From Macrostomum lignano (taxonomy: Eukaryota), in assembly GCA_002269645.1 (NCBI GenBank), contig NIVC01001111.1, positions 1 through 64,000 on the forward strand: a stretch of 64,000 nt of DNA, read 5' to 3'. Below the pieces are notes generated by a model. The model was not told the origin of the DNA. It worked only from the letters and a program-made list of their open reading frames with translations, and did no database searches. The position numbers and the translations under genes were made by a program. Shown here piece after piece: positions 1-64,000 of this stretch. Numbering within the stretch: position 1 is the stretch's first letter; each line of letters starts with the position of its first letter.

Positions 1-1686
1 TCGCTGGCGTAATCCGAGCTCGGAGCTGCTCGTAGGTCATCGGAGCGCCGTCCTCGTTGACGTGGCCGCCATCGTCGCGACCCTGCAGGCCGCTATTGAC
101 AGTGACAACCGAGCAGGCCAGGAAAGCGGTCCGATAGTTCATCTCGCGTACTCCGAGGGCTTTGAGACCTGGATGGTGAGATGTGTCATTATTTAGACTT
201 CACACACGATCACATCGTACATCATACGATCTATCGATACTAAAAGTCTTCACTAGGAGGGCTAACCCCCAAAGCACAGAGGGCCAACCCCCAACTGTCT
301 GACGTCATTAGATTACGTCATCATACCCCGAATTCCCGCGTCCTGCTGCCCGTCCTGGTTGCGAATTCGCGGTCCCGACTCGAGCCGGAGGCTGCTAGCC
401 TGCGAGGACTGCATAGCGGCCACATCCGGCATAACAATAAATGTGCCGTATAGTTCAACATTGTCGCCAGGCTGAGCCGATTCGACGCAATCGCCGCGCA
501 AGATAACGTCTACGCTGCGCGGGATGCTGCCGCGTGGCGTCTCCAATTGAGTCTCCTGGATTTTCACCTGCGGACCAATTGGTAGACACAATACATGAGA
601 AACACTTGTCAAACTGATTCTGTCAATTTTTATTCATTGAGGATTAACCATTCGGTTCTTTGATCAGAGGCCTTGAGATTAGGGAGGATTTTGAGTTAGG
701 ATTTTTAACGGGGCTCAAATGATTAACGAGGCTTATTAAAGCACTGAGGGAGGATTGGTGCTGCTTATCAAAGCCCTGAGGGAGGATTGGTGCTGCTTAT
801 TAAAGCACTGAGGGAGGATTGGGTGCTGCTTATCAAAGCACTGAGGGAGGATTGGTGCTGCTTATCAAGGCACTGAGGGAGGATTGGTGCTGCTTATCAA
901 AGCACTGAGGGAGGATTGGTGCTGCTTATCAAAGCACTGAGGATTGGTGCTGCTTATCAAAGCACTGAGGATTGGTGCTGCTTATCAAAGCACTGAGGAT
1001 TGGTGCTGCTTATCAAAGCATTGAGGGGAGGATTGGTGCTGCTTATCAAAGCACTGAGGATTGGTGCTGATTATCAAAGCACTGAGGGAGGATTGGTGCT
1101 GCTTATCAAAGCACTGAGGGAGGATTGGTGCTGCTTATCAAACATTGAGGATTGGTGCTGCTTATCAAAGCACTGAGGATTGGTGCTGCTTATCAAAGCA
1201 CTGAGGATTGGTGCTGCTTATCAAAGCACTGAGGGAGGATTGGTGCTGCTTATCAAAGCATTGAGGATTGGTGCTGCTTATCAAAGCACTGAGGATTGGT
1301 GCTGCTTATCAAAGCACTGAGGGAGGATTGGTGCTGCTTATCAAAGCATTGAGGATATTACACCCTTAATATGAAAGAAACATACCTTCTGAAAATCCAC
1401 GAACTTGCTGCTAGCCTGAACCAGTTCAAATTTGTTTCTATTATTGCACTCAGTATTGCGGCAAACTCGCGGCTCAGTGTAGCGAAACTGCTGTTGCAGG
1501 CCGCTAATCACCGTGTTACACTGGGCGCAGCGAAACGTGCCGCTGACCAGCTCCGGGTGCACGGGATGGGATCGGATTACCTGGCCGCTGATGCGCATCA
1601 GGGTGCCAATTGTGCTGCAGTTTAATTCGCGAATCTTTTTCGAATTGTCAACTCCGACAAAGCCAACGTACATCTCCTTCTTAGGT

Positions 1687-1718
<32 letters not shown>

Positions 1719-4700
1719 TGACTGCTGGGCCTGTTGGGAAGACTCTGCAGCGGCCAGCTCGGAGACAAACAGGGTTAGCGCTGTGCACAGAGCCGGGTAA
1801 ACTCGGTAATACTGGTTGAGAACAACGCCAGCCAGCGAGCTGCTGTACCGGTCGACATCGGCAAAGTGCACAGACAGGGTGTTCTTCTCCGGTTCAAGTA
1901 GCCGCTTGGCAGCCTCGTGATACTTTTTGCGACCATTGTCTTGGAACCTGATCAGTGGTAATCAAGCGATATAAACTTGTTAGAGGACTTTAAACAATCT
2001 TTAAATATTTTCAGTGGAGCCGGTCCACATACAGCGGCCCAAACTTGATTTATCGTTAGGCATGTACACTTCACTGTGCCTTGGGGCTGGCCATCAAGGG
2101 TGTTAATTGCACAAGCCTAACCTAAGCTAAGATTCCAATTTTGTCCCAAACTAATGTGACTGCAATTGTAATCAAGGCTGGACTACTGGCACAAGAGTGC
2201 CATACAGACCCTAGAGTATGCCTCTACAGTCATATAGTCATTGATATATATATTATTACTTTTTAAGTATTAATATTTATTTATTATTTAATTATAATTA
2301 ACTATTACTGTTAATATATATCACTTACTCTTAATTTTATTGCAAGTGTACATAAATTTCTGACAATATTTCTCTACTTCGTCTCTTATAGTTCAAAACC
2401 TCTGAATAGATATCTAGAAATAGAATTATAACAAAAATAATAATTACATTCATATTATGTTTCATATATAAAGAATAAAAAAACATCAAATCGTTATCTT
2501 GCAAAAAACATAGAAATCAGTTTTGCATTAAATTTTCAAATTTTATGATTATGGAATGATGGAAAACTATTGTGACTATTATTGATAACATAGTTTTTTA
2601 ATTTTCAGTGCATGTCACACACAAAATGTATACACCAAAAGCCCAAAATCACTTTTTGTATACCAACATATGCCATAGTCTAGTGGTTCTCAACTTGCAG
2701 GTTACAACCCACAGTGGGATTGTGTGACCATTTTCTGGGGCTTGTAGCACTAAGAAATGTAAGTACATCATACTTAATGATGTCTTATTTTGATTATAGA
2801 AGGGGTTGCAAACATTAAATATAATGCAAGTGAATAAATTAGGGTTGCCTGAAAAAAAGGTTGAGAACCACTGCCATAGTCTAGAAGAAGGCATATATGC
2901 TGAAAATTTCTAGGGTATACTCAAGAAATCTGGTATGCATGTTCATACATGTGCAACAGTTGACCAAGTCGGCCAACCAATTTGGCAGCCAACCATAGAA
3001 GTTGCAAAAATGCCCACCCAAAAAACACCAAGTAGTAGTACTAAATAGCTGACAAGGCATTTTGGGTTTATAAGACAGTCATAGTTACTCCTGCCATTCA
3101 CCCAATGTTGCATTAATTGCATTTTTTACATGTAAGTCACATTTTTGGCCAAAAACTACATTGCATTTTTGTTAAAACTAAGTTGCACAGCCAACCAAAT
3201 TTTGGAGGTCGCACATTTATGTGCATGTTGGTGTAAAAAATGATTTTGGGCTTTTAGTGGGCACATTTAATTTTTTGCTGTATGACATGCACCTAAAATT
3301 ATGTTATCAATAATAGTCACAATAGTTATCTATGCATTATAAATAATAATCATAAAATTTGATAACTATTCAATGCAAAACTATTTTCTATGCTTTTTAC
3401 AAGGTAACAATTTTTAATTTTAATAAAAACAAACAATAAACAAATTTTGTTTTTTTCTTTGAATATATGAAATGTTATACAAATATATTATTATTTTTTG
3501 TATTACCCTTATCTAATTTAAAAACTTTTATCAAAATTACTAGTCTAATAGTACCATTGTAAAATTGACAATTTGAAGCTTTGCATAAGTAATGTTTGGC
3601 ATACATTGGCATACACCAAAAAAATTGCATTTTTTCAGGTGCTAACCAATTTGGCAATAGAGATTCACCATGAACAAATTTGGCAAAAGCAAATTCAGTG
3701 ACAATCTAGTCAAATTTGGTGACAATCTAGATTCTAATCAAATTTGGCGACAAAAAACTTTTGTATAATCTTTTTAATTCTTTTAGTACAATGGTATTAG
3801 ACAGCATATTAGTTTGCCTTTATAATTGAGTTTGTTTTTTATCTTTATTTATCGTGTACTTTTCAAATGCACTTTCCAATAAATGTTTGCTCATTTTTTG
3901 AAGATGTTTGTTCTAGAATTTTTGTTCATTTTTTGAAGATGTTTGTTCTAGAATGTTTGTTCATTCTTAAAGACACACAATGTCTATTTTGATTGAACAC
4001 CATTTTTTCTATTAAAGGTTATGCAGGAGTTTAGTGGCTAGAATCTTAAGGCACCTCTTTGCCATAAAAATCTAGATATAGTGTATAGCAATAGTATCAA
4101 TTGATAATACCTCTAATATACATTTTTCAATGTATTCAGCTAATTATGCAAACCCCATACTTAAGTAGGTTGTATTGTATTGTTAATAAAGGGGATGGGG
4201 GTTGGTCTAATAGATAGCTTATATCTGAAGCCTTAGTTGCAATCAATAAATTAGACTAAAAGACTTGTTGCAAAATTTGCCTAGATTATTGCTAAATTTG
4301 CATGAATCCTTTTTTGGGATACATATAGACCATTCCAAACTATGGCATATATGCTAAATTTCTTGAATATATCCTAGCAACAAGGTCCCAAGGTCTAGTA
4401 CTATGTGCATAGCATGCATCAATGAGTTGGCAAAGTTTTTTGGTATGCTTTGTGTAGCAAGGCAATGTATAAAAAAGTAAAATGCATGGCACCATAGTCA
4501 GAGCTATGTAATAGCTATGCCATACAGAAAATTTTCAGTCATTTTAAAACATGATATAATACTTGTCATTTTTTAAGCAAATAAAATGCAAAACACAAAA
4601 AGCAATAGTTGCAACATAAAAAAAGGTCCTTTATTGTTGCAGCACCTCAATTTGTGACCTCCCCCTTGGTCTATTGGCATCACTTGAGATAGTAGATTTG

Positions 4701-6118
4701 ATCCAACTTTCCTATAGTCTTTAGGCCTGCAGAGTAAAAAAATTATTGTTTACATGGTGCATACTTAGGACTATAGATAGTATCCCTATTAGGCCTATAC
4801 AAAAACCTAGGTCTAGGACTAGATGACCTAGACTCTGGAAAGTTACATATATGCTAGAAAATTCCAGCATACAAATGATCCCTTTCAAAGTTGGCATATA
4901 ATTTTGGCATAAAAATTCATGCAAATTTTTTGTGTATAAATTTTGGTAAATAAATTTATGCCATGCATGAAAATTGTAATGTACATTAACATTTTTATGT
5001 AAAATAAAGGACAATTTCAAGTCTAAAAAAGTCTAAAAAGTCAATGATAAACTTTATGCTTCTTCAAAATTAAAAATAAATAAAAATAGTATAACTCATC
5101 ATTGAAATGTAAATTTTGCATCATGTTTTCTATAGGTATAATGTAAGTTTGTTTAAAATGAAAATAATTAGGCCTATAATATTTTAAAGACTTTATATAA
5201 AAGCCTTTCTTAGAAAATTCTACTCATAAAAACCAAATGACCTTTTTAAGAGGAATTTTTGGCATAAATTTTAGAGAAATTTTTTGTCTCTGGCACTTTT
5301 TACACTGGTATACATTTAGCTAAGATAGGATTCTTGTTCCAGTGTACACTATTACAGTTTTTAGTCATTTTGTCATCTACCATTTCGTCATCTGGGATGT
5401 CTGGGGTACTCAGCTCAATTAGAGACACTTTGTCATCTTAATTAGCATGCAATATCTGAAGAGTCATTTTGTTATTCATTAATCATATTAGTTCCAACTT
5501 TCAAGTGAAATTATTATGGCAATTAAACATTTACTTGGAATCCTAATGATCTTAGTCATTTTGTCATCTTGATTGATAAAACCTGTTGATCAATGATCAA
5601 TTGGTTCTGCTTGCTGCAGCTTATAATTAATAAAAACCAAAATAGTTTACACTAACTCAAATCTCACACAGATTGATTGGTTTGATGACAAATTATCTAG
5701 TATAACTAAATATTTGGTCACTTTTTCATATTATTTTTCAAAGCTACTTTGCTTCTGGTCACTTTGTCATCTGATATGACGAAATAGAATATGACAATCT
5801 GACCAGTGACCCACTACTACATAATCCAGACATTGGTAGGTAGATGACCAAATTCAACAAATTTAACTAGGAATAGTTAAATTGTCAATTGACATGATTT
5901 GTAGACAACAAAAGGATTCCCTTTGTCATAAAGCCCTTTTCAGAACCAATAATAAAGTGACTAGAATTCATAAAAAGCAAAAAACAGGTATGCCATGTTT
6001 GCTGCCAATAAAAGTAAAGAACTTACTCATCTAAAAACTGATGAAACAGAGCTTTTGCATTTTCAGAGACATCATCAAGGACTCTATTGTGTTGGGCATT
6101 TTGATTGACGGCTTCCAT
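1..6118 (-). CDS. MCM6: DNA replication licensing factor MCM6, 5' part (continues off the left end). Exons 6027-6118, 1386-1947, 327-567, 1-168
   Basis: Spliced translation: MEAVNQNAQHNRVLDDVSENAKALFHQFLDE/FQDNGRKKYHEAAKRLLEPEKNTLSVHFADVDRY...GTLMRISGQVIRSHPVHPELVSGTFRC...KFVDFQK/VKIQETQLETPRGSIPRSVDVILR.../GLKALGVREMNYRTAFLAC. These are diagnostic MCM6 motifs. All GT-AG junctions are phase-compatible (2, 0, 1). ATG at 6116-6118. Confidence 0.95.
257..294 (+). repeat. Short fragment of the SINE central domain (GAGGGCYAACCCCCAAAGCACAG, partly duplicated)
   Basis: Matches the GAGGGCCGACCCCCAAAGCACAG segment inside the SINE at 35814-36122. Confidence 0.5.
731..1356. repeat. Minisatellite, 32-bp unit (GCTTATCAAAGCACTGAGGGAGGATTGGTGCT) with 28-bp variants, about 20 copies, MCM6 intron 2
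   Basis: Tandem units read directly from the sequence. Confidence 0.95.
2030..2097 (-). repeat. Isolated SINE central-domain fragment in MCM6 intron 1
   Basis: Reverse complement CCCCAAGGCACAGTGAAGTGTACATGCCTAACGATAAATCAAGTTTGGGCCGCTGTA closely matches the core of the SINEs at 35.9 kb and 50.5 kb. Confidence 0.75.
2490..3415. mobile_element. Old foldback/long-TIR non-autonomous element (degenerate inverted arms about 2490-2670 and 3220-3415)
   Basis: Arms share blocks such as AACTATTGTGACTATTATTGATAACATA and CATAGAAA..AGTTTTGCATT in inverted orientation. No clear TSD. Confidence 0.55.
2681..2873. mobile_element. hAT-family MITE (193 bp)
   Basis: TIR TAGTGGTTCTCAAC / GTTGAGAACCACTG with perfect 8-bp TSD CCATAGTC (2673-2680, 2874-2881). 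Confidence 0.85.
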
Positions 6119-8215
6119 TTTCAATAATTGTTGTTTACAAACGTGTTTTTTTTAATTTAGTAGCTAGCTAACTAGGCCTATCCTCAATTTTTGGATGTCG
6201 GGATGAGTTTAGAATACAAATTAGGTAGGCCTAGTCAGGGTAGAATTTAATGAGCTAGCCTTTGCTTTGAATCGATTAAAAATGCAGAGGGAAGTGCCGA
6301 CCGAGCGGTGACGATGGGGGCTGGCTGATTAATTAATGAATTCAATGACTGACGTGACAAGGTATGCGACGCGACTCTCGGGTATTCTCAGCAGCAGTCT
6401 AAGAATATTTTACGTTTCCCGCATAGTTAGTTCAAGAATTAAATATTAAATATATTTGAAATCGTAGACCATAAACGTAAAACAAGGAAGGCTGTTATGT
6501 GTATACATTAATTAAATTTTTTTACTATGAGGCTTTAATTAGCCTACAATTTATATTTTTAAAAATTGACAGCAATAAAACAGAATTTTAACTACGCTAA
6601 CTTTCGTGGGTGTGTAATGTACTTTTTACTTTTGGTTTAAATTAAACGGAAAGAAAGGAGGTCATTTCCGATTCTGACATGGAGAGGAGTCAAAGTTTGG
6701 GTGGAAAGGTATAATCATAGCTAGATAAACTTAGCACATACAGTTGGAGAGCATGATTTGAGAAGATAACGAAATTACACTGTAGATATTAGGTACATGC
6801 TTGTATAATTGTGGTCAGAATGTTGGTCCGTAAACCAGAAAAAACTCACGTTTTCCGTTCCATCAACAAGTGAATAAATGCCATCGCCAGGCACATGAAA
6901 AACTATTTTAATGGAATTAACTACAATACTTAGCTTGGCAAAATTAATTATAGAATCTATATAGGGATGCGCTTAATTCCATGCAGATACATTTACGTTT
7001 ATTAGAGCCGGGAATTACAGTAGAAATACTAGAAATACCAAAACAAATTCGTGGATGTTTGCATCCAAGTTTATTTTTCGTAAGTAAGGTATTTTCGGAG
7101 TACATGTAACTCATAGCACAACAACCATGCAATCAACTTTGAATATCTAGTTTATCATCCGGAGGATTTTTTAATGCACAACGAATTACACACGCGTTTA
7201 GCTTGCCATCTATTCGTCTACATGATCTCGGTACATGTACATGGTTTCGTGCCGGATGTGGGCGACGAAATTCTCGCTAGGGACGTAATTGAAAGAGCCA
7301 GAATGCCTTTTGATCTGTGCGGGCGTGCTGCACTCGGTGACCTTGACTGACGCGGTGCCACATGTTGCAGATCTTGCGGAGAACACCCTACTGTACAAGC
7401 GACAGCTCGATCAACGAGACACACGGCAATTAGATAAGGCGTTCGGCACCCGCCGCGGTCCAGCAAAAAAAGCGTACGGCTCGCTATGTTCACCTTAACT
7501 ATAGTACCTAAATGAGTGACACGCAAACTCCAGACCCTCATGTACATGTAGCAGGCGGATTGACGTACATTAAAGACGGATCGCTTCTAGGCGCGTGATT
7601 TAAAGCCCCCCCCCCGAAACAAAAACAAGTAGAATTGAAGACTATGTCATTCGGACGTCAGGCTCTTAGCCCATTTCTATTAATTCGATACAAGAGATCA
7701 TGCAAGATCATAGAGAACCTACATGTATACAAACTACAAAAAATATCAGAAAAACAAACACGTTTTTAATTGAGGATAAAGATAAACAGATTATAGGCGC
7801 AATAGGTGCTCAGTTTTAAGTGCCCATTGCATATACATGTGTAATACGAGCGTAACAATAAAAAGATTCACGTACGAGCGTATAATGTTACGTGTTCGCT
7901 TATAAAATACTTTGTTCAGCAAGGTGCAACAGTGCGCAATATGTAGAATATTTGAAGTAGCTAAGGCTAAAAGCATGAGCTGCGCCTACGAAAGTACTCG
8001 CGCATTTTCTCGTAATTCGATGACGATTAGTGCTGCGATCAAAGAATTTGCTGCATGTAACTACGAATTTTATAAAGATGGCGAAACAGTGCGAATGTGG
8101 TATTCGGCTTGAGACATGAATTTAGTTTCGGTTCATTCTCCAAACTTAAGAGTAAACAACAGATCGACTCTAAGAGTTTCTTCAATAAATGTGAAGGTGA
8201 GAGCTAGTTCTAAAT

Positions 8216-10048
8216 CTAGCCGTCCTCCCATGGCGTCACCGTAGAGCTGTCCGGCTTTTTCTCTGACGCAGCCTCCGTCTCCCAAGGCGCCACCTCGCCC
8301 GCGCTCGCCTTGTTCGCGACTGGTTCGCAGCCGCTCGGCCCAGCTTGATCCACCGGTCGCGTCTTGAGCACTCGAGTTCCGGATGAACTCGATGCCTCCA
8401 GACTGCTCTGCGTCTCCACTTTGCCGCGCTGAGAGATTGACGCTGTCACAGTTGGGTGCGCCGCGCATGACGATGTCGGCTGTGCCGCCTTCTTGCCGAA
8501 GTTAAACAGGGCGCCGCGCTTTTTCATAGCGTGGCGCTCAATTGCCGACTGCAGCAGCGTTTTGTAATCGTCGGAGCGCAGGAAGCGCTGGTAGCTGTCC
8601 TTCTTCATCAACAGGTAGATGTGCTCCTGGGCTTCTTCAAAGGAGAATCGGTTGGGCGACTGCATGCCCTTCTGAGTAATTGTCATGGTCTTGGAATCGA
8701 TGTTGATCTCGGATGGCGCTCCCGGAGCAAGAAACTCGTCAAAAATTTGCGTCATGCGCGATCTCAGCTGGTCGTTGGGACCGAACTTGTAATCCTGCAC
8801 AGCTAGCCAAAAGCTGAGATTCTCCGAGCTGAACTCCTTAGTAAGAAACTGTTTAAAGTACTCCCGGCCAGCTGCATCACGGAGGAGAAAGTCAAAATAA
8901 GCTGACCACATTTTTACCTGCTTTGGTGTCAGACCACTCTCTCCGTAGCCCAGGCTGTTCTGAAACACAGCCACATCATCACCAACCCAGGGCGACTGAC
9001 CGCTGGTCAGAGCGGCGCTATCTGATGATGGTCCTCCTGAGTGATCGGCTTCAGTAAAGGACGTGTCGACCGCAGGCCCAGCACCAGCTGTGCCTGCGGC
9101 TGAATTGCTGCCATTTGCTGGTTGCTGTGCCATCGTCCCTGCTGTCCCTGGTGCCGCCGGCCGAGTGTGCAAGAACCAATCAAATGCCTTGGAGATCTCG
9201 TAGCAAGCAATGATGGTCTCACCGGACTTGTGATGCGCATTCTGACTGCTGACTAGGGACTCCTTGTGCTGACGTCGGCGACGCTGCTTGGCTAATCGAT
9301 TCTGCGTCTGGGTGAGGCTGAAGTGCCGCGGTACCGGGTGATCAACTGAGTTAATGTAGCCCGGAGGCGGTCGGTGCACGCGCCAGTAGGCCTGCTCCTG
9401 CATTTCTAACACCATTCGGTCATTCTTTTTGCGCTCCCGCAGCAGCTTCAGCTCCTCCTCGGCCTGCAGAGCGATAAACTGCCAGCGATCGGCCAGCAAC
9501 TTTTGCAGCTTGGACAGGGCCAACTTTTCAAAGTCCTCGAAGCCTGGTTTCTGCTTGCTGCGAATCATGCGCTTGACCAGGTGAATAGCATAGTCTAGAT
9601 TGTCAGGTCGACCGGAAATCGATAGCCAATAATACGGCGACTGAAAGCGGTACAGACACGATGGATCGTCCCTCACCGCCAAGGAATAATCATCGCTCAG
9701 AGGGTAGACGTAGCCGTAGATTGCCAAGAGGCTGGCAATGTGGTTGGCCTCTGTCGGTTCCTCGGCTCCCGTGTATCGTCGGACCCAGGCGATGAGGTCG
9801 CTACCGGCAACTGCCGCCGGCACAGAGGTCAGAAATGCCTTCTGGGCTCGAAAAGTGACACCTGTTTGAGGATGTTGCATTGCCTGTACCATCGCCTCTA
9901 GCTTCGTGACGACGTGTGTATGACGCCAGTTGTCCAGCGCCGAGCTTGAGCTGCAGCCAACTGTCTGCTGCTGCTGCTGCTGGTGGTCGGTGACCTGGCG
10001 TCCTTCTTCGTCTTCACTGACATCGGATGCACAGTTTACTAGTGTCAT
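8216..10048 (-). CDS. R7-family regulator of G-protein signalling (DEP-DHEX-degenerate GGL-RGS), single exon, 610 aa
   Basis: DEP (KLEAMVQAMQHPQTGV...GSDLIAW...YRFQSPYYW), DHEX (LDYAIHLVKRM...QEQAYWRVHRPPPG), GGL remnant (DWFL...SPWVGDD) and RGS box (FDFLLRDAAGREYFKQFLTKEFSSENLSFW...EINID...KKDSYQRFLRS). RGS6/7/9/11-type, but the exact orthologue cannot be resolved by eye. Confidence 0.93.
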   Translation of the reverse strand: MTLVNCASDVSEDEEGRQVTDHQQQQQQTVGCSSSSALDNWRHTHVVTKLEAMVQAMQHPQTGVTFRAQKAFLTSVPAAVAGSDLIAWVRRYTGAEEPTEANHIASLLAIYGYVYPLSDDYSLAVRDDPSCLYRFQSPYYWLSISGRPDNLDYAIHLVKRMIRSKQKPGFEDFEKLALSKLQKLLADRWQFIALQAEEELKLLRERKKNDRMVLEMQEQAYWRVHRPPPGYINSVDHPVPRHFSLTQTQNRLAKQRRRRQHKESLVSSQNAHHKSGETIIACYEISKAFDWFLHTRPAAPGTAGTMAQQPANGSNSAAGTAGAGPAVDTSFTEADHSGGPSSDSAALTSGQSPWVGDDVAVFQNSLGYGESGLTPKQVKMWSAYFDFLLRDAAGREYFKQFLTKEFSSENLSFWLAVQDYKFGPNDQLRSRMTQIFDEFLAPGAPSEINIDSKTMTITQKGMQSPNRFSFEEAQEHIYLLMKKDSYQRFLRSDDYKTLLQSAIERHAMKKRGALFNFGKKAAQPTSSCAAHPTVTASISQRGKVETQSSLEASSSSGTRVLKTRPVDQAGPSGCEPVANKASAGEVAPWETEAASEKKPDSSTVTPWEDG

Positions 10049-11241
10049 GCCTTAGGCAGACGGGAAACAGTAGTGAAGCTGTGTGGAATAGTTTCTGCGC
10101 TCGAGTATTAGATTTGAATAAAAGTGACCGAGCTGAGAAATGAGAAGCGAGAGAAAGTGAGTCGGGATGGCGTGCAGGGGTTGAAGGGTGTCGCTCCTCT
10201 AAATTCATCTTTGCAATATCCTTCTCAGTTCTATCCGTCGGTCGCTACTAGCAACCATCCGTCCCATCCCCTCCTACCCGAGCCAGTCTGATCTTCCGTC
10301 TCTTTTTTCTAACCAGCAGCTTCTTCTCCCTTGCTTCCAACTCTTCCCAGCAGAGGTATCGAGTACTCAGTGCAGGGATCCACTTTCTGTTCTCCTCAGT
10401 TCCTTTCCCGCCCGGACTCAACTGTCCCTCTAGCTACATAGCCGTACATTCAAACTCTTTGCTAGCCCGCTCCAGTCAGCAATGCGAGTGCGAGGCTTAG
10501 AGAGGGGGAATTGCGATCGAAGGACGGACCAGGCGGGAAGCGAGTAGCATCATCAACTGCTCGCGGTCCTGCGAGTTGCACTTTCTGAAAAGCAGCGGCC
10601 ATGGTTAGCAAAATCCAGCCAATACTCATGCTTCATTCCCAAATTAAGCTTCAACGAACGTCACTATATGGGCACTGTATGCTACATTAAAATGTGGCAA
10701 CAAAGTGTGGCAAGAAGTAATGCACTGCTGTGAGAGCGTACATGCATGTACTTTATGTTTGACAAGCGGATTAATCTGGGACGGGACTTTGAATCAGCGG
10801 TTGTACGGTATCTGTTTGTTCCTTGTCCTACTAGTGACTAATTAAACGCAGCATTTGAAAACAGAAGACACAAGAATGCTGGACAGCTCAAGATGATAGC
10901 AATTCGCTAATTAGCTTTGTTTGTTTGGCTTTCTTTATAGAACAAGAATGAACATTCTAGAATAATTTAGGACTCAGTCGCGTTGCCGGTCTCCAAATCA
11001 GATTCAGTGAGCTCATGATCAAATCAATGGTACAAGTGCAACGCTGCTAGTAAAACGATGCTAGCTATACGTCAAAATCTACGTGGCAAAGACAGCTTGA
11101 AAAGTTGCTTCAGTCTGGAAGGAGGGTGCATACGAGCTTAAAAACTTCAGCTCACAAAATGAGTCATGGAACAGTTCTTCAACCGAAGCTAGCAGAGAAT
11201 TTCTCAAGTGACGTATTTCCCATACAGCGTAATTTGCTTAA

Positions 11242-11817
11242 CAGTAGAAAGACCATGGGGGTGTATTTCAAATACACACATTTTTCTTTTGTCTGGATCT
11301 CCGAAAATATTCAACCAATTGCCATCAAAATCCAGAACACGGGCTAAAATTTTCCGCTCAATTTGATGAAGCAACTCCGAGAATCACGAAAAATCGGCAT
11401 CGTCGAGATATTCAACGATTCTCCTCGGGGTGTCCGGTGGCAAAAACCACCAACATTGGCAAATTTTTTCTGTTCACAAAATCTCATCATGAAACCACGT
11501 CGGCTCAGGAAACTATGCATATGAAATGGACCCAGATTATTGAGCCAATATGGATTCACCATAAGGGTTTATACAGTGTTGGTTGTCCTTGCCACCAGTG
11601 TCTTCCACAAGAATCGTTGAATATCTCGACGATGCTGACGTCGGATGACTTTGAAAGTTAATTCGTTGGAAAGAGGGGGAAATTTTGATTCAAATGGTGG
11701 ACTTTTACGAAAATCGGTTATTCGGTTTGCGAGCTATGGTGAAATTGGTTGTGTGTATTTGTAATACACCCCCCATGGTCTTTCCCCATGGGGAAAAATA
11801 GCGTGGTCTTTCTACTG
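11242..11817. mobile_element. Non-autonomous DNA transposon (576 bp) flanked by TTAA
   Basis: Termini CAGTAGAAAGACCA / TGGTCTTTCTACTG, with TTAA at 11238-11241 and 11818-11821. Extended subterminal symmetry and an internal 25-bp inverted pair (about 11398-11422 and 11610-11634). Confidence 0.8.
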
Positions 11818-13896
11818 TTAAGAACAATTTCACTGCAAGAAACAATCTACTCGTATAAAGTAGTAAAATGTTTTAAATGAGTATATAATGGGGGAATTGT
11901 CGAGTAGCAGTTGCCAAGGAAGGGCTCGTATGTTCTCTAAACATCTGCAGGAGTGCAATTTACGCTGTTCGCTCGTCTGGCAGTTTTCGCCACAAATATG
12001 CGACTCTGTTCGGACCGCATTCGATGATGGAGAGACAGCGGTCGTTCTTAAAATGTATTTTCGCGTCGCAAGCTATGCGCGGACGCCAACAATTCGAATC
12101 TACCTTGTGGCTGCCATGGTCCCAGCTTACGGATGCTGGATCAATCGACTTGCAACGCTCGCAGCTCTCGACCAACCGCTCTCGGAAAAGCTGTCTAGCC
12201 AGTTATAGGGTCTCCTACGTCAAAGTGATGTTGCTCAAGTTGATGTCGGATGCAGCACACTGAGACCATCCCTGGGGGCCCTGTTGTGCCAGAAGGTCAT
12301 GTCGAGGATGTCGGGTCCACTTCCCATGGATGCATATATGCACAAAGCTACGTAAAGTACGCGCTTGATAAGCAATAAGCAAAATGAATTATTTTGTATA
12401 TTGATTGACTTTGATCGAAACCATGCATTCACGAGAGTTACTTTTACTAAAGCAGAACCTCATAACCTCAAAAATTTTGCGTAATCGAATTCTTCAAGTG
12501 GTGAGCCAGCAGGAGTGGCTAGCAAAGACTTCAAGGATGTAAAGTTTCGAGCATGTGAAACGCCCCTCCCCCCACCTTAAGTTGCAAACTTTGTCTATAG
12601 TGCAAACAGCTTTGGCACTTTTTTGTTCCCCACCTATTATTACATGTATATCCGCCTTGTATAAATTAATTCTATGTCTGTCTGGAAAGGGGATTATAGT
12701 GTCCGATCAGACAGCTATTGGTCAATTAGGAGAGCAATACGTGACAGCTGCATGGTTAATTAGACCGGTTTGAGGTCACGCACGCGACCTATGTTCATTT
12801 TTTTCGTTCTAACAGTGTTTTTAATTGCTTTACTATAAAAAATTTTCAATAGTGACGACGAGCAATTGCATGTCATCCTTTAAGGTATTTACGTAGCAAC
12901 CTGGAAAAGCCTCAACAAGTTTTAATAAATACCGAAATGCAAAAATATGTATGAAGTTGTATCTTCTCATTGATTGTTAATTGAATCTTCCAACGTTCCG
13001 TGACGCTGAGTTGGCTGCTTTTTTGTGCAACGGATAGGGAGTGCAAATCGTCTTTCGGTGTGCCCACCGCCCAGCAATTTGAGGCAGTGGAAATTGTGGA
13101 ATAGTTGGGATAGCCGAAGGAAACCACCGTACAATCAAGCGGATGGCGACCAGAAGTGGACGCGACAAGCTGGGCATGGTCTTCTGGTACAGCTTCGCTC
13201 AAAAGGACAAAGCAGCTCGATTAGAAGCTCCAATCAAAGCATATTGCTGACGCAACTGAAGCCAGTTTTTGCTTCCGGCTGGGACCGAGGTCATTTTGAA
13301 GCCACTTAAATGCCTGATGCACGGATGAGTGGTCACGTGACGGGTCCAACTCGTCGTTACACTCCTATACCTTCTAACTAGTTATCTTATGATAATCCAC
13401 ACCTCCACTGCACCATTGTAGTCGTCTTGCTTTTGTCTGTAAAACAGTAAAAAGCAAGACCCTTCGATTATATGAAATTTCGAGCTTGTGAAAGGGACAA
13501 ACAATTGTAGTTTTCTACGATACGATCTACGATGTGAGGTTTCGAGCTTATAACGTTTACTGTCTTCAATTACGAGTATGTGAAAGCGAGCTTTAGATGT
13601 ATTTATTATCAAATGAACCCATACAAACAAAAAACACTATTTTATTAACGATTTTAAATACGAGCCTTCTTACAGAACAAGTGCATTGGCGAAGCAAAAT
13701 GGAAGAATTTATAATTCAATTAGTAACAATGATGAGGTCTCGATTAATTAAGTGTAATGTTTGTAAACAGGAACAATTATGCGAGCTACCAACAGAAAAA
13801 GCAGAACATGCAACGAGAAAGACTTCAGTTAGTTAGACGAGACGGTGTCGTCTAACCGTCTTTAGTTAGACGAGACTCTCGTCTAACTGATGGGAC

Positions 13897-14785
13897 ACCC
13901 GCTACCCTCTCGGTGGGTTAATTGGTAGGAGACCCGCTACCCTCTCGGTGGGTTGGTAGGAGACCCGCTGCCCTCTCGGTGGGTTGGTAGGAGACCCGCT
14001 ACCCTCTCGGTGGGTTGGTAGGAGACCCGCTACCCTCTCGGTGGGTTGGTAGGAGACCCGCTACCCTCTCGGTGGGTTAGTAGGAGACCCGCTACCCTCT
14101 CGGTGGGTTGGTAGGAGACCCGCTTCCCTCTCGGTGGGTTGGTAGGAGACCCGCTACCTTCTCGGTGGGTTGGTAGGAGACCCGCAACCCTCTCGGTGGG
14201 TTAATTGGTAGGAGACCCGCTACCCTCTCGGTGGGTTGGTAGGAGACCCGCTACCCTCTCGGTGGGTTGGTAGGAGACCCGCTACCCTCTCGGTGGGTTG
14301 GTAGGAGACCCGCTACCCTCTCGGTGGGTTAGTAGGAGACCCGCTACCCTCTCGGTGGGTTGGTAGGAGACCCGCTACCCTCTCGGTGGGTTGGTAGGAG
14401 ACCCGCTACCCTCTCGGTGGGTTGGTAGAAGACCCGCTACCCTCTCGGTGGGTTAATTGGTAGGAGACCCGCTACCCTCTCGGTGGGTTAATTGGTAGGA
14501 GACCCGCTACCCTCTCGGTGGGTTGGTAGGAGACCCGCTACCCTCTCGGTGGGTTAATTGGTAGGAGACCCGCTATCCTCTCGGTGGGTTAATTGGTAGG
14601 AGACCCGCTACCCTCTCGGTGGATTAATTGGTAGGAGACCCGCTACCCTCTCGGTGGGTTAATTGGTAGGAGACCCGCTACCCTCTCGGTGGGTTAATTG
14701 GTAGGAGACCCGCTACCCTCTCGGTGGGTTAATTGGTAGGAGACCCGCTACCCTCTCGGTGGGTTAATTGGTAGGAGACCCGCTG
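13897..14785. repeat. Minisatellite, 31-bp unit (CCCGCTACCCTCTCGGTGGGTTGGTAGGAGA) with 35-bp AATT-insertion variant, about 27 copies
   Basis: Tandem units read directly. The 35-bp variant dominates the right third. Confidence 0.95.
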
Positions 14786-14879
14786 CCGTCTCAGTGTGGC
14801 AACCTGATTTTCGACTGCACCCAGGTTTTGGAGCCAGGATGCAAGAAAATGCACAATAATTTAGACGAAAAACCTTAGT

Positions 14880-16486
14880 TTAGGAATAGTACTCAAGCCT
14901 AGGCAAGCTAAGGTCAACAGGCCGGCCGGGCCCGGTCTCAAGGTCCGGGCAGAGCTGATCAAAATCGTAGCATAACGAGGCGTCGCAATGAGCAGATTGA
15001 GTGAGATCGAGAGCGCCGCACACTGGCTGAGCTCGCTCGCCGGCAAGGTAGGTGCCATCGACCAAATTAAAGCCGTCCTGTATGCCCAATGTAAGATCTA
15101 GGGCACCGTCCTTGCTCAAAGTGAACGAGGAGATCGGTGGTAGGACGCAAGAGGAATACACGGCTGTGTGGGGTGGAGGCGGGTGCTGCGCTGGCGGTGG
15201 AGGCGGCGGCTGCGCAGTTGGAGCAGACTGGCTCGAAGCCAGGCGCAGGGGTGTGGCAGCAGCTGCTGTTTCTGCTGCTGCTGTTGCCACCGCAGTTACA
15301 GACGGAGATGTCGCATTGGTTGCGGCTGAACCGCCGCTGGTGGCTGAGAAAGGACAGAGAAAAAGAATGAATATTAATTTTTATATTGTAATACATTGTC
15401 TATCTCCACAGTTGCCACACTGCCCTGTCATGCCAAAATGAGTGCCTGTGGCGCTAAAATGAGTGCCTGTGGCGCCAAAATGAGTGCCTGTGGCGCTAAA
15501 ATGAGTGCCTGTGGCGCTAAAATGAGTGCCTGTGGCGCTAAAATGAGTGCCTGTGGCGCTAAAATGAGTGCCTGTGGCGCTAAAATGAGTGCCTGCGACG
15601 CCAAAATGAGCGCTGACAACACCGATTTTCAAAATAATGTACATTTAGGAATTTAGTCATGTACATGTAAAATTCTTGGCTTTGTCCCCCCCACCGTAAA
15701 ATCCATGGCGACGCCCCTGCAAATTGTCAGTCAGTCAAATTGCTTGAGACAATCGCCGTGTTCCCCTTGCTTCGGGCTGACCTTCACAGGCATGAATCGT
15801 ACGACCAAACCCCCAAGCCAAGTACGAAACTTCGCCGCACACGAAATCGAGCCCAGGCATCTTAGTGCTAAAATTTGTTCTGCTCTGTCCGAATGCAGAC
15901 ACACGACTGATTCTTTAGAATCTTCAACACGTTCAGAGTTTCAACTATAATGTCCATCCACGCTTTAAAACTTGTGTACAATCAAAATTTTACCATCAAG
16001 CGGCTCGTCCGCATGCCAGCGCTTCCGATGCTTGCGCAAATTGCCGGGATCTTTGAAAGCTTTGCCGCAGTGCCGGCAGTTGTGCAGCTGGCCCCGGTGG
16101 CCACGCTCGCAGCGACTCTTGTCAGCCGAATGGGCGAATCGTTTGCCGCAGACTGAGCAGGTGTGGCGCCGCTCCTCTGGTAGCTGATGAGATTCCAGAT
16201 GCCGGCGTAGGTAAGCCTCGGTGTTAAAACGCTTGCCGCAGTGCACACAGGCATGTTGTAACTCATTTGCGTGCAGAGCTGCGTGCTGCTGCAGCTGGTA
16301 GCGATACAGGAACGGCTTTTCCAAGCGCTTGCAGCCGCGCCACTGGCAGGCCAGACTGTCGCCTGATTCTAATTTGGCCGCGTGCGACATCACGTGATTG
16401 GCCAAGTCGGATTGCACACAACCGACTGGGCAACCTCGCCACAGGCATTTAAGCATTGTTTTACAGATCGCTGTGGGATTTTGCAT
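14880..16486 (-). CDS. C2H2 zinc-finger protein with 5 fingers (first two tandem CWCH2 type) and a low-complexity C-terminal exon, about 318 aa. Exons 15994-16486, 14880-15343
   Basis: Fingers CLWRGC..HVMSH, CQWRGC..HAALH, CVHC..HLESH, CSVC..CERGH, CRHC..HRKRWH. The phase-1 donor G|GTAAAA (15993) joins acceptor TTTCTCAG (15344) in frame with the 14880-15290 ORF. Confidence 0.8.
15433..15719 (-). mobile_element. One-ended copy of the hAT-like element at 50722-52276, with about 8 units of its 21-bp minisatellite, in the ZF gene intron
   Basis: Ends in TGGCGACGCCCCTG (TIR). The adjacent about 80 bp and the AAAATGAGTGCCTGTGGCGCT repeat match 50722-50830 in reverse complement. Confidence 0.85.
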
Positions 16487-17776
16487 GGTAAATTTGCACT
16501 TTTAACAACAATAATCGCAGGATACTGTGGTGGCTGAGGAAATTCAGGTACAAGTAATGTACTACTTAAACAAGCTATAGCCCACTCAGTATATAATTAC
16601 TTAATATAGTTAGGGCTGGACAAAATACTTAATAGGCAAGGGAATAACTAGGTATTTTGTTTGGAGGTATTGTTTTTCATCCCAAGTTCTAAACTTCTAC
16701 TTAGAAAGTTAGAAGCACTCTTATCAATTTTTACTTATTATATGTAAAACAAGCTAGAGTTAAGTATTGCTATTCAAATCTGGGAAAATAATTCAGAGTT
16801 CATATAAATTAAAAGATTGGTCATAGCCTATCAAATCAAAGCCTATCTAAAAATGGCTAATGTAAATTAACCTTATATAGTAATGTAATGATTATGAAAT
16901 GATATAAGATAATTTAAAAAGGCTAAGGTTAGAATGGATATTTTAGAATGGATATATAGATATTAAAAGTAAAGTAAGTCTATTGTAGCCAAAGTTTTTT
17001 GAAGATATTAATCTTAGCTCTATTAGACAAACTAATCCTTACTACAAATGCTTTTTAGCATATATTTAAATTTTAGCTTTGGCAAACCATAGCATTTTAT
17101 TAGTTAATAGGAATTTATAATTTATATATTCATTGGCAGCAATAAAGATACTAAAGTGCTATTGCTTTTTACCTTTAAATTATAAGACCATAAACTATAA
17201 GCAATCAAAGAACTAATATATGTGGCAGACTTTAAAAATGCCCACCCCCCCTGACATAGGCCTATATCCTGATTCCTGGCTACATGCCTGATACCAATTA
17301 TTATGTAGCTACAATTTCCACTTTATAAATATATTTAAAAAAGGGTCCTAAAGTTTAGCCAAAAAAATTAAAGCAGTTATTATAGCATCAACCTTTTCTA
17401 TTGCTAGCTAATGGCATTGCCATTTCTTCCTATAGATATGATAGCAAGCACCTATAAATTTGGTATCTATATATGCTTTTTGATGCTTGTGCTTTTTTGT
17501 GCCAAGTATTTTGGTATTGCATATTAGTTATAAGCTATGCAATCATAGTAAAATAATCACAATTGACAAAAAATTGTTAACAAGTTTACCTAGATATGAA
17601 TGGACTGATGGGCACATATGTCCCCAGTGTCCCCCCTGGCCTTTGTGCCTTGGCTATGCTCCTCCATGCATATAGAATAAGTGCATAGGCTATATAATAT
17701 ATTTACAATATCTTAAGAAAAATATTGTATAAAAACATATTGTGTTAGTAAGTGATAGCTGATAGGCCTAGTAAAG

Positions 17777-19926
17777 GGTACCCAGTAAAATGCGGAATCC
17801 GCAACGGAATCGGAGTGGAATAGTACAGTAAAACGCGGAATCCGCAGCGGAATGGTAAACTGCGGAACGAAGTGCGGATTCCGCATATTAAAGTAAAACG
17901 CGGAATGCGAAAATGAAAAAAGTAAAATGTGGAATGAAAACTAACTGAATTATACTTTTATTCATCAACATCAACATGTACTAAAGACTACAAATAGCTA
18001 TCTAGCTACATGTATATATAGCTTAATTTATTTAGAAGCTTTTTGTAGTGTCAAATAAAGTTTCTATCATCGGAATGTATATTAACAACATATTGTGCAG
18101 TTTTTGGAAATAAGTATATGCTAAAAATACAAAAATAAATTTCTTTGCAAGAAATGTTTAAATATTCCATTTGCCTATCTTGCAAATGCATTCGGAAGTG
18201 TTACCATGATGCTCACTTGCGCTAGGCTTCCGCACCAGTTTATCACAATATATCATGATATTAAAAAGTGCTTATGCATGGACCTGGCCTGATTTCCAAG
18301 TGCCAAAATGTGCTACAAGGGAACCTAACGTACAAGCAAAACCCTTTCCTGGACATCCTTTTTGATGTGACCAACTATTAACAGCTAATTTTCTAAATGT
18401 ACTGTTTGATTGAATCTATGCATTAACTTTTCTGTGGACAAAGCCCACGAGATTAAGTTCCGAAGAGGGTTTACAGGCGACAACAACCCGCTTTACGGGT
18501 GTGCGGGTAGAGCCTCTATGTGACTATGACCCAAAACAACAGCCCAGCAGTTGATTTGTGTCCTTAGAAGTAAGCACTATTTGCAGGCATAGATTAATAA
18601 AGTTAACAAAAAGGTTGCGATAAAAACAATGCCCATTTTTGTAATAGTTACTCCGGAACCCGATGTGCAACTATAAATATAAACGTATGCCCAGATTGAT
18701 AATTTCCATACTATGACTTGACTTTGCGATTCAAACACTGCATAAACATTACAATTCGGGGAGTCGAATTTCTTGGGTTTGTCCTCCAGTGGAGGAGTTC
18801 CACTCGTTATACCTAACTTTCTATTGCCTAGAGAAGTTACTATATATGATTTATCTGATTCATACCCCCAAGCAGTGGTTAATTCGATAGAATAGAATGA
18901 AGGGATTGTTATGCAAGTGAGAAATCAAATAATTTTATACATTTTCTTATATTTACTAGCAAAATAGAGCCCCAATAATAAATAATCAAGCACTTATTCG
19001 TTAGCGATTCGCTGTCCCGTCGCTGGCGAAAAGTTGCTGGCGAAACTTCGCTAATGTTCCGCTGACGATTCGCCAATGCGACCGAGGTGGAAAAACTATG
19101 TTTTATGCTGCAGGAAGAAAAGTTCCAGACAAACACAGCTTTTTGAAACGTTCTATATGGGAAATGAAGAAAAAAATGTCGCCACTACTTCGCTGTCTCG
19201 CTGACAATTCGCTTGCGATTCGCTGGCGATTTTCCCAGAGGGTACTGACTTTCCATACTGATCTGACTGATCTGACTTTCCATGCTTCCTTGTACTATTT
19301 ATTGCCTTTCTTGACACTAAAAACGTAAAAGCGTCTTGCAAATCGTAATTTTAGCTTCGCTAAAATCAATCTTGTCCTAAAGTTTCGGATTTAATTTTTT
19401 TTTAGAAATGCACATTTAATGCTACGATTTTTTTTGACAGCAATAGGATGTATCATGTAGGATGACTTCTCGCCACATGTCAGCGGGCACTTTTGAAATA
19501 CATTAAATATAAAAATTGTACGTAGTATGCACTTTCGCTTCCAGAGTATGAATTTACCTTAAATAAGTTGCCAAAGCTCTATCTTCATTCCGAAAATTAC
19601 TGTATCTTAACCATTTTGCTGAGGATTTTGCTTAGGGAAGATCAACAGATTTGATTTGAGTGTCATAGTGACAATGAAAAAAAATTTGTTCAGCAAAAAT
19701 GTACATAAATTTCAGATGTTTTTTTAAATATAAGGTGATGAATAAAAGTATAATTCAGTTAGTTTTCATTCCGCATTTTACTTTTTTCATTTTTGCATTC
19801 CGCGTTTTACTTTAATATGCGGAATCCGCACTTCGTTCCGCAGTTTACCATTCCGCTGCGGATTCCGCGTTTTACCGTACTATTCCATTCCGATTCCGTT
19901 GCGGATTCCGCATTTTACCGGGTACC
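17777..19926. mobile_element. Non-autonomous Mutator-like element (MULE), 2150 bp
   Basis: About 191-bp near-perfect TIRs (17777-17967, 19736-19926) starting GGTACCC, with perfect 9-bp TSD CTAGTAAAG (17768-17776, 19927-19935). No intact transposase ORF inside. Confidence 0.9.
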
Positions 19927-21458
19927 CTAGTAAAGCTGTAGAACCACTTGACAAAGGCATAGAGGCTTAAAGGAAAGTTAGGCCTATATATATACTTATC
20001 GTTTTATCTTTATACAAATTCAATTTTTTATTGTTTTAAAAAATTATATAGGCCTAATTGGCTGAAATTTTATACTATAGTATAATTTTACAACAATAAA
20101 TTATATGAGTTTATATATTTTATGATTTTTAAACTTTCAGGTTTTAAGTACGCTGGCAGACGAATAGTATAGTTCCCGAGTAAAGAACTCTTATACAGCT
20201 AAGTCATCATTCAATCAGTGCAGTCAGTCATCGATGATGTTGAGGTGGGGGTGGAGAAGAAAATAAAAATTTTGAAATTGGGAAAATAAAATTTGGGGTT
20301 TGTCGTCGGCACGTAAAGCCGGAAAATTGCACAAATTGCTGCGTTGAGTCTTCTCCTTGGATACTCCGTCTGCCGGGGTCCTCAATTCCGGGGGAGGGTA
20401 GTCGTGTTCGTAGTCGAGCGGTCTTGTAGCGGCCCGGGTCGTTCAGATTGGTTCCTCGGACACCGTAAAATTCGTAGTTCGTCGAAGATGCTCGTTTGGT
20501 TACTAACAGTAGTAAAGTAGCGCTGCCACCACCGTAAATGTCGTTTTACGGAACGTTGAGGGTCTCAGAGCTTTCTTTGAGTTGAGACTGACTGGTTATT
20601 TTACGCCCCGCGGGCAAATGACTCAATAGAAACTAAAGGCTTCGATTCTGAACAACTGTATGAATAATATTAATATTGGCGAACTTATTAATTAGGATTG
20701 CGTTATTATTATTGTTATTGTTGCTTATTGTTACTACGCGAGATAATTGACCAACAACCAACAGAGAGAGAGCGAGCGAGCAAAAATAATAATCAAACAC
20801 AAAAGCAATCGCAGTAGTAGCAGAAGAAGAGGAGGAGGAGGAGGACGCAGATAAAAGAAGTAAAACGCAACGGTTTTATACATAAAAATTACATAGATCC
20901 AATAGGGGGAACACCGAAAGGAACACTGGGTGGAACACCGGGGGGAACACTGGCGGAAAAAAAGGGGCAAACCCGGAAGGAATACAGCAAAACAAAGCGG
21001 GACCAAGGGAAGGGGCAACTATTGGACCAAAGGTGGGGGCAACGAAGGGAAAGCGCACAGTTCAACCGGGGGAGCAGAGGTGACGTCAAGAATATCCCAC
21101 CGGGTGGAAGCGCTTCGCGCGTCGCCAACCGTTGCAGGAGCCCCAGTGGTAGACCGGCCTACCACAATGTCATGTCAATTGTTTCCTAGAAAGGTATACG
21201 ATTTAATTAATAGTAAATGAATGAGGTTCAAAAAATCAAACTATATACCACATTAGCTTTTCTGAGGCATCAAGATGTTTAACAAGTAAGTCAAGAAAAA
21301 AATTTATAGAAATTTTAACAGTATTATTTAGTACTTATGTTACTCTTGAATGTCGTTCAAATCCCAACACTATTTTTTAAAAAGTTTGCCTACGCCTGCA
21401 ATGACCTCATACACTCATGGGAGTCGTTAGGAGTCAGGACTAGGCAGTCTTCATCAAA

Positions 21459-21838
21459 GAGCCTCTTCATATCGCCGGTTCGAAAAACGGAACCGGTTCC
21501 GAACCGGTTCGTCGCTCTTCATATCAATGGTTCGAAAAAACAGAATCAGTTCCGGAACATGGTTCTGGTTCTAAAATATGGTTCGAAAAATTATCTCGAA
21601 CCGTTGTCATGTTTACACTTTAACAGAAAATATATTTGAAATAGTCAATTTTTTATTATTGTTATATAATTATTCCTTTTTTGTCATATCCAAGAGGAAA
21701 CAAAGTCAAAGAACGACAAAATTAAATTGTAAATACTGTCAAACATAAAATGGGTTCGAAGCTCCTCATTTCACACTGGTTCTGGTTCTAGAACTCGAAT
21801 TTATTCTGGTTCTAGAACCGATTGCCGTGAAGAGGCTC
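21459..21838. mobile_element. MITE (380 bp), probably PIF/Harbinger-type
   Basis: TIR GAGCCTCTTCA / TGAAGAGGCTC, 3-bp flanks AAA/AAA, and many subterminal GAACC/GGTTC repeats. Confidence 0.7.
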
Positions 21839-22420
21839 AAAGAGGACATACATCGGATACTGCGAATTAATACCTGCTTTGCATGCAAAAAGATTCTTAG
21901 CTACTTACTCATTTTTAGTATATACGGCTCGTAGAACTATGGCATTATCTCAATACAATCCTTGCTTAACTAATTTAATTAAAAATTAGTTTAGATAGGT
22001 CTAGGCCTTAGCACAGCTGCACTATTTATTTTAAAGCCTGCTAGGCCTCCTCATAAAATAGTGAATATTTTTTATATATAAATTCAGACTAGGCCAATAC
22101 AGTATATGTATCAAACTATTGGCCTAAGGATTCTAGTAGGCCTAGGCCTAATAGTGACTCCAACAAAGAGATTGATAAATTTAATTTTATTTTTTATTCT
22201 ATTGAATAAATCTCATTTCATTTGTGTAAAAAATACAAAACTTTAATAATTTAAATGTTTAATATTTTTGTAATTGATTTTTATGGGCTTTTAGAAGGTA
22301 TCAACACTTTTAGATGCCTATCAGCCCATGCTTTTTGGTTGGCCTATTGCATTTTGGTATCTATATCCCATGGTCTAGTTTGCTTTTTGGTATACCTAAA
22401 ACAGGTATAAGTTAAAATAA

Positions 22421-22856
22421 GGCAGTTGTTATTTGTCCTGTGACCGGACGAATAGCCTTTTTGCTATTTGTCCGGTTAAATTGCTAACATAAGTATCTTA
22501 TTTGTTTTGTGATGAATAGACCTATTCTCGTCTACTGATTAATATTTTCTTGTATACTAGAGTGTTATGCAAAGCAATATATTATTCAATTCAGCATAAT
22601 TTGGTGTATAAGACACACACTAGTATAACAATATAATAATCAAGATACGAGTAAGAAGTCTTTGAAGTCTAGGAATATTTACCCTTGTGGTTTTTATGAA
22701 CTAGATATTTTAGCATTATCAATTTAACTGGACAAATAACAAAATGTTTATTTGTCCAGTATTAATTGGATGAATAGGAAAGCATGGTCAGGATCCAGTA
22801 ACCGGACAAATAACCACATTGCTATTTGTCTGGTCACCGGACAAATAACAACTGCT
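22421..22856. mobile_element. PIF/Harbinger-type MITE (436 bp)
   Basis: About 27-bp TIR RGCAGTTGTTATTTGTCC(T/G)GTGACC with TAA target duplication on both sides. Internal GGACAAATAAC repeats. Confidence 0.8.
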
Positions 22857-23599
22857 TAAAATTAATTAGATACAGAAATAGAAAATATTCCATAATCTAG
22901 CCTAATATAAATAATAAGTGCACTATAGTATTGTTTCAATCGAAATTATATTTATAATAATATAATATTGTTGATAAAAATCATCTTGACTTAGGCCTTA
23001 TTTATCTAAGCTTTTTTAGTACACATATTCTTATGTAATTCTTATTTATTATAGTATCAAAATAACTATAGCTAGATATATAATTGAACATAAATTTTCA
23101 AGGATAAAATAATTTTTTAATATTATTCAATGTAAATATATTAATACTAGCTAGTAATATCATTATTAGATCCAATTCAAATACTAATTAAACATCTTAT
23201 ATGAATATTTTAGTCAATAATAGAATACATTAATATAAATAAAAAACCAACAATCAACATTTGTAAGACAAATGCATTTCATAATCTATTTATCATCTAT
23301 GGTACATCTTCAGGTTTATTTTATTAGAATAAAAAAACTGAACTGAGGTTAATGATAATGAATATTTGTGTGAAACAAAAACTTTATGAATAATTATTCT
23401 ATATAGTAAATTGTCTAAAGATCAATAGGCATGTTGAGGACAAAAAATGTTAGCAAAGCAATATAGTCCATAGTTGGCATTTTCTCAAAACTTAAAAGAC
23501 ATAAAGACAATGGCCTGTGCCACTATATTGGAATTGAGTTTTGAGGTTGTGAGACAAAACTTTTATGTGCATGGCCTCAAGAATCTTAAGTTTATAGTT

Positions 23600-25450
23600 A
23601 GATGTATGTACATTGATCAATAATTATAAAGCATTTATTAGGAATGCTATTGGAGCAACAAAATGCATTGGAGTTTGAATGGCTGATGAATTGAGCTAGT
23701 ATTCTCTGGTTCTAGTATGTAAGTATCTTTTTGTCTTCCCCACAAAAGAGATTCTTTGATTATCAAAACAGTTGAAACAGTAGACAACACTCGCATACAG
23801 AGTACATGGCATATGTGACTTCAAATAGCCAATAAAATCATCAATTTTGGATGACTGAAGGACAATATAGATTTTTATATTAAGCATGTTGTTGAAAAGT
23901 TTGCTGATTTTGCTTTTAAAGATAAAAGATAGATCCCATGTTTAAGGAAGGATACCAAAGGATAGGATACTAAAAAGGAAGAACAATGATCAGTTTACTG
24001 AAATGGATGTTTTCAGCTTTAGTGGTTTGTTGTAGGTTGACTTTTTGGTAATGAATTTTTGATGTTGTAATGGATAAAAGTAAGTAGATAGCCATTTTTT
24101 GAAGATTTTGGTAAAGGTTTTGACTTCTTGGTCAAAGTTGATCTAGATATTGCAGATAGTAAAAGCTCTGTAGAAAATATTTGATCAAACTAGACTTTCA
24201 CTATCTAGCACACAATGTGTGATAGTTAAGAATAAGATTGGTAAATTTTTTTGCAAGATACTTTAATAGAGAGAGTACCATTATTGAAATCAATTTCAAT
24301 ATCAAGGAATATAAGTTTTTGGTTAGGAGTGGTCTCAAAAATAAATTTGATATTTTTATATGTCGAGTTAAAAGTATCAAAGAAATGGTCTAGTTTGTTT
24401 TTGTAATCAAGGATGGCAAAAGTGTCATGAACATAATGCCTGTAGAATTTTAGGGCACAGTCAAGGGACAACTACTCGTAGTTGTTGGTTTCCTAATGGG
24501 TCATGCAAACATCAGCAAGAATAGGGGCAAGCAGTTTTCCCATGGCACAGCATTCAATTTGCTAGTAATAATTGTTTTCAAACATGAAAATTCCCAAGGT
24601 TGCTAATTTGAAGAGTTTTTTAAGGAGGGTTTAGGTATGGACTTGATTACTAGGTTTCCTTTGTAGCTAGTTATTTACATAAAAAGTTTGAATAGCTATA
24701 AGCAAATTTCTTGCCATATTCATTGCAAGTTACTAAAACTTTGTTGTTGCTATTTTCTTGAGAAAAAACTCTTGCACAAATAAGCACTTTGGTAAAGCCA
24801 TGAATTTCAATGATTAAATTTATAAAATGTCTAGTCATATTCACTGTTAGAAGCTTATAGTATTTAATATTTAGTCCTATTCCCTTTAATAGCCTTCAAC
24901 CAATAGTCTTATATTTTTAATTCTTGTTCAATGAAATGCACTTAGACCAAATGCCAACCCTACCTTTTCAAGTTTGTGGGAATCAGTGCCACCAAATCCA
25001 TGTTCTATAAACTCTATTTTTTATATTTTTTATCTCCTAACCTAAATCCTCAAAACCTAAAGCCTCACTACTCAATCTGAGCACAATTTACTCACAAATG
25101 CTCAAGCACCCTTGCCTTTTTCTTTAAGAATTGTCACTTGTTATCCTATTCTAAATTCCCTCCCTCATTTATGAGCCACAATCCCACAGCCCTTAAAACT
25201 CTCAACTCTTCAAATGCAAACTTCTTAGTCTTTAATTCTCTAATTCCTATTAATCTCCAATTCTTTATTTTCATTTATAAGCAACAATGCTAATACTCTA
25301 ACTCAACTCTTTACTTGCTCAAATCATTGTTCCATATCAAAGCAACTAATCAAATGATCAACTTTTTATTCTGATTAGAATCAAATATTTAGTTGATTCA
25401 ATTCGATTTTAAATATTCTAAATATTTATTCTATCTCTATCTCAAGCACT
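23600..25450 (-). pseudogene. Decayed Penelope-like retroelement (RT + GIY-YIG endonuclease)
   Basis: Remnant motifs: FMFENNYY*QIECCAMGKLLAPILAD, YRHYVHDTFAIL...FNSTYKNIKF...LIFLDIEI, LNYH..KSSLIK..RAFTIC..NGY, and VYCFNC..SFVGKTKRYLHTRTREY. Multiple stops and frameshifts. Motifs are clear between about 23700 and 24850; the outer limits are approximate. Confidence 0.85.
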
Positions 25451-25839
25451 ACTCATAGTATTCCAGTATGCCCTATATAGCAATGATAAATTAATTTTAG
25501 ACTGTTCTGTTCTATTTTTTATAATATTCAAACTTTTGGAAGGCTAATAATTTGATATAAAACAAAATACTTTTATTCTAGAATTTGGATCTATAAACTT
25601 TGCTAGCAAGGGCCAGCCAGAAAATTTCTTTAAACACAAAAGTATAATTTCTTGGCTTCTTACTCCAAACTATTTTATCACTTATTTTAGCCTATTGTAG
25701 TGGTACTAGTTACAAAAAAGCGAAGAACACACACAAAAGTGGTAATTGTAGTATTTGCTATGCATAAACTTTGATTCTAGGCCACCAATGTTAGTTGGGT
25801 CATTGATGGAATATTGTGCTCTAATTAATTTTGCACATA

Positions 25840-27147
25840 CGAGGGATACTCTAAAAGTTTTGCAATTCGACTATTTAAAGTTAATTTTGCCAAACTTTTC
25901 TATTACAATCCTTCAAAGTAGGCTCCCCGGAACTGCAAACACTTGTGCGCTCGTCCGAGCCACTTGTTCATCAAGCCCTGGAAGTCTTCAATTGGGATGC
26001 CGTCAATCGCCTCCTTCGCCGCCTGCTCCAGCTCCTCGTCGGACTGAAACCTGCGCCCCCTAAGCGACTTTTTGATTTCTGGAAAGAGCCAGAAGTCGCA
26101 GGGGGCGAGGTCTGGTGAGTAGGCCGGGTGTGGTAGCGTTGAAATGCCCTCTTGGTCCAGGAACGCTCGAGTTGCAGCAGCCGTGTGGGCGGGGGCGTTG
26201 TCATGGTGAAGCTTCCGCCCTCGCATTCCCGTCCTTGGCGCCCTCTGGGTCACGCTGTCGATCACGACTGGCAAGCACTCTTCAGTGTACCATCGAGCAG
26301 TGACTGTAGCTTGACCCTCCAGCTTCACCATCGCCACCACGCCTTGTGAGTCGAAGAAGATGGCAAACATCCGCTTGCCCTGGGACCGGGACCGCCTTGC
26401 TTTCAGGGGTCGTTGACCACCTTCCGGCACCCACTCTGCACTGCTGCGCTTTGTCTCGACGTCAAAATGATACAGAAACGTCTCATCACCAGTGATGACC
26501 TCAGAGCGGCGCTGATGGCTCCCGTGCTCATATCGATCGATGAGAAACTGACAGAACTCCATGCGGGCCTGTTTTTGAGCATCTGTCAGGATGTGGGGTA
26601 TCCATCGGGCACAAAGCTTCCTGACTCTCAGGTGATCGTGTAGAATCGTATCGACCGCTGCCGATCCAATGCCGACATTCATAGCTAGCATGTCCGTGGT
26701 GATTCGCGGATCCTGATGAATCAGCTCCTGCACTGCAGCGATGTTTTCCTCCGTCACTGCTGTCGGAGGTCTCCCGGGCCGGGGGTCGTCAGAAAAGCTG
26801 GTCCTGCCGGCCTGGAACTCGCGGTACCAGCGTGTAACCGTAGCATATGACGGCGCTTGAGCCTCCAATGTTGCTAGTAGCTCGGCATGAGTCTCAAGCG
26901 CCGTGAGCTTTCGCTTGTGGCAGTACCAAATTAGTAGCCGATTCTGCTCACGATTCAATTCCATGGCTGCAGCTGTACAGTTAAGGAGTCTCTGACTTTG
27001 ACTGGGGGCTGAGCAGGCGTATATGTATGAATTCACTTGAAAATTGAGGTGGTGACTATGTACATGTTTATTGTACAGAGAGTTGGTTTTGAAGATTGTG
27101 CGACTTGCGTAAGTGGTTGAATTGCAAAACTTTTGGAGTATCCCTCG
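25840..27147 (-). mobile_element. Full-length mariner DNA transposon (1308 bp)
   Basis: 28-bp TIRs CGAGGGATACTC(T/C)AAAAGTTTTGCAATT (1 mismatch) with TA target duplication (25838-25839, 27148-27149). Confidence 0.97.
25903..26964 (-). CDS. Mariner transposase, DD34D, 353 aa, uninterrupted
   Basis: ATG at 26964 (MELNREQNRLLIWY...). HTH region, WIPHIL (WVPHEL-like), ITGDET, HHDNAPAH and YSPDLAPCDFWLF motifs, with exactly 34 residues between the 2nd and 3rd Asp. Confidence 0.95.
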   Translation of the reverse strand: MELNREQNRLLIWYCHKRKLTALETHAELLATLEAQAPSYATVTRWYREFQAGRTSFSDDPRPGRPPTAVTEENIAAVQELIHQDPRITTDMLAMNVGIGSAAVDTILHDHLRVRKLCARWIPHILTDAQKQARMEFCQFLIDRYEHGSHQRRSEVITGDETFLYHFDVETKRSSAEWVPEGGQRPLKARRSRSQGKRMFAIFFDSQGVVAMVKLEGQATVTARWYTEECLPVVIDSVTQRAPRTGMRGRKLHHDNAPAHTAAATRAFLDQEGISTLPHPAYSPDLAPCDFWLFPEIKKSLRGRRFQSDEELEQAAKEAIDGIPIEDFQGLMNKWLGRAHKCLQFRGAYFEGL

Positions 27148-27330
27148 TATAGTTAAACTAGTTGACAATTGTATTCTTGTCAGTACAAGTCTCAAGAGTG
27201 GTATATTTTGATATTGTGCATATGACAGTAAAATGTGGTGCCTTGGGCTATCCTGCCATAATGAGCTAGGAAATCACCCAGTCACAACAATTAGAACTTG
27301 TTTGCAATCACACATTATTGCTGTCTACTA

Positions 27331-27681
27331 TCAGGCATTACTAATGCCATTGACATCATTGTCTTCATCCTCTACTATGGCCACATGCAGTCGGACTCGA
27401 TTTCTCACTGCTGCTCGCCAAGTGCAGGTTAAGCCAATGAACAAGCCCAAGCTGCAGGCTCCGATAGTTGTGTATCCAATTAGGCGGAAATAGTACACAA
27501 ACTGGCGCGCCTCCGGTCCCATGTAGGGCGACTTGACAGTCAGCGCTATGGCTGTCATACCAGCTGCTGTGGCTGCCAGAACCAAACAGCTTAGCACTAT
27601 GAGAGTCTGACAAGCGCAATAAAGGCGTCTGTCGCATTTGTTGAAGCTTTGCCGACTTGTTTGAGGTAGAAATAGTACCAT
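27331..27681 (-). CDS. Hypothetical small membrane protein, 116 aa, two predicted TM helices
   Basis: ATG-initiated ORF, GC-richer than its flanks. Hydrophobic stretches TLIVLSCLVLAATAAGMTAIAL and LIGYTTIGACSLGLFIGLTCTW, and an acidic tail. No family recognised. Confidence 0.5.
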   Translation of the reverse strand: MVLFLPQTSRQSFNKCDRRLYCACQTLIVLSCLVLAATAAGMTAIALTVKSPYMGPEARQFVYYFRLIGYTTIGACSLGLFIGLTCTWRAAVRNRVRLHVAIVEDEDNDVNGISNA

Positions 27682-29876
27682 TGCTGCTCTTTAAGGTGGA
27701 GTATTGCTGAAACTGATAGTTCGATTAATCCAGATGATAATTTCTCTAGATTTTATTTACTCTCGGCTTTTCTATGATTGGCTGTACTAATCTATTTGCT
27801 CATATCTCTTGAGACTCGTCATTGTAATGGGATAACTGTCCCTTTGAACACTGCGAGTAAGAACTGTCCATCGGATTAGTCTAGAAGAATAGATATTAGA
27901 TTTCAGCCGATTAATCATATTGACTGAATGCATGCATGCCATATCAGTCAGATACTTACAGATCCGATGTCAAAAGAGCTGTCAATGAAAGCTCTTTGTG
28001 CTTCAGCATTCAGCATAATGTTATAGCCGATCCAATAACCCTTTTTTGTAACCTGATGTTAATTCTTTCTAGTCTACTTGTTCTTGTAAGTAGAGCAGTT
28101 CGAGCATGATAGACTTTTTAATGATGCAATATACCGAAGCTTTTCTAATATGATATTGTGGTCTTCTAGAGAAGAATTTGATTGCTTTCGCCCGACAGAA
28201 TGCCTTAATGAATCGCTGGATGCTGTAGTCGAACTAATAACTAAGCCGCTATTCATCAAATAGGATGCCCCGCGGAGCGCGATAGATGACCTGGCCCTGG
28301 CCGCCGCCTTTGTTGCTGGACCGGCTTTTGCTTAAGAGACTGAAAGCCGCCATTTGGATGGTTGAGTCTCTCTGGAAACTTTCCAGTAGGTAATGGGCGA
28401 GATTACGAGGGAAATTCCGAACCCTGGGAGACACGGGGCCTGAGATTAGACGATAGTCTTCTGATTAATCCTCTTCCCAGACGTGTATTCTACTGGCTTG
28501 CTGTTGGCGGCCGGGCATTAATCTCAGTGCGCGTGCACTATACTACTCAATTCTCTTCTCCCGCAGTGTTGCTGCGCACTCCTTTTTTTAGATATTTTAG
28601 GCGTCCACCGCATGGCTAGTGCGACAGAAGTAATGCAAATTATTGCGCGTTTTTTGTCTTATATATATAAGATTTTTTCAGCTCCCTGTCTGTGTCTGCT
28701 CCTCATCACAGACTGTAGCTTTACAGCTTATTTCCCTTTAATTTGATATTTTAGCTTTGCGCAGAAGCGTAATAGCAGGACTCTCTGAACTTTTTTTGGC
28801 TATTTAGAATGTGTGTTGGTTTCCTTTAATCTAACAGCTTCTAGCCGTATGGTTTTGAAATTACTCACTTTCTAAGAATATTGTGTGTAAGGGCGCATGT
28901 TTTTCATTATTTATGGGCAATGTCTGCGGCAAGGATTCTTCTCTTACTAATAGAATATAATTAGCGTCTTTTAAAGACAGAAAATTAATCCCTCATTAGG
29001 CTGTCCCGTGTCTTTTAATTCTTTTCCTTTGCGGCTTTCTCTATCCTGCGTCCTGCCACGCCCCAGGGGGAGTGGGGGTGATACAGCTGAGCCACATGCA
29101 CTTAGCTGCTCAAAAAATGCTGCTGCTGTTGCTGTCTCACAACAGCTCACTTACCGGTACTAGCGTGGCTCTCTCTATAGTTCAGTGTGCATTGAGCGTG
29201 CGTGACTCTGACTCACGCAGGGGCTCAACTCTCCGATCCAATCAGAGATAGGGGAGAGGAGACGGTGACGGCAGCAAGTCAGCTGTTCTCAGCGCGCTTC
29301 CCCTATAACTATATATGAATCTCCCGCCTCTTCATAGTCACTTTAAAAAGTGTAGTCACTTTTCAGTGTATTCTTTCCCTTCCCTTTCATTTTCCAATTT
29401 AGAATATACAATCTAGCCAAATAGCTTAGCTAATCCTGCTCAATACAGCTCTCTCAGCTCCATTGGAGGCTACTATATAAGTTGGCACTACTGAAGGTAA
29501 GATCGAGGGAAGCAACATTTTTCATTTTATTCACGTTGATTCACTGTTTGACTGTAGCAGGGAAGTACGTGACTTTCTTTTCAATTGATCCCGTTGTAAA
29601 ACTATGCGTGCGAAAGAGCCTCGGACATTTTCTAGGCACCGCAACACGTGCCTGGTGCTTATTTTCCTGAATTTGCGCTTTCTTCACCTGGGGGTATTTT
29701 TATCGAAATAAAACGCTTTAAAATGATTGTAAGCTATAGAGATACATTTTCCTTTGCAGCCCCTTTAAATAAAAAAACTACAAACCAATGCAGCAACTTT
29801 CCAACATTTAGTAAGCCCAAGTTCAGCTAAACAAGACGCTATCGTTTTTGTCGTCTTGGTTTGCCACTCGATTTAG

Positions 29877-30245
29877 TTCCTCTCCCAGATGTTGATTGTC
29901 CATAAGATTCACCAATGAGTTCCTCTCCCAGATGTTGATTGTCCATAAGATTTACCAATGAGTTCCTCTCCCAGATGTTGATTGTCCATAAGATTCGCCA
30001 ATGAGTTCCTCTCCCAGTTGTTGATTGTCCATAAGATTCACCAATGAGTTCCTCTCCCAGATGTTTATTGTCCATAAGATTCGCCAATGAGTTCCTCTCC
30101 CAGATGTTGATTGTCCATAAGATTCACCAATGAGTTCCTCTCCCAGATGTTGATTGTCCATAAGATTCGCCAATGAGTTCCTCTCCCAGATGTTGATTGT
30201 CCATAAGATTCACCAATGAGTTCCTCTCCCAGATGTTTATTGTCA
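29877..30245. repeat. Minisatellite, 43-bp unit, about 8.5 copies
   Basis: Unit CCAGATGTTGATTGTCCATAAGATTCACCAATGAGTTCCTCTC. Confidence 0.95.
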
Positions 30246-32534
30246 ATAACTCGCCTTGGTCAATTTTTCCTAAGATTTAGTATCTAGGGCCTTCGACCAG
30301 TGACCTGCATTGAGTGCATCTCTTATAGGTCTTCTTGACCTCTTCTTGAACTTCAGTGTTCTCGCCGCCCACGCGTCACATGACTTGTCCGCCGAGGTCC
30401 ATAACTAGCGTTGCTTTCTACCAATAATTCGGTTAGTGAAATCCTCAGAGTACTGAGCGTGTCTCCGCATTCGGTTTGCTGCATAGTTGACTGGCTTTAA
30501 TCCAGTATTTTTCTTTTGCGGTTCTTGCTTTCTCTTCTTTTGATGATAAATTGCTCTTGCTCACTTGATTGAAGAGTGGTCGATGGGCATGGCTAGATCT
30601 CCCATTTAGTTCGGCTTGGCTTCCAAGTGCTTTTTGGGGAAAAATTTGGACGAGTGCAAACTGAGCGCTGTTTTCCCCTTTGCAATGAACTTTTCAACAC
30701 CAATTTCCGTTTTTGGCACTTCTCGGTGCAGTATAGTCAGTCCTATTTATGATTATTAGCTCGATTTGCGCTTAAGCTGCACTTCTCGTGTAAATCCATC
30801 CAACTGGCATGCTTTCCAGTCGAAACCGGAAAGTCATCTATACTGTCGTGATCTATCCTCTCATACCATATCTTGGCTTGCAAATGATTGCAGTAATGCA
30901 GGGAGTGCGCAGTGCAGTTTATAGAAACTGAACCCGTAAATTCCGCCATGCATGCACGCACATCAGCAAATGGCGTTCCATTGCGTATATTTCTCTGTAC
31001 TAGAATGTATGGATATATTATGCTCTACTCTATTTTTCACCACCTATCACGCCCATTTCTGTTTATTTTCATTTCCAAGTAGAAGTGCTTGATTTTGTCG
31101 ACGAATATGGAAATTTCTGCGCGGGGGCTTGCTTTGATATGGTATAGATAGCGAAGCAAAATAGTACTGTTTTTTAAATGCACCGCTTTAACTGAGCTTC
31201 ATATTTAATTGTTCTCATTTTCGGCCGTCTTCGTGCTCTCAGTAGATCAGAAATTTTCTATCTTAATCCACCCTCCCGCTCATTCTTACACTTGCACTTG
31301 AGTACAGTGGCATGAAAGAATAATGTGTTAAAGAAAGACAGGTCTATAGGCTGCCTCATAGTTTGTATACAACACAATAGTGTTCGTAAAAATGGAAAGA
31401 GAAGCAGGCTTATAATTTTACTTCGTAGCTTGTATAATCTTTAGAGTTCTGCCGAATTTTTCGTCATTGGCTAAGTCGCTATCAGCATGTCTCCTTCCTG
31501 ACCCCTCGGATAGACAGACAGAAAATGAAAGAATATTTAAAGCTAAGAGCTGAGCGAACCCAGCTGCAGTAGGCAGCCAACCCCCTCTTCACCGACTTGC
31601 CTCTGTTATATAAAGTGCCTGTCTGCTTGCCAATATTGGGTAGCTCTCTACAACGGCGAAGATAAACAGTGATTTGGTTACGCCTCAGACTGAGTTTTTT
31701 AATATTACATTTCGATTCAGAATACACTTCTATTGGCATTAGAGTCTGGAATTAGTCTTGGTGCTGACGTTAGAAATCTTCGTAAGTTAATTTATATTAC
31801 GAGCTATTGCAAGTTCTTTTAAATGTTACGGCGCAGTTAATTTTCAAGTAAAAATATTGCCTAATATTGTGCAGTTTCTGCATTGCGCATTGGGTTATCA
31901 TTTTTGTGTTTTAACCTATGCCGTTATTGAATCCGAAAAAGGAGCCGAAAATTCCCCAATTGAGAGCTCAGGTGGCGATATACGGTTGTACCAATTTGGT
32001 AACAATTTGTTAAAAGCGGCGGAAATATATCAGTTAACCCACCCCCTCCCCGGCCAGGCACGTGATAAAATGTGTTCAGTTGTGGCCCCAATCCGTTCGA
32101 GCATCTTGTCTTGCCAAAGGCCTACTAGCTTAAAGATAAATCGTAACCTCGACAGTTGCTAGTAGCAGGGTTTAAACTGTAGCCACCTATTTGTCGCTCT
32201 ATCTCTAGCCAGATACATATGTTATATAGTTTCTGCGAGTTTCTGCGCAGTCAGCTTTTCTCTAGGTGCCGCAGGCAGTGCTTATGCAGTGCGAATCTGT
32301 GCTAGTGCAATAATATGCAAGACTCTATAGGCATTGAATCTGTCTGTTTGTATCTGTCCTATCCCATGGGTGGGCTAGTTGTTATAACTTCCTGTTGTTT
32401 TTGCTTGTTGTCATGGCAACTAAGCCGGTTAAATTGGTAAATCATCGCTAGCTCTCTTAGCGCATCGAATGTGCATCTTGCTCCACTGTAGCGGTTGGAT
32501 CCAGGCATGGTTGCGGCTAGGGGCTATGGAATGT

Positions 32535-32765
32535 CTGTGAGTTGGCGCGACTTAGACATTGTCTGCCTGTCGGTGAGTCGGCGCCGCTTAAACATTGTCT
32601 GCCTGTCTGTGAGTTGGCGCCGCTTAGACATTGTCTGCCTGTCTGTGAGTTGGCACCGCTTGGACATTGTCTGCCGGTCTGTCAGTTGGCGCCGCTTAGA
32701 CATTGTCTGCCTGTCTGTGAGTTGGCGCCGCTTAGACATTGTCTGCCTGTCTGTGAGTTGGCGCC
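32535..32765. repeat. Minisatellite, 36-bp unit, about 6.5 copies
   Basis: Unit TGTGAGTTGGCGCCGCTTAGACATTGTCTGCCTGTC. Confidence 0.93.
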
Positions 32766-32920
32766 ATCCCCTGAAGCAAAGTTGAATAAATTCGCGAGTG
32801 TCCTTAAATATATTTTTTGGCTATTTGTTTGTTTTTAATTTTGCTTTTGCATCAAACTGTTTGTTAAAAACTCTTAGTAAGCAATAATACTATATAATCA
32901 TTTCAGCCAATTCGCTCAAC

Positions 32921-33775
32921 ATGGGCCAGGCGGCCACCAAACAGGAGGCATTCTGGGAGTGCTGCAGCTACGGTCGCGAATGGAAAGTTCGCCAATTATT
33001 AGAATCTGGCGGCATCGACGTCAACTGGGTGAGCCACGTGCACCAGTCCTGCCCCATCCACGTGGCCAGCCAGGGCAAGCCGGAGATTGTCCGCCTGCTG
33101 CTGTCAGCCGGCTGCCAGGTCGACGCTCGCGACAGCAAGCAGCACACTGCGCTGCACCATTCCGCTATGACTGGCCAAGATGAAATTGTTCAAATGCTAT
33201 TGAAAGCCGGCGCCGATCCCAGCGCTGTAGACGAGAGAGGCTGGTCGGCCCTCATCATGGCCTGCTATTTCTGCCAGCCGGCCGTTGTGCGCTGCCTGCT
33301 GGACGCCAGGTGCGACTTCCTGCACCGGAATAACGACGGCCGCAACTGCCTGCACGAGCTGTGCCGGGCGGCGCCAAAGAGTCAAATCTGTCAGAACGGC
33401 AAGCGGGTTAGCACGGCCTGTCTGGACCAGGCCAACTCGCCTGTGTACGCCGCTGTCATGGCCGAGCTGCAGGCTGCCGCCGCCGCCTCTGGTAACGGCG
33501 ATTCCGCTGGCAATGGCGACGGCGAGGACGCGTTGGCCGCCGTCGCTGCTGCCGCTGCCGCCGCCGCCGCGCGCAACCAGCAGCAGCAGAAGCAATCCGC
33601 TGTTGACGCAGAGGGCGACACTGCCACCCACAGTGTTTCTTCGGCACCGATCGCGCCGCCGACTTCTAATGGACCGGCGGCCCTGCCGTTGGACAGGTAA
33701 ATTGGAGAGGGGTTGAGTGTTTAGCTACTCTAGCTGTCTGTCTTGTTGTCTTCATCTGTCTGTCTGTCTGTCTTG

Positions 33776-33820
<45 letters not shown>

Positions 33821-33824
33821 AGAG

Positions 33825-33873
<49 letters not shown>

Positions 33874-33909
33874 GTCTGTCTCTCTGTCTGTCTGTCTGTC
33901 TCTCTGTCC

Positions 33910-33945
<36 letters not shown>

Positions 33946-33999
33946 TGTTGTCTGTCTGTCTGTCTGTCGTCTGTCTGTCTGTCTGTCTGTCTGTCTTAG

Positions 34000-34068
<69 letters not shown>

Positions 34069-34077
34069 GTCTGTCTC

Positions 34078-34148
<71 letters not shown>

Positions 34149-35137
34149 GAGTGTCTGTCTGCCAGTCCCAGTCGGCCAGCTAACGGCACCGCCACCTCCC
34201 CGCCAGGTCACGCTTCGATCGCACCCTAGTGGACATAGCCGAGTGCCTGCTCAGCCGCTGTCCCGGCCTAAGCGTCGATGATCGATCCCAGCCGCCGAGA
34301 TCGGGCGCTCGCGGCGAGGCCGACTTCACTCCGCTGATGTTCGCCATCTACCACGGCCACCTGCCGCTGGCCAAGTGCCTGCTGGACCACGGAGCCGATG
34401 TTGGCGCCGCTGACATGTCGGGCTGGACGGCGCTTCACTGGGCCGTGAATCGGGAAGCGAAGGCGGCTGTGGAACTGCTGATTAGCTACGGGGCCAATCC
34501 GGAGAGGAAGTCCATGGTGCGTGAGAATCTGCTTTTAGCTGCAATATTCCGCTTCTATTCGTTTTTCTGGTCCCAATCTTTGTAACGTGCTTTCCATTTG
34601 AGATGTTCGGCTTCTGATTGGAGTATTGGAGTTTTGTGATTTTATATTATGGATGCTCTTTTTTAATTGGGATGTTCTGATTTAACAGGTATTCTGCTTT
34701 TCATAGGAATTTTCTGCTTTTACCTGAGGTGTTCTGCTTTTACTTGAGGTGTTCTGCTGTTACCTAAGGTGTTCTGCTCTTAATGGGGGTGTTTGCTTGT
34801 AATTATGGGGTTATGCCTTTAATTGGGGTGATTTGAAAAGTTTATCCCAAGAGATTTATTTTGTTAAACAAGTAATTTCCTGTTTATTTTGTTTAACTGA
34901 CAATCCTCTTCCCCTTTCTGTCAGCGCGGCGAGACGCCACTGGACCTGGCCGGTGAAGACCCGGAGATGAGGCAGATGCTGGCCCCGGCCTATCCGGAGA
35001 TCGTCACCAACGGCTACGTTACCACGGACGACGAGGGCGACGGCGAGTCAGTTGACGGATTCGAAACTCGCCAAGGCCATCAGCATCAGCAGCTGGCTAA
35101 CGGCTTTACCCATGCTAATAATGGTCGGGACATTTGA
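32921..35137 (+). CDS. Ankyrin-repeat protein with N-myristoylation motif, about 432 aa. Exons 32921-33696, 34207-34516, 34925-35137
   Basis: MGQAATK start. Ankyrin repeats CPIHVASQGKPEIVRLLL, TALHHSAMTGQDEIVQMLL, SALIMAC, NCLHELC, TPLMFAIYHGHLPLAKCLL, TALHWAV and TPLDLA. Junctions are phase-compatible (2, 0); the acceptor at 34206 is the only nearby AG that keeps the frame. Confidence 0.88.
33735..34160. repeat. (GTCT)n microsatellite filling ankyrin gene intron 1
   Basis: Direct read. Confidence 0.97.
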
Positions 35138-35813
35138 CATTTCATCTACTCCAAGTAGCTTGTCCGCGCAAATCATTGCAGTCTTGGTTGCTTTCTTTAT
35201 ATGCAGGATAAATTTTAAAAAATAACGGTATACTTTCTTTGTTAATTTAGTGTGTCGTTTCGCTTGTTTTGCGTCGATAGCAACTAGCTGCTTAGATGAA
35301 CGTCTGTGAAGCGCAAAGATGGAATGTTGGATTTTTTAAGAAACTTGTCCATCTGGATGCTTTTAGTTAGTAAATTAACTGTTATTACAACAGATACTAC
35401 CAGCTCCCAAGCCTATATAGTCTATTGCTATCGGTGTAACATTCTCCTTGTAAAAAATCCCCTGTAAACCCGGCTTCTGTCTGTCAACAGGAGAGAAAAC
35501 GAATCGATTTGGAATTCTACGAGTATTGAACAGCTTTGTGCGTTGCAAAGTTTTAAATCTTGCTGAGCTTCAGTATATAATCTATATTTTTGCTGGCCTT
35601 TCCCTAGCAGTCTATCAGTTACAGTCAGTAAATAAAAAAGTCGATTTTATGCCGCTACACTGAGAATGCTTTAATGCTATTCGTCGGATTTTAATTGATG
35701 CTTTGTCTCTCGCCTTTGACTAGCAAAATTTTAAAGAGTTAAACTACAAATCATAGGAGTTCATATTTATATTAGTTCATATTAGCTAGTATAATGCATC
35801 TGTAATATATAAT

Positions 35814-36122
35814 GGGGCCGTAGCCCAGTAGTCTAGCGCGGCGCTCTGATGTGCCAGCGGCCCAGGCTCGATTCCAAGTGCAGTCGTTGCTCGTGCAATT
35901 AACGCCGCCCCTGAGGGCCGACCCCCAAAGCACAGTGAAGTGTACATGCCTAACGGTAAATAAAGTCAGGGCCGCTGTACACTCCTGTGTGAGTGTGTGC
36001 CTGTGCGTATGACTGCGTACGTATCCGCACGCTTGTGTGCCTGCTCAGGGGAGTCGGCGGAATGGGCAGTAATGCCTCTCACCGGTTGTGTGACAATGGG
36101 TGCACACAACCTGTAATAAAAA
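35814..36122 (+). mobile_element. tRNA-derived SINE (about 310 bp)
   Basis: Head GGGGCCGTAGCCCAGTAG (A box) and GGCTCGATTCC (B box), central domain shared with other copies in the window, A-rich tail. Near-TSD ATCTGTAATAT at 35798-35808 and 36123-36133. Confidence 0.8.
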
Positions 36123-36984
36123 ATCTGTAATATTGACAACAGAAATTTACTATTTATTAACGTATAAATAATTAGGCTTTTAGAAATAGTTTTTTTATTT
36201 TCAATATTATGTTAAAACAATACATAAAATAAATGCAGTGTTTACATTTTTAGCTTAATTTTCACACGACTGACTTTTAGTAGGGTGTATCGCGCATTCG
36301 TGTAGATTGAATTTATTTTAATTTTTGCTGCTAAATAAAATGTAGGATAGAAGGCACGCTTCCGGTCGTATTTTTTAGTGCGTGATTAAATAAATTTTCT
36401 ACATTTTTAACTCTGAAAGTTTGTTTTGCCAAGGCCAAGTTACAAAATGCGCCACTCTTTGTTTGCGTCCGTTAGAAATATTTTTAATTTATCAGCGTGG
36501 CGTTTCTGTCAGCGTCTTGCCTTTCTTTAAGTTAAATTAGTTGATTCCGCTTTCATTCTTATCCCTGTATTATTATGATTTGGATAGCTTTATTATTTGT
36601 TCAAGTTGTTATTGTATTTATAGTCTTTGTTTTAAATAGCTTGATGTCAACTTTTCTTTATCTCATGACAGCTTAATAAACTTTGCAGGCGAATTTATTA
36701 GGATAAATGTTTATATAGTTAGCTTATTTATTATAACAAAGTATTGTTTGCTATTTCAACTCCTCCGGTCCATAAATGGTCGATTGAAAGTGTGCTAGTG
36801 TTAATTTATCTGCACTCCTTTTACCCCTGTGTGCTTGGCAAATAGCTCGTACAAATGCGATTATCTCGCTGCGCCGTGGATGCGCCAGTCAATAAAACTT
36901 TTTACTATTTGTGTGGTTACTTGCCGATTGGCTTTGAATTTCTGTTGTTAATTGATGTTGATTATTTTATTGGAGGAAAGGATA

Positions 36985-37315
36985 TATGAGGAGAGATAGG
37001 GGGTGAGAAAGTCAGGCCATAGACATTTCACCGGAGGGAAGGATAGATGAGGAGAGATAGAGGGTGAGACAGTCCGGCCATAGACATTTCACCGGAGGGA
37101 AGGATAGATGAGGAGAGATAGAGGGTGAGACAGTCCGGCCATAGACATTTCACCGGAGGGAAGGATAGATGAGGAGAGATAGAGGGTGAGACAGTCCGGC
37201 CATAGACATTTCACCGGAGGGAAGGATAGATGAGGAGAGATAGGGGGTGAGACAGTCCGGCCATAGACATTTCACCGGAGGGAAGGATAAATGAAGAAGA
37301 TAAATTAAGACAGTC
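36985..37315. repeat. Minisatellite, 61-bp unit, about 5.5 copies, just upstream of ELP4
   Basis: Unit GAGGAGAGATAGAGGGTGAGACAGTCCGGCCATAGACATTTCACCGGAGGGAAGGATAGAT. Confidence 0.93.
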
Positions 37316-37358
37316 CAATTGCCTAGCTATAGTCTTGTGTTTCTTGCCATTTCTTCAG

Positions 37359-37922
37359 TCTGGCTTTCGTCGCGTTGCTCCAGGCGGCCCCGGCGTCGGC
37401 ATCTCGCGGCCTCGGCCTCGCGTGCCCGGCGGCCGGCCCGTCTGTGGACAGCAGCAACAGCAGCAGAAGCAACAGCAGTTGGTGGCGCAGAATCAGCAGG
37501 CGACGGTCACCAGCTGCGGAGTGGCCGCTCTCGACGTATTGATTGGCGGCGGGCTGGCTGTCGGCGGGTTGTGCGTTGTCGGTGAGGATGGAAACACTGG
37601 CATCCCTTTTTAATTAGCTGGCAGCGACTATGAAATCCCTATTGTAACATCACTCTGATAATATCATATGCCAATTGTTTCTACGACACCCATAAAAAAC
37701 CCAACAACAGACGAAGACGCAACAGGCGCCTATGCAGGCGTGTTGACTCGCTATTTCCTGGCCCAGAGCCTGCTGGATGGGCATCACGTGATGCTAGTGG
37801 CCGCCAACCAAGCGCACTCGGAGTACCTGCTAGCGGTGGGTGGCAGGGTTGTGAGATGTCCTATGGGAGTAATTGCGGGGTTCTCTTTGATACTACTACT
37901 ACGACGACTACTACTACTACCG

Positions 37923-38014
<92 letters not shown>

Positions 38015-38024
38015 CTACTACTAT

Positions 38025-38116
<92 letters not shown>

Positions 38117-40692
38117 TTACTACCTCTACTAAACAACGCACTTAATTCCAGAATCTGCCAGATCTTGAGGAGGGTACAAAATCACAACAACAACAGCAAC
38201 AGCAACCAGCAGGTGGCATTGGAGACAGCGGCGCTGGCAACGACGACGGCCTGGCCATCGCCTGGCGTTACATGAACGCGCCGCAGTTCGAGGCGAGTGA
38301 CTATAAATAATAATATTTTTTACTACTTTATACTGATTAATCGTATCATTTTCGCCTCAATGATTTTCTCGTAGTAAATTGACTCAGTGCAACGGGCATG
38401 TCTGCTGCTTTTTGCGAACAAACTGACTCACCCCTCTCCATTATAGGAGCGGCACAGCCTTGACAAATCCACAACCGGAGCTAAAAGTTTCGATCTGTCA
38501 AAGAAGTTAGACTTGACAAAGCTCGAAGAGGCTGGCTCGCTTCGATTGAACGTTCTTCATCTTGACGAATTCGGGTGCGTTCCAATTGACAGATCCTGGC
38601 GTTCGTTGAAAAATGCTAAACTAAATAGGTTTTTCTGTAGGAAATTGCCTAGCCCTTAGTGAGTGATGTAGTGAGTCCCTGGATCCGCGATTACCCAATA
38701 TGGCCTTTCGCAGCAGTATCACGCAATTCAAAAATACCCGTTCCATACCGCTTAATGATAAGAGCATCGTAAGTAGTATAATGAGTTTAAACTGAAATTA
38801 GATAGATAGATAGATAGATAGATAAGTAGGTAGTTAGGTAGGTAGGTAGGTGGGTAGGTAATCTTACTCTTGGCCTTGAATTTCTGGTCATACACACCGA
38901 GATAATACTTCTATACTGATGCTCCAACCCGCAGCTCATTCCCTGCCAATGCCAGCCTGGCTTTGGATCAAATTCGGCAGCGCCTTGTCGATGGCGGGCC
39001 GGAATTCCGGTATCCCGACCGGCCCACTGAGGATACGCAGAGTCTGCTCAAAGTTGGTAAGACTTGCTGGCTAGTTTAATTCCTTCATATTTGTTATCTT
39101 TTTCTTGGTACTGACTTCTTTTTTTGACACTTGCCATGGACCGAGATTTCGAATCCTGCTCTACTGGGTGAGATGAGTGAGATTTCCGGTTTATCTGCTC
39201 TACTGGGTGAGATGAGTGAGATTTCCGGTTTATCTGCTCTACTGGGTGAGATGAGTGAGATTTCCGGTTTATCTGCTCTACTGGGTGAGATGAGTGAGAT
39301 TTCCGGTTTATCTGCTCTACTGGGTGAGATGAGTGAGATTTCCGGTTTATCTGCTCTACTGGGTGAGATGAGTGAGATTTCCGGTTTATCTGCTCTACTG
39401 GGTGCGATGGATGAGATTTCCAGTCTATCTGATCTACTGGGTGAGATTTCCGGTTTATCTGCTCTAATGGGTGAGATTTCCGGTCCATCTGATCTACTGG
39501 GTGAGATTTCCCGTCTATCTGATCTAATGGGTGAGATTTCCGGTCCATCTGATCTACTGGGTGAGATTTCCCGTCTATCTGATCTACTGGGTGAGATTTC
39601 TGGTCTATCTGATCTACTGGGTGAGATTTCCGGTTTATCTGCTCTAATGGGTGAGATTTCCGGTCCATCTGATCTACTGGGTGAGATTTCCCGTCTATCT
39701 GATCTACTGGGTGAGATTTCTGGTCTATCTGATCTACTGGGTGAGATTTCCAGTCTATCTGATCTACTGGGTGAGATTTCCAGTCTATCTGATCTACTGG
39801 GTGAGATTTCCAGTCTATCTGATCTACTGGGTGAGATTTCCAGTCTATCTGATCTACTGGGTGAGATTTCCGGTCTATCTAATCTACTGGGTTAGATTTC
39901 CTGTAACTATAAAAACCTCTTCGCTCCCCGCCTCGCCTGCAGTTATCCCAGGTTTCGCATCCCCACTCTGGGGCCGCTTAGACAACGAGAGCGACGCCCT
40001 GCGCTGTTTGTACAGCCTGCGGGATCTCTGCGCCAAGCACCTGTGCACCGTCTGGCTCACCGTGCCTGACTGTCTGCGACTGCAGGTGAGTTCATGTGGA
40101 ATTGGCTGAGAAGTGAGAACTGGTGGATAGGCCCTGCGCTTACGCATTCGTACTACTGAACTGCAAGTAGAGAACTGTTTAAGCGAGCCAATGAGTGGCC
40201 TATCTACTTATAGTAGTATCTGTGGTGGTGGACTTGGAACAATTGCCAACGATTTTCAGCGGCCGATCCTGTCCGATCGAATGCGGCACCTGGTCGACTA
40301 CTGTCTGCGGCTGGACTCTCTGCAGGTGGCCGGCGGTCGACGCCGTGCCGCCAATCCTTTGTACCGCGACCTGCACGGCCTGCTGAGCCTGGCCAAGCTG
40401 CCCTGCCTGCCCGGCTCCGCGGCCCCGGTGGCCCGGCCGGACACGCTCGAGTTTGGCTTCAGAGTGCGCCGGAAGAATTTCCTTATTCAGGTTGGCGTGT
40501 TTTGCGTTTTGTGGTGACTGATGGCCGCTATATGTGCCCTGTAGGCTTAGGTGCAGGTAGTTGGGCTCAGACAGACAGACAGACAGACAGGCAGGCACAC
40601 AGACAGACAGACAGACGGAGACAGACAGACGGACAGACAGACAGACAGACAGAGACAGACAGACGGACAGAGAGACAGACACACAGAGACAG

Positions 40693-40723
<31 letters not shown>

Positions 40724-40834
40724 AACACACAGAGACAGACAGACGGACAGACAGACAGACAGACAGACGGACAGACAGACAAACACACAGAGACAGACAG
40801 ACAGACAGACAGACGGACAGACAGACAAACACAC

Positions 40835-40893
<59 letters not shown>

Positions 40894-40898
40894 GGCAC

Positions 40899-40988
<90 letters not shown>

Positions 40989-41046
40989 GGAGACAGACAG
41001 ACGGACAGAGAGACAGACGGACAGAGAGACAGACACACAGAGACAG

Positions 41047-41085
<39 letters not shown>

Positions 41086-41192
41086 CACAGAGACAGACAG
41101 ACGGACAGACAGACGGACAGACAGACAGACAGACAGACGGACAGACAGACAGACAAACACACAGAGACAGACGGACAGACAGACAAACACAC

Positions 41193-41237
<45 letters not shown>

Positions 41238-41410
41238 GACAGACAGACGGACAGACAGACAGACAGACAGCTGTATTTCCGCTCTCCTACAACCAATTGC
41301 AGCGGCTGCACCTGCCACCCGACATCTCGGAGACGGCCAGTCGAGTGAGCAAATCAGTGCCGCAGCCAACCTGCGGCACCTCTGCGCAGGGTACTCCATT
41401 GGACTTTTGA
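37359..41410 (+). CDS. ELP4: Elongator complex protein 4. Exons 37359-37581, 37711-37835, 38152-38292, 38447-38574, 38935-39056, 39943-40085, 40260-40490, 41303-41410 (406 codons; start Met not genomic-contiguous)
   Basis: Motifs TSCGVAALDVLIGGGLAVGG, YFLAQSL, LAIAWRY, SFDLSK, GFASPLWG, NPLYRDLHGLL, RLHLPPD and C-terminal LDF*. All junctions are phase-compatible, including one GC-AG intron (38293-38446). Confidence 0.92.
37891..38125. repeat. (TAC)n microsatellite in ELP4 intron 2
   Basis: Direct read. Confidence 0.97.
38797..38858. repeat. (GATA)n/(GGTA)n compound microsatellite
   Basis: Direct read. Confidence 0.85.
39162..39900. repeat. Two-tier minisatellite in ELP4 intron 5: 39-bp units (about 6) followed by derived 30-bp units (about 16)
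   Basis: CTACTGGGTGAGAT[GAGTGAGAT]TTCCRGTYTATCTGMT. Confidence 0.95.
40567..41270. repeat. (GACA)n microsatellite with higher-order variants in ELP4 intron 7
   Basis: Direct read. Confidence 0.97.
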
Positions 41411-41894
41411 TTACTCTTACCGTATCTGTCGTACTAATCAAACTGTGGTTCTGGTATTTGATGCAAATTCTACTGGCATTTTATTTTGGCTAAATAAACT
41501 CACTTTGGTTGGTGCATGTGCGATTACACTAATTGTGCCTGAAATGTCTCAGTTGTCTCAGACTGGCATTATTTTTAAGCAAATGCAGTGCGCACTGGGT
41601 TCTGGTCTGTCGGTTTTCAATGTTGCTGGGGATATGTATTCCTTAATGTGAGAAACAGGACGTCAGTTTTTCTACAAAAAATCACGACGAAGTTCTCTGG
41701 ATCGGTGCAGCAGCCAATGAGTTCAAAGAATTCCAAATGTTAAAACCGTTCAATTCTTCTGAGAATCGAAAAACTGACTTTGCTACCTCGGCTAGCCATT
41801 TGAAAGCGTCAATTCTCAAAGTGCAATCGGTTTTCATTGCTAATATTTATACTAGCTAAGCTGCTCAACCAGCGCCTGCTCTGCACAAAGTAGC

Positions 41895-42110
41895 TATGAA
41901 AATAAATCTGCGAAACCGGCTAAGCCTTCATCACGCAATCCGCGCTCCAAGACACCTCCCCCAAAGACACCGCCTCCTACGAGTAAGACACCTCCAACCC
42001 CCGCGACACCGCCATTTAAGGACTTCGCCCCCCAAGACACCTCTCCCCCCAAGATATTATTCCCCTGTTTGAATAGGAAGTCTTTTTTTATGGACAGCTG
42101 AAGCCCCAGA
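41895..42110 (+). pseudogene. Frameshifted paralogous fragment of the Pro-rich N-terminus of the 45903 gene
   Basis: Frame ENKSAKPAKPSSRNPRSKTPPPKTPPPTSKTPP resembles MENTSAKKSKSRKKPRRAKTQSPPGSKTPP. The ATG is one base out of frame (ATGAAAATAAATCT). Confidence 0.5.
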
Positions 42111-42236
42111 ACGCTGTACTCCTTCAATTTCGCTGCGAGATGGGAAGTTTTCAGTTTTTCAGCACTGAATCCCCAATGCCTCACCTGCTGGACTTCCGAA
42201 TTGCAGATGCAGCCAGCAGGTGTTTTGTCCGAGCTG

Positions 42237-45200
42237 CCCTATGAAAAATTGGCCCGAATTTTCGCCCGAAAACATATGAAATTGGGCCCGGAACTTTAAA
42301 TTTGCGGGTGAAAACTAAAAAGCGGTCGATTCACCCGGAAAGCACGCCGACAAAACGGTTGAAACTAAATCGGGCGAAAAAGCGGGACTCTCGCCCGGAA
42401 AGCGGGGAAAGCAGAAACCCAGACGTGCGGGTCTCTAGCCCGTTTTTTTCTAAAAGCGTGTCCTGAGGGACTTTGACGTGACGATGCAGATTAAAAATGG
42501 GTTTAAATCAATATAGCTAAACGAGTAGGAAGCTAGGTGCCCAGGTTCCAAGATTCAACCGTACATGTATGTTTATTATTTTAAAAAGTACTATTATAGG
42601 AGTTTATATATCGATCACAAATGGTGGGAAATAATGTGTCGAAATCATTACTTCCATGTCCATGCCCTTCCATGCCCTTTTGGGGAATCTTTTTGCATGC
42701 TAATCTTTAATTTTTTACACGAGCCGCGTCTGGGGACTGCGTTTAAAATTTTGACGCGGCTGAGATGCGGCTGGCGACATGGAAGTGAAATCATTTACAA
42801 TCGCTTACTATAAATACCTGTTTCTGAATAAGCTATTCACAGGCTAAAATCTATTTTTATTAAGTATTTGCTGTGCTTTTCACTCTTTCATTGCGCTGAC
42901 CAATGTGAAAAAAAGCTAGGAAACTATTTTGTTTGTTTTTGTTACTCGAAAAATATTTAAATTTCAGACGCCACGTTTTCAGAACTTCGATATTTTATGT
43001 GCTAGCTAGTGAAGCGTGTTTTGTTACTTTTGTATTAATTTATCATAATCTAACAGACAAAGTTTATTTAACTTCAAAAATAGTCAATGTGAATTATTTC
43101 ACTAAATGAGTCAATAGCAAGGACTGACCCCCTGCCCCTGCCCTGGTTCAGGAATTGGCAGTCACATAGTTAATTATAATTTAATTAAGTCCAGTAATTA
43201 GCCTATTTATTTATTTCTTAAAGTTAGTAAAAATAGAAAATAATTTAGAAAACTTATCCTGATTAATATTTCACCTATAATGAAGATAGTATTGTATATG
43301 AGCACAGAGAGCTTGCTGAATGGTAAAAAGTTTTAGAACATAAGTAACAAATCAATTTAAAAAACCATTTATAAAGTCCAAATATAGCTCGTAAAACTCT
43401 GAGTAGCATTAATATAATTTTTGCTTTTTCAAGTTTGTATAGTCTATATAGTACTTTTTAGAAAGCTATGTATTCACATTATTTTTTAATCTGTATGCTT
43501 TTTGTATTTTATTTAATATAATTTTGATAACTTATTATATTCTAAGGGAACCTAAAGCCTAGAACTGAGCATTTTTCAAGGAAGCTAATAACTTGAAAAA
43601 GTTTTGCAATTTAACATATTCCCAGAGATAAAGGCCCTTATATCTTATAAATAAGCCTTCTTTTTGCTCTTATATGAATGTTTTAGATCTAATAATCTGA
43701 ATATGTTTTGTAGAATAAACATTTACCATCAGATTTAACATTCCAAGCACTGTACTTATACCATTATAATTAAAGAAAAATTATTAATAATCAATTTTGT
43801 TGCCTTTTAATTTAGGTTTAGATTTTATTGCTCAATAAACAGAATTTTAGCATCATCATACCATGCTCCTAAGTCATTTATGCTATGTATACATGCCCCT
43901 CAGCCAAGTTTTCCTCTGGCCATTAATGTCTGATGACATTGGACTGCTAAGCGTCGTCGCCGGGATTATGCCGTGCACTACAGGACTGGTGTTAGGCGAC
44001 ATACTCCAGCCCAAACAGTCTATTTTAAAGTCATGTAAAATCACAAAATCCGAGCTGCAGTGTGCCTACTCCGATGCCGAGAGGGCCAACTACTGAGAAA
44101 GACCAGCATCGCTAGAAAGGCGACGAAGACCAAACCAGGTGATGTTTTCATTTTTTTGTATTGTAGTGTTGTTTAAAACGTTATTGACGCTTTTCTGCAA
44201 CTGCGCCCCCTTCTACTCCAGGTGCGCTGCTTCGATTAGCTGGTGCTGCAGCATCTCAGCTGCCAGAATCTGCTGTTACGCCACCCAGCACCAGGCTCAC
44301 AACCAGTGACACTGCTAACATGTTCAATCAAGCGCAGTATCGCATCCTGTCGCTCGCTGAGTTATAAATCTATACCTAAACTTTGAACTTATGAATTTCT
44401 ATCGCATTTGCTTTTGTTCTACACTGATTTGTTTTTTTCATTGCTTCGTAATGTGGCTGCGACTGGGAGGGAGGGATCTCGAAGTCACCTTAATTTGCAC
44501 CAGACCCCATTACTGATCTCGGTTCTTCCTATCCTTCCGAATGTTGCTATTTCCCCCTCACATCGTTTCTCTCCTTTCTCCATGGTCGCGCTAATACTTT
44601 CCCTATCTTAGCTATTTCACATGTGCATTCTGTGTGCACCCCTCTCCTTGCACTCTGTGCCTTAGATCTACCTCTTTTCAGTTGCAAACGTACTAGTATA
44701 TTTGGTTATTTCTTAGCTGCAAATGCCCTATAAATACAGTTAGTTATTTCTCCTTTTTATGGTTTTCTTCAGAATTTCTCTACGTCAAGCCCCTTCATGT
44801 TATCTTCTTTACAACTTTGTTTGTTTCTGTTTCGATTCTTTTCTTAACCCTCCTTTGCTTTTATTACTTTAATGCTTTAATGCTTTTGCTTACTGAACGT
44901 ATTGAATGCATACATTAAATATTTAAATAAACTATCGCGCACACTTTTTCTTATTATGTGGCCAAGCTTAAACATTTCTATCTAGATCTAGATTTCTTAT
45001 TGAATCCCTCCAGAATTGCCTTATTTTTCTTCTCGATACATGTAGCTCTCTTGGAGGGGGTCATTTAGCTCGTACATGCAAAATCTTCCTATTCAACTAG
45101 ATACAAGTTTTATTACAGTATGAAAAGTGGCAGTCACCGTAATTAAGTTTATGCCCTCTAAAAACTTACTATAATATCGTGCACTATCACTAAGACCAAA

Positions 45201-45465
45201 AGCAGGAAATATGACCAGCTCTTCGGGCCGGATTTGCAAGCAAAATATCGGTTAACTGGCCCGGATTTTTCGGCGCAAAATAATTCTGGGTGAATCGCCC
45301 GTAAATATTCGGGTATAAATGCGGGTGCATGCACGGGTGCATCGCCCGAAAAACGAACTTTTCGTAACGATTCCGGGCCAGTAGCCCGGCAATTTTTACA
45401 CCCGCAAAGTGCTGACGATTTCGGGTGAAGAGTAGGGTGAAAATTCGGGCCAATTTTTCATAGGG
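42237..45465. mobile_element. Non-autonomous CMC/EnSpm(CACTA)-like element, 3229 bp
   Basis: 31-bp TIR CCCTATGAAAAATTGGCCCGAATTTTCRCCC (fits the CMCWR terminus), 2-bp TSD TG, and dense subterminal CCCG/CGGG motifs. Confidence 0.85.
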
Positions 45466-45902
45466 TGCGCTCACAAGTTTATCAAGCTGTTTTTTCATGA
45501 ACTGCTGCCGGAGACCGGCAAGCAAGCAAAGTTGCGGCGAGTTTCCAGCTTCTCCTGTCTCTGCATTGTTTTGTCTGGACGGATTTGTCTATGGCCAAAC
45601 CCCAGTCAGCGTGACAGGTCGCTTGAACAGAGTAAGGCCGAACTACAGAACCGAAAGTGCTTTACTGCGCGAGCGACTCTGACTTAGATTTAAAAAAAGA
45701 AAATTAACAGTCTATGGCCCCGCTAGAAGGCTTTGAGTTGCGAGTGCAGCATGTCATTTAGGCTAAGAAGCCATCGAATTCTAATGGATCTAATCTTGAT
45801 TCTTAGTTTTCAATTATAGAATCGAAATTTAGCTTTATTATTAATAATATTCGTGAATTCATCAAGCAGTGGTTTATTAGTGCCGCTTCTGCTCAGGAGG
45901 CC

Positions 45903-48900
45903 ATGGAGAATACATCGGCAAAGAAGTCCAAGTCGCGTAAAAAGCCTCGACGTGCTAAGACACAGTCACCTCCCGGCTCGAAGACGCCGCCAGCTCCGCG
46001 CTCGAAGACACCGCCAGCTCCGCGCTCGAAGACACCGTCTCCACCCCAAAAGACACCCCAACCTCCGCCTCCCAAGACACCTACGAAACCTCCACCTGAG
46101 CCTTTGACAACCCCGACTCCTCTTCCTAATGATCTTCCGCTTCGGCCTTCTTCGACACCTCCATTAAATCCAGCTCCACCGAGGCCTTCGACACCACCGC
46201 CTCTGCCTCCCGCGGCACCTCCGACATCTTCGACACCACCGCCTCTGCCTCCCGCGGCACCTCCGACATCTTCGACACCACCGCCTTCACCTCCCACGGC
46301 ACCTCCGACATCTTCGACACCACCGCCTTCACCTCCCACGGCACCTCCGACATCTTCGACACCACCGCCTTCACCTCCCACGGCACCTCCGACATCTTCG
46401 ACACCACCGCCTCCGCCTCCGGCTGAGACACCCACGTCTCCATCATCAGCCGCGGATCAACCGTCCTCGCCGGCACCTTCTCCGTCGGTGCTGACGCGCA
46501 GTCAGAAGATAAAAATCACAACTCTTCAATGGCGGCGCAAGCGCAACGTTCACGACTTCTTTCCCAACAGTCAGGTGCCGAACGCGGACCTGATAACGAA
46601 ATCAGCTCTGATCTACCTGGGCACCGGCAGTAAACTCGACTCGATTACGGGCGCCGCCAGCTACCTCATATCCAACAGCGCCTTCTGCACCTTGCTAGTC
46701 GTCTGTCTGCTGTCCCTGGCTGTGCACCTAGTGTTGGTGCTGATTCGACCGCCTCCGCAGTACCTGGCCGTTGTCAACCAGTTGGAATGCGCCTGGTACC
46801 TTGGCAGCAACATCAGCTCAGCTAATTATCGAGCCGTGCCATTCGCTCTGCAGCCGTGCCCGTTGAAGCCGCAAGAGGAGGTCGGCCCGCTGAAGGAGCT
46901 CGCAGACAAACTGCTGGGTAGAGTCTCGCTTGTCATCTGATGGATCGTTTTTATTTGGATGCACGTTTGGATGCCATTTGATCACGGTAGTTCAACTTAG
47001 GCAATCTCAACAGAGCTGGTAGGACAATCTCAACAGAGCTGGTAGGACAATCTCAACAGAGCTGGTAGGACAATCTCAACAGAGCTGGTAGGACAATCTC
47101 AACAGAGCTGGTAGGACAACCTCAACAGACTTGGTAGGACAATCTCAACAGAGCTGGTAGGACAATCTCAACAGAGCTGGTAGGACAACCTCAACAGACT
47201 TGGTAGGACAATCTCAACAGAGCTGGTAGGACAATCTCAACAGAGCTGGTAGGACAATCTCAACAGAGCTGGTAGAGCAACCTCATTAAAACGGGAAGGC
47301 CGATCAGATAATCTAGCCTAAATATTTGAATTACCGTTTTACATCTCTTCAGGCCGTTGGCGCATGCCAGAGAAAATCCACGGCCTGGAATTGTGCATCC
47401 TGGGGCACCGGACCAGCGACTGCCGATTCATAGACGGCGTGCACAAGTGCAATGTGCACTCCAGTCCGCGGTTCTGCTCTCATTATCACCTGGTCCGGCA
47501 TAGGTAACTTTAGCCTCTTGATTTAGAAAACTGACCAATCTAGAAAACTGACCAATCTAGAAAACTGACCAATCTAAAAAACTGACCAATCTAGAAAACT
47601 GACCAATCTAAAAAACTGACCAATCTAGAAAACTGACCAATCTAAAAAACTGACCAATCTAGAAAACTGACCAATCTAGAAAACTGACCGATATAGAAAA
47701 CTGACCAATCTAGAAAACTGACCAATCTAGAAAACTGACCGATCTAGAAAACTGACCAATCTAGAAAACTGACCAATCTAGAAAACTGACCAATCTAGAA
47801 AACTGACTAATCTAATAAACTGACCAATCTAATAAACTGACCAATCTAGAAAACTGACCGATCTAGAAAACTGACCAATCTAGAAAACTGACCAATCTAG
47901 AAAACTGACCAATCTAGAAAACTGACCAATCTAATAAACTGACCAATCTAGAAAACTGACCGATCTAGAAAACTGACCAATCTAGAAAACTGACCAATCT
48001 AGAAAACTGACCAATCTAGAAAACTGACCAATCTAGAAAACTGACCAATCTAATAAACTGACCAATCTAGAAAACTGACCGATCTAGAAAACTGACCAAT
48101 CTAGAAAACTGACCAATCTAGAAAACTGACCAATCTAGAAAACTGACCGATCTAGAAAACTGACCAATCTAGAAAGCTGACCAATCTAGAAAACTGACCA
48201 ATCTAGAAAACTGACCAATCTAGAAAACTGACCAATCTAGAAAACTGACCGATATAGAAAACTGACCAATCTAATAAACTGACCAATCTAGAAAACTGAC
48301 CAATCTAGAAAACTGACCAATCTAGAAAACTGACCAATCTAAAAAACTGACCAATCTAGAAAACTGACCAATCTAGAAAATTGACCAATCTAGAAAACTG
48401 ACCAATCTAATAAACTGACCAATCTAATAAACTGACCAATCTAGAAAACTGACCGATCTAGAAAACTGACCAATCTAGAAAACTGACCAATCTAGAAAAC
48501 TGACCAATCTAGAAAACTGACCAATCTAATAAACTGACCAATCTAGAAAACTGACCGATCTAGAAAACTGACCAATCTAGAAAACTGACCAATCTAGAAA
48601 ACTGACCAATCTAGAAAACTGACCAATCTAGAAAACTGACCAATCTAGAAAACTGACCAATCTAGAAAACTGACCGATCTAGAAAACTGACCAATCTAGA
48701 AAACTGACCGATCTAATAAACTGACCAATCTAGAAAACTGACCAATCTAGAAAACTGACCGATCTAATAAATTGACCAATCTAGAAAACTGACCAATCTA
48801 GAAAACTGACCAATCTAGAAAACTGACCAATCTAGAAAACTGACTAATCTAGAAAACTGACCGATCTAGAAAACTGACCAATCTAATAAACTGACCAATC

Positions 48901-51900
48901 TAGAAAACTGACCAATCTAGAAAACTGACCGATCTAGAAAACTGACCAATCTAGAAAACTGACCGATCGCTTTTGGAACATCTCTCAGGCAGCTGCACCA
49001 GGTTCGCACGCCGGAGCCGCCGCTCGTAGAGCCGAACATGACCACCATGATCCGCCTGCCCGAAGCGGACCCGCTAGTCGGCGTCCCTGGCGAGCCGGCC
49101 ATGTCCGAGGACTGCCTGTTTCTGAGTATTGGCCGGCCGCGCGACTACAACAGCGGCTACCCGGTGATTGTGTTCGTCACCGGCTCCGGTTTCGTGTCCG
49201 AGACTACGCGCAGCCTCGGCCAGGACTCGCTGCTGCACTCGGACGACGGCCTGCCAGACCAGCTTCAGGCCGTTGTTGTCCGTATCGGCTACCGGCTGGC
49301 CTTCCATGGCACCTTCCGGCCACCTGGTGACGCCACCGGCTTCAGGGTGGTCAACTACGGCCTGTCGGACCTGGTTCGCGGTCTCGAGCATCTGCGAAAG
49401 ACTGTCGAGCACTTTGGCGGGGATAAAAACAAGTGAGCTGCTGAGATATCGACTTTGTCGATCTTGTAAGACTTTCCAGACATGGCGATGGGGTGTAGAA
49501 ACGGATTGGCGATGGGGTGTAGGAACGGATTGGCGATGGGGTGTAGGAACAGATTGGTGATGGGGTGTAGAAACGGATTGGCGATGGGGTGTAGGAACGG
49601 ATTGGTGATGGAGTGTAGAAACGGATTGGTGATGGGGTGTAGGAACGGATTGGTGATGGAGTGTAGGAACGGATTGGTGATGGGGTGCAGAAACGGATTG
49701 GTGATGGGGTGCAGAAACGGATTGGTGATGGGGTGTAGAAACGGAGTGGCGATTGGGTGTAGAAACGGATTGGTGATGGGGTGTAGAAACGGATTGGCGA
49801 TGGGGTGTAGGAACAGATTGGTGATGGGGTGTAGAAACGGATTGGCGATGGGGTGTAGGAACGGATTGGTGATGGAGTGTAGAAACGGATTGGTGATGGG
49901 GTGTAGAAACGGAGTGGCGATTGGGTGTAGAAACGGATTGGTGATGGGGTGTAGAAACGGATTGGCGATAGTGTAGAATACGAACTGGCAATAGTAGAAA
50001 GAAACCCATTGAAGACAAAAAAGAAAAAAGGTAGTTGTCAATTCCCCCCCCCCCAGAGTCACAGTGTTCGGTCACGGCAGCGGCGCGGCGATGGTAATGG
50101 CGCTGCTGCAACTGCAGCAGCGGACAGGCAGGCGACTCGTCCACGGGGCCTGGCTGTCCAGCGGTCCGTCCCGCATCCCGGACTCGGCGCCCGAGATGTT
50201 GAAAGCATTGAAAAAGATCCACGCCAACAGGTGGACCAACATTACAGAGGCGCAGCTCAACTGTAAGGTGGACAATGTCACCGAGTGCCGACGCGAGTTG
50301 GAGACGATGGACGAGGTGAGATCTTTGTCGAGAGTGTGGAGGAATGCAGGCAGGGGGGCAGACCAGCTCAGCGTTAAACGCGTCTGAATCTCACGCCACG
50401 GCCCGTGGTTCGATTCCGTGCGTGGCCCGCATTCGTTTGGTGCTTGAGCACGAAAATTGGCCGGCGGGTTGTCGTGCGATTCACACTCGTGAGGGCCAAC
50501 CACAAGGCACAGAGAGTGTACATGTCTGACGATTAGACAGTCAGGGCCGCTGTACACCCTGTGTGAGCGTCTGTATGAGTTGCGTGCCTGCGTACAGTAT
50601 TGGCGCGCTTGCATGTGCTCAGGAGTCAGCGCAATGGGCAGAACTGCCTCAGAGCTGGTTGTGGGACGGATGTCACTGAAGGCGGACTGAAGTTTAGGAA
50701 CTGTATGTATCTCGACGCATGCAGGGGCGTCGCCATGGATTTTACGGTGGGGGGACAAAGCCAAGAGTTCAACATGTACATGTAAATGACTAAATTTTGG
50801 CACTCGATTATTTTGCGCCGTAGACACTCATTTTGGCGCTACAGGCACTCATTTTAGCGCTGCAGGCACTCATTTTAGCGCCGCAGGCACTCATTTTAGC
50901 GCCGCAGGCACTCATTTTAGCGCCGCAGGCACTCATTTTGGCGCTACAGGCACTCATTTTAGAGCCACAGGCACTCATTTTAGCGCCGCAGGCACTCATT
51001 TTAGCGCCGCAGGCACTCATTTTAGCGCCGCAGGCACTCATTTTGGCGCTACAGGCACTCATTTTAGCGCCGCAGGCACTCATTTTAGCGCCGCAGGCAC
51101 TCATTTTAGCGCCGCAGGCACTCATTTTAGCGCCGCAGGCACTCATTTTAGCGCCGCAGGCACTCATTTTAGCGCCGCAGGCACTCATTTTAGCGCCGCA
51201 GGCACTCATTTAAGCGCCGCAGGCACTCATTTTAGCGGCGCAGGCACTCATTTTAGCGCTGCAGGCACTCATTTTAGCGCCGCAGGCACTCATTTTAGCG
51301 CCGCAGGCACTCATTTTAGCGCCGCAGGCACTCATTTTAGCGCCGCAGGCACTCATTTTAGCGCCGCAGGCACTCATTTTAGCGCTGCAGGCACTCATTT
51401 TGGCGCTACAGGCACTCATTTTAGCGCCGCAGGCACTCATTTTAGCGCCGCAGGCACTCATTTTAGCGCCGCAGGCACTCATTTTAGCGCCGCAGGCACT
51501 CATTTTAGAGCCACAGGCACTCATTTTAGCGCCGCAGGCACTCATTTTAGCGCCGCAGGCACTCATTTTAGCGCTGCAGGCACTCATTTTAGCGCCACAG
51601 GCACTCATTTTAGCGCCGCAGGCACTCATTTTAGCGCCGTAGGCACTCATTTTAGCGCTGCAGGCACTCATTTTAGCGCTGCAGGCACTCATTTTAGCGC
51701 CACAGGCACTCATTTTAGCGCCGCAGGCACTCATTTTAGCGCCGTAGGAAACTCATTTTGGCGCTACAGGCACTCATTTTAGAGCCACAGGCACTCATTT
51801 TAGCGCCACAGGCACTCATTTTAGCGCCGCAGGCACTCATTTTAGCGCCGCAGGCACTCATTTTAGAGCCACAGGCACTCATTTTAGCGCCGCAGGCACT

Positions 51901-54900
51901 CATTTTAGCGCCGCAGGCACTCATTTTAGCGCTGCAGGCACTCATTTTAGCGCCACAGGCACTCATTTTAGCGCCGCAGGCACTCATTTTAGCGCCGTAG
52001 GCACTCATTTTAGCGCTGCAGGCACTCATTTTGGCGCCGCAGGCACTCATTTTAGCGCCGCAGGCACTCATTTTAGCGCCGCAGGCACTCATTTTAGCGC
52101 CGCAGGCACTCATTTTAGCGCCGCAGGCACTCATGGCGCTATTGGCGCCCTGAAGAAAAGTTATTGATTACCACAACGACTCACAAGGTGGGGTGGGGGA
52201 CAAAGCATTGGCATGTCCCCCCAGAGCTTTTACTGGGGGGGGGGACATGTCCCCCCCCGCGGTGGCGACGCGCCTGCTTGCATGTACCGTATATGGAGCA
52301 TTAGGGATGGCGCTGGCGGTTTTTACTAGTATGAATGCACGCTGACTGAAGCCCGACTGTTATCATCGAAGGGCCGCCTGCTCGTCTACCTGACATCGAA
52401 CGAAGACGTATTCAAGGCGTGGACTCGCACCGGCTACCTGGAGGACTGGTGGCCAAGCCTGGCCGGACTGACCAAACAGGGCAGCCTGTCCGTGTCCGGC
52501 AACACCAAAGCTTCGCCGGCCCCGCTAGAATGGCTGTCACCGGACAGTGTCACTCTGATCTCTTCGCCCACTGAGGCAGGTCCTTTGGGCTTGGGCTCGT
52601 GGGACGACATTCCCATAGTATTTGGCAACGTAGCCGATCACTATGAAGGTTTTCCCGGCTTCCGGGCCTCGGACAAGTGGCATAAAGTCTGGCAGAAAGT
52701 TCTAAAAACGGTCAAGGATCTGGAACTAGCCGGCAGTCCTGATCGGCTGATTGCTCGTCTAAAACGGCCCGATATGTCGCGCTCGGACTCGCAGGTTTGC
52801 TAATATTGATGAGTACCTTTGAATGCATGCTGTCGCACTTTATCGCCGCGTCCGCCTGCTCCGTCTAAGCTCTGGCAGCTTAGACAGGATATATATCATC
52901 CGCGCCGAGTCGCACTGCACGCAGCCGATGCATGGGCTGCTGCTGCTGACGGTTGCGTTTCAAAAGCTCGAAAATTCACAACGTCGGAAAAACGTGAAAT
53001 TTCGATCTAATGAAAGTAACCCATGCTGACTGGATAGCACAAATGTCATTATTTTACACTTTTTATAGCCAATAATCCACACTTATTTCACCCTTGAATA
53101 TCTAGCATCTGTACCATTGTCCATAAGACACAGCCTGGCGTAATGACAAGCTCAACTGGCCATTATTTCAGCTTTAGCAGGCGTTTGAACCATAGACGAT
53201 TAGTTAACTATGCTGAAATAATGGAATAATCGCAAACAGTCTACATGGCATTCTGGAATACACTGAAAAAAGGATAGTCAAGACATTTTAGCTAACAAAC
53301 AATGGAAAACGCACACATTAAGCACAAAAACAACAAAGTAGTCATAGACTGTTCATCAGAAGTTGCTCATTAAAACTGAAACGTGCAATCCTTGAAGTGG
53401 CAGTTCTCGAAGAAGCGAACTGCGCGTTCCGAATCCATCCGACCTGCAGATAAATGGACATTGTAAAAAATTCAGTTTCATATAGCCATTAGTGTAGCCA
53501 CTAATTTACTTACAATGTTGACACATTATGTTTACCATGCTTCACCCGCATCTCCTGTGTCATCTCCACTGAAGCATGGGTCGCACGGTTCGTTCAGTCG
53601 TTGACAAGAAAATTTTTCCAATTAATAAGCGGGGCTGTTTGACGAGATGCACCAGCCATGGTTGTTTGGCAAGACAAGTAGCTTTCACTCGTACTACCCG
53701 CTTTCCTGATTTCTTGCAAGACGCAAACGAAATCAGCACTCATCACACATGACTATGACAACTATGACACACATCTCAGTCATCTATGGGTAAAATAACT
53801 CGCAAAACAGCCAATTAAAGCGTGATAAAAAGTGTGAAATAATGACCGCTTCCGGCACGCTGAAATAATGGCCGCCTGACTACGCTATGCTGAAATAATG
53901 GCCTCTATGTGTCTTGTAGACAATGACGTTGCGTATAGTAGGTAAGGGATTGAAATAATGGCCAAACACGAGTGCGCCATTATTTCAGTCCCTTACCTAC
54001 TACGCAATCTACCATTGTGAGCTCCAGTTCATCCTATAGCTGCGATAGGACAGGACCGCACCTGGCAAAATGGTGACCCCGCCAACGTGAGAGAAATACA
54101 AGTTGTGACCACAGATACGAGAATAACCAGATGGGCCACTCAGCACATTTTGCGTGCAAGCTACTTTCAGTTCAGTAGCAAGTTAAACAGAAGCATTTAA
54201 TGTACTTTTAAAGCCAAGGCTCTTTTTGGCTCTTACCCCCCACTTAAACCTCCAACCGTGCCTTTCCACACTACCCCCGCCCCACCCCAATTTTTATTGC
54301 CTGACTCGGAATTCCAGCCTAAAGCTGCCATGTACATTTCAGTGGACTGGCTAATGTACATTATTGCTGAACCAATTAGGAAGTTGTGTTTACGCCTGCA
54401 AGCTTGGGCTTCTAAACTTATCAAAGTCATTTCAGCTGGCTTTTTTCATAAAATAGCTTTTGTATTCGTCTTTGCTACTGAACTGAAAGTAGAAAGCTTT
54501 TTTACTAAGTATTTATGCCTGAGTAGTGGCCCATCTAGTTATTTTAGTATCTGTGGTTGTGACTGTCTTGACAGTACACAACTGATACTGCACGTTACTA
54601 CTGGCCACATACTAAAATAGTATTCTACAATAGTATCTGTGCTCCTAGTCAACCGGAAGCGGTCAGGTGTTCATTTATTTCTGTTCTATATAAAGCAAGC
54701 AGTTCAAAATGGATTTTTTCTTTCCTCATAAAACCGGAATCTAGGCCAAGAATTGTCACAGAGCCATTTGCGTTGTCCCCAGAGTCGTTGCAGTCTTGCA
54801 GATAACACGTAAAATTAATATAGGACCGATCTATACACGACCAGATGTCACGGTACAAGTCGCCAGGCAAAAAGTCGTTAATGGTTTAATTTGAGGCATT

Positions 54901-55670
54901 CTGCATAACTTTATGGATTAGAATCACACTTCGCATGTATAACCATTCTACTTGATTTTACTAACTCGGAATTTCACAAACCAGAAATTTCATGTTGTCG
55001 AAAATTTATGCAGCCCATTTCATAATACCGAAATTTTACAATGTCGAAACAAATTTCATGATGACAAATTTTACTGACAAGATTAGCGGCATTCTGAGTT
55101 TTCGGCATTGTAAATTTCAGGTTTGTGAAACGACCCCGCGATTCTTGCCAAAGTAACGCTTTCAACGGGCGTTGAAAGTCTCAATATCTGTGCAATCTCC
55201 CGCAGGGCCTGCTAACCGCAGCCAGAGCGGCCACCCTATTGCGCTTCATCTGCCCCTATCGCTACCTGGCAAAATCCCTAGTTAAGCAGGCCAAACGCAG
55301 CTCGCCAATCTATCACTTTGTGCAGCGCTACAGTCTGAAATACCCGTCGAAATTTCTAGCCATCGGCGGCGCCAGCAAGCACACGGGAGCATTCTACGGC
55401 CTCGACCTGCTCCTCATGCTGGGCACGGCGCCGCGCGCAGCTGATAGCTGGGACCGGCGCGATCAGGCTCTGATGCAGCATATGCAAAGTGCATTAAGTA
55501 CTTTTGCCAGCAGCGGTATACCGCCGTCAAGTTGGAGCACGGTTGAAGACGACTACACAGTGCTAGCAGACGCAAATGGACAGATTTGGTCCACCCCACC
55601 GGACGACATGTTGGCCTATTGCGACACTGTGCGCTACGACAAATTCCCGAAACTAAGAACCACAATCTGA
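45903..55670 (+). CDS. Neurotactin-like type II membrane protein with a catalytically inactive carboxylesterase/cholinesterase-like domain, about 918 aa. Exons 45903-46917, 47353-47503, 48989-49432, 50057-50315, 52372-52794, 55206-55670
   Basis: Pro/Thr-rich N-terminus, a single TM (AFCTLLVVCLLSLAVHLVLVLI), then YRAVPFA..GRWRMP, SEDCLFLSI, PVIVFVTGSGF, YRLAF, NYGLSD..FGGDKNKVTVFGHGSGA (GxSxG Ser replaced by Gly) and GAFYGLDL (His replaced by Tyr). All junctions are phase-compatible (1, 2, 2, 0, 0). Confidence 0.88.
47002..47280. repeat. Minisatellite, 23-bp unit (CAATCTCAACAGAGCTGGTAGGA), about 12 copies
   Basis: Direct read; lies in intron 1 of the esterase-like gene. Confidence 0.95.
47522..48966. 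repeat. Minisatellite, 17-bp unit (TAGAAAACTGACCAATC), about 85 copies
   Basis: Direct read; fills about 97% of intron 2. Confidence 0.97.
49483..49970. repeat. Minisatellite, 24-bp unit (GAAACGGATTGGTGATGGGGTGTA), about 20 copies
   Basis: Direct read; lies in intron 3. Confidence 0.95.
50353..50705 (+). mobile_element. tRNA-derived SINE with a different head but the same central domain as 35814
   Basis: B box GGTTCGATTCC. Shared block TGAGGGCC..AAGGCACAG..AGTGTACATG..AGTCAGGGCCGCTGTACAC..TGTGTGAG, and a related 3' region. Confidence 0.75.
50722..52276 (+). mobile_element. Non-autonomous hAT-like element carrying an about 63-copy 21-bp minisatellite (50813-52135, AGGCACTCATTTTAGCGCCGC)
   Basis: 14-bp TIR CAGGGGCGTCGCCA / TGGCGACGCGCCTG. 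8-bp flanks GACGCATG / CTTGCATG (degenerate TSD, 5/8). Second copy at 15433-15719. Confidence 0.85.
53113..53927. mobile_element. Probable MITE with imperfect TIRs and repeated TGAAATAATGGC motifs
   Basis: CATTGTCCATAAGACACA versus inverted TGTGTCTTGTAGACAATG. No clear TSD. Confidence 0.45.
53936..54002. other. 27-bp-stem hairpin (13-nt loop)
   Basis: TAGTAGGTAAGGGATTGAAATAATGGC / GCCATTATTTCAGTCCCTTACCTACTA, with one mismatch that is a G-U pair in the plus-strand RNA. Confidence 0.85.
54972..55130. mobile_element. Possible small MITE (about 160 bp)
   Basis: Imperfect TIR TTTCACAAACC(A/T)GAAATTT. Confidence 0.4.
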
Positions 55671-55925
55671 ATCCTGATTGATTATTGGACTTGTTGAACG
55701 CAAAATCGTTATTTCATTGAATTTCTAACAGTTTGTCTTCCGATTTTTCAAAGTTACTGAAAACTTACTCTAAATAATAGCAACTATAATAAAACTAGAG
55801 ATTACTACGTACCCTATGCTTACTACGTAATTAATTCGTTTCGTGTATGAAATCGCTGAAATTCTCTTTTGAAAAAAGTTGATAACTTCGTTTAGATGAG
55901 GAAAATGATGGGCCGACCACCTGTT

Positions 55926-56680
55926 GAGTCTGGGAGGCTGGATCTGTTAGTCTGGGAGGCTGGATCTGTTGATTCTGGGAGGCTGGATCTGTTGAGTCTG
56001 GGAGGCTGAATCTGTTGAGTCTGAGAGGCTGGATCTGTTGAGTCTGAGAGGCTGGATCTGTTGATTCTGGGAGGCTGGATCTGTTGAGTCTGGGAGGCTG
56101 AATCTGTTGAGTCTGAGAGGCTGGATCTGTTGAGTCTGGGAGGCTGAATCTGTTGAGTCTGAGAGGCTGGATCTGTTGAGTCTGAGAGGCTGGATCTGTT
56201 GATTCTGGGAGGCTGGATCTGTTGAGTCTGGGAGGCTGGATCTGTTGATTCTGGGAGGCTGGATCTGTTAAGTCTGAGAGGCTGAATCTGTTGAGTCTGG
56301 GAGGCTGGATCTGTTGAGTCTGGGAGGCTGGATCTGTTGATTCTGGGAGGCTGGATCTGTTGAGTCTGGGAGGCTGGATCTGTTGATTCTGGGAGGCTGG
56401 ATCTGTTAAGTCTGAGAGGCTGGATCTGTTGAGTCTGGGAGGCTGGATCTGTTGAGTCTGGGAGGCTGGATCTGTTGAGTCTGGGAGGCTGGATCTGTTG
56501 AGTCTGGGAGGCTGGATCTGTTGATTCTGGGAGGCTGGATCTGTTGATTCTGGGAGGCTGGATCTGTTGAGTCTGGGAGGCTGAATCTGTTGATTCTGGG
56601 AGGCTGGATCTGTTGATTCTGGGAGGCTGGATCTGTTGAGTCTGGGAGGCTGGATCTGTTGAGTCTGGGAGGCTGGATCC
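55926..56680. repeat. Minisatellite, 23-bp unit (TCTGTTGAGTCTGGGAGGCTGGA), about 32 copies, between the convergent 3' ends of the esterase-like gene and RACK1
   Basis: Direct read. Confidence 0.95.
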
Positions 56681-57079
56681 GAGGGGTTTTGAGTAATTCG
56701 GAGTGGCAAAGACTGAAGAGCTAGATGCCTGATATCGGAAAAATAAATAAGACGGATAAAAACCAGATGAAATAACGCATTTTTCATATCCAATGCAAAT
56801 TCAAGAACTGTCACAAACAGTCCAGAGACTCGGCTTAGCCATCGCGAGAAAATTTCAAACCAAGCTGGATTTTACTTTTTTATAACAATCCTCCCATACG
56901 CGCTGAAGTCACGCCGGAACACATTTCGCTTCTGCTAGTTTTTCACAGCTGGTATTTGTTTAATCTCGAACCGATCTCTGTTTTATTGCCTGACTACACT
57001 ACTAACTAGTAGAAGATCAGCTTACAATCAATCGCGCACTAGATGAAAAGAGAGACAGAGAAGCAAAAAAACACAACTT

Positions 57080-57085
57080 TTTATT
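57080..57085 (-). terminator. Candidate AATAAA polyadenylation signal of RACK1
   Basis: AATAAA on the minus strand about 54 nt after the stop codon. Confidence 0.6.
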
Positions 57086-57138
57086 AAAGGAGCTCGCGGG
57101 TTCTGGTCGGGAATCGGTGAAATATCAATAGGCCTAAG

Positions 57139-57992
57139 CTACTGGGCAGACACGGTGACACCGTAGACGCGGATTACATTGTCCGAGTAGCCAGCGAAAA
57201 GGGTCTGACCGTCGGCACTCCAGGCAAGCGACAGGCACTCTGGACTAGCTGGTTTGCGCTTCAGATTAGTGCTAGTGGCCACAACCTCGGTGCGCAGATC
57301 GTCAACAACAACTTTGTTCTCCAGATCCCAGATCTTAATTAGAGGACCGGTAGCCGCGCACAGCCAGTAGCGATTAGGCGAGAAGGTCAGCGTGTTGATG
57401 CTCTCGCCACCGTCCAGGGTGTACAGATGCTTGCCCTCGTTCAGGTCCCATAGCATGGCTTTGCCGTCCTTGCCACCGGAGGCGCACAGGCTGCCGTCGG
57501 GGCTGACAGCAACAGTGTTGAGGTAGCCGCTGTGCCCAATGTGATTGGTGCGCAACTTGCAGTTGGTCAGGTTCCACACCTTAACTAGACGGTCAACACC
57601 GGCGCTGACAATAATTGGATTGGCCGTGTTCGGCGAGAACCTCACACAGCTAACCCAGTCAGAGTGATTGTCCTCAGTGATGGTGTACTTGCACACTCCC
57701 AGCGTATTCCACAGTTTGATAGTGCGATCGCGCGAGCCGGACACGATCTGGCGATTATCGGCGCTAAACGCCACGGACAGGACGTCCTTAGTGTGGCCAG
57801 TGAATCGACGAGTTGTGAGGCCGGTTGTGAGATCCCACAGACGCAGGGTGCTGTCCCAGGAGCCGGACAGAGCAAACTGGCCATCAGATGACATCACGAC
57901 ATCCGACACGAAGTGATTGTGGCCGCGTAAAGCGCGCTTAGGCACGCCGTAGTTCTCGCCGCGGTTCAGCTCCCACATGATGAGACTTTTGT
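57139..57992 (-). CDS. RACK1: RACK1 (receptor for activated C kinase 1), large exon 2. Exon 1 (about 36 codons) not found in the window
   Basis: [50 protein letters not shown]...[18 protein letters not shown], a highly conserved WD40 sequence. The acceptor TTTTAG at 57993 is phase 1, the position of the conserved first intron. Confidence 0.97.
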
Positions 57993-58959
57993 CTAAAATT
58001 GTCAACCAGATCGCATGGTTAATTAGAATCCCCAATAAGGATAGTTATATGCTCTTAAGTTTTGAAAAGGCTTTAAAAGGAATGGAGGACTGAGAAGTTT
58101 GAGTTTGAAAAGTTAAGAATATTAGAATATTATTCTTGAAATAAGTTTGAAAAATTAAATAAAGGACATGTAGCATATTTTTAAGGGTGCTTAAGAAGTT
58201 GCAAACACATTGTGCTTAGTTTTGAGGCTTTGGAAGAAGTGGAGCATTAAAAATTGAGTTAATGGAGCATATATTGATAGGGGCATGATTTCCATAAACT
58301 TGGAAAGGTAGGGTAGTATTTGGTCTAGGCATATTTCATTATTTTTTTAATATTCCCAATAGTACACATACATGCGCAACTTCTGAAATTACGCTGGCCG
58401 TGCGACTTAGTTTTCGATAAAAAATGCGACTTACCTATGAAAGAGCCAAGCAAAAACTTTAGGTAAACGGCAGGAGTAACTATAACCATATTTTTAAAGC
58501 TAAATGCCTCGCCAGCTAATTAGTGCTGCGTGCAGATTTCGCGTTTTTATAACAGCTAATCAGTATGTCATCTAGTGGCGGCATGAAGCAATTAGTAAAT
58601 TGTCAGTACAGTGTAGTGAGCATACTACAAAAGTCATGATTCATGAATGTCCAGAAGTAAGTGAAGTGAATACAGTGTGACCTATAGCTCAAGAACGATT
58701 TGCTAGACGATTTGGCATGGAAGATGAGAGCCCTGATTCAGATGGCTCATCAGATGCAGAATACGAATCCAGTAGAGATACAAGCTGTGAAAACCCACAG
58801 ATTTTTAAACCACTGAATTCTAATTCCCGGAACTATTTTTGCATAGATTCTAAATTTGAAGTCATGCTCAAACAAAAACTTGTTAACAGTTAGGAAAAAG
58901 GCAAAGATGGGAGTAATGCATGTTAAACTAAGATTTGAGGCCTTTGCAAATTCTCTCCA

Positions 58960-59385
58960 TTCCTCAATCTTCTCATCCTCTTTTTCTTTTCTCTCTCATC
59001 CCTTATCCCTTCTCTCTTTCCTCTCCTCTCTCCTCTCTTTCCTCTCCTCTCCTATCTCTTCTGTCTCCTCTCTACATTCTTATCTCTCTTCTCGTCTCTC
59101 TCCATTCCACTCTACTCTCTCATCTTATCTTCCCTCTCGTCTCTCTCCACTCTACTCTCTCATCTTATCTCTCCTCTCTTCTCTACTCTCTCATCTCTCC
59201 TCTCTTCACTCTCCTCTCATCTCCTCTTTATCCTCTCTTCTCTCATCTACTCTCTCCTCTTTCCTCTTTCCTCTCTTCTGATCTCATCCATCATCTTTTC
59301 TTTCCTCTTTCCTCTAATCTCCTCTTCTCTCTCATCTCTTTTTCCTCCCTCAGCTTTCCTCTCCTCTTCTATCTTTTCTCCCATC
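58960..59385. repeat. CT-rich low-complexity tract (with a GA-rich counterpart at about 60555-60700)
   Basis: Direct read. Confidence 0.85.
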
Positions 59386-59390
59386 GCAAC

Positions 59391-60459
59391 CCCGTTGGAA
59401 AAGTTATGCACCTGCAGAGGCACAAAAGGTGAGCGAGGTGCACAAAAGAGGCACTTTGGTGGCCTATTACGTGTGTGTTTTGGAAATGCACCTGAGTGCA
59501 CCTTTTATGCCTAAATGTCACCAATATTTTTGAAAAGAGGCATGAAAGGTGTAAAATCGGTGAAGTGGTCAGGCAGTAGGTGAATTCTCAATTTTGATTG
59601 GCTGCGGCGGTAGGGGCAGTAAAGGTGCTGAAGGGGCGCAGAAAGTGCACAAAAGGTGAATTAGAGGTGCATAAGGTGTACATGTTGCAGCGTAAATATG
59701 TATACAGGTGCATTTCCAAAACACGCTCGAAATAGACCCCAAAGTGCCTCTTCTGTGCACCTCGCTCACCTTTCATGCCTATGCACGAATTAACGCATTA
59801 ATAATCAGTAACAAAAAATTAACTGAGAGTTACATACTCGTACATTGCACGCACAGATCGAACATAGAAAAGCTTTATTTACACCTATACTAATTGCTGC
59901 TATCCCCTTCCTGATCCTGACTAACCACAAAAGTAAGCATTTCCTGTACTGATAAGTTTTAATAACTTTCAAATACTCAGGAAAAGTTCCGAAAAGTGAT
60001 GAAAAGCTTTGAATCTGTTTAAAGAATAATAAGAAAAAGTAGCAAAGAACTTTCGCAAGTTGGAACGCCCCTTGCATTGCCTCTACACCTAAAGTGCCCA
60101 CTGTGCACCGTTTGTTCACCTTTCGTGCCTCCAGTGCACACTGTACACTTTTTATGCACCTCCACCACAGCGCACCTTTTTCACCTTTCACTCCACCAAT
60201 GCCCCCAATTCCTACTTTGTTCACCTTTTGTGCCTCCAATGCACACTGTGCACCTTTAATACACCAAACTCCCCTATGACACCTGTGCCCCTACCACCTA
60301 TTTCGTGCCTTATATTCACCTTCTGACCCTGCAGAGGCACTCAGGTGAACACGCGGTGCACAAGTGGCACAAAATAGGCATAAGAGAGGCGAAAGTGAGG
60401 CAGACGGTGTAAAACTCTTCACCTTTCATGCCTACTTTAAAAACTAAAAATTCAACGGG
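59391..60459. mobile_element. Non-autonomous CMC-like element (1069 bp) nested in the hAT element
   Basis: Termini CCCGTTG / CAACGGG with 3-bp TSD AAC. Many internal direct and inverted AAAGGTG/GTGCAC/CACCTTT motifs. Confidence 0.65.
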
Positions 60460-60744
60460 AACGCTCGCCTCTCCTCTGTTTGCTTATCTCTAATCTTCTA
60501 TTCCCTCTACTTTGAAGTAAGAAAATATGCACATATTTTTGCTGAAGATAAGAGGAGAGAAGAGGGCATTGAGGAGAAAGGGTAGAGAAAGGGGGAGAAG
60601 AGAGGAGAGTAAAAATGAGAGGAGAGAGAAGAGGGAAAAGGGGGGAGAGAGAGAAGAGGGGAGGCAAGGTAGAGAAGAAGAGAGAGATGAGAGTTAAAGA
60701 GACACCAACCTTGCTAGTTAGGAAGTTTCAAAGAACCCGAGGGG

Positions 60745-60792
60745 CGAGGGCCAGATAGAGGGGCTTCGCGAGCCGGAGTTTGCCGACCCCTG
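60745..60792 (-). mobile_element. Solitary hAT-type terminus (CAGGGGTCGGCAAAC on the minus strand)
   Basis: Typical hAT end sequence; no partner end found. Confidence 0.45.
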
Positions 60793-60968
60793 CTCCAGAG
60801 TTTAAGAAATCAATGGGAAACTGTTGACGCGGGCTTCTGATTTCAAAGATCTTGTCTGTGGTTGAAGGCTTCTATTCTGTTTTTGCTCTCCTGCCACACT
60901 TGCACCTACTACCCCCTGATTGCCTCTGATTGTGACTTACTTCCCTCTTATTGCGACTTAGTTGCTTC

Positions 60969-62245
60969 TTTTTGCGACTTACCTAATCCTTTTTGCGACT
61001 TACCTAATCCTTTTGCGACTTACCTAATCCTTTTTGCGACTTACCTAATCCTTTTGCGACTTACCTAATCCTTTTTGCGACTTACCTAACCCTTTTGCGA
61101 CTTACCTAATCCTTTTTGCGACTTACTTAATCCTTTTTGCGACTTACCTAATCCTTTTGCGACTTACCTAACCCTTTTGCGACTTACCTAATCCTTTTGC
61201 GACTTACCTAATCCTTTTTGCGACTTACCTAATCCTTTTTGCGACTTACCTAACCCTTTTGCGACTTACCTAATCCTTTTTGCGACTTACCTAATCCTTT
61301 TGCGACTTACCTAATCCTTTTTGCGACTTACCTAATCCTTTTTGCGACTTACCTAATCCTTTTGCGACTTACCTAATCCTTTTTGCGACTTACCTAATCC
61401 TTTTTGCGACTTACCTAACCCTTTTGCGACTTACCTAATCCTTTTTGCGACTTACTTAATCCTTTTTGCGACTTACCTAATCCTTTTGCGACTTACCTAA
61501 CCCTTTTGCGACTTACCTAATCCTTTTTGCGACTTACCTAATCCTTTTTGCGACTTACCTAATCCTTTTGCGACTTACCTAATCCTTTTGCGACTTACCT
61601 AATCCTTTTTGCGACTTACCTAATCCTTTTTGCGACTTACCTAACCCTTTTGCGACTTACCTAATCCTTTTTGCGACTTACCTAATCCTTTTGCGACTTA
61701 CCTAATCCTTTTGCGACTTACCTAATCCTTTTGCGACTTACCTAATCCTTTTTGCGACTTACCTAATCCTTTTTGCGACTTACCTAACCCTTTTGCGACT
61801 TACCTAATCCTTTTTGCGACTTACTTAATCCTTTTTGCGACTTACCTAACCCTTTTGCGACTTACCTAATCCTTTTGCGACTTACCTAATCCTTTTTGCG
61901 ACTTACCTAATCCTTTTTGCGACTTACCTAATCCTTTTTGCGACTTACCTAATCCTTTTTGCGACTTACCTAATCCTTTTTGCAACTTACTTAATCCTTT
62001 TTGCAACTTACCTAACCCTTTTGCGACTTACCTAATCCTTTTTGCGACTTACCTAATCCTTTTTGCGACTTACCTAACCCTTTTGCGACTTACCTAATCC
62101 TTTTTGCGACTTACCTGATCCTTTTTGCGACTTACCTGATCCTTTTTTCGACTTACCTGATCCTTTTTGCGACTTACCTGATCCTTTTTGCGACTTAGTT
62201 TGCTTCTTTTGCGACTTACCTAATCCTTTTTGCGACTTACCTGAT
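60969..62245. repeat. Minisatellite, 20-21-bp unit (TTTTTGCGACTTACCTAATCC), about 60 copies; the minus strand reads TAG|GTAAGT
   Basis: Direct read. The unit contains the TGCGACTTA(CC) motif also found singly at about 58400, 58425 and 62384. Confidence 0.97.
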
Positions 62246-64000
62246 TATTTTTACAACTTAGCTTGCTTCTTTTGCGAATTGTTTTTATTTTGCTTCACCA
62301 TTTTCCCTGAACTGCTCTTTCTTTCGCTTTCCTCTTGCCTTTCTTGGTTCTTGTGTTTTTCGGTTTTTGGTTGACTCAATTTTGCGACTTACCCCTGGTC
62401 AGCCACGATTTACGGTGGCCGGATCGGCCAGGTCGGCCAGCAGTTGCGCATGTATGATAGTACAATACTACTAGACTTTTGAAAATGCCAATAAAATTTA
62501 TTTAATAGTTTAAACATAGATATTTATTATTAGTAGGCAACTTAGTAAGAACTTTAATAAAAGTTAAAAAAATGTTTTGTTGTTATTTTAATTTATATTA
62601 TAGATCTTACTTTTCCATTTCTAAATGTCCTCACTTTGTTTTGTTGTAAAAAGTTAATTTGTGTTTTATGCAAACTATTTTTTAAATGACTTTTTACAAT
62701 TTTTTTATAAATATAGCTAGCAATGCATTTTTTGATATGGGAAATTTATTAAAATAAAAATAAATGCAAAATAGCAATTGCAAAAAAATGTCTTTTCAAC
62801 TGTTAGTAGTTTGTCTTTTTCATCCTTTTTATGTCAAAAAATGGATTGCACATCAGGTCTATAAAATAAAAACAAATTCTGTTTGATTTGCTATACACTT
62901 GGCTAGAGAATATATCAAAGCAGGTGAGTGCTGGACTGTTTTATAATTTTTTGATATTTTCTATATCCAATATATTTCAACTAGATATTAGTTTGGAAAG
63001 TGCCCAATATATGTAAAGCTTCAAAACAACTTAATATTAAAAGAAAAATACTATATAAAAACAAAAAAAAACAAATTACAAACACTTAATATATTTTATT
63101 TAAATCTTTTAAAATAATAAAAGCTTCTTAAAATATATTCAGCTTTTTCTATATCCTTTTCTAAGTTCAAAGTATACCACATTTTGTAATTTTTCATTTT
63201 TGGGCTACTTGTTCAGTTTCAACCCATTTTGGCAAAGAAATTTTTAGCAAAAGTCAATAATGGAAAAAATAATTTTGCAGTGACCATTTTGTCTAAAGCT
63301 AGCCATTTTGGCAAAAGATTTGTTGAGATAAATCCAAGCTTTGGCAAAGAGTGAAAGTTTTTTATGTTTTAGAAAAAATCAAAATGAAAAAGATGAACTT
63401 TGTAATGACTGTTTTATAGTCAAATGTTTTTTATTCTGTGGTAATTTTTTATCATTTGATACATAAAATGTTGTGGCAGTCCACTGCTACCAACTTATTA
63501 ACATAATGCGGACTGCAGAGCTATGCCTAAATGCCTCTTACTGTTATATCTATGGCCCAAATAGATGGTCAAATTGAGAAGCCAGGCCAAACTTGAGGCC
63601 TGGCAAGTGGACTTTCTTTTCTCACTTGCACAGCCTTAGGTGAGCTGCTACAATATTGTTTTATTGGTGTCATTCTATTACGGCGGAATTTCAAAGTATT
63701 ATTTAGGAACTGGAGCAGTTCCAATCACACAAGATCACCACATCATCATTCCCAATCCATTGGTTACACTTTGAATATGCATAACATAGCTACCAACTAA
63801 GTTGTGAGTTTCTAAATTTACCAACTGCAAATATTTCCAAGGTAGTCAATGATCAAATAATTTATTAAAAGCTACAATCATCAAAGTGCTATATTTAAAA
63901 TTATAAGCAGCCTGTCTTTTTGCCAAAATGTATTATTTATCTATCATTTAAACTACAAATTCATTTTTGCAAAAGCATCTTTTGCGAAAATGGATTGTAC

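What the first reader, a model, noticed from the sequence alone, without database searches (positions are those of the whole stretch)
37340..37400. ELP4 lacks a genomic start codon; its Met may come from the spliced leader
The first coding exon begins in phase 0 right after a strong acceptor (TTTCTTCAG|TCT GGC TTT CGT CGC). The upstream frame hits TGA at 37248 with no ATG and runs into a 61-bp minisatellite. Adding a single Met gives M-S-G-F-R-R, matching the short M-x-S-F-R/Q-K/R start I recall for invertebrate ELP4s. Flatworm spliced leaders are known to end in AUG that can serve as the initiator. If the host is a flatworm, translation of this tRNA-modification subunit would depend on trans-splicing.
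Basis: partly seen in the sequence, partly recalled or inferred. Interest (0 to 1): 0.75.

Follow-up and report, generated by a model that had tools for sequence, protein, structure and literature searches.

The report
Flatworm ELP4 gene without own start codon
The ELP4 gene of the flatworm Macrostomum lignano has no start codon of its own, and most likely borrows the AUG at the end of the trans-spliced leader, a mechanism known in flatworms since 2006 but not confirmed here with RNA data.

Summary
The window is Macrostomum lignano scaffold NIVC01001111.1:1-64000. ELP4 (Pfam PAXNEB, E 1.2e-58) has 8 exons, 37359-41410. Exon 1 starts right after ccatttcttcag|TCT. Upstream in frame there is a TGA at 37248 and no ATG, and a 61-bp minisatellite lies at 36972-37302.

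All three genomic copies share this layout. NCBI annotates the protein as 5'-partial. UniProt models start at an ATG inside intron 1, which drops the conserved N-terminus.

- The host is a flatworm whose single 35-nt spliced leader (SL) ends in ATG.
- The acceptor matches the published trans-splice motif [T/C]TNCAG and is in phase 0.
- SL-Met plus SGFRR gives MSGFRR, the commonest N-terminal form among the ELP4 proteins fetched (MSSF.., MSGFVKRRR).
- None of 30 possible upstream one-exon ATG starts has a consensus donor.

No SL-ELP4 junction read or cDNA could be reached with these tools, and the public transcript model stops 42 nt short of the acceptor. Trans-splicing at 37359 is therefore inferred (about 0.7).

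SL-AUG initiation was shown in Schistosoma in 2006 and is noted for Macrostomum. This is a new member of a known kind, and useful mainly for fixing annotation.

The parts
32921..35137 (+). Upstream same-strand gene, an ankyrin-repeat protein. A possible operon partner, or simply the neighbour that limits the room for an unannotated ELP4 5' exon.
   Evidence: Called gene L001 5533-7737 = window 32933-35137, with Ank Pfam families. The ORF's ATG is at 32921. The same neighbour is present in all three copies.
35813..36094 (+). Dispersed repeat in the intergenic region or outron, with a tRNA-like 5' part.
   Evidence: blastn: 35886-36094 matches 50468-50667 (76%) and 2030-2116 in reverse (85%). 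ARAGORN calls no tRNA.
36972..37302 (.). 61-bp minisatellite, 5.4 copies, directly upstream of the acceptor. It is non-coding, and its copy number differs between the genomic copies.
   Evidence: TRF. The alignment of the three copies is broken by gaps across this array. The ATG in each unit is followed by an in-frame TGA, and the unit's GTGAGA donor would be in phase 2, which does not fit exon 1 (own reading; absent from the list).
37248..37250 (+). In-frame TGA that closes the ELP4 frame upstream. There is no in-frame ATG between it and 37359.
   Evidence: Sequence. ORF list: the longest ORF in this frame starts at TTG 37335.
37339..37358 (+). Polypyrimidine tract and 3' splice acceptor cttcag, the predicted SL trans-splice acceptor.
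   Evidence: 80% pyrimidine and a match to [T/C]TNCAG. The motif is from PMC8629364. Identical in the three copies.
37359..37581 (+). ELP4 coding exon 1 (SGFRRVAPGG...GLCVV), entered in phase 0. It has no ATG.
   Evidence: Exact spliced model. NCBI's 5'-partial CDS starts inside it at 37401.
37711..37835 (+). ELP4 exon 2.
38152..38292 (+). ELP4 exon 3, followed by a GC-AG intron (GAG|gcgagt).
38447..38574 (+). ELP4 exon 4.
38935..39056 (+). ELP4 exon 5.
39943..40085 (+). ELP4 exon 6.
40260..40490 (+). ELP4 exon 7.
41303..41410 (+). ELP4 exon 8, ending ...GTPLDF and the stop TGA at 41408-41410.
37668..37710 (+). ATG inside intron 1 that the UniProt models (A0A1I8GZJ4, A0A1I8H5S2) use as the start. 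This is an ab initio artefact caused by the missing genomic start codon.
   Evidence: P0003 and P0004 begin MPIVSTTPI(I)KNPTTDEDATG; ORF 37668... These models lack the 75 N-terminal residues, including the conserved ALDxxIGGGL block seen in the orthologs fetched.

Best explanation
ELP4 pre-mRNA of Macrostomum lignano is SL trans-spliced at the acceptor cttcag|T (37358/37359). The 35-nt leader ends in AUG, so the mature mRNA reads ...UUAUUGCAUG|UCU GGC UUU CGU CGC. The leader's AUG is the initiator codon of a 407-residue ELP4, MSGFRRVAPGG...GTPLDF. The genome encodes codons 2-407 only, so full-length ELP4 can be made only from the trans-spliced mRNA. What is shown: the gene model, the absence of a genomic start codon, the quality and phase of the acceptor, the identity of the organism, and the fit of the predicted N-terminus to orthologs. 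What comes from the literature: the SL sequence, the acceptor motif, and the fact that flatworm SL AUGs can initiate translation. What is inferred: that this acceptor is used for trans-splicing, and that translation starts at the SL AUG.
For: (1) Organism and gene: the window equals NIVC01001111.1:1-64000 of M. lignano assembly GCA_002269645.1, and the gene is BOX15_Mlig018002g1. It belongs to PAXNEB/ELP4, and phmmer finds 893 relatives.
(2) No in-frame ATG lies between TGA 37248 and the exon. The first in-frame ATG inside the coding sequence is in exon 2 (HHVMLVAAN), which would remove the conserved N-terminal third.
(3) The SL ends in ATG, and 30-39% of M. lignano genes are trans-spliced. 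[quoted passage not shown]
(4) The acceptor matches [T/C]TNCAG, has the strongest pyrimidine tract locally, and is in phase 0.
(5) MSGF places the conserved Phe at residue 4, the modal position in the fetched ELP4 proteins (26 cases). P0044 starts MSGFVKRRR.
(6) Thirty ATG-to-GT phase-0 single-exon candidates exist in the 2.2 kb back to the upstream gene, and none has the GT[G/A]AG donor found at 65% of M. lignano introns.
(7) Transcript-based NCBI models of all three copies are 5'-partial with no upstream exon. RNA-seq was mapped end-to-end, so reads carrying the SL drop out unless trimmed, whereas cis junction reads would have mapped. The neighbouring ankyrin gene is truncated in the same way: its CDS is called from 32933, although an in-frame ATG lies at 32921, 14 nt after a tttcag acceptor.
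(8) Precedent: in S. mansoni the SL AUG is in frame in 28% of trans-spliced mRNAs, and more than 40 cDNAs need it (Cheng et al. 2006, via PMC9851317). The final ATG of the Macrostomum SL is described as a translation start codon (PMC10468722).
Against: No RNA evidence for an SL junction at 37359 was obtained. The annotation pipeline cuts transcripts at SL-read peaks (PMC5730564), yet the public model starts at about 37399-37401, not 37359, so no peak seems to have been recorded there. Low expression could explain that, but it is not support. About 35% of M. lignano donors lack GTRAG, so weak candidates (GTAAAA 35449, GTAATG 36068, GTGACA 36089, GTAATA 36112, ATG|GTCGAT 36778) and multi-exon 5' structures are not excluded. 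Parasitic flatworms share acceptors between cis- and trans-splicing (PMC12582326). The three copies are 97-100% identical, so they give no phylogenetic test. No ortholog from another Macrostomum species or another identified flatworm could be examined.
Confidence: 0.7

Rival explanations
1. The 37359 acceptor is an ordinary cis acceptor. A short, unannotated upstream exon supplies ATG, perhaps with a few codons, and the public models merely miss it.
For: About 35% of M. lignano donors lack the GTRAG consensus. The public transcript is truncated at its 5' end, so its true 5' end is unknown. Some ELP4 orthologs carry 5-40 residues before the S-F-x-K/R motif.
Against: None of the candidates has a consensus donor. 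Spliced reads across a cis junction would map and extend the model, yet none of the three transcript-based copies and neither ab initio model has such an exon. A same-strand gene ends 2.2 kb upstream, which limits the room. The minisatellite directly upstream varies in copy number between copies.
Confidence: 0.17
2. Translation starts elsewhere without trans-splicing. Either it starts at a near-cognate codon (for example TTG 37335 or 37344) on an unspliced 5' leader, or at a downstream or intronic ATG (37668, or Met in exon 2), giving an N-terminally altered or truncated ELP4.
For: The frame is open from 37251. The 3' part of intron 1 is in frame with exon 2, and the UniProt models use ATG 37668.
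Against: The truncated forms lose the S-F-R-R motif and the ALDxxIGGGL block that are conserved across the orthologs inspected. A strong acceptor placed exactly one codon before the conserved motif would then be a coincidence. Non-AUG initiation as the only route is rare (general knowledge).
Confidence: 0.08
3. The locus is defective: a pseudogene copy or a mis-assembly that has lost its first exon.
For: The genome is highly duplicated and repeat-rich, and a minisatellite abuts the exon.
Against: Three independent scaffolds carry the same arrangement. All 8 exons are intact, with canonical splice sites and an uninterrupted 406-codon frame that scores strongly against PAXNEB. No other ELP4 cluster from this species turned up in the two searches that returned hits.
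Confidence: 0.03

Closest known systems
Flatworm mRNAs that use the spliced leader's 3'-terminal AUG as initiator Met (Cheng, Cohen, Ndegwa and Davis, J Biol Chem 2006; Schistosoma mansoni)
   Same: The SL ends in AUG. The acceptor sits in phase 0 at the first codon after Met. There is no genomic start codon, and the conserved N-terminus begins right at the junction. Reported frequencies: the SL AUG is in frame in 28% of trans-spliced mRNAs, and more than 40 cDNAs need it.
   Different: The species is different (free-living Macrostomorpha rather than a trematode), and so is the gene. The SL junction and translation from the SL AUG are inferred here, whereas those authors showed them with cDNAs and reporter assays.
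slORFs: ORFs created by SL addition (slORFfinder, PMC9851317)
   Same: The start codon is supplied in trans by the leader.
   Different: Those slORFs are mostly new or alternative ORFs in nematodes, Oikopleura and trypanosomes, and often use non-AUG codons within the SL. Here the SL would complete the main ORF of a conserved housekeeping gene with a true AUG.
ELP4/PAXNEB, the Elongator subunit of the Elp456 RecA-like hexamer
   Same: Full-length Pfam PAXNEB match; the N-terminal S-F-x-K/R motif; the LDxxLGGGL block; the C-terminal LHLPPD...LDF.
   Different: Two poly-Q runs, and a Gly/Pro/Arg-rich linker after the motif. The start codon is not encoded at the locus.

Membership tests
ELP4 / PAXNEB (PF05625) | Significant full-length match to the family profile | tested here: met
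   E 1.2e-58, 199 bits against a cutoff of 28; residues 50-407 on profile positions 17-366 of 366. phmmer finds 893 relatives, the best at 1e-41 to 1e-30.
ELP4 / PAXNEB (PF05625) | Conserved terminal motifs: N-terminal S-F-x-K/R close to Met, and C-terminal LHLPP(D/E)...(L/I)DF | tested here: met
   SGFRR at codons 2-6 of the predicted protein, and RLHLPPDISETASR...PLDF at the C-terminus.
SL-AUG-initiated flatworm mRNA (Cheng et al. 2006 class) | The organism has an SL RNA whose leader exon ends in AUG | tested here: met
   The organism is identified as M. lignano. The published SL ends ...TTATTGCATG and is followed by a GTAAG donor in a 109-nt SL RNA gene (PMC8629364). There is no SL RNA gene in this window, as expected.
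SL-AUG-initiated flatworm mRNA (Cheng et al. 2006 class) | No usable genomic start codon: the reading frame is closed upstream with no in-frame ATG, and homology starts at the acceptor | tested here: met
   TGA at 37248 and no ATG up to 37359. The ortholog motif starts at codon 2.
SL-AUG-initiated flatworm mRNA (Cheng et al. 2006 class) | A 3' splice acceptor in phase 0 with the ORF that resembles trans-splice acceptors | tested here: met
   cTTCAG fits [T/C]TNCAG, with 80% pyrimidine upstream and phase 0. The motif is not specific: there are 2.4 matches per kb on this strand.
SL-AUG-initiated flatworm mRNA (Cheng et al. 2006 class) | The SL-mRNA junction is observed in cDNA or RNA-seq at that acceptor | not testable with these tools
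   No raw reads were accessible. The two protein searches that returned hits listed no M. lignano ELP4 other than the genome-derived cluster, and 29 weaker hits were not listed. Exact look-ups of M- and SL-extended proteins were negative. The gene id appears in no held paper or supplement. The public model starts at about 37401, which is not a splice site.
SL-AUG-initiated flatworm mRNA (Cheng et al. 2006 class) | Translation actually initiates at the SL AUG | not testable with these tools
   This needs N-terminal proteomics, ribosome profiling or a reporter assay.
Downstream gene of an SL-resolved operon | A same-strand upstream gene within about 1 kb after subtracting repeats (criterion of PMC8629364) | tested here: inconclusive
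   The ankyrin gene's stop at 35137 lies 2221 nt from the acceptor at 37359. About 610 nt of that is repeat (331-nt minisatellite plus a roughly 280-nt dispersed repeat). The upstream 3' UTR length is unknown, so the adjusted distance is around 1-1.6 kb, close to the threshold.

The most novel reading that the evidence does not exclude
ELP4 is one visible case of a genome-wide class. A sizeable share of the '5'-partial' or N-terminally mis-modelled genes of Macrostomum may have lost their own start codons and depend obligatorily on the SL AUG. Start-codon loss would then act as a ratchet that makes trans-splicing irreversible for core housekeeping genes such as Elongator, and the arrangement would be conserved in M. 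cliftonense and M. hystrix.
Probability: 0.3. Interest if true: 0.5.

Novelty: new member of a known kind. Interest (0 to 1): 0.3.

Why it matters
If confirmed, full-length ELP4, and so an intact Elongator Elp456 ring for tRNA wobble-uridine modification, can be made in this model flatworm only from trans-spliced mRNA.

The practical value is for annotation. NCBI lists the protein as partial, and UniProt carries models that start inside an intron and lack the conserved N-terminus. Pipelines that trim the leader, ATG included, or that demand a genomic ATG will mis-model every gene of this type. Adding back the SL's ATG at mapped trans-splice sites would correct them.

It also gives a clean candidate for testing SL-AUG initiation in a flatworm where transgenesis is available. 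The mechanism itself has been known for twenty years, so a specialist would not be surprised.

Tried and rejected
- **Rfam and SL search.** Rfam on the whole window gave no hit, and the SL sequence with up to 3 mismatches gave no match. The SL RNA gene is elsewhere in the genome, as expected.
- **First protein search.** Poly-Q words saturated the candidate list, so it returned only the gene itself.
- **Second protein search.** A 117-residue N-terminal query returned nothing, not even the self hit. I treat this as a limit of the word index, not as evidence.
- **Third protein search.** With the poly-Q runs removed it found 149 relatives, but no other Macrostomum or named flatworm ELP4 and no RNA-derived M. 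lignano sequence. Only the best 120 hits were listed, so short N-terminal fragments could be hidden among the other 29.
- **Exact look-ups.** Six hypothetical full-length products (with M, without M, and with the SL-encoded VSYCEDSIYCM extension, for two alleles) are all absent from the collection.
- **Logan transcript contigs.** I fetched contigs for three close relatives, hoping for flatworm orthologs with an SL at the 5' end. P0168 starts MQTSFNKKQRG, nearly as the Styela clava protein P0163 does (MQTSFNKKPRG), and P0005 starts MQTSFKKEQR, so both are probably ascidian. P0029 is of unknown origin and shows no leader-AUG junction. None of the three is informative.
- **Literature.** The gene id Mlig018002 occurs in no held paper or supplement. 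Wasik et al. 2015 is not held.
- **Comparing the three genomic copies.** I looked for a conserved island upstream. The copies are 97-100% identical apart from repeat-length differences, so there is no resolving power.
- **The minisatellite as source of an ATG exon.** Rejected: the ATG in each unit runs into TGA after 6 codons, and the unit's GTGAGA donor would be in phase 2.
- **Prokaryote-style promoter and terminator scan.** Not meaningful for this eukaryote.

Full report
**What is there**

The sequence at 37340-37400 reads gtgtttcttgccatttcttcag|TCT GGC TTT CGT CGC GTT.... I built a spliced model by demanding exact translation to a known protein. The result is eight exons: 37359-37581, 37711-37835, 38152-38292, 38447-38574, 38935-39056, 39943-40085, 40260-40490 and 41303-41410. 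Together they encode SGFRRVAPGGPGVG followed, residue for residue, by NCBI protein PAA61214.1, and they end with TGA at 41408-41410. With a Met added, the product matches Pfam PAXNEB (ELP4) at E 1.2e-58 over profile positions 17-366. phmmer finds 893 relatives.

Walking the ELP4 frame upstream from 37359 meets TGA at 37248-37250 with no ATG in between. A 61-bp minisatellite of 5.4 copies occupies 36972-37302.

**Whose gene it is**

The only close hit is 'hypothetical protein BOX15_Mlig018002g1, partial [Macrostomum lignano]'. Locus L001, which is NIVC01001111.1:27401-51410 of assembly GCA_002269645.1, is identical to window 27401-51410.

Two further scaffolds carry copies of the gene. All three have identical sequence for the 120 nt before the exon and for the exon start. 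An ankyrin-repeat gene lies upstream on the same strand in all three.

**How existing annotation copes**

The transcript-based NCBI models are 5'-partial and start at 37401, inside exon 1 and not at a splice site. The UniProt models (A0A1I8GZJ4, A0A1I8H5S2) start at an ATG inside intron 1 (37668, MPIVSTTPIKNPTT...). They skip exon 1, and so they lose the conserved N-terminal 75 residues. Both behaviours are what one expects when a gene lacks a genomic start codon.

**Does the organism offer an AUG in trans?**

Yes. M. lignano has a single 35-nt spliced leader, CGGTCTCTTACTGCGAAGACTCAATTTATTGCATG. Its SL RNA gene has a GTAAG donor right after the ATG (PMC8629364).

Between 30% and 39% of the species' genes are trans-spliced. 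[quoted passage not shown] The enriched motif at trans-splice acceptors is [T/C]TNCAG.

The acceptor here, cTTCAG, fits that motif. Its 20 upstream bases are 80% pyrimidine, and it is in phase 0. The only other phase-0 AGs after the TGA (exon starts at 37281 and 37314) lie in purine-rich context. The motif alone is weak evidence, since it occurs 2.4 times per kb on this strand.

**Does the predicted N-terminus make sense?**

Joining the leader gives ...UUGCAUG|UCUGGCUUUCGU, which translates to MSGFRR. I located the conserved S-F-x-K/R motif in the ELP4 proteins fetched. The commonest position of its Phe is residue 4, in 26 proteins (MSSFRK, MSSFKK and similar). One protein starts MSGFVKRRR. 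Vertebrates carry 15-40 extra residues before the motif, but the short form is the usual one elsewhere.

**Could a cis exon supply the ATG?**

I listed every ATG in 35138-37358 that runs without a stop to a GT in phase 0. There are 30 such candidates. None has the GT[G/A]AG donor that marks 65% of M. lignano introns. The best of the rest are GTAAAA, GTAATG, GTGACA and GTAATA.

The minisatellite's own ATG runs into TGA after six codons, and its GTGAGA donor would be in phase 2, which does not fit exon 1.

In the annotation pipeline, RNA-seq reads were mapped end-to-end and SL-bearing reads were handled separately (PMC5730564). Reads crossing a cis junction would have mapped and extended the model, whereas reads carrying the leader would drop out. 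The model ends 42 nt inside the exon, which fits the second case better. The neighbouring ankyrin gene shows the same kind of truncation: its CDS is called from 32933 although an in-frame ATG lies at 32921, 14 nt after a tttcag acceptor. This is indirect support only.

**What is missing**

I found no SL-ELP4 junction. The two protein searches that returned hits showed no RNA-derived M. lignano ELP4, though 29 weaker hits were not listed. Exact look-ups of six hypothetical full-length products failed. The gene id appears in no held paper or supplement.

The pipeline cuts models at SL-read peaks, so a model starting at about 37401 implies that no peak was recorded at 37359. That may reflect low expression, but it counts mildly against the idea. 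The three copies are 97-100% identical apart from repeat lengths, so they cannot reveal a conserved upstream exon. No ortholog from another Macrostomum species was reachable.

**Operon question**

The ankyrin gene's stop codon (35137) lies 2221 nt before the acceptor. About 610 nt of that is repeat: the 331-nt minisatellite and a roughly 280-nt dispersed element with copies at 50468-50667 and 2030-2116. The length of the upstream 3' UTR is unknown. The repeat-adjusted distance is thus near the 1-kb criterion used for M. lignano operons. Operon membership is undecided, and it is not required for trans-splicing.

**Comparison with what is known**

The mechanism is the one described by Cheng, Cohen, Ndegwa and Davis (J Biol Chem 2006) for Schistosoma mansoni. 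There the leader's 3'-terminal AUG is in frame in 28% of trans-spliced mRNAs, and more than 40 cDNAs need it for a correct start (as summarised in PMC9851317). All reported parasitic-flatworm leaders end in ATG (PMC12582326). [quoted passage not shown]

At the sequence level, this locus meets every criterion of that class that could be tested. The two functional criteria, an observed junction and translation from the SL AUG, could not be tested here.

**Verdict**

The main rival is an unannotated cis exon (about 0.17).

This is a new member of a known kind, of modest interest (0.3). Its main use is as a clear example of why leader-trimming pipelines and ATG-requiring gene finders mis-model such genes, and as a convenient test case in a flatworm where transgenesis works. 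The decisive check is a simple search of public reads for the junction string, which these tools could not run.

Noticed in passing
window 38293-38446: Intron 3 of ELP4 is a GC-AG intron (TTCGAG|gcgagtga ... attatag|GAGCGG). The exact protein match requires this donor. The UniProt ab initio models mis-splice here (..MNAPHLDKS.. instead of ..MNAPQFEERHSLDKS..).
   Followed up: partly
window 37891-38131, 38799-38860, 39156-39901, 40568-41270: Four of the seven ELP4 introns consist largely of tandem repeats: (TAC)~80 in intron 2, (TAGG)~15 in intron 4, 39-bp and 30-bp minisatellites in intron 5, and (CAGA)~180 in intron 7. Their lengths differ between the three genomic copies.
   Followed up: partly
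window 35813-36094 (copies at 50468-50667 and 2030-2116, reverse): A dispersed repeat lies between the ankyrin gene and ELP4. Its 5' part looks tRNA-derived (GGGGCCGTAGCCCAGTAG...GGCTCGATTCC), so it may be a SINE. ARAGORN calls no intact tRNA.
   Followed up: partly
window 32900-32935: The upstream ankyrin gene has a trans-splice-like acceptor (catttcag|CCAATT, exon start 32907) 14 nt before its own ATG at 32921. If it is trans-spliced there, the leader's AUG would be out of frame and would open a short overlapping upstream ORF. The annotated CDS starts at 32933, so it is truncated at the 5' end as well.
   Followed up: partly
window 37668-37710; UniProt A0A1I8GZJ4 and A0A1I8H5S2: Public ELP4 models for this species start at an ATG inside intron 1 and lack the conserved N-terminal 75 residues. 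This is an annotation artefact worth correcting.
   Followed up: yes
window 36972-37302 compared with L002 and L003: The copy number of the 61-bp minisatellite just upstream of the acceptor differs among the three scaffolds, while the 120 nt next to the acceptor are nearly invariant (identical in L001 and L002 apart from one base; four substitutions in L003).
   Followed up: partly
window 25903-27195 (-): A 430-residue ORF with HTH_48, HTH_32, DDE_3 and Transposase_1 domains, i.e. a mariner/Tc1-like transposase.
   Followed up: no
window 8216-10048 (-) and 57139-58035 (-): Other genes in the window: a 610-residue uninterrupted ORF with DEP, DHEX and RGS domains (RGS7-like), and a WD40-repeat exon.
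   Followed up: no
L004 1-41 (Logan SRR3402057 transcript of an ELP4 relative): The closest non-Macrostomum ELP4 transcripts are probably ascidian: P0168 starts MQTSFNKKQRG, nearly as the Styela clava protein P0163 does. The 5' end of L004 contains ...TTGATTAATAAG, which may be part of an ascidian spliced leader. This is a recollection and was not tested.
   Followed up: no
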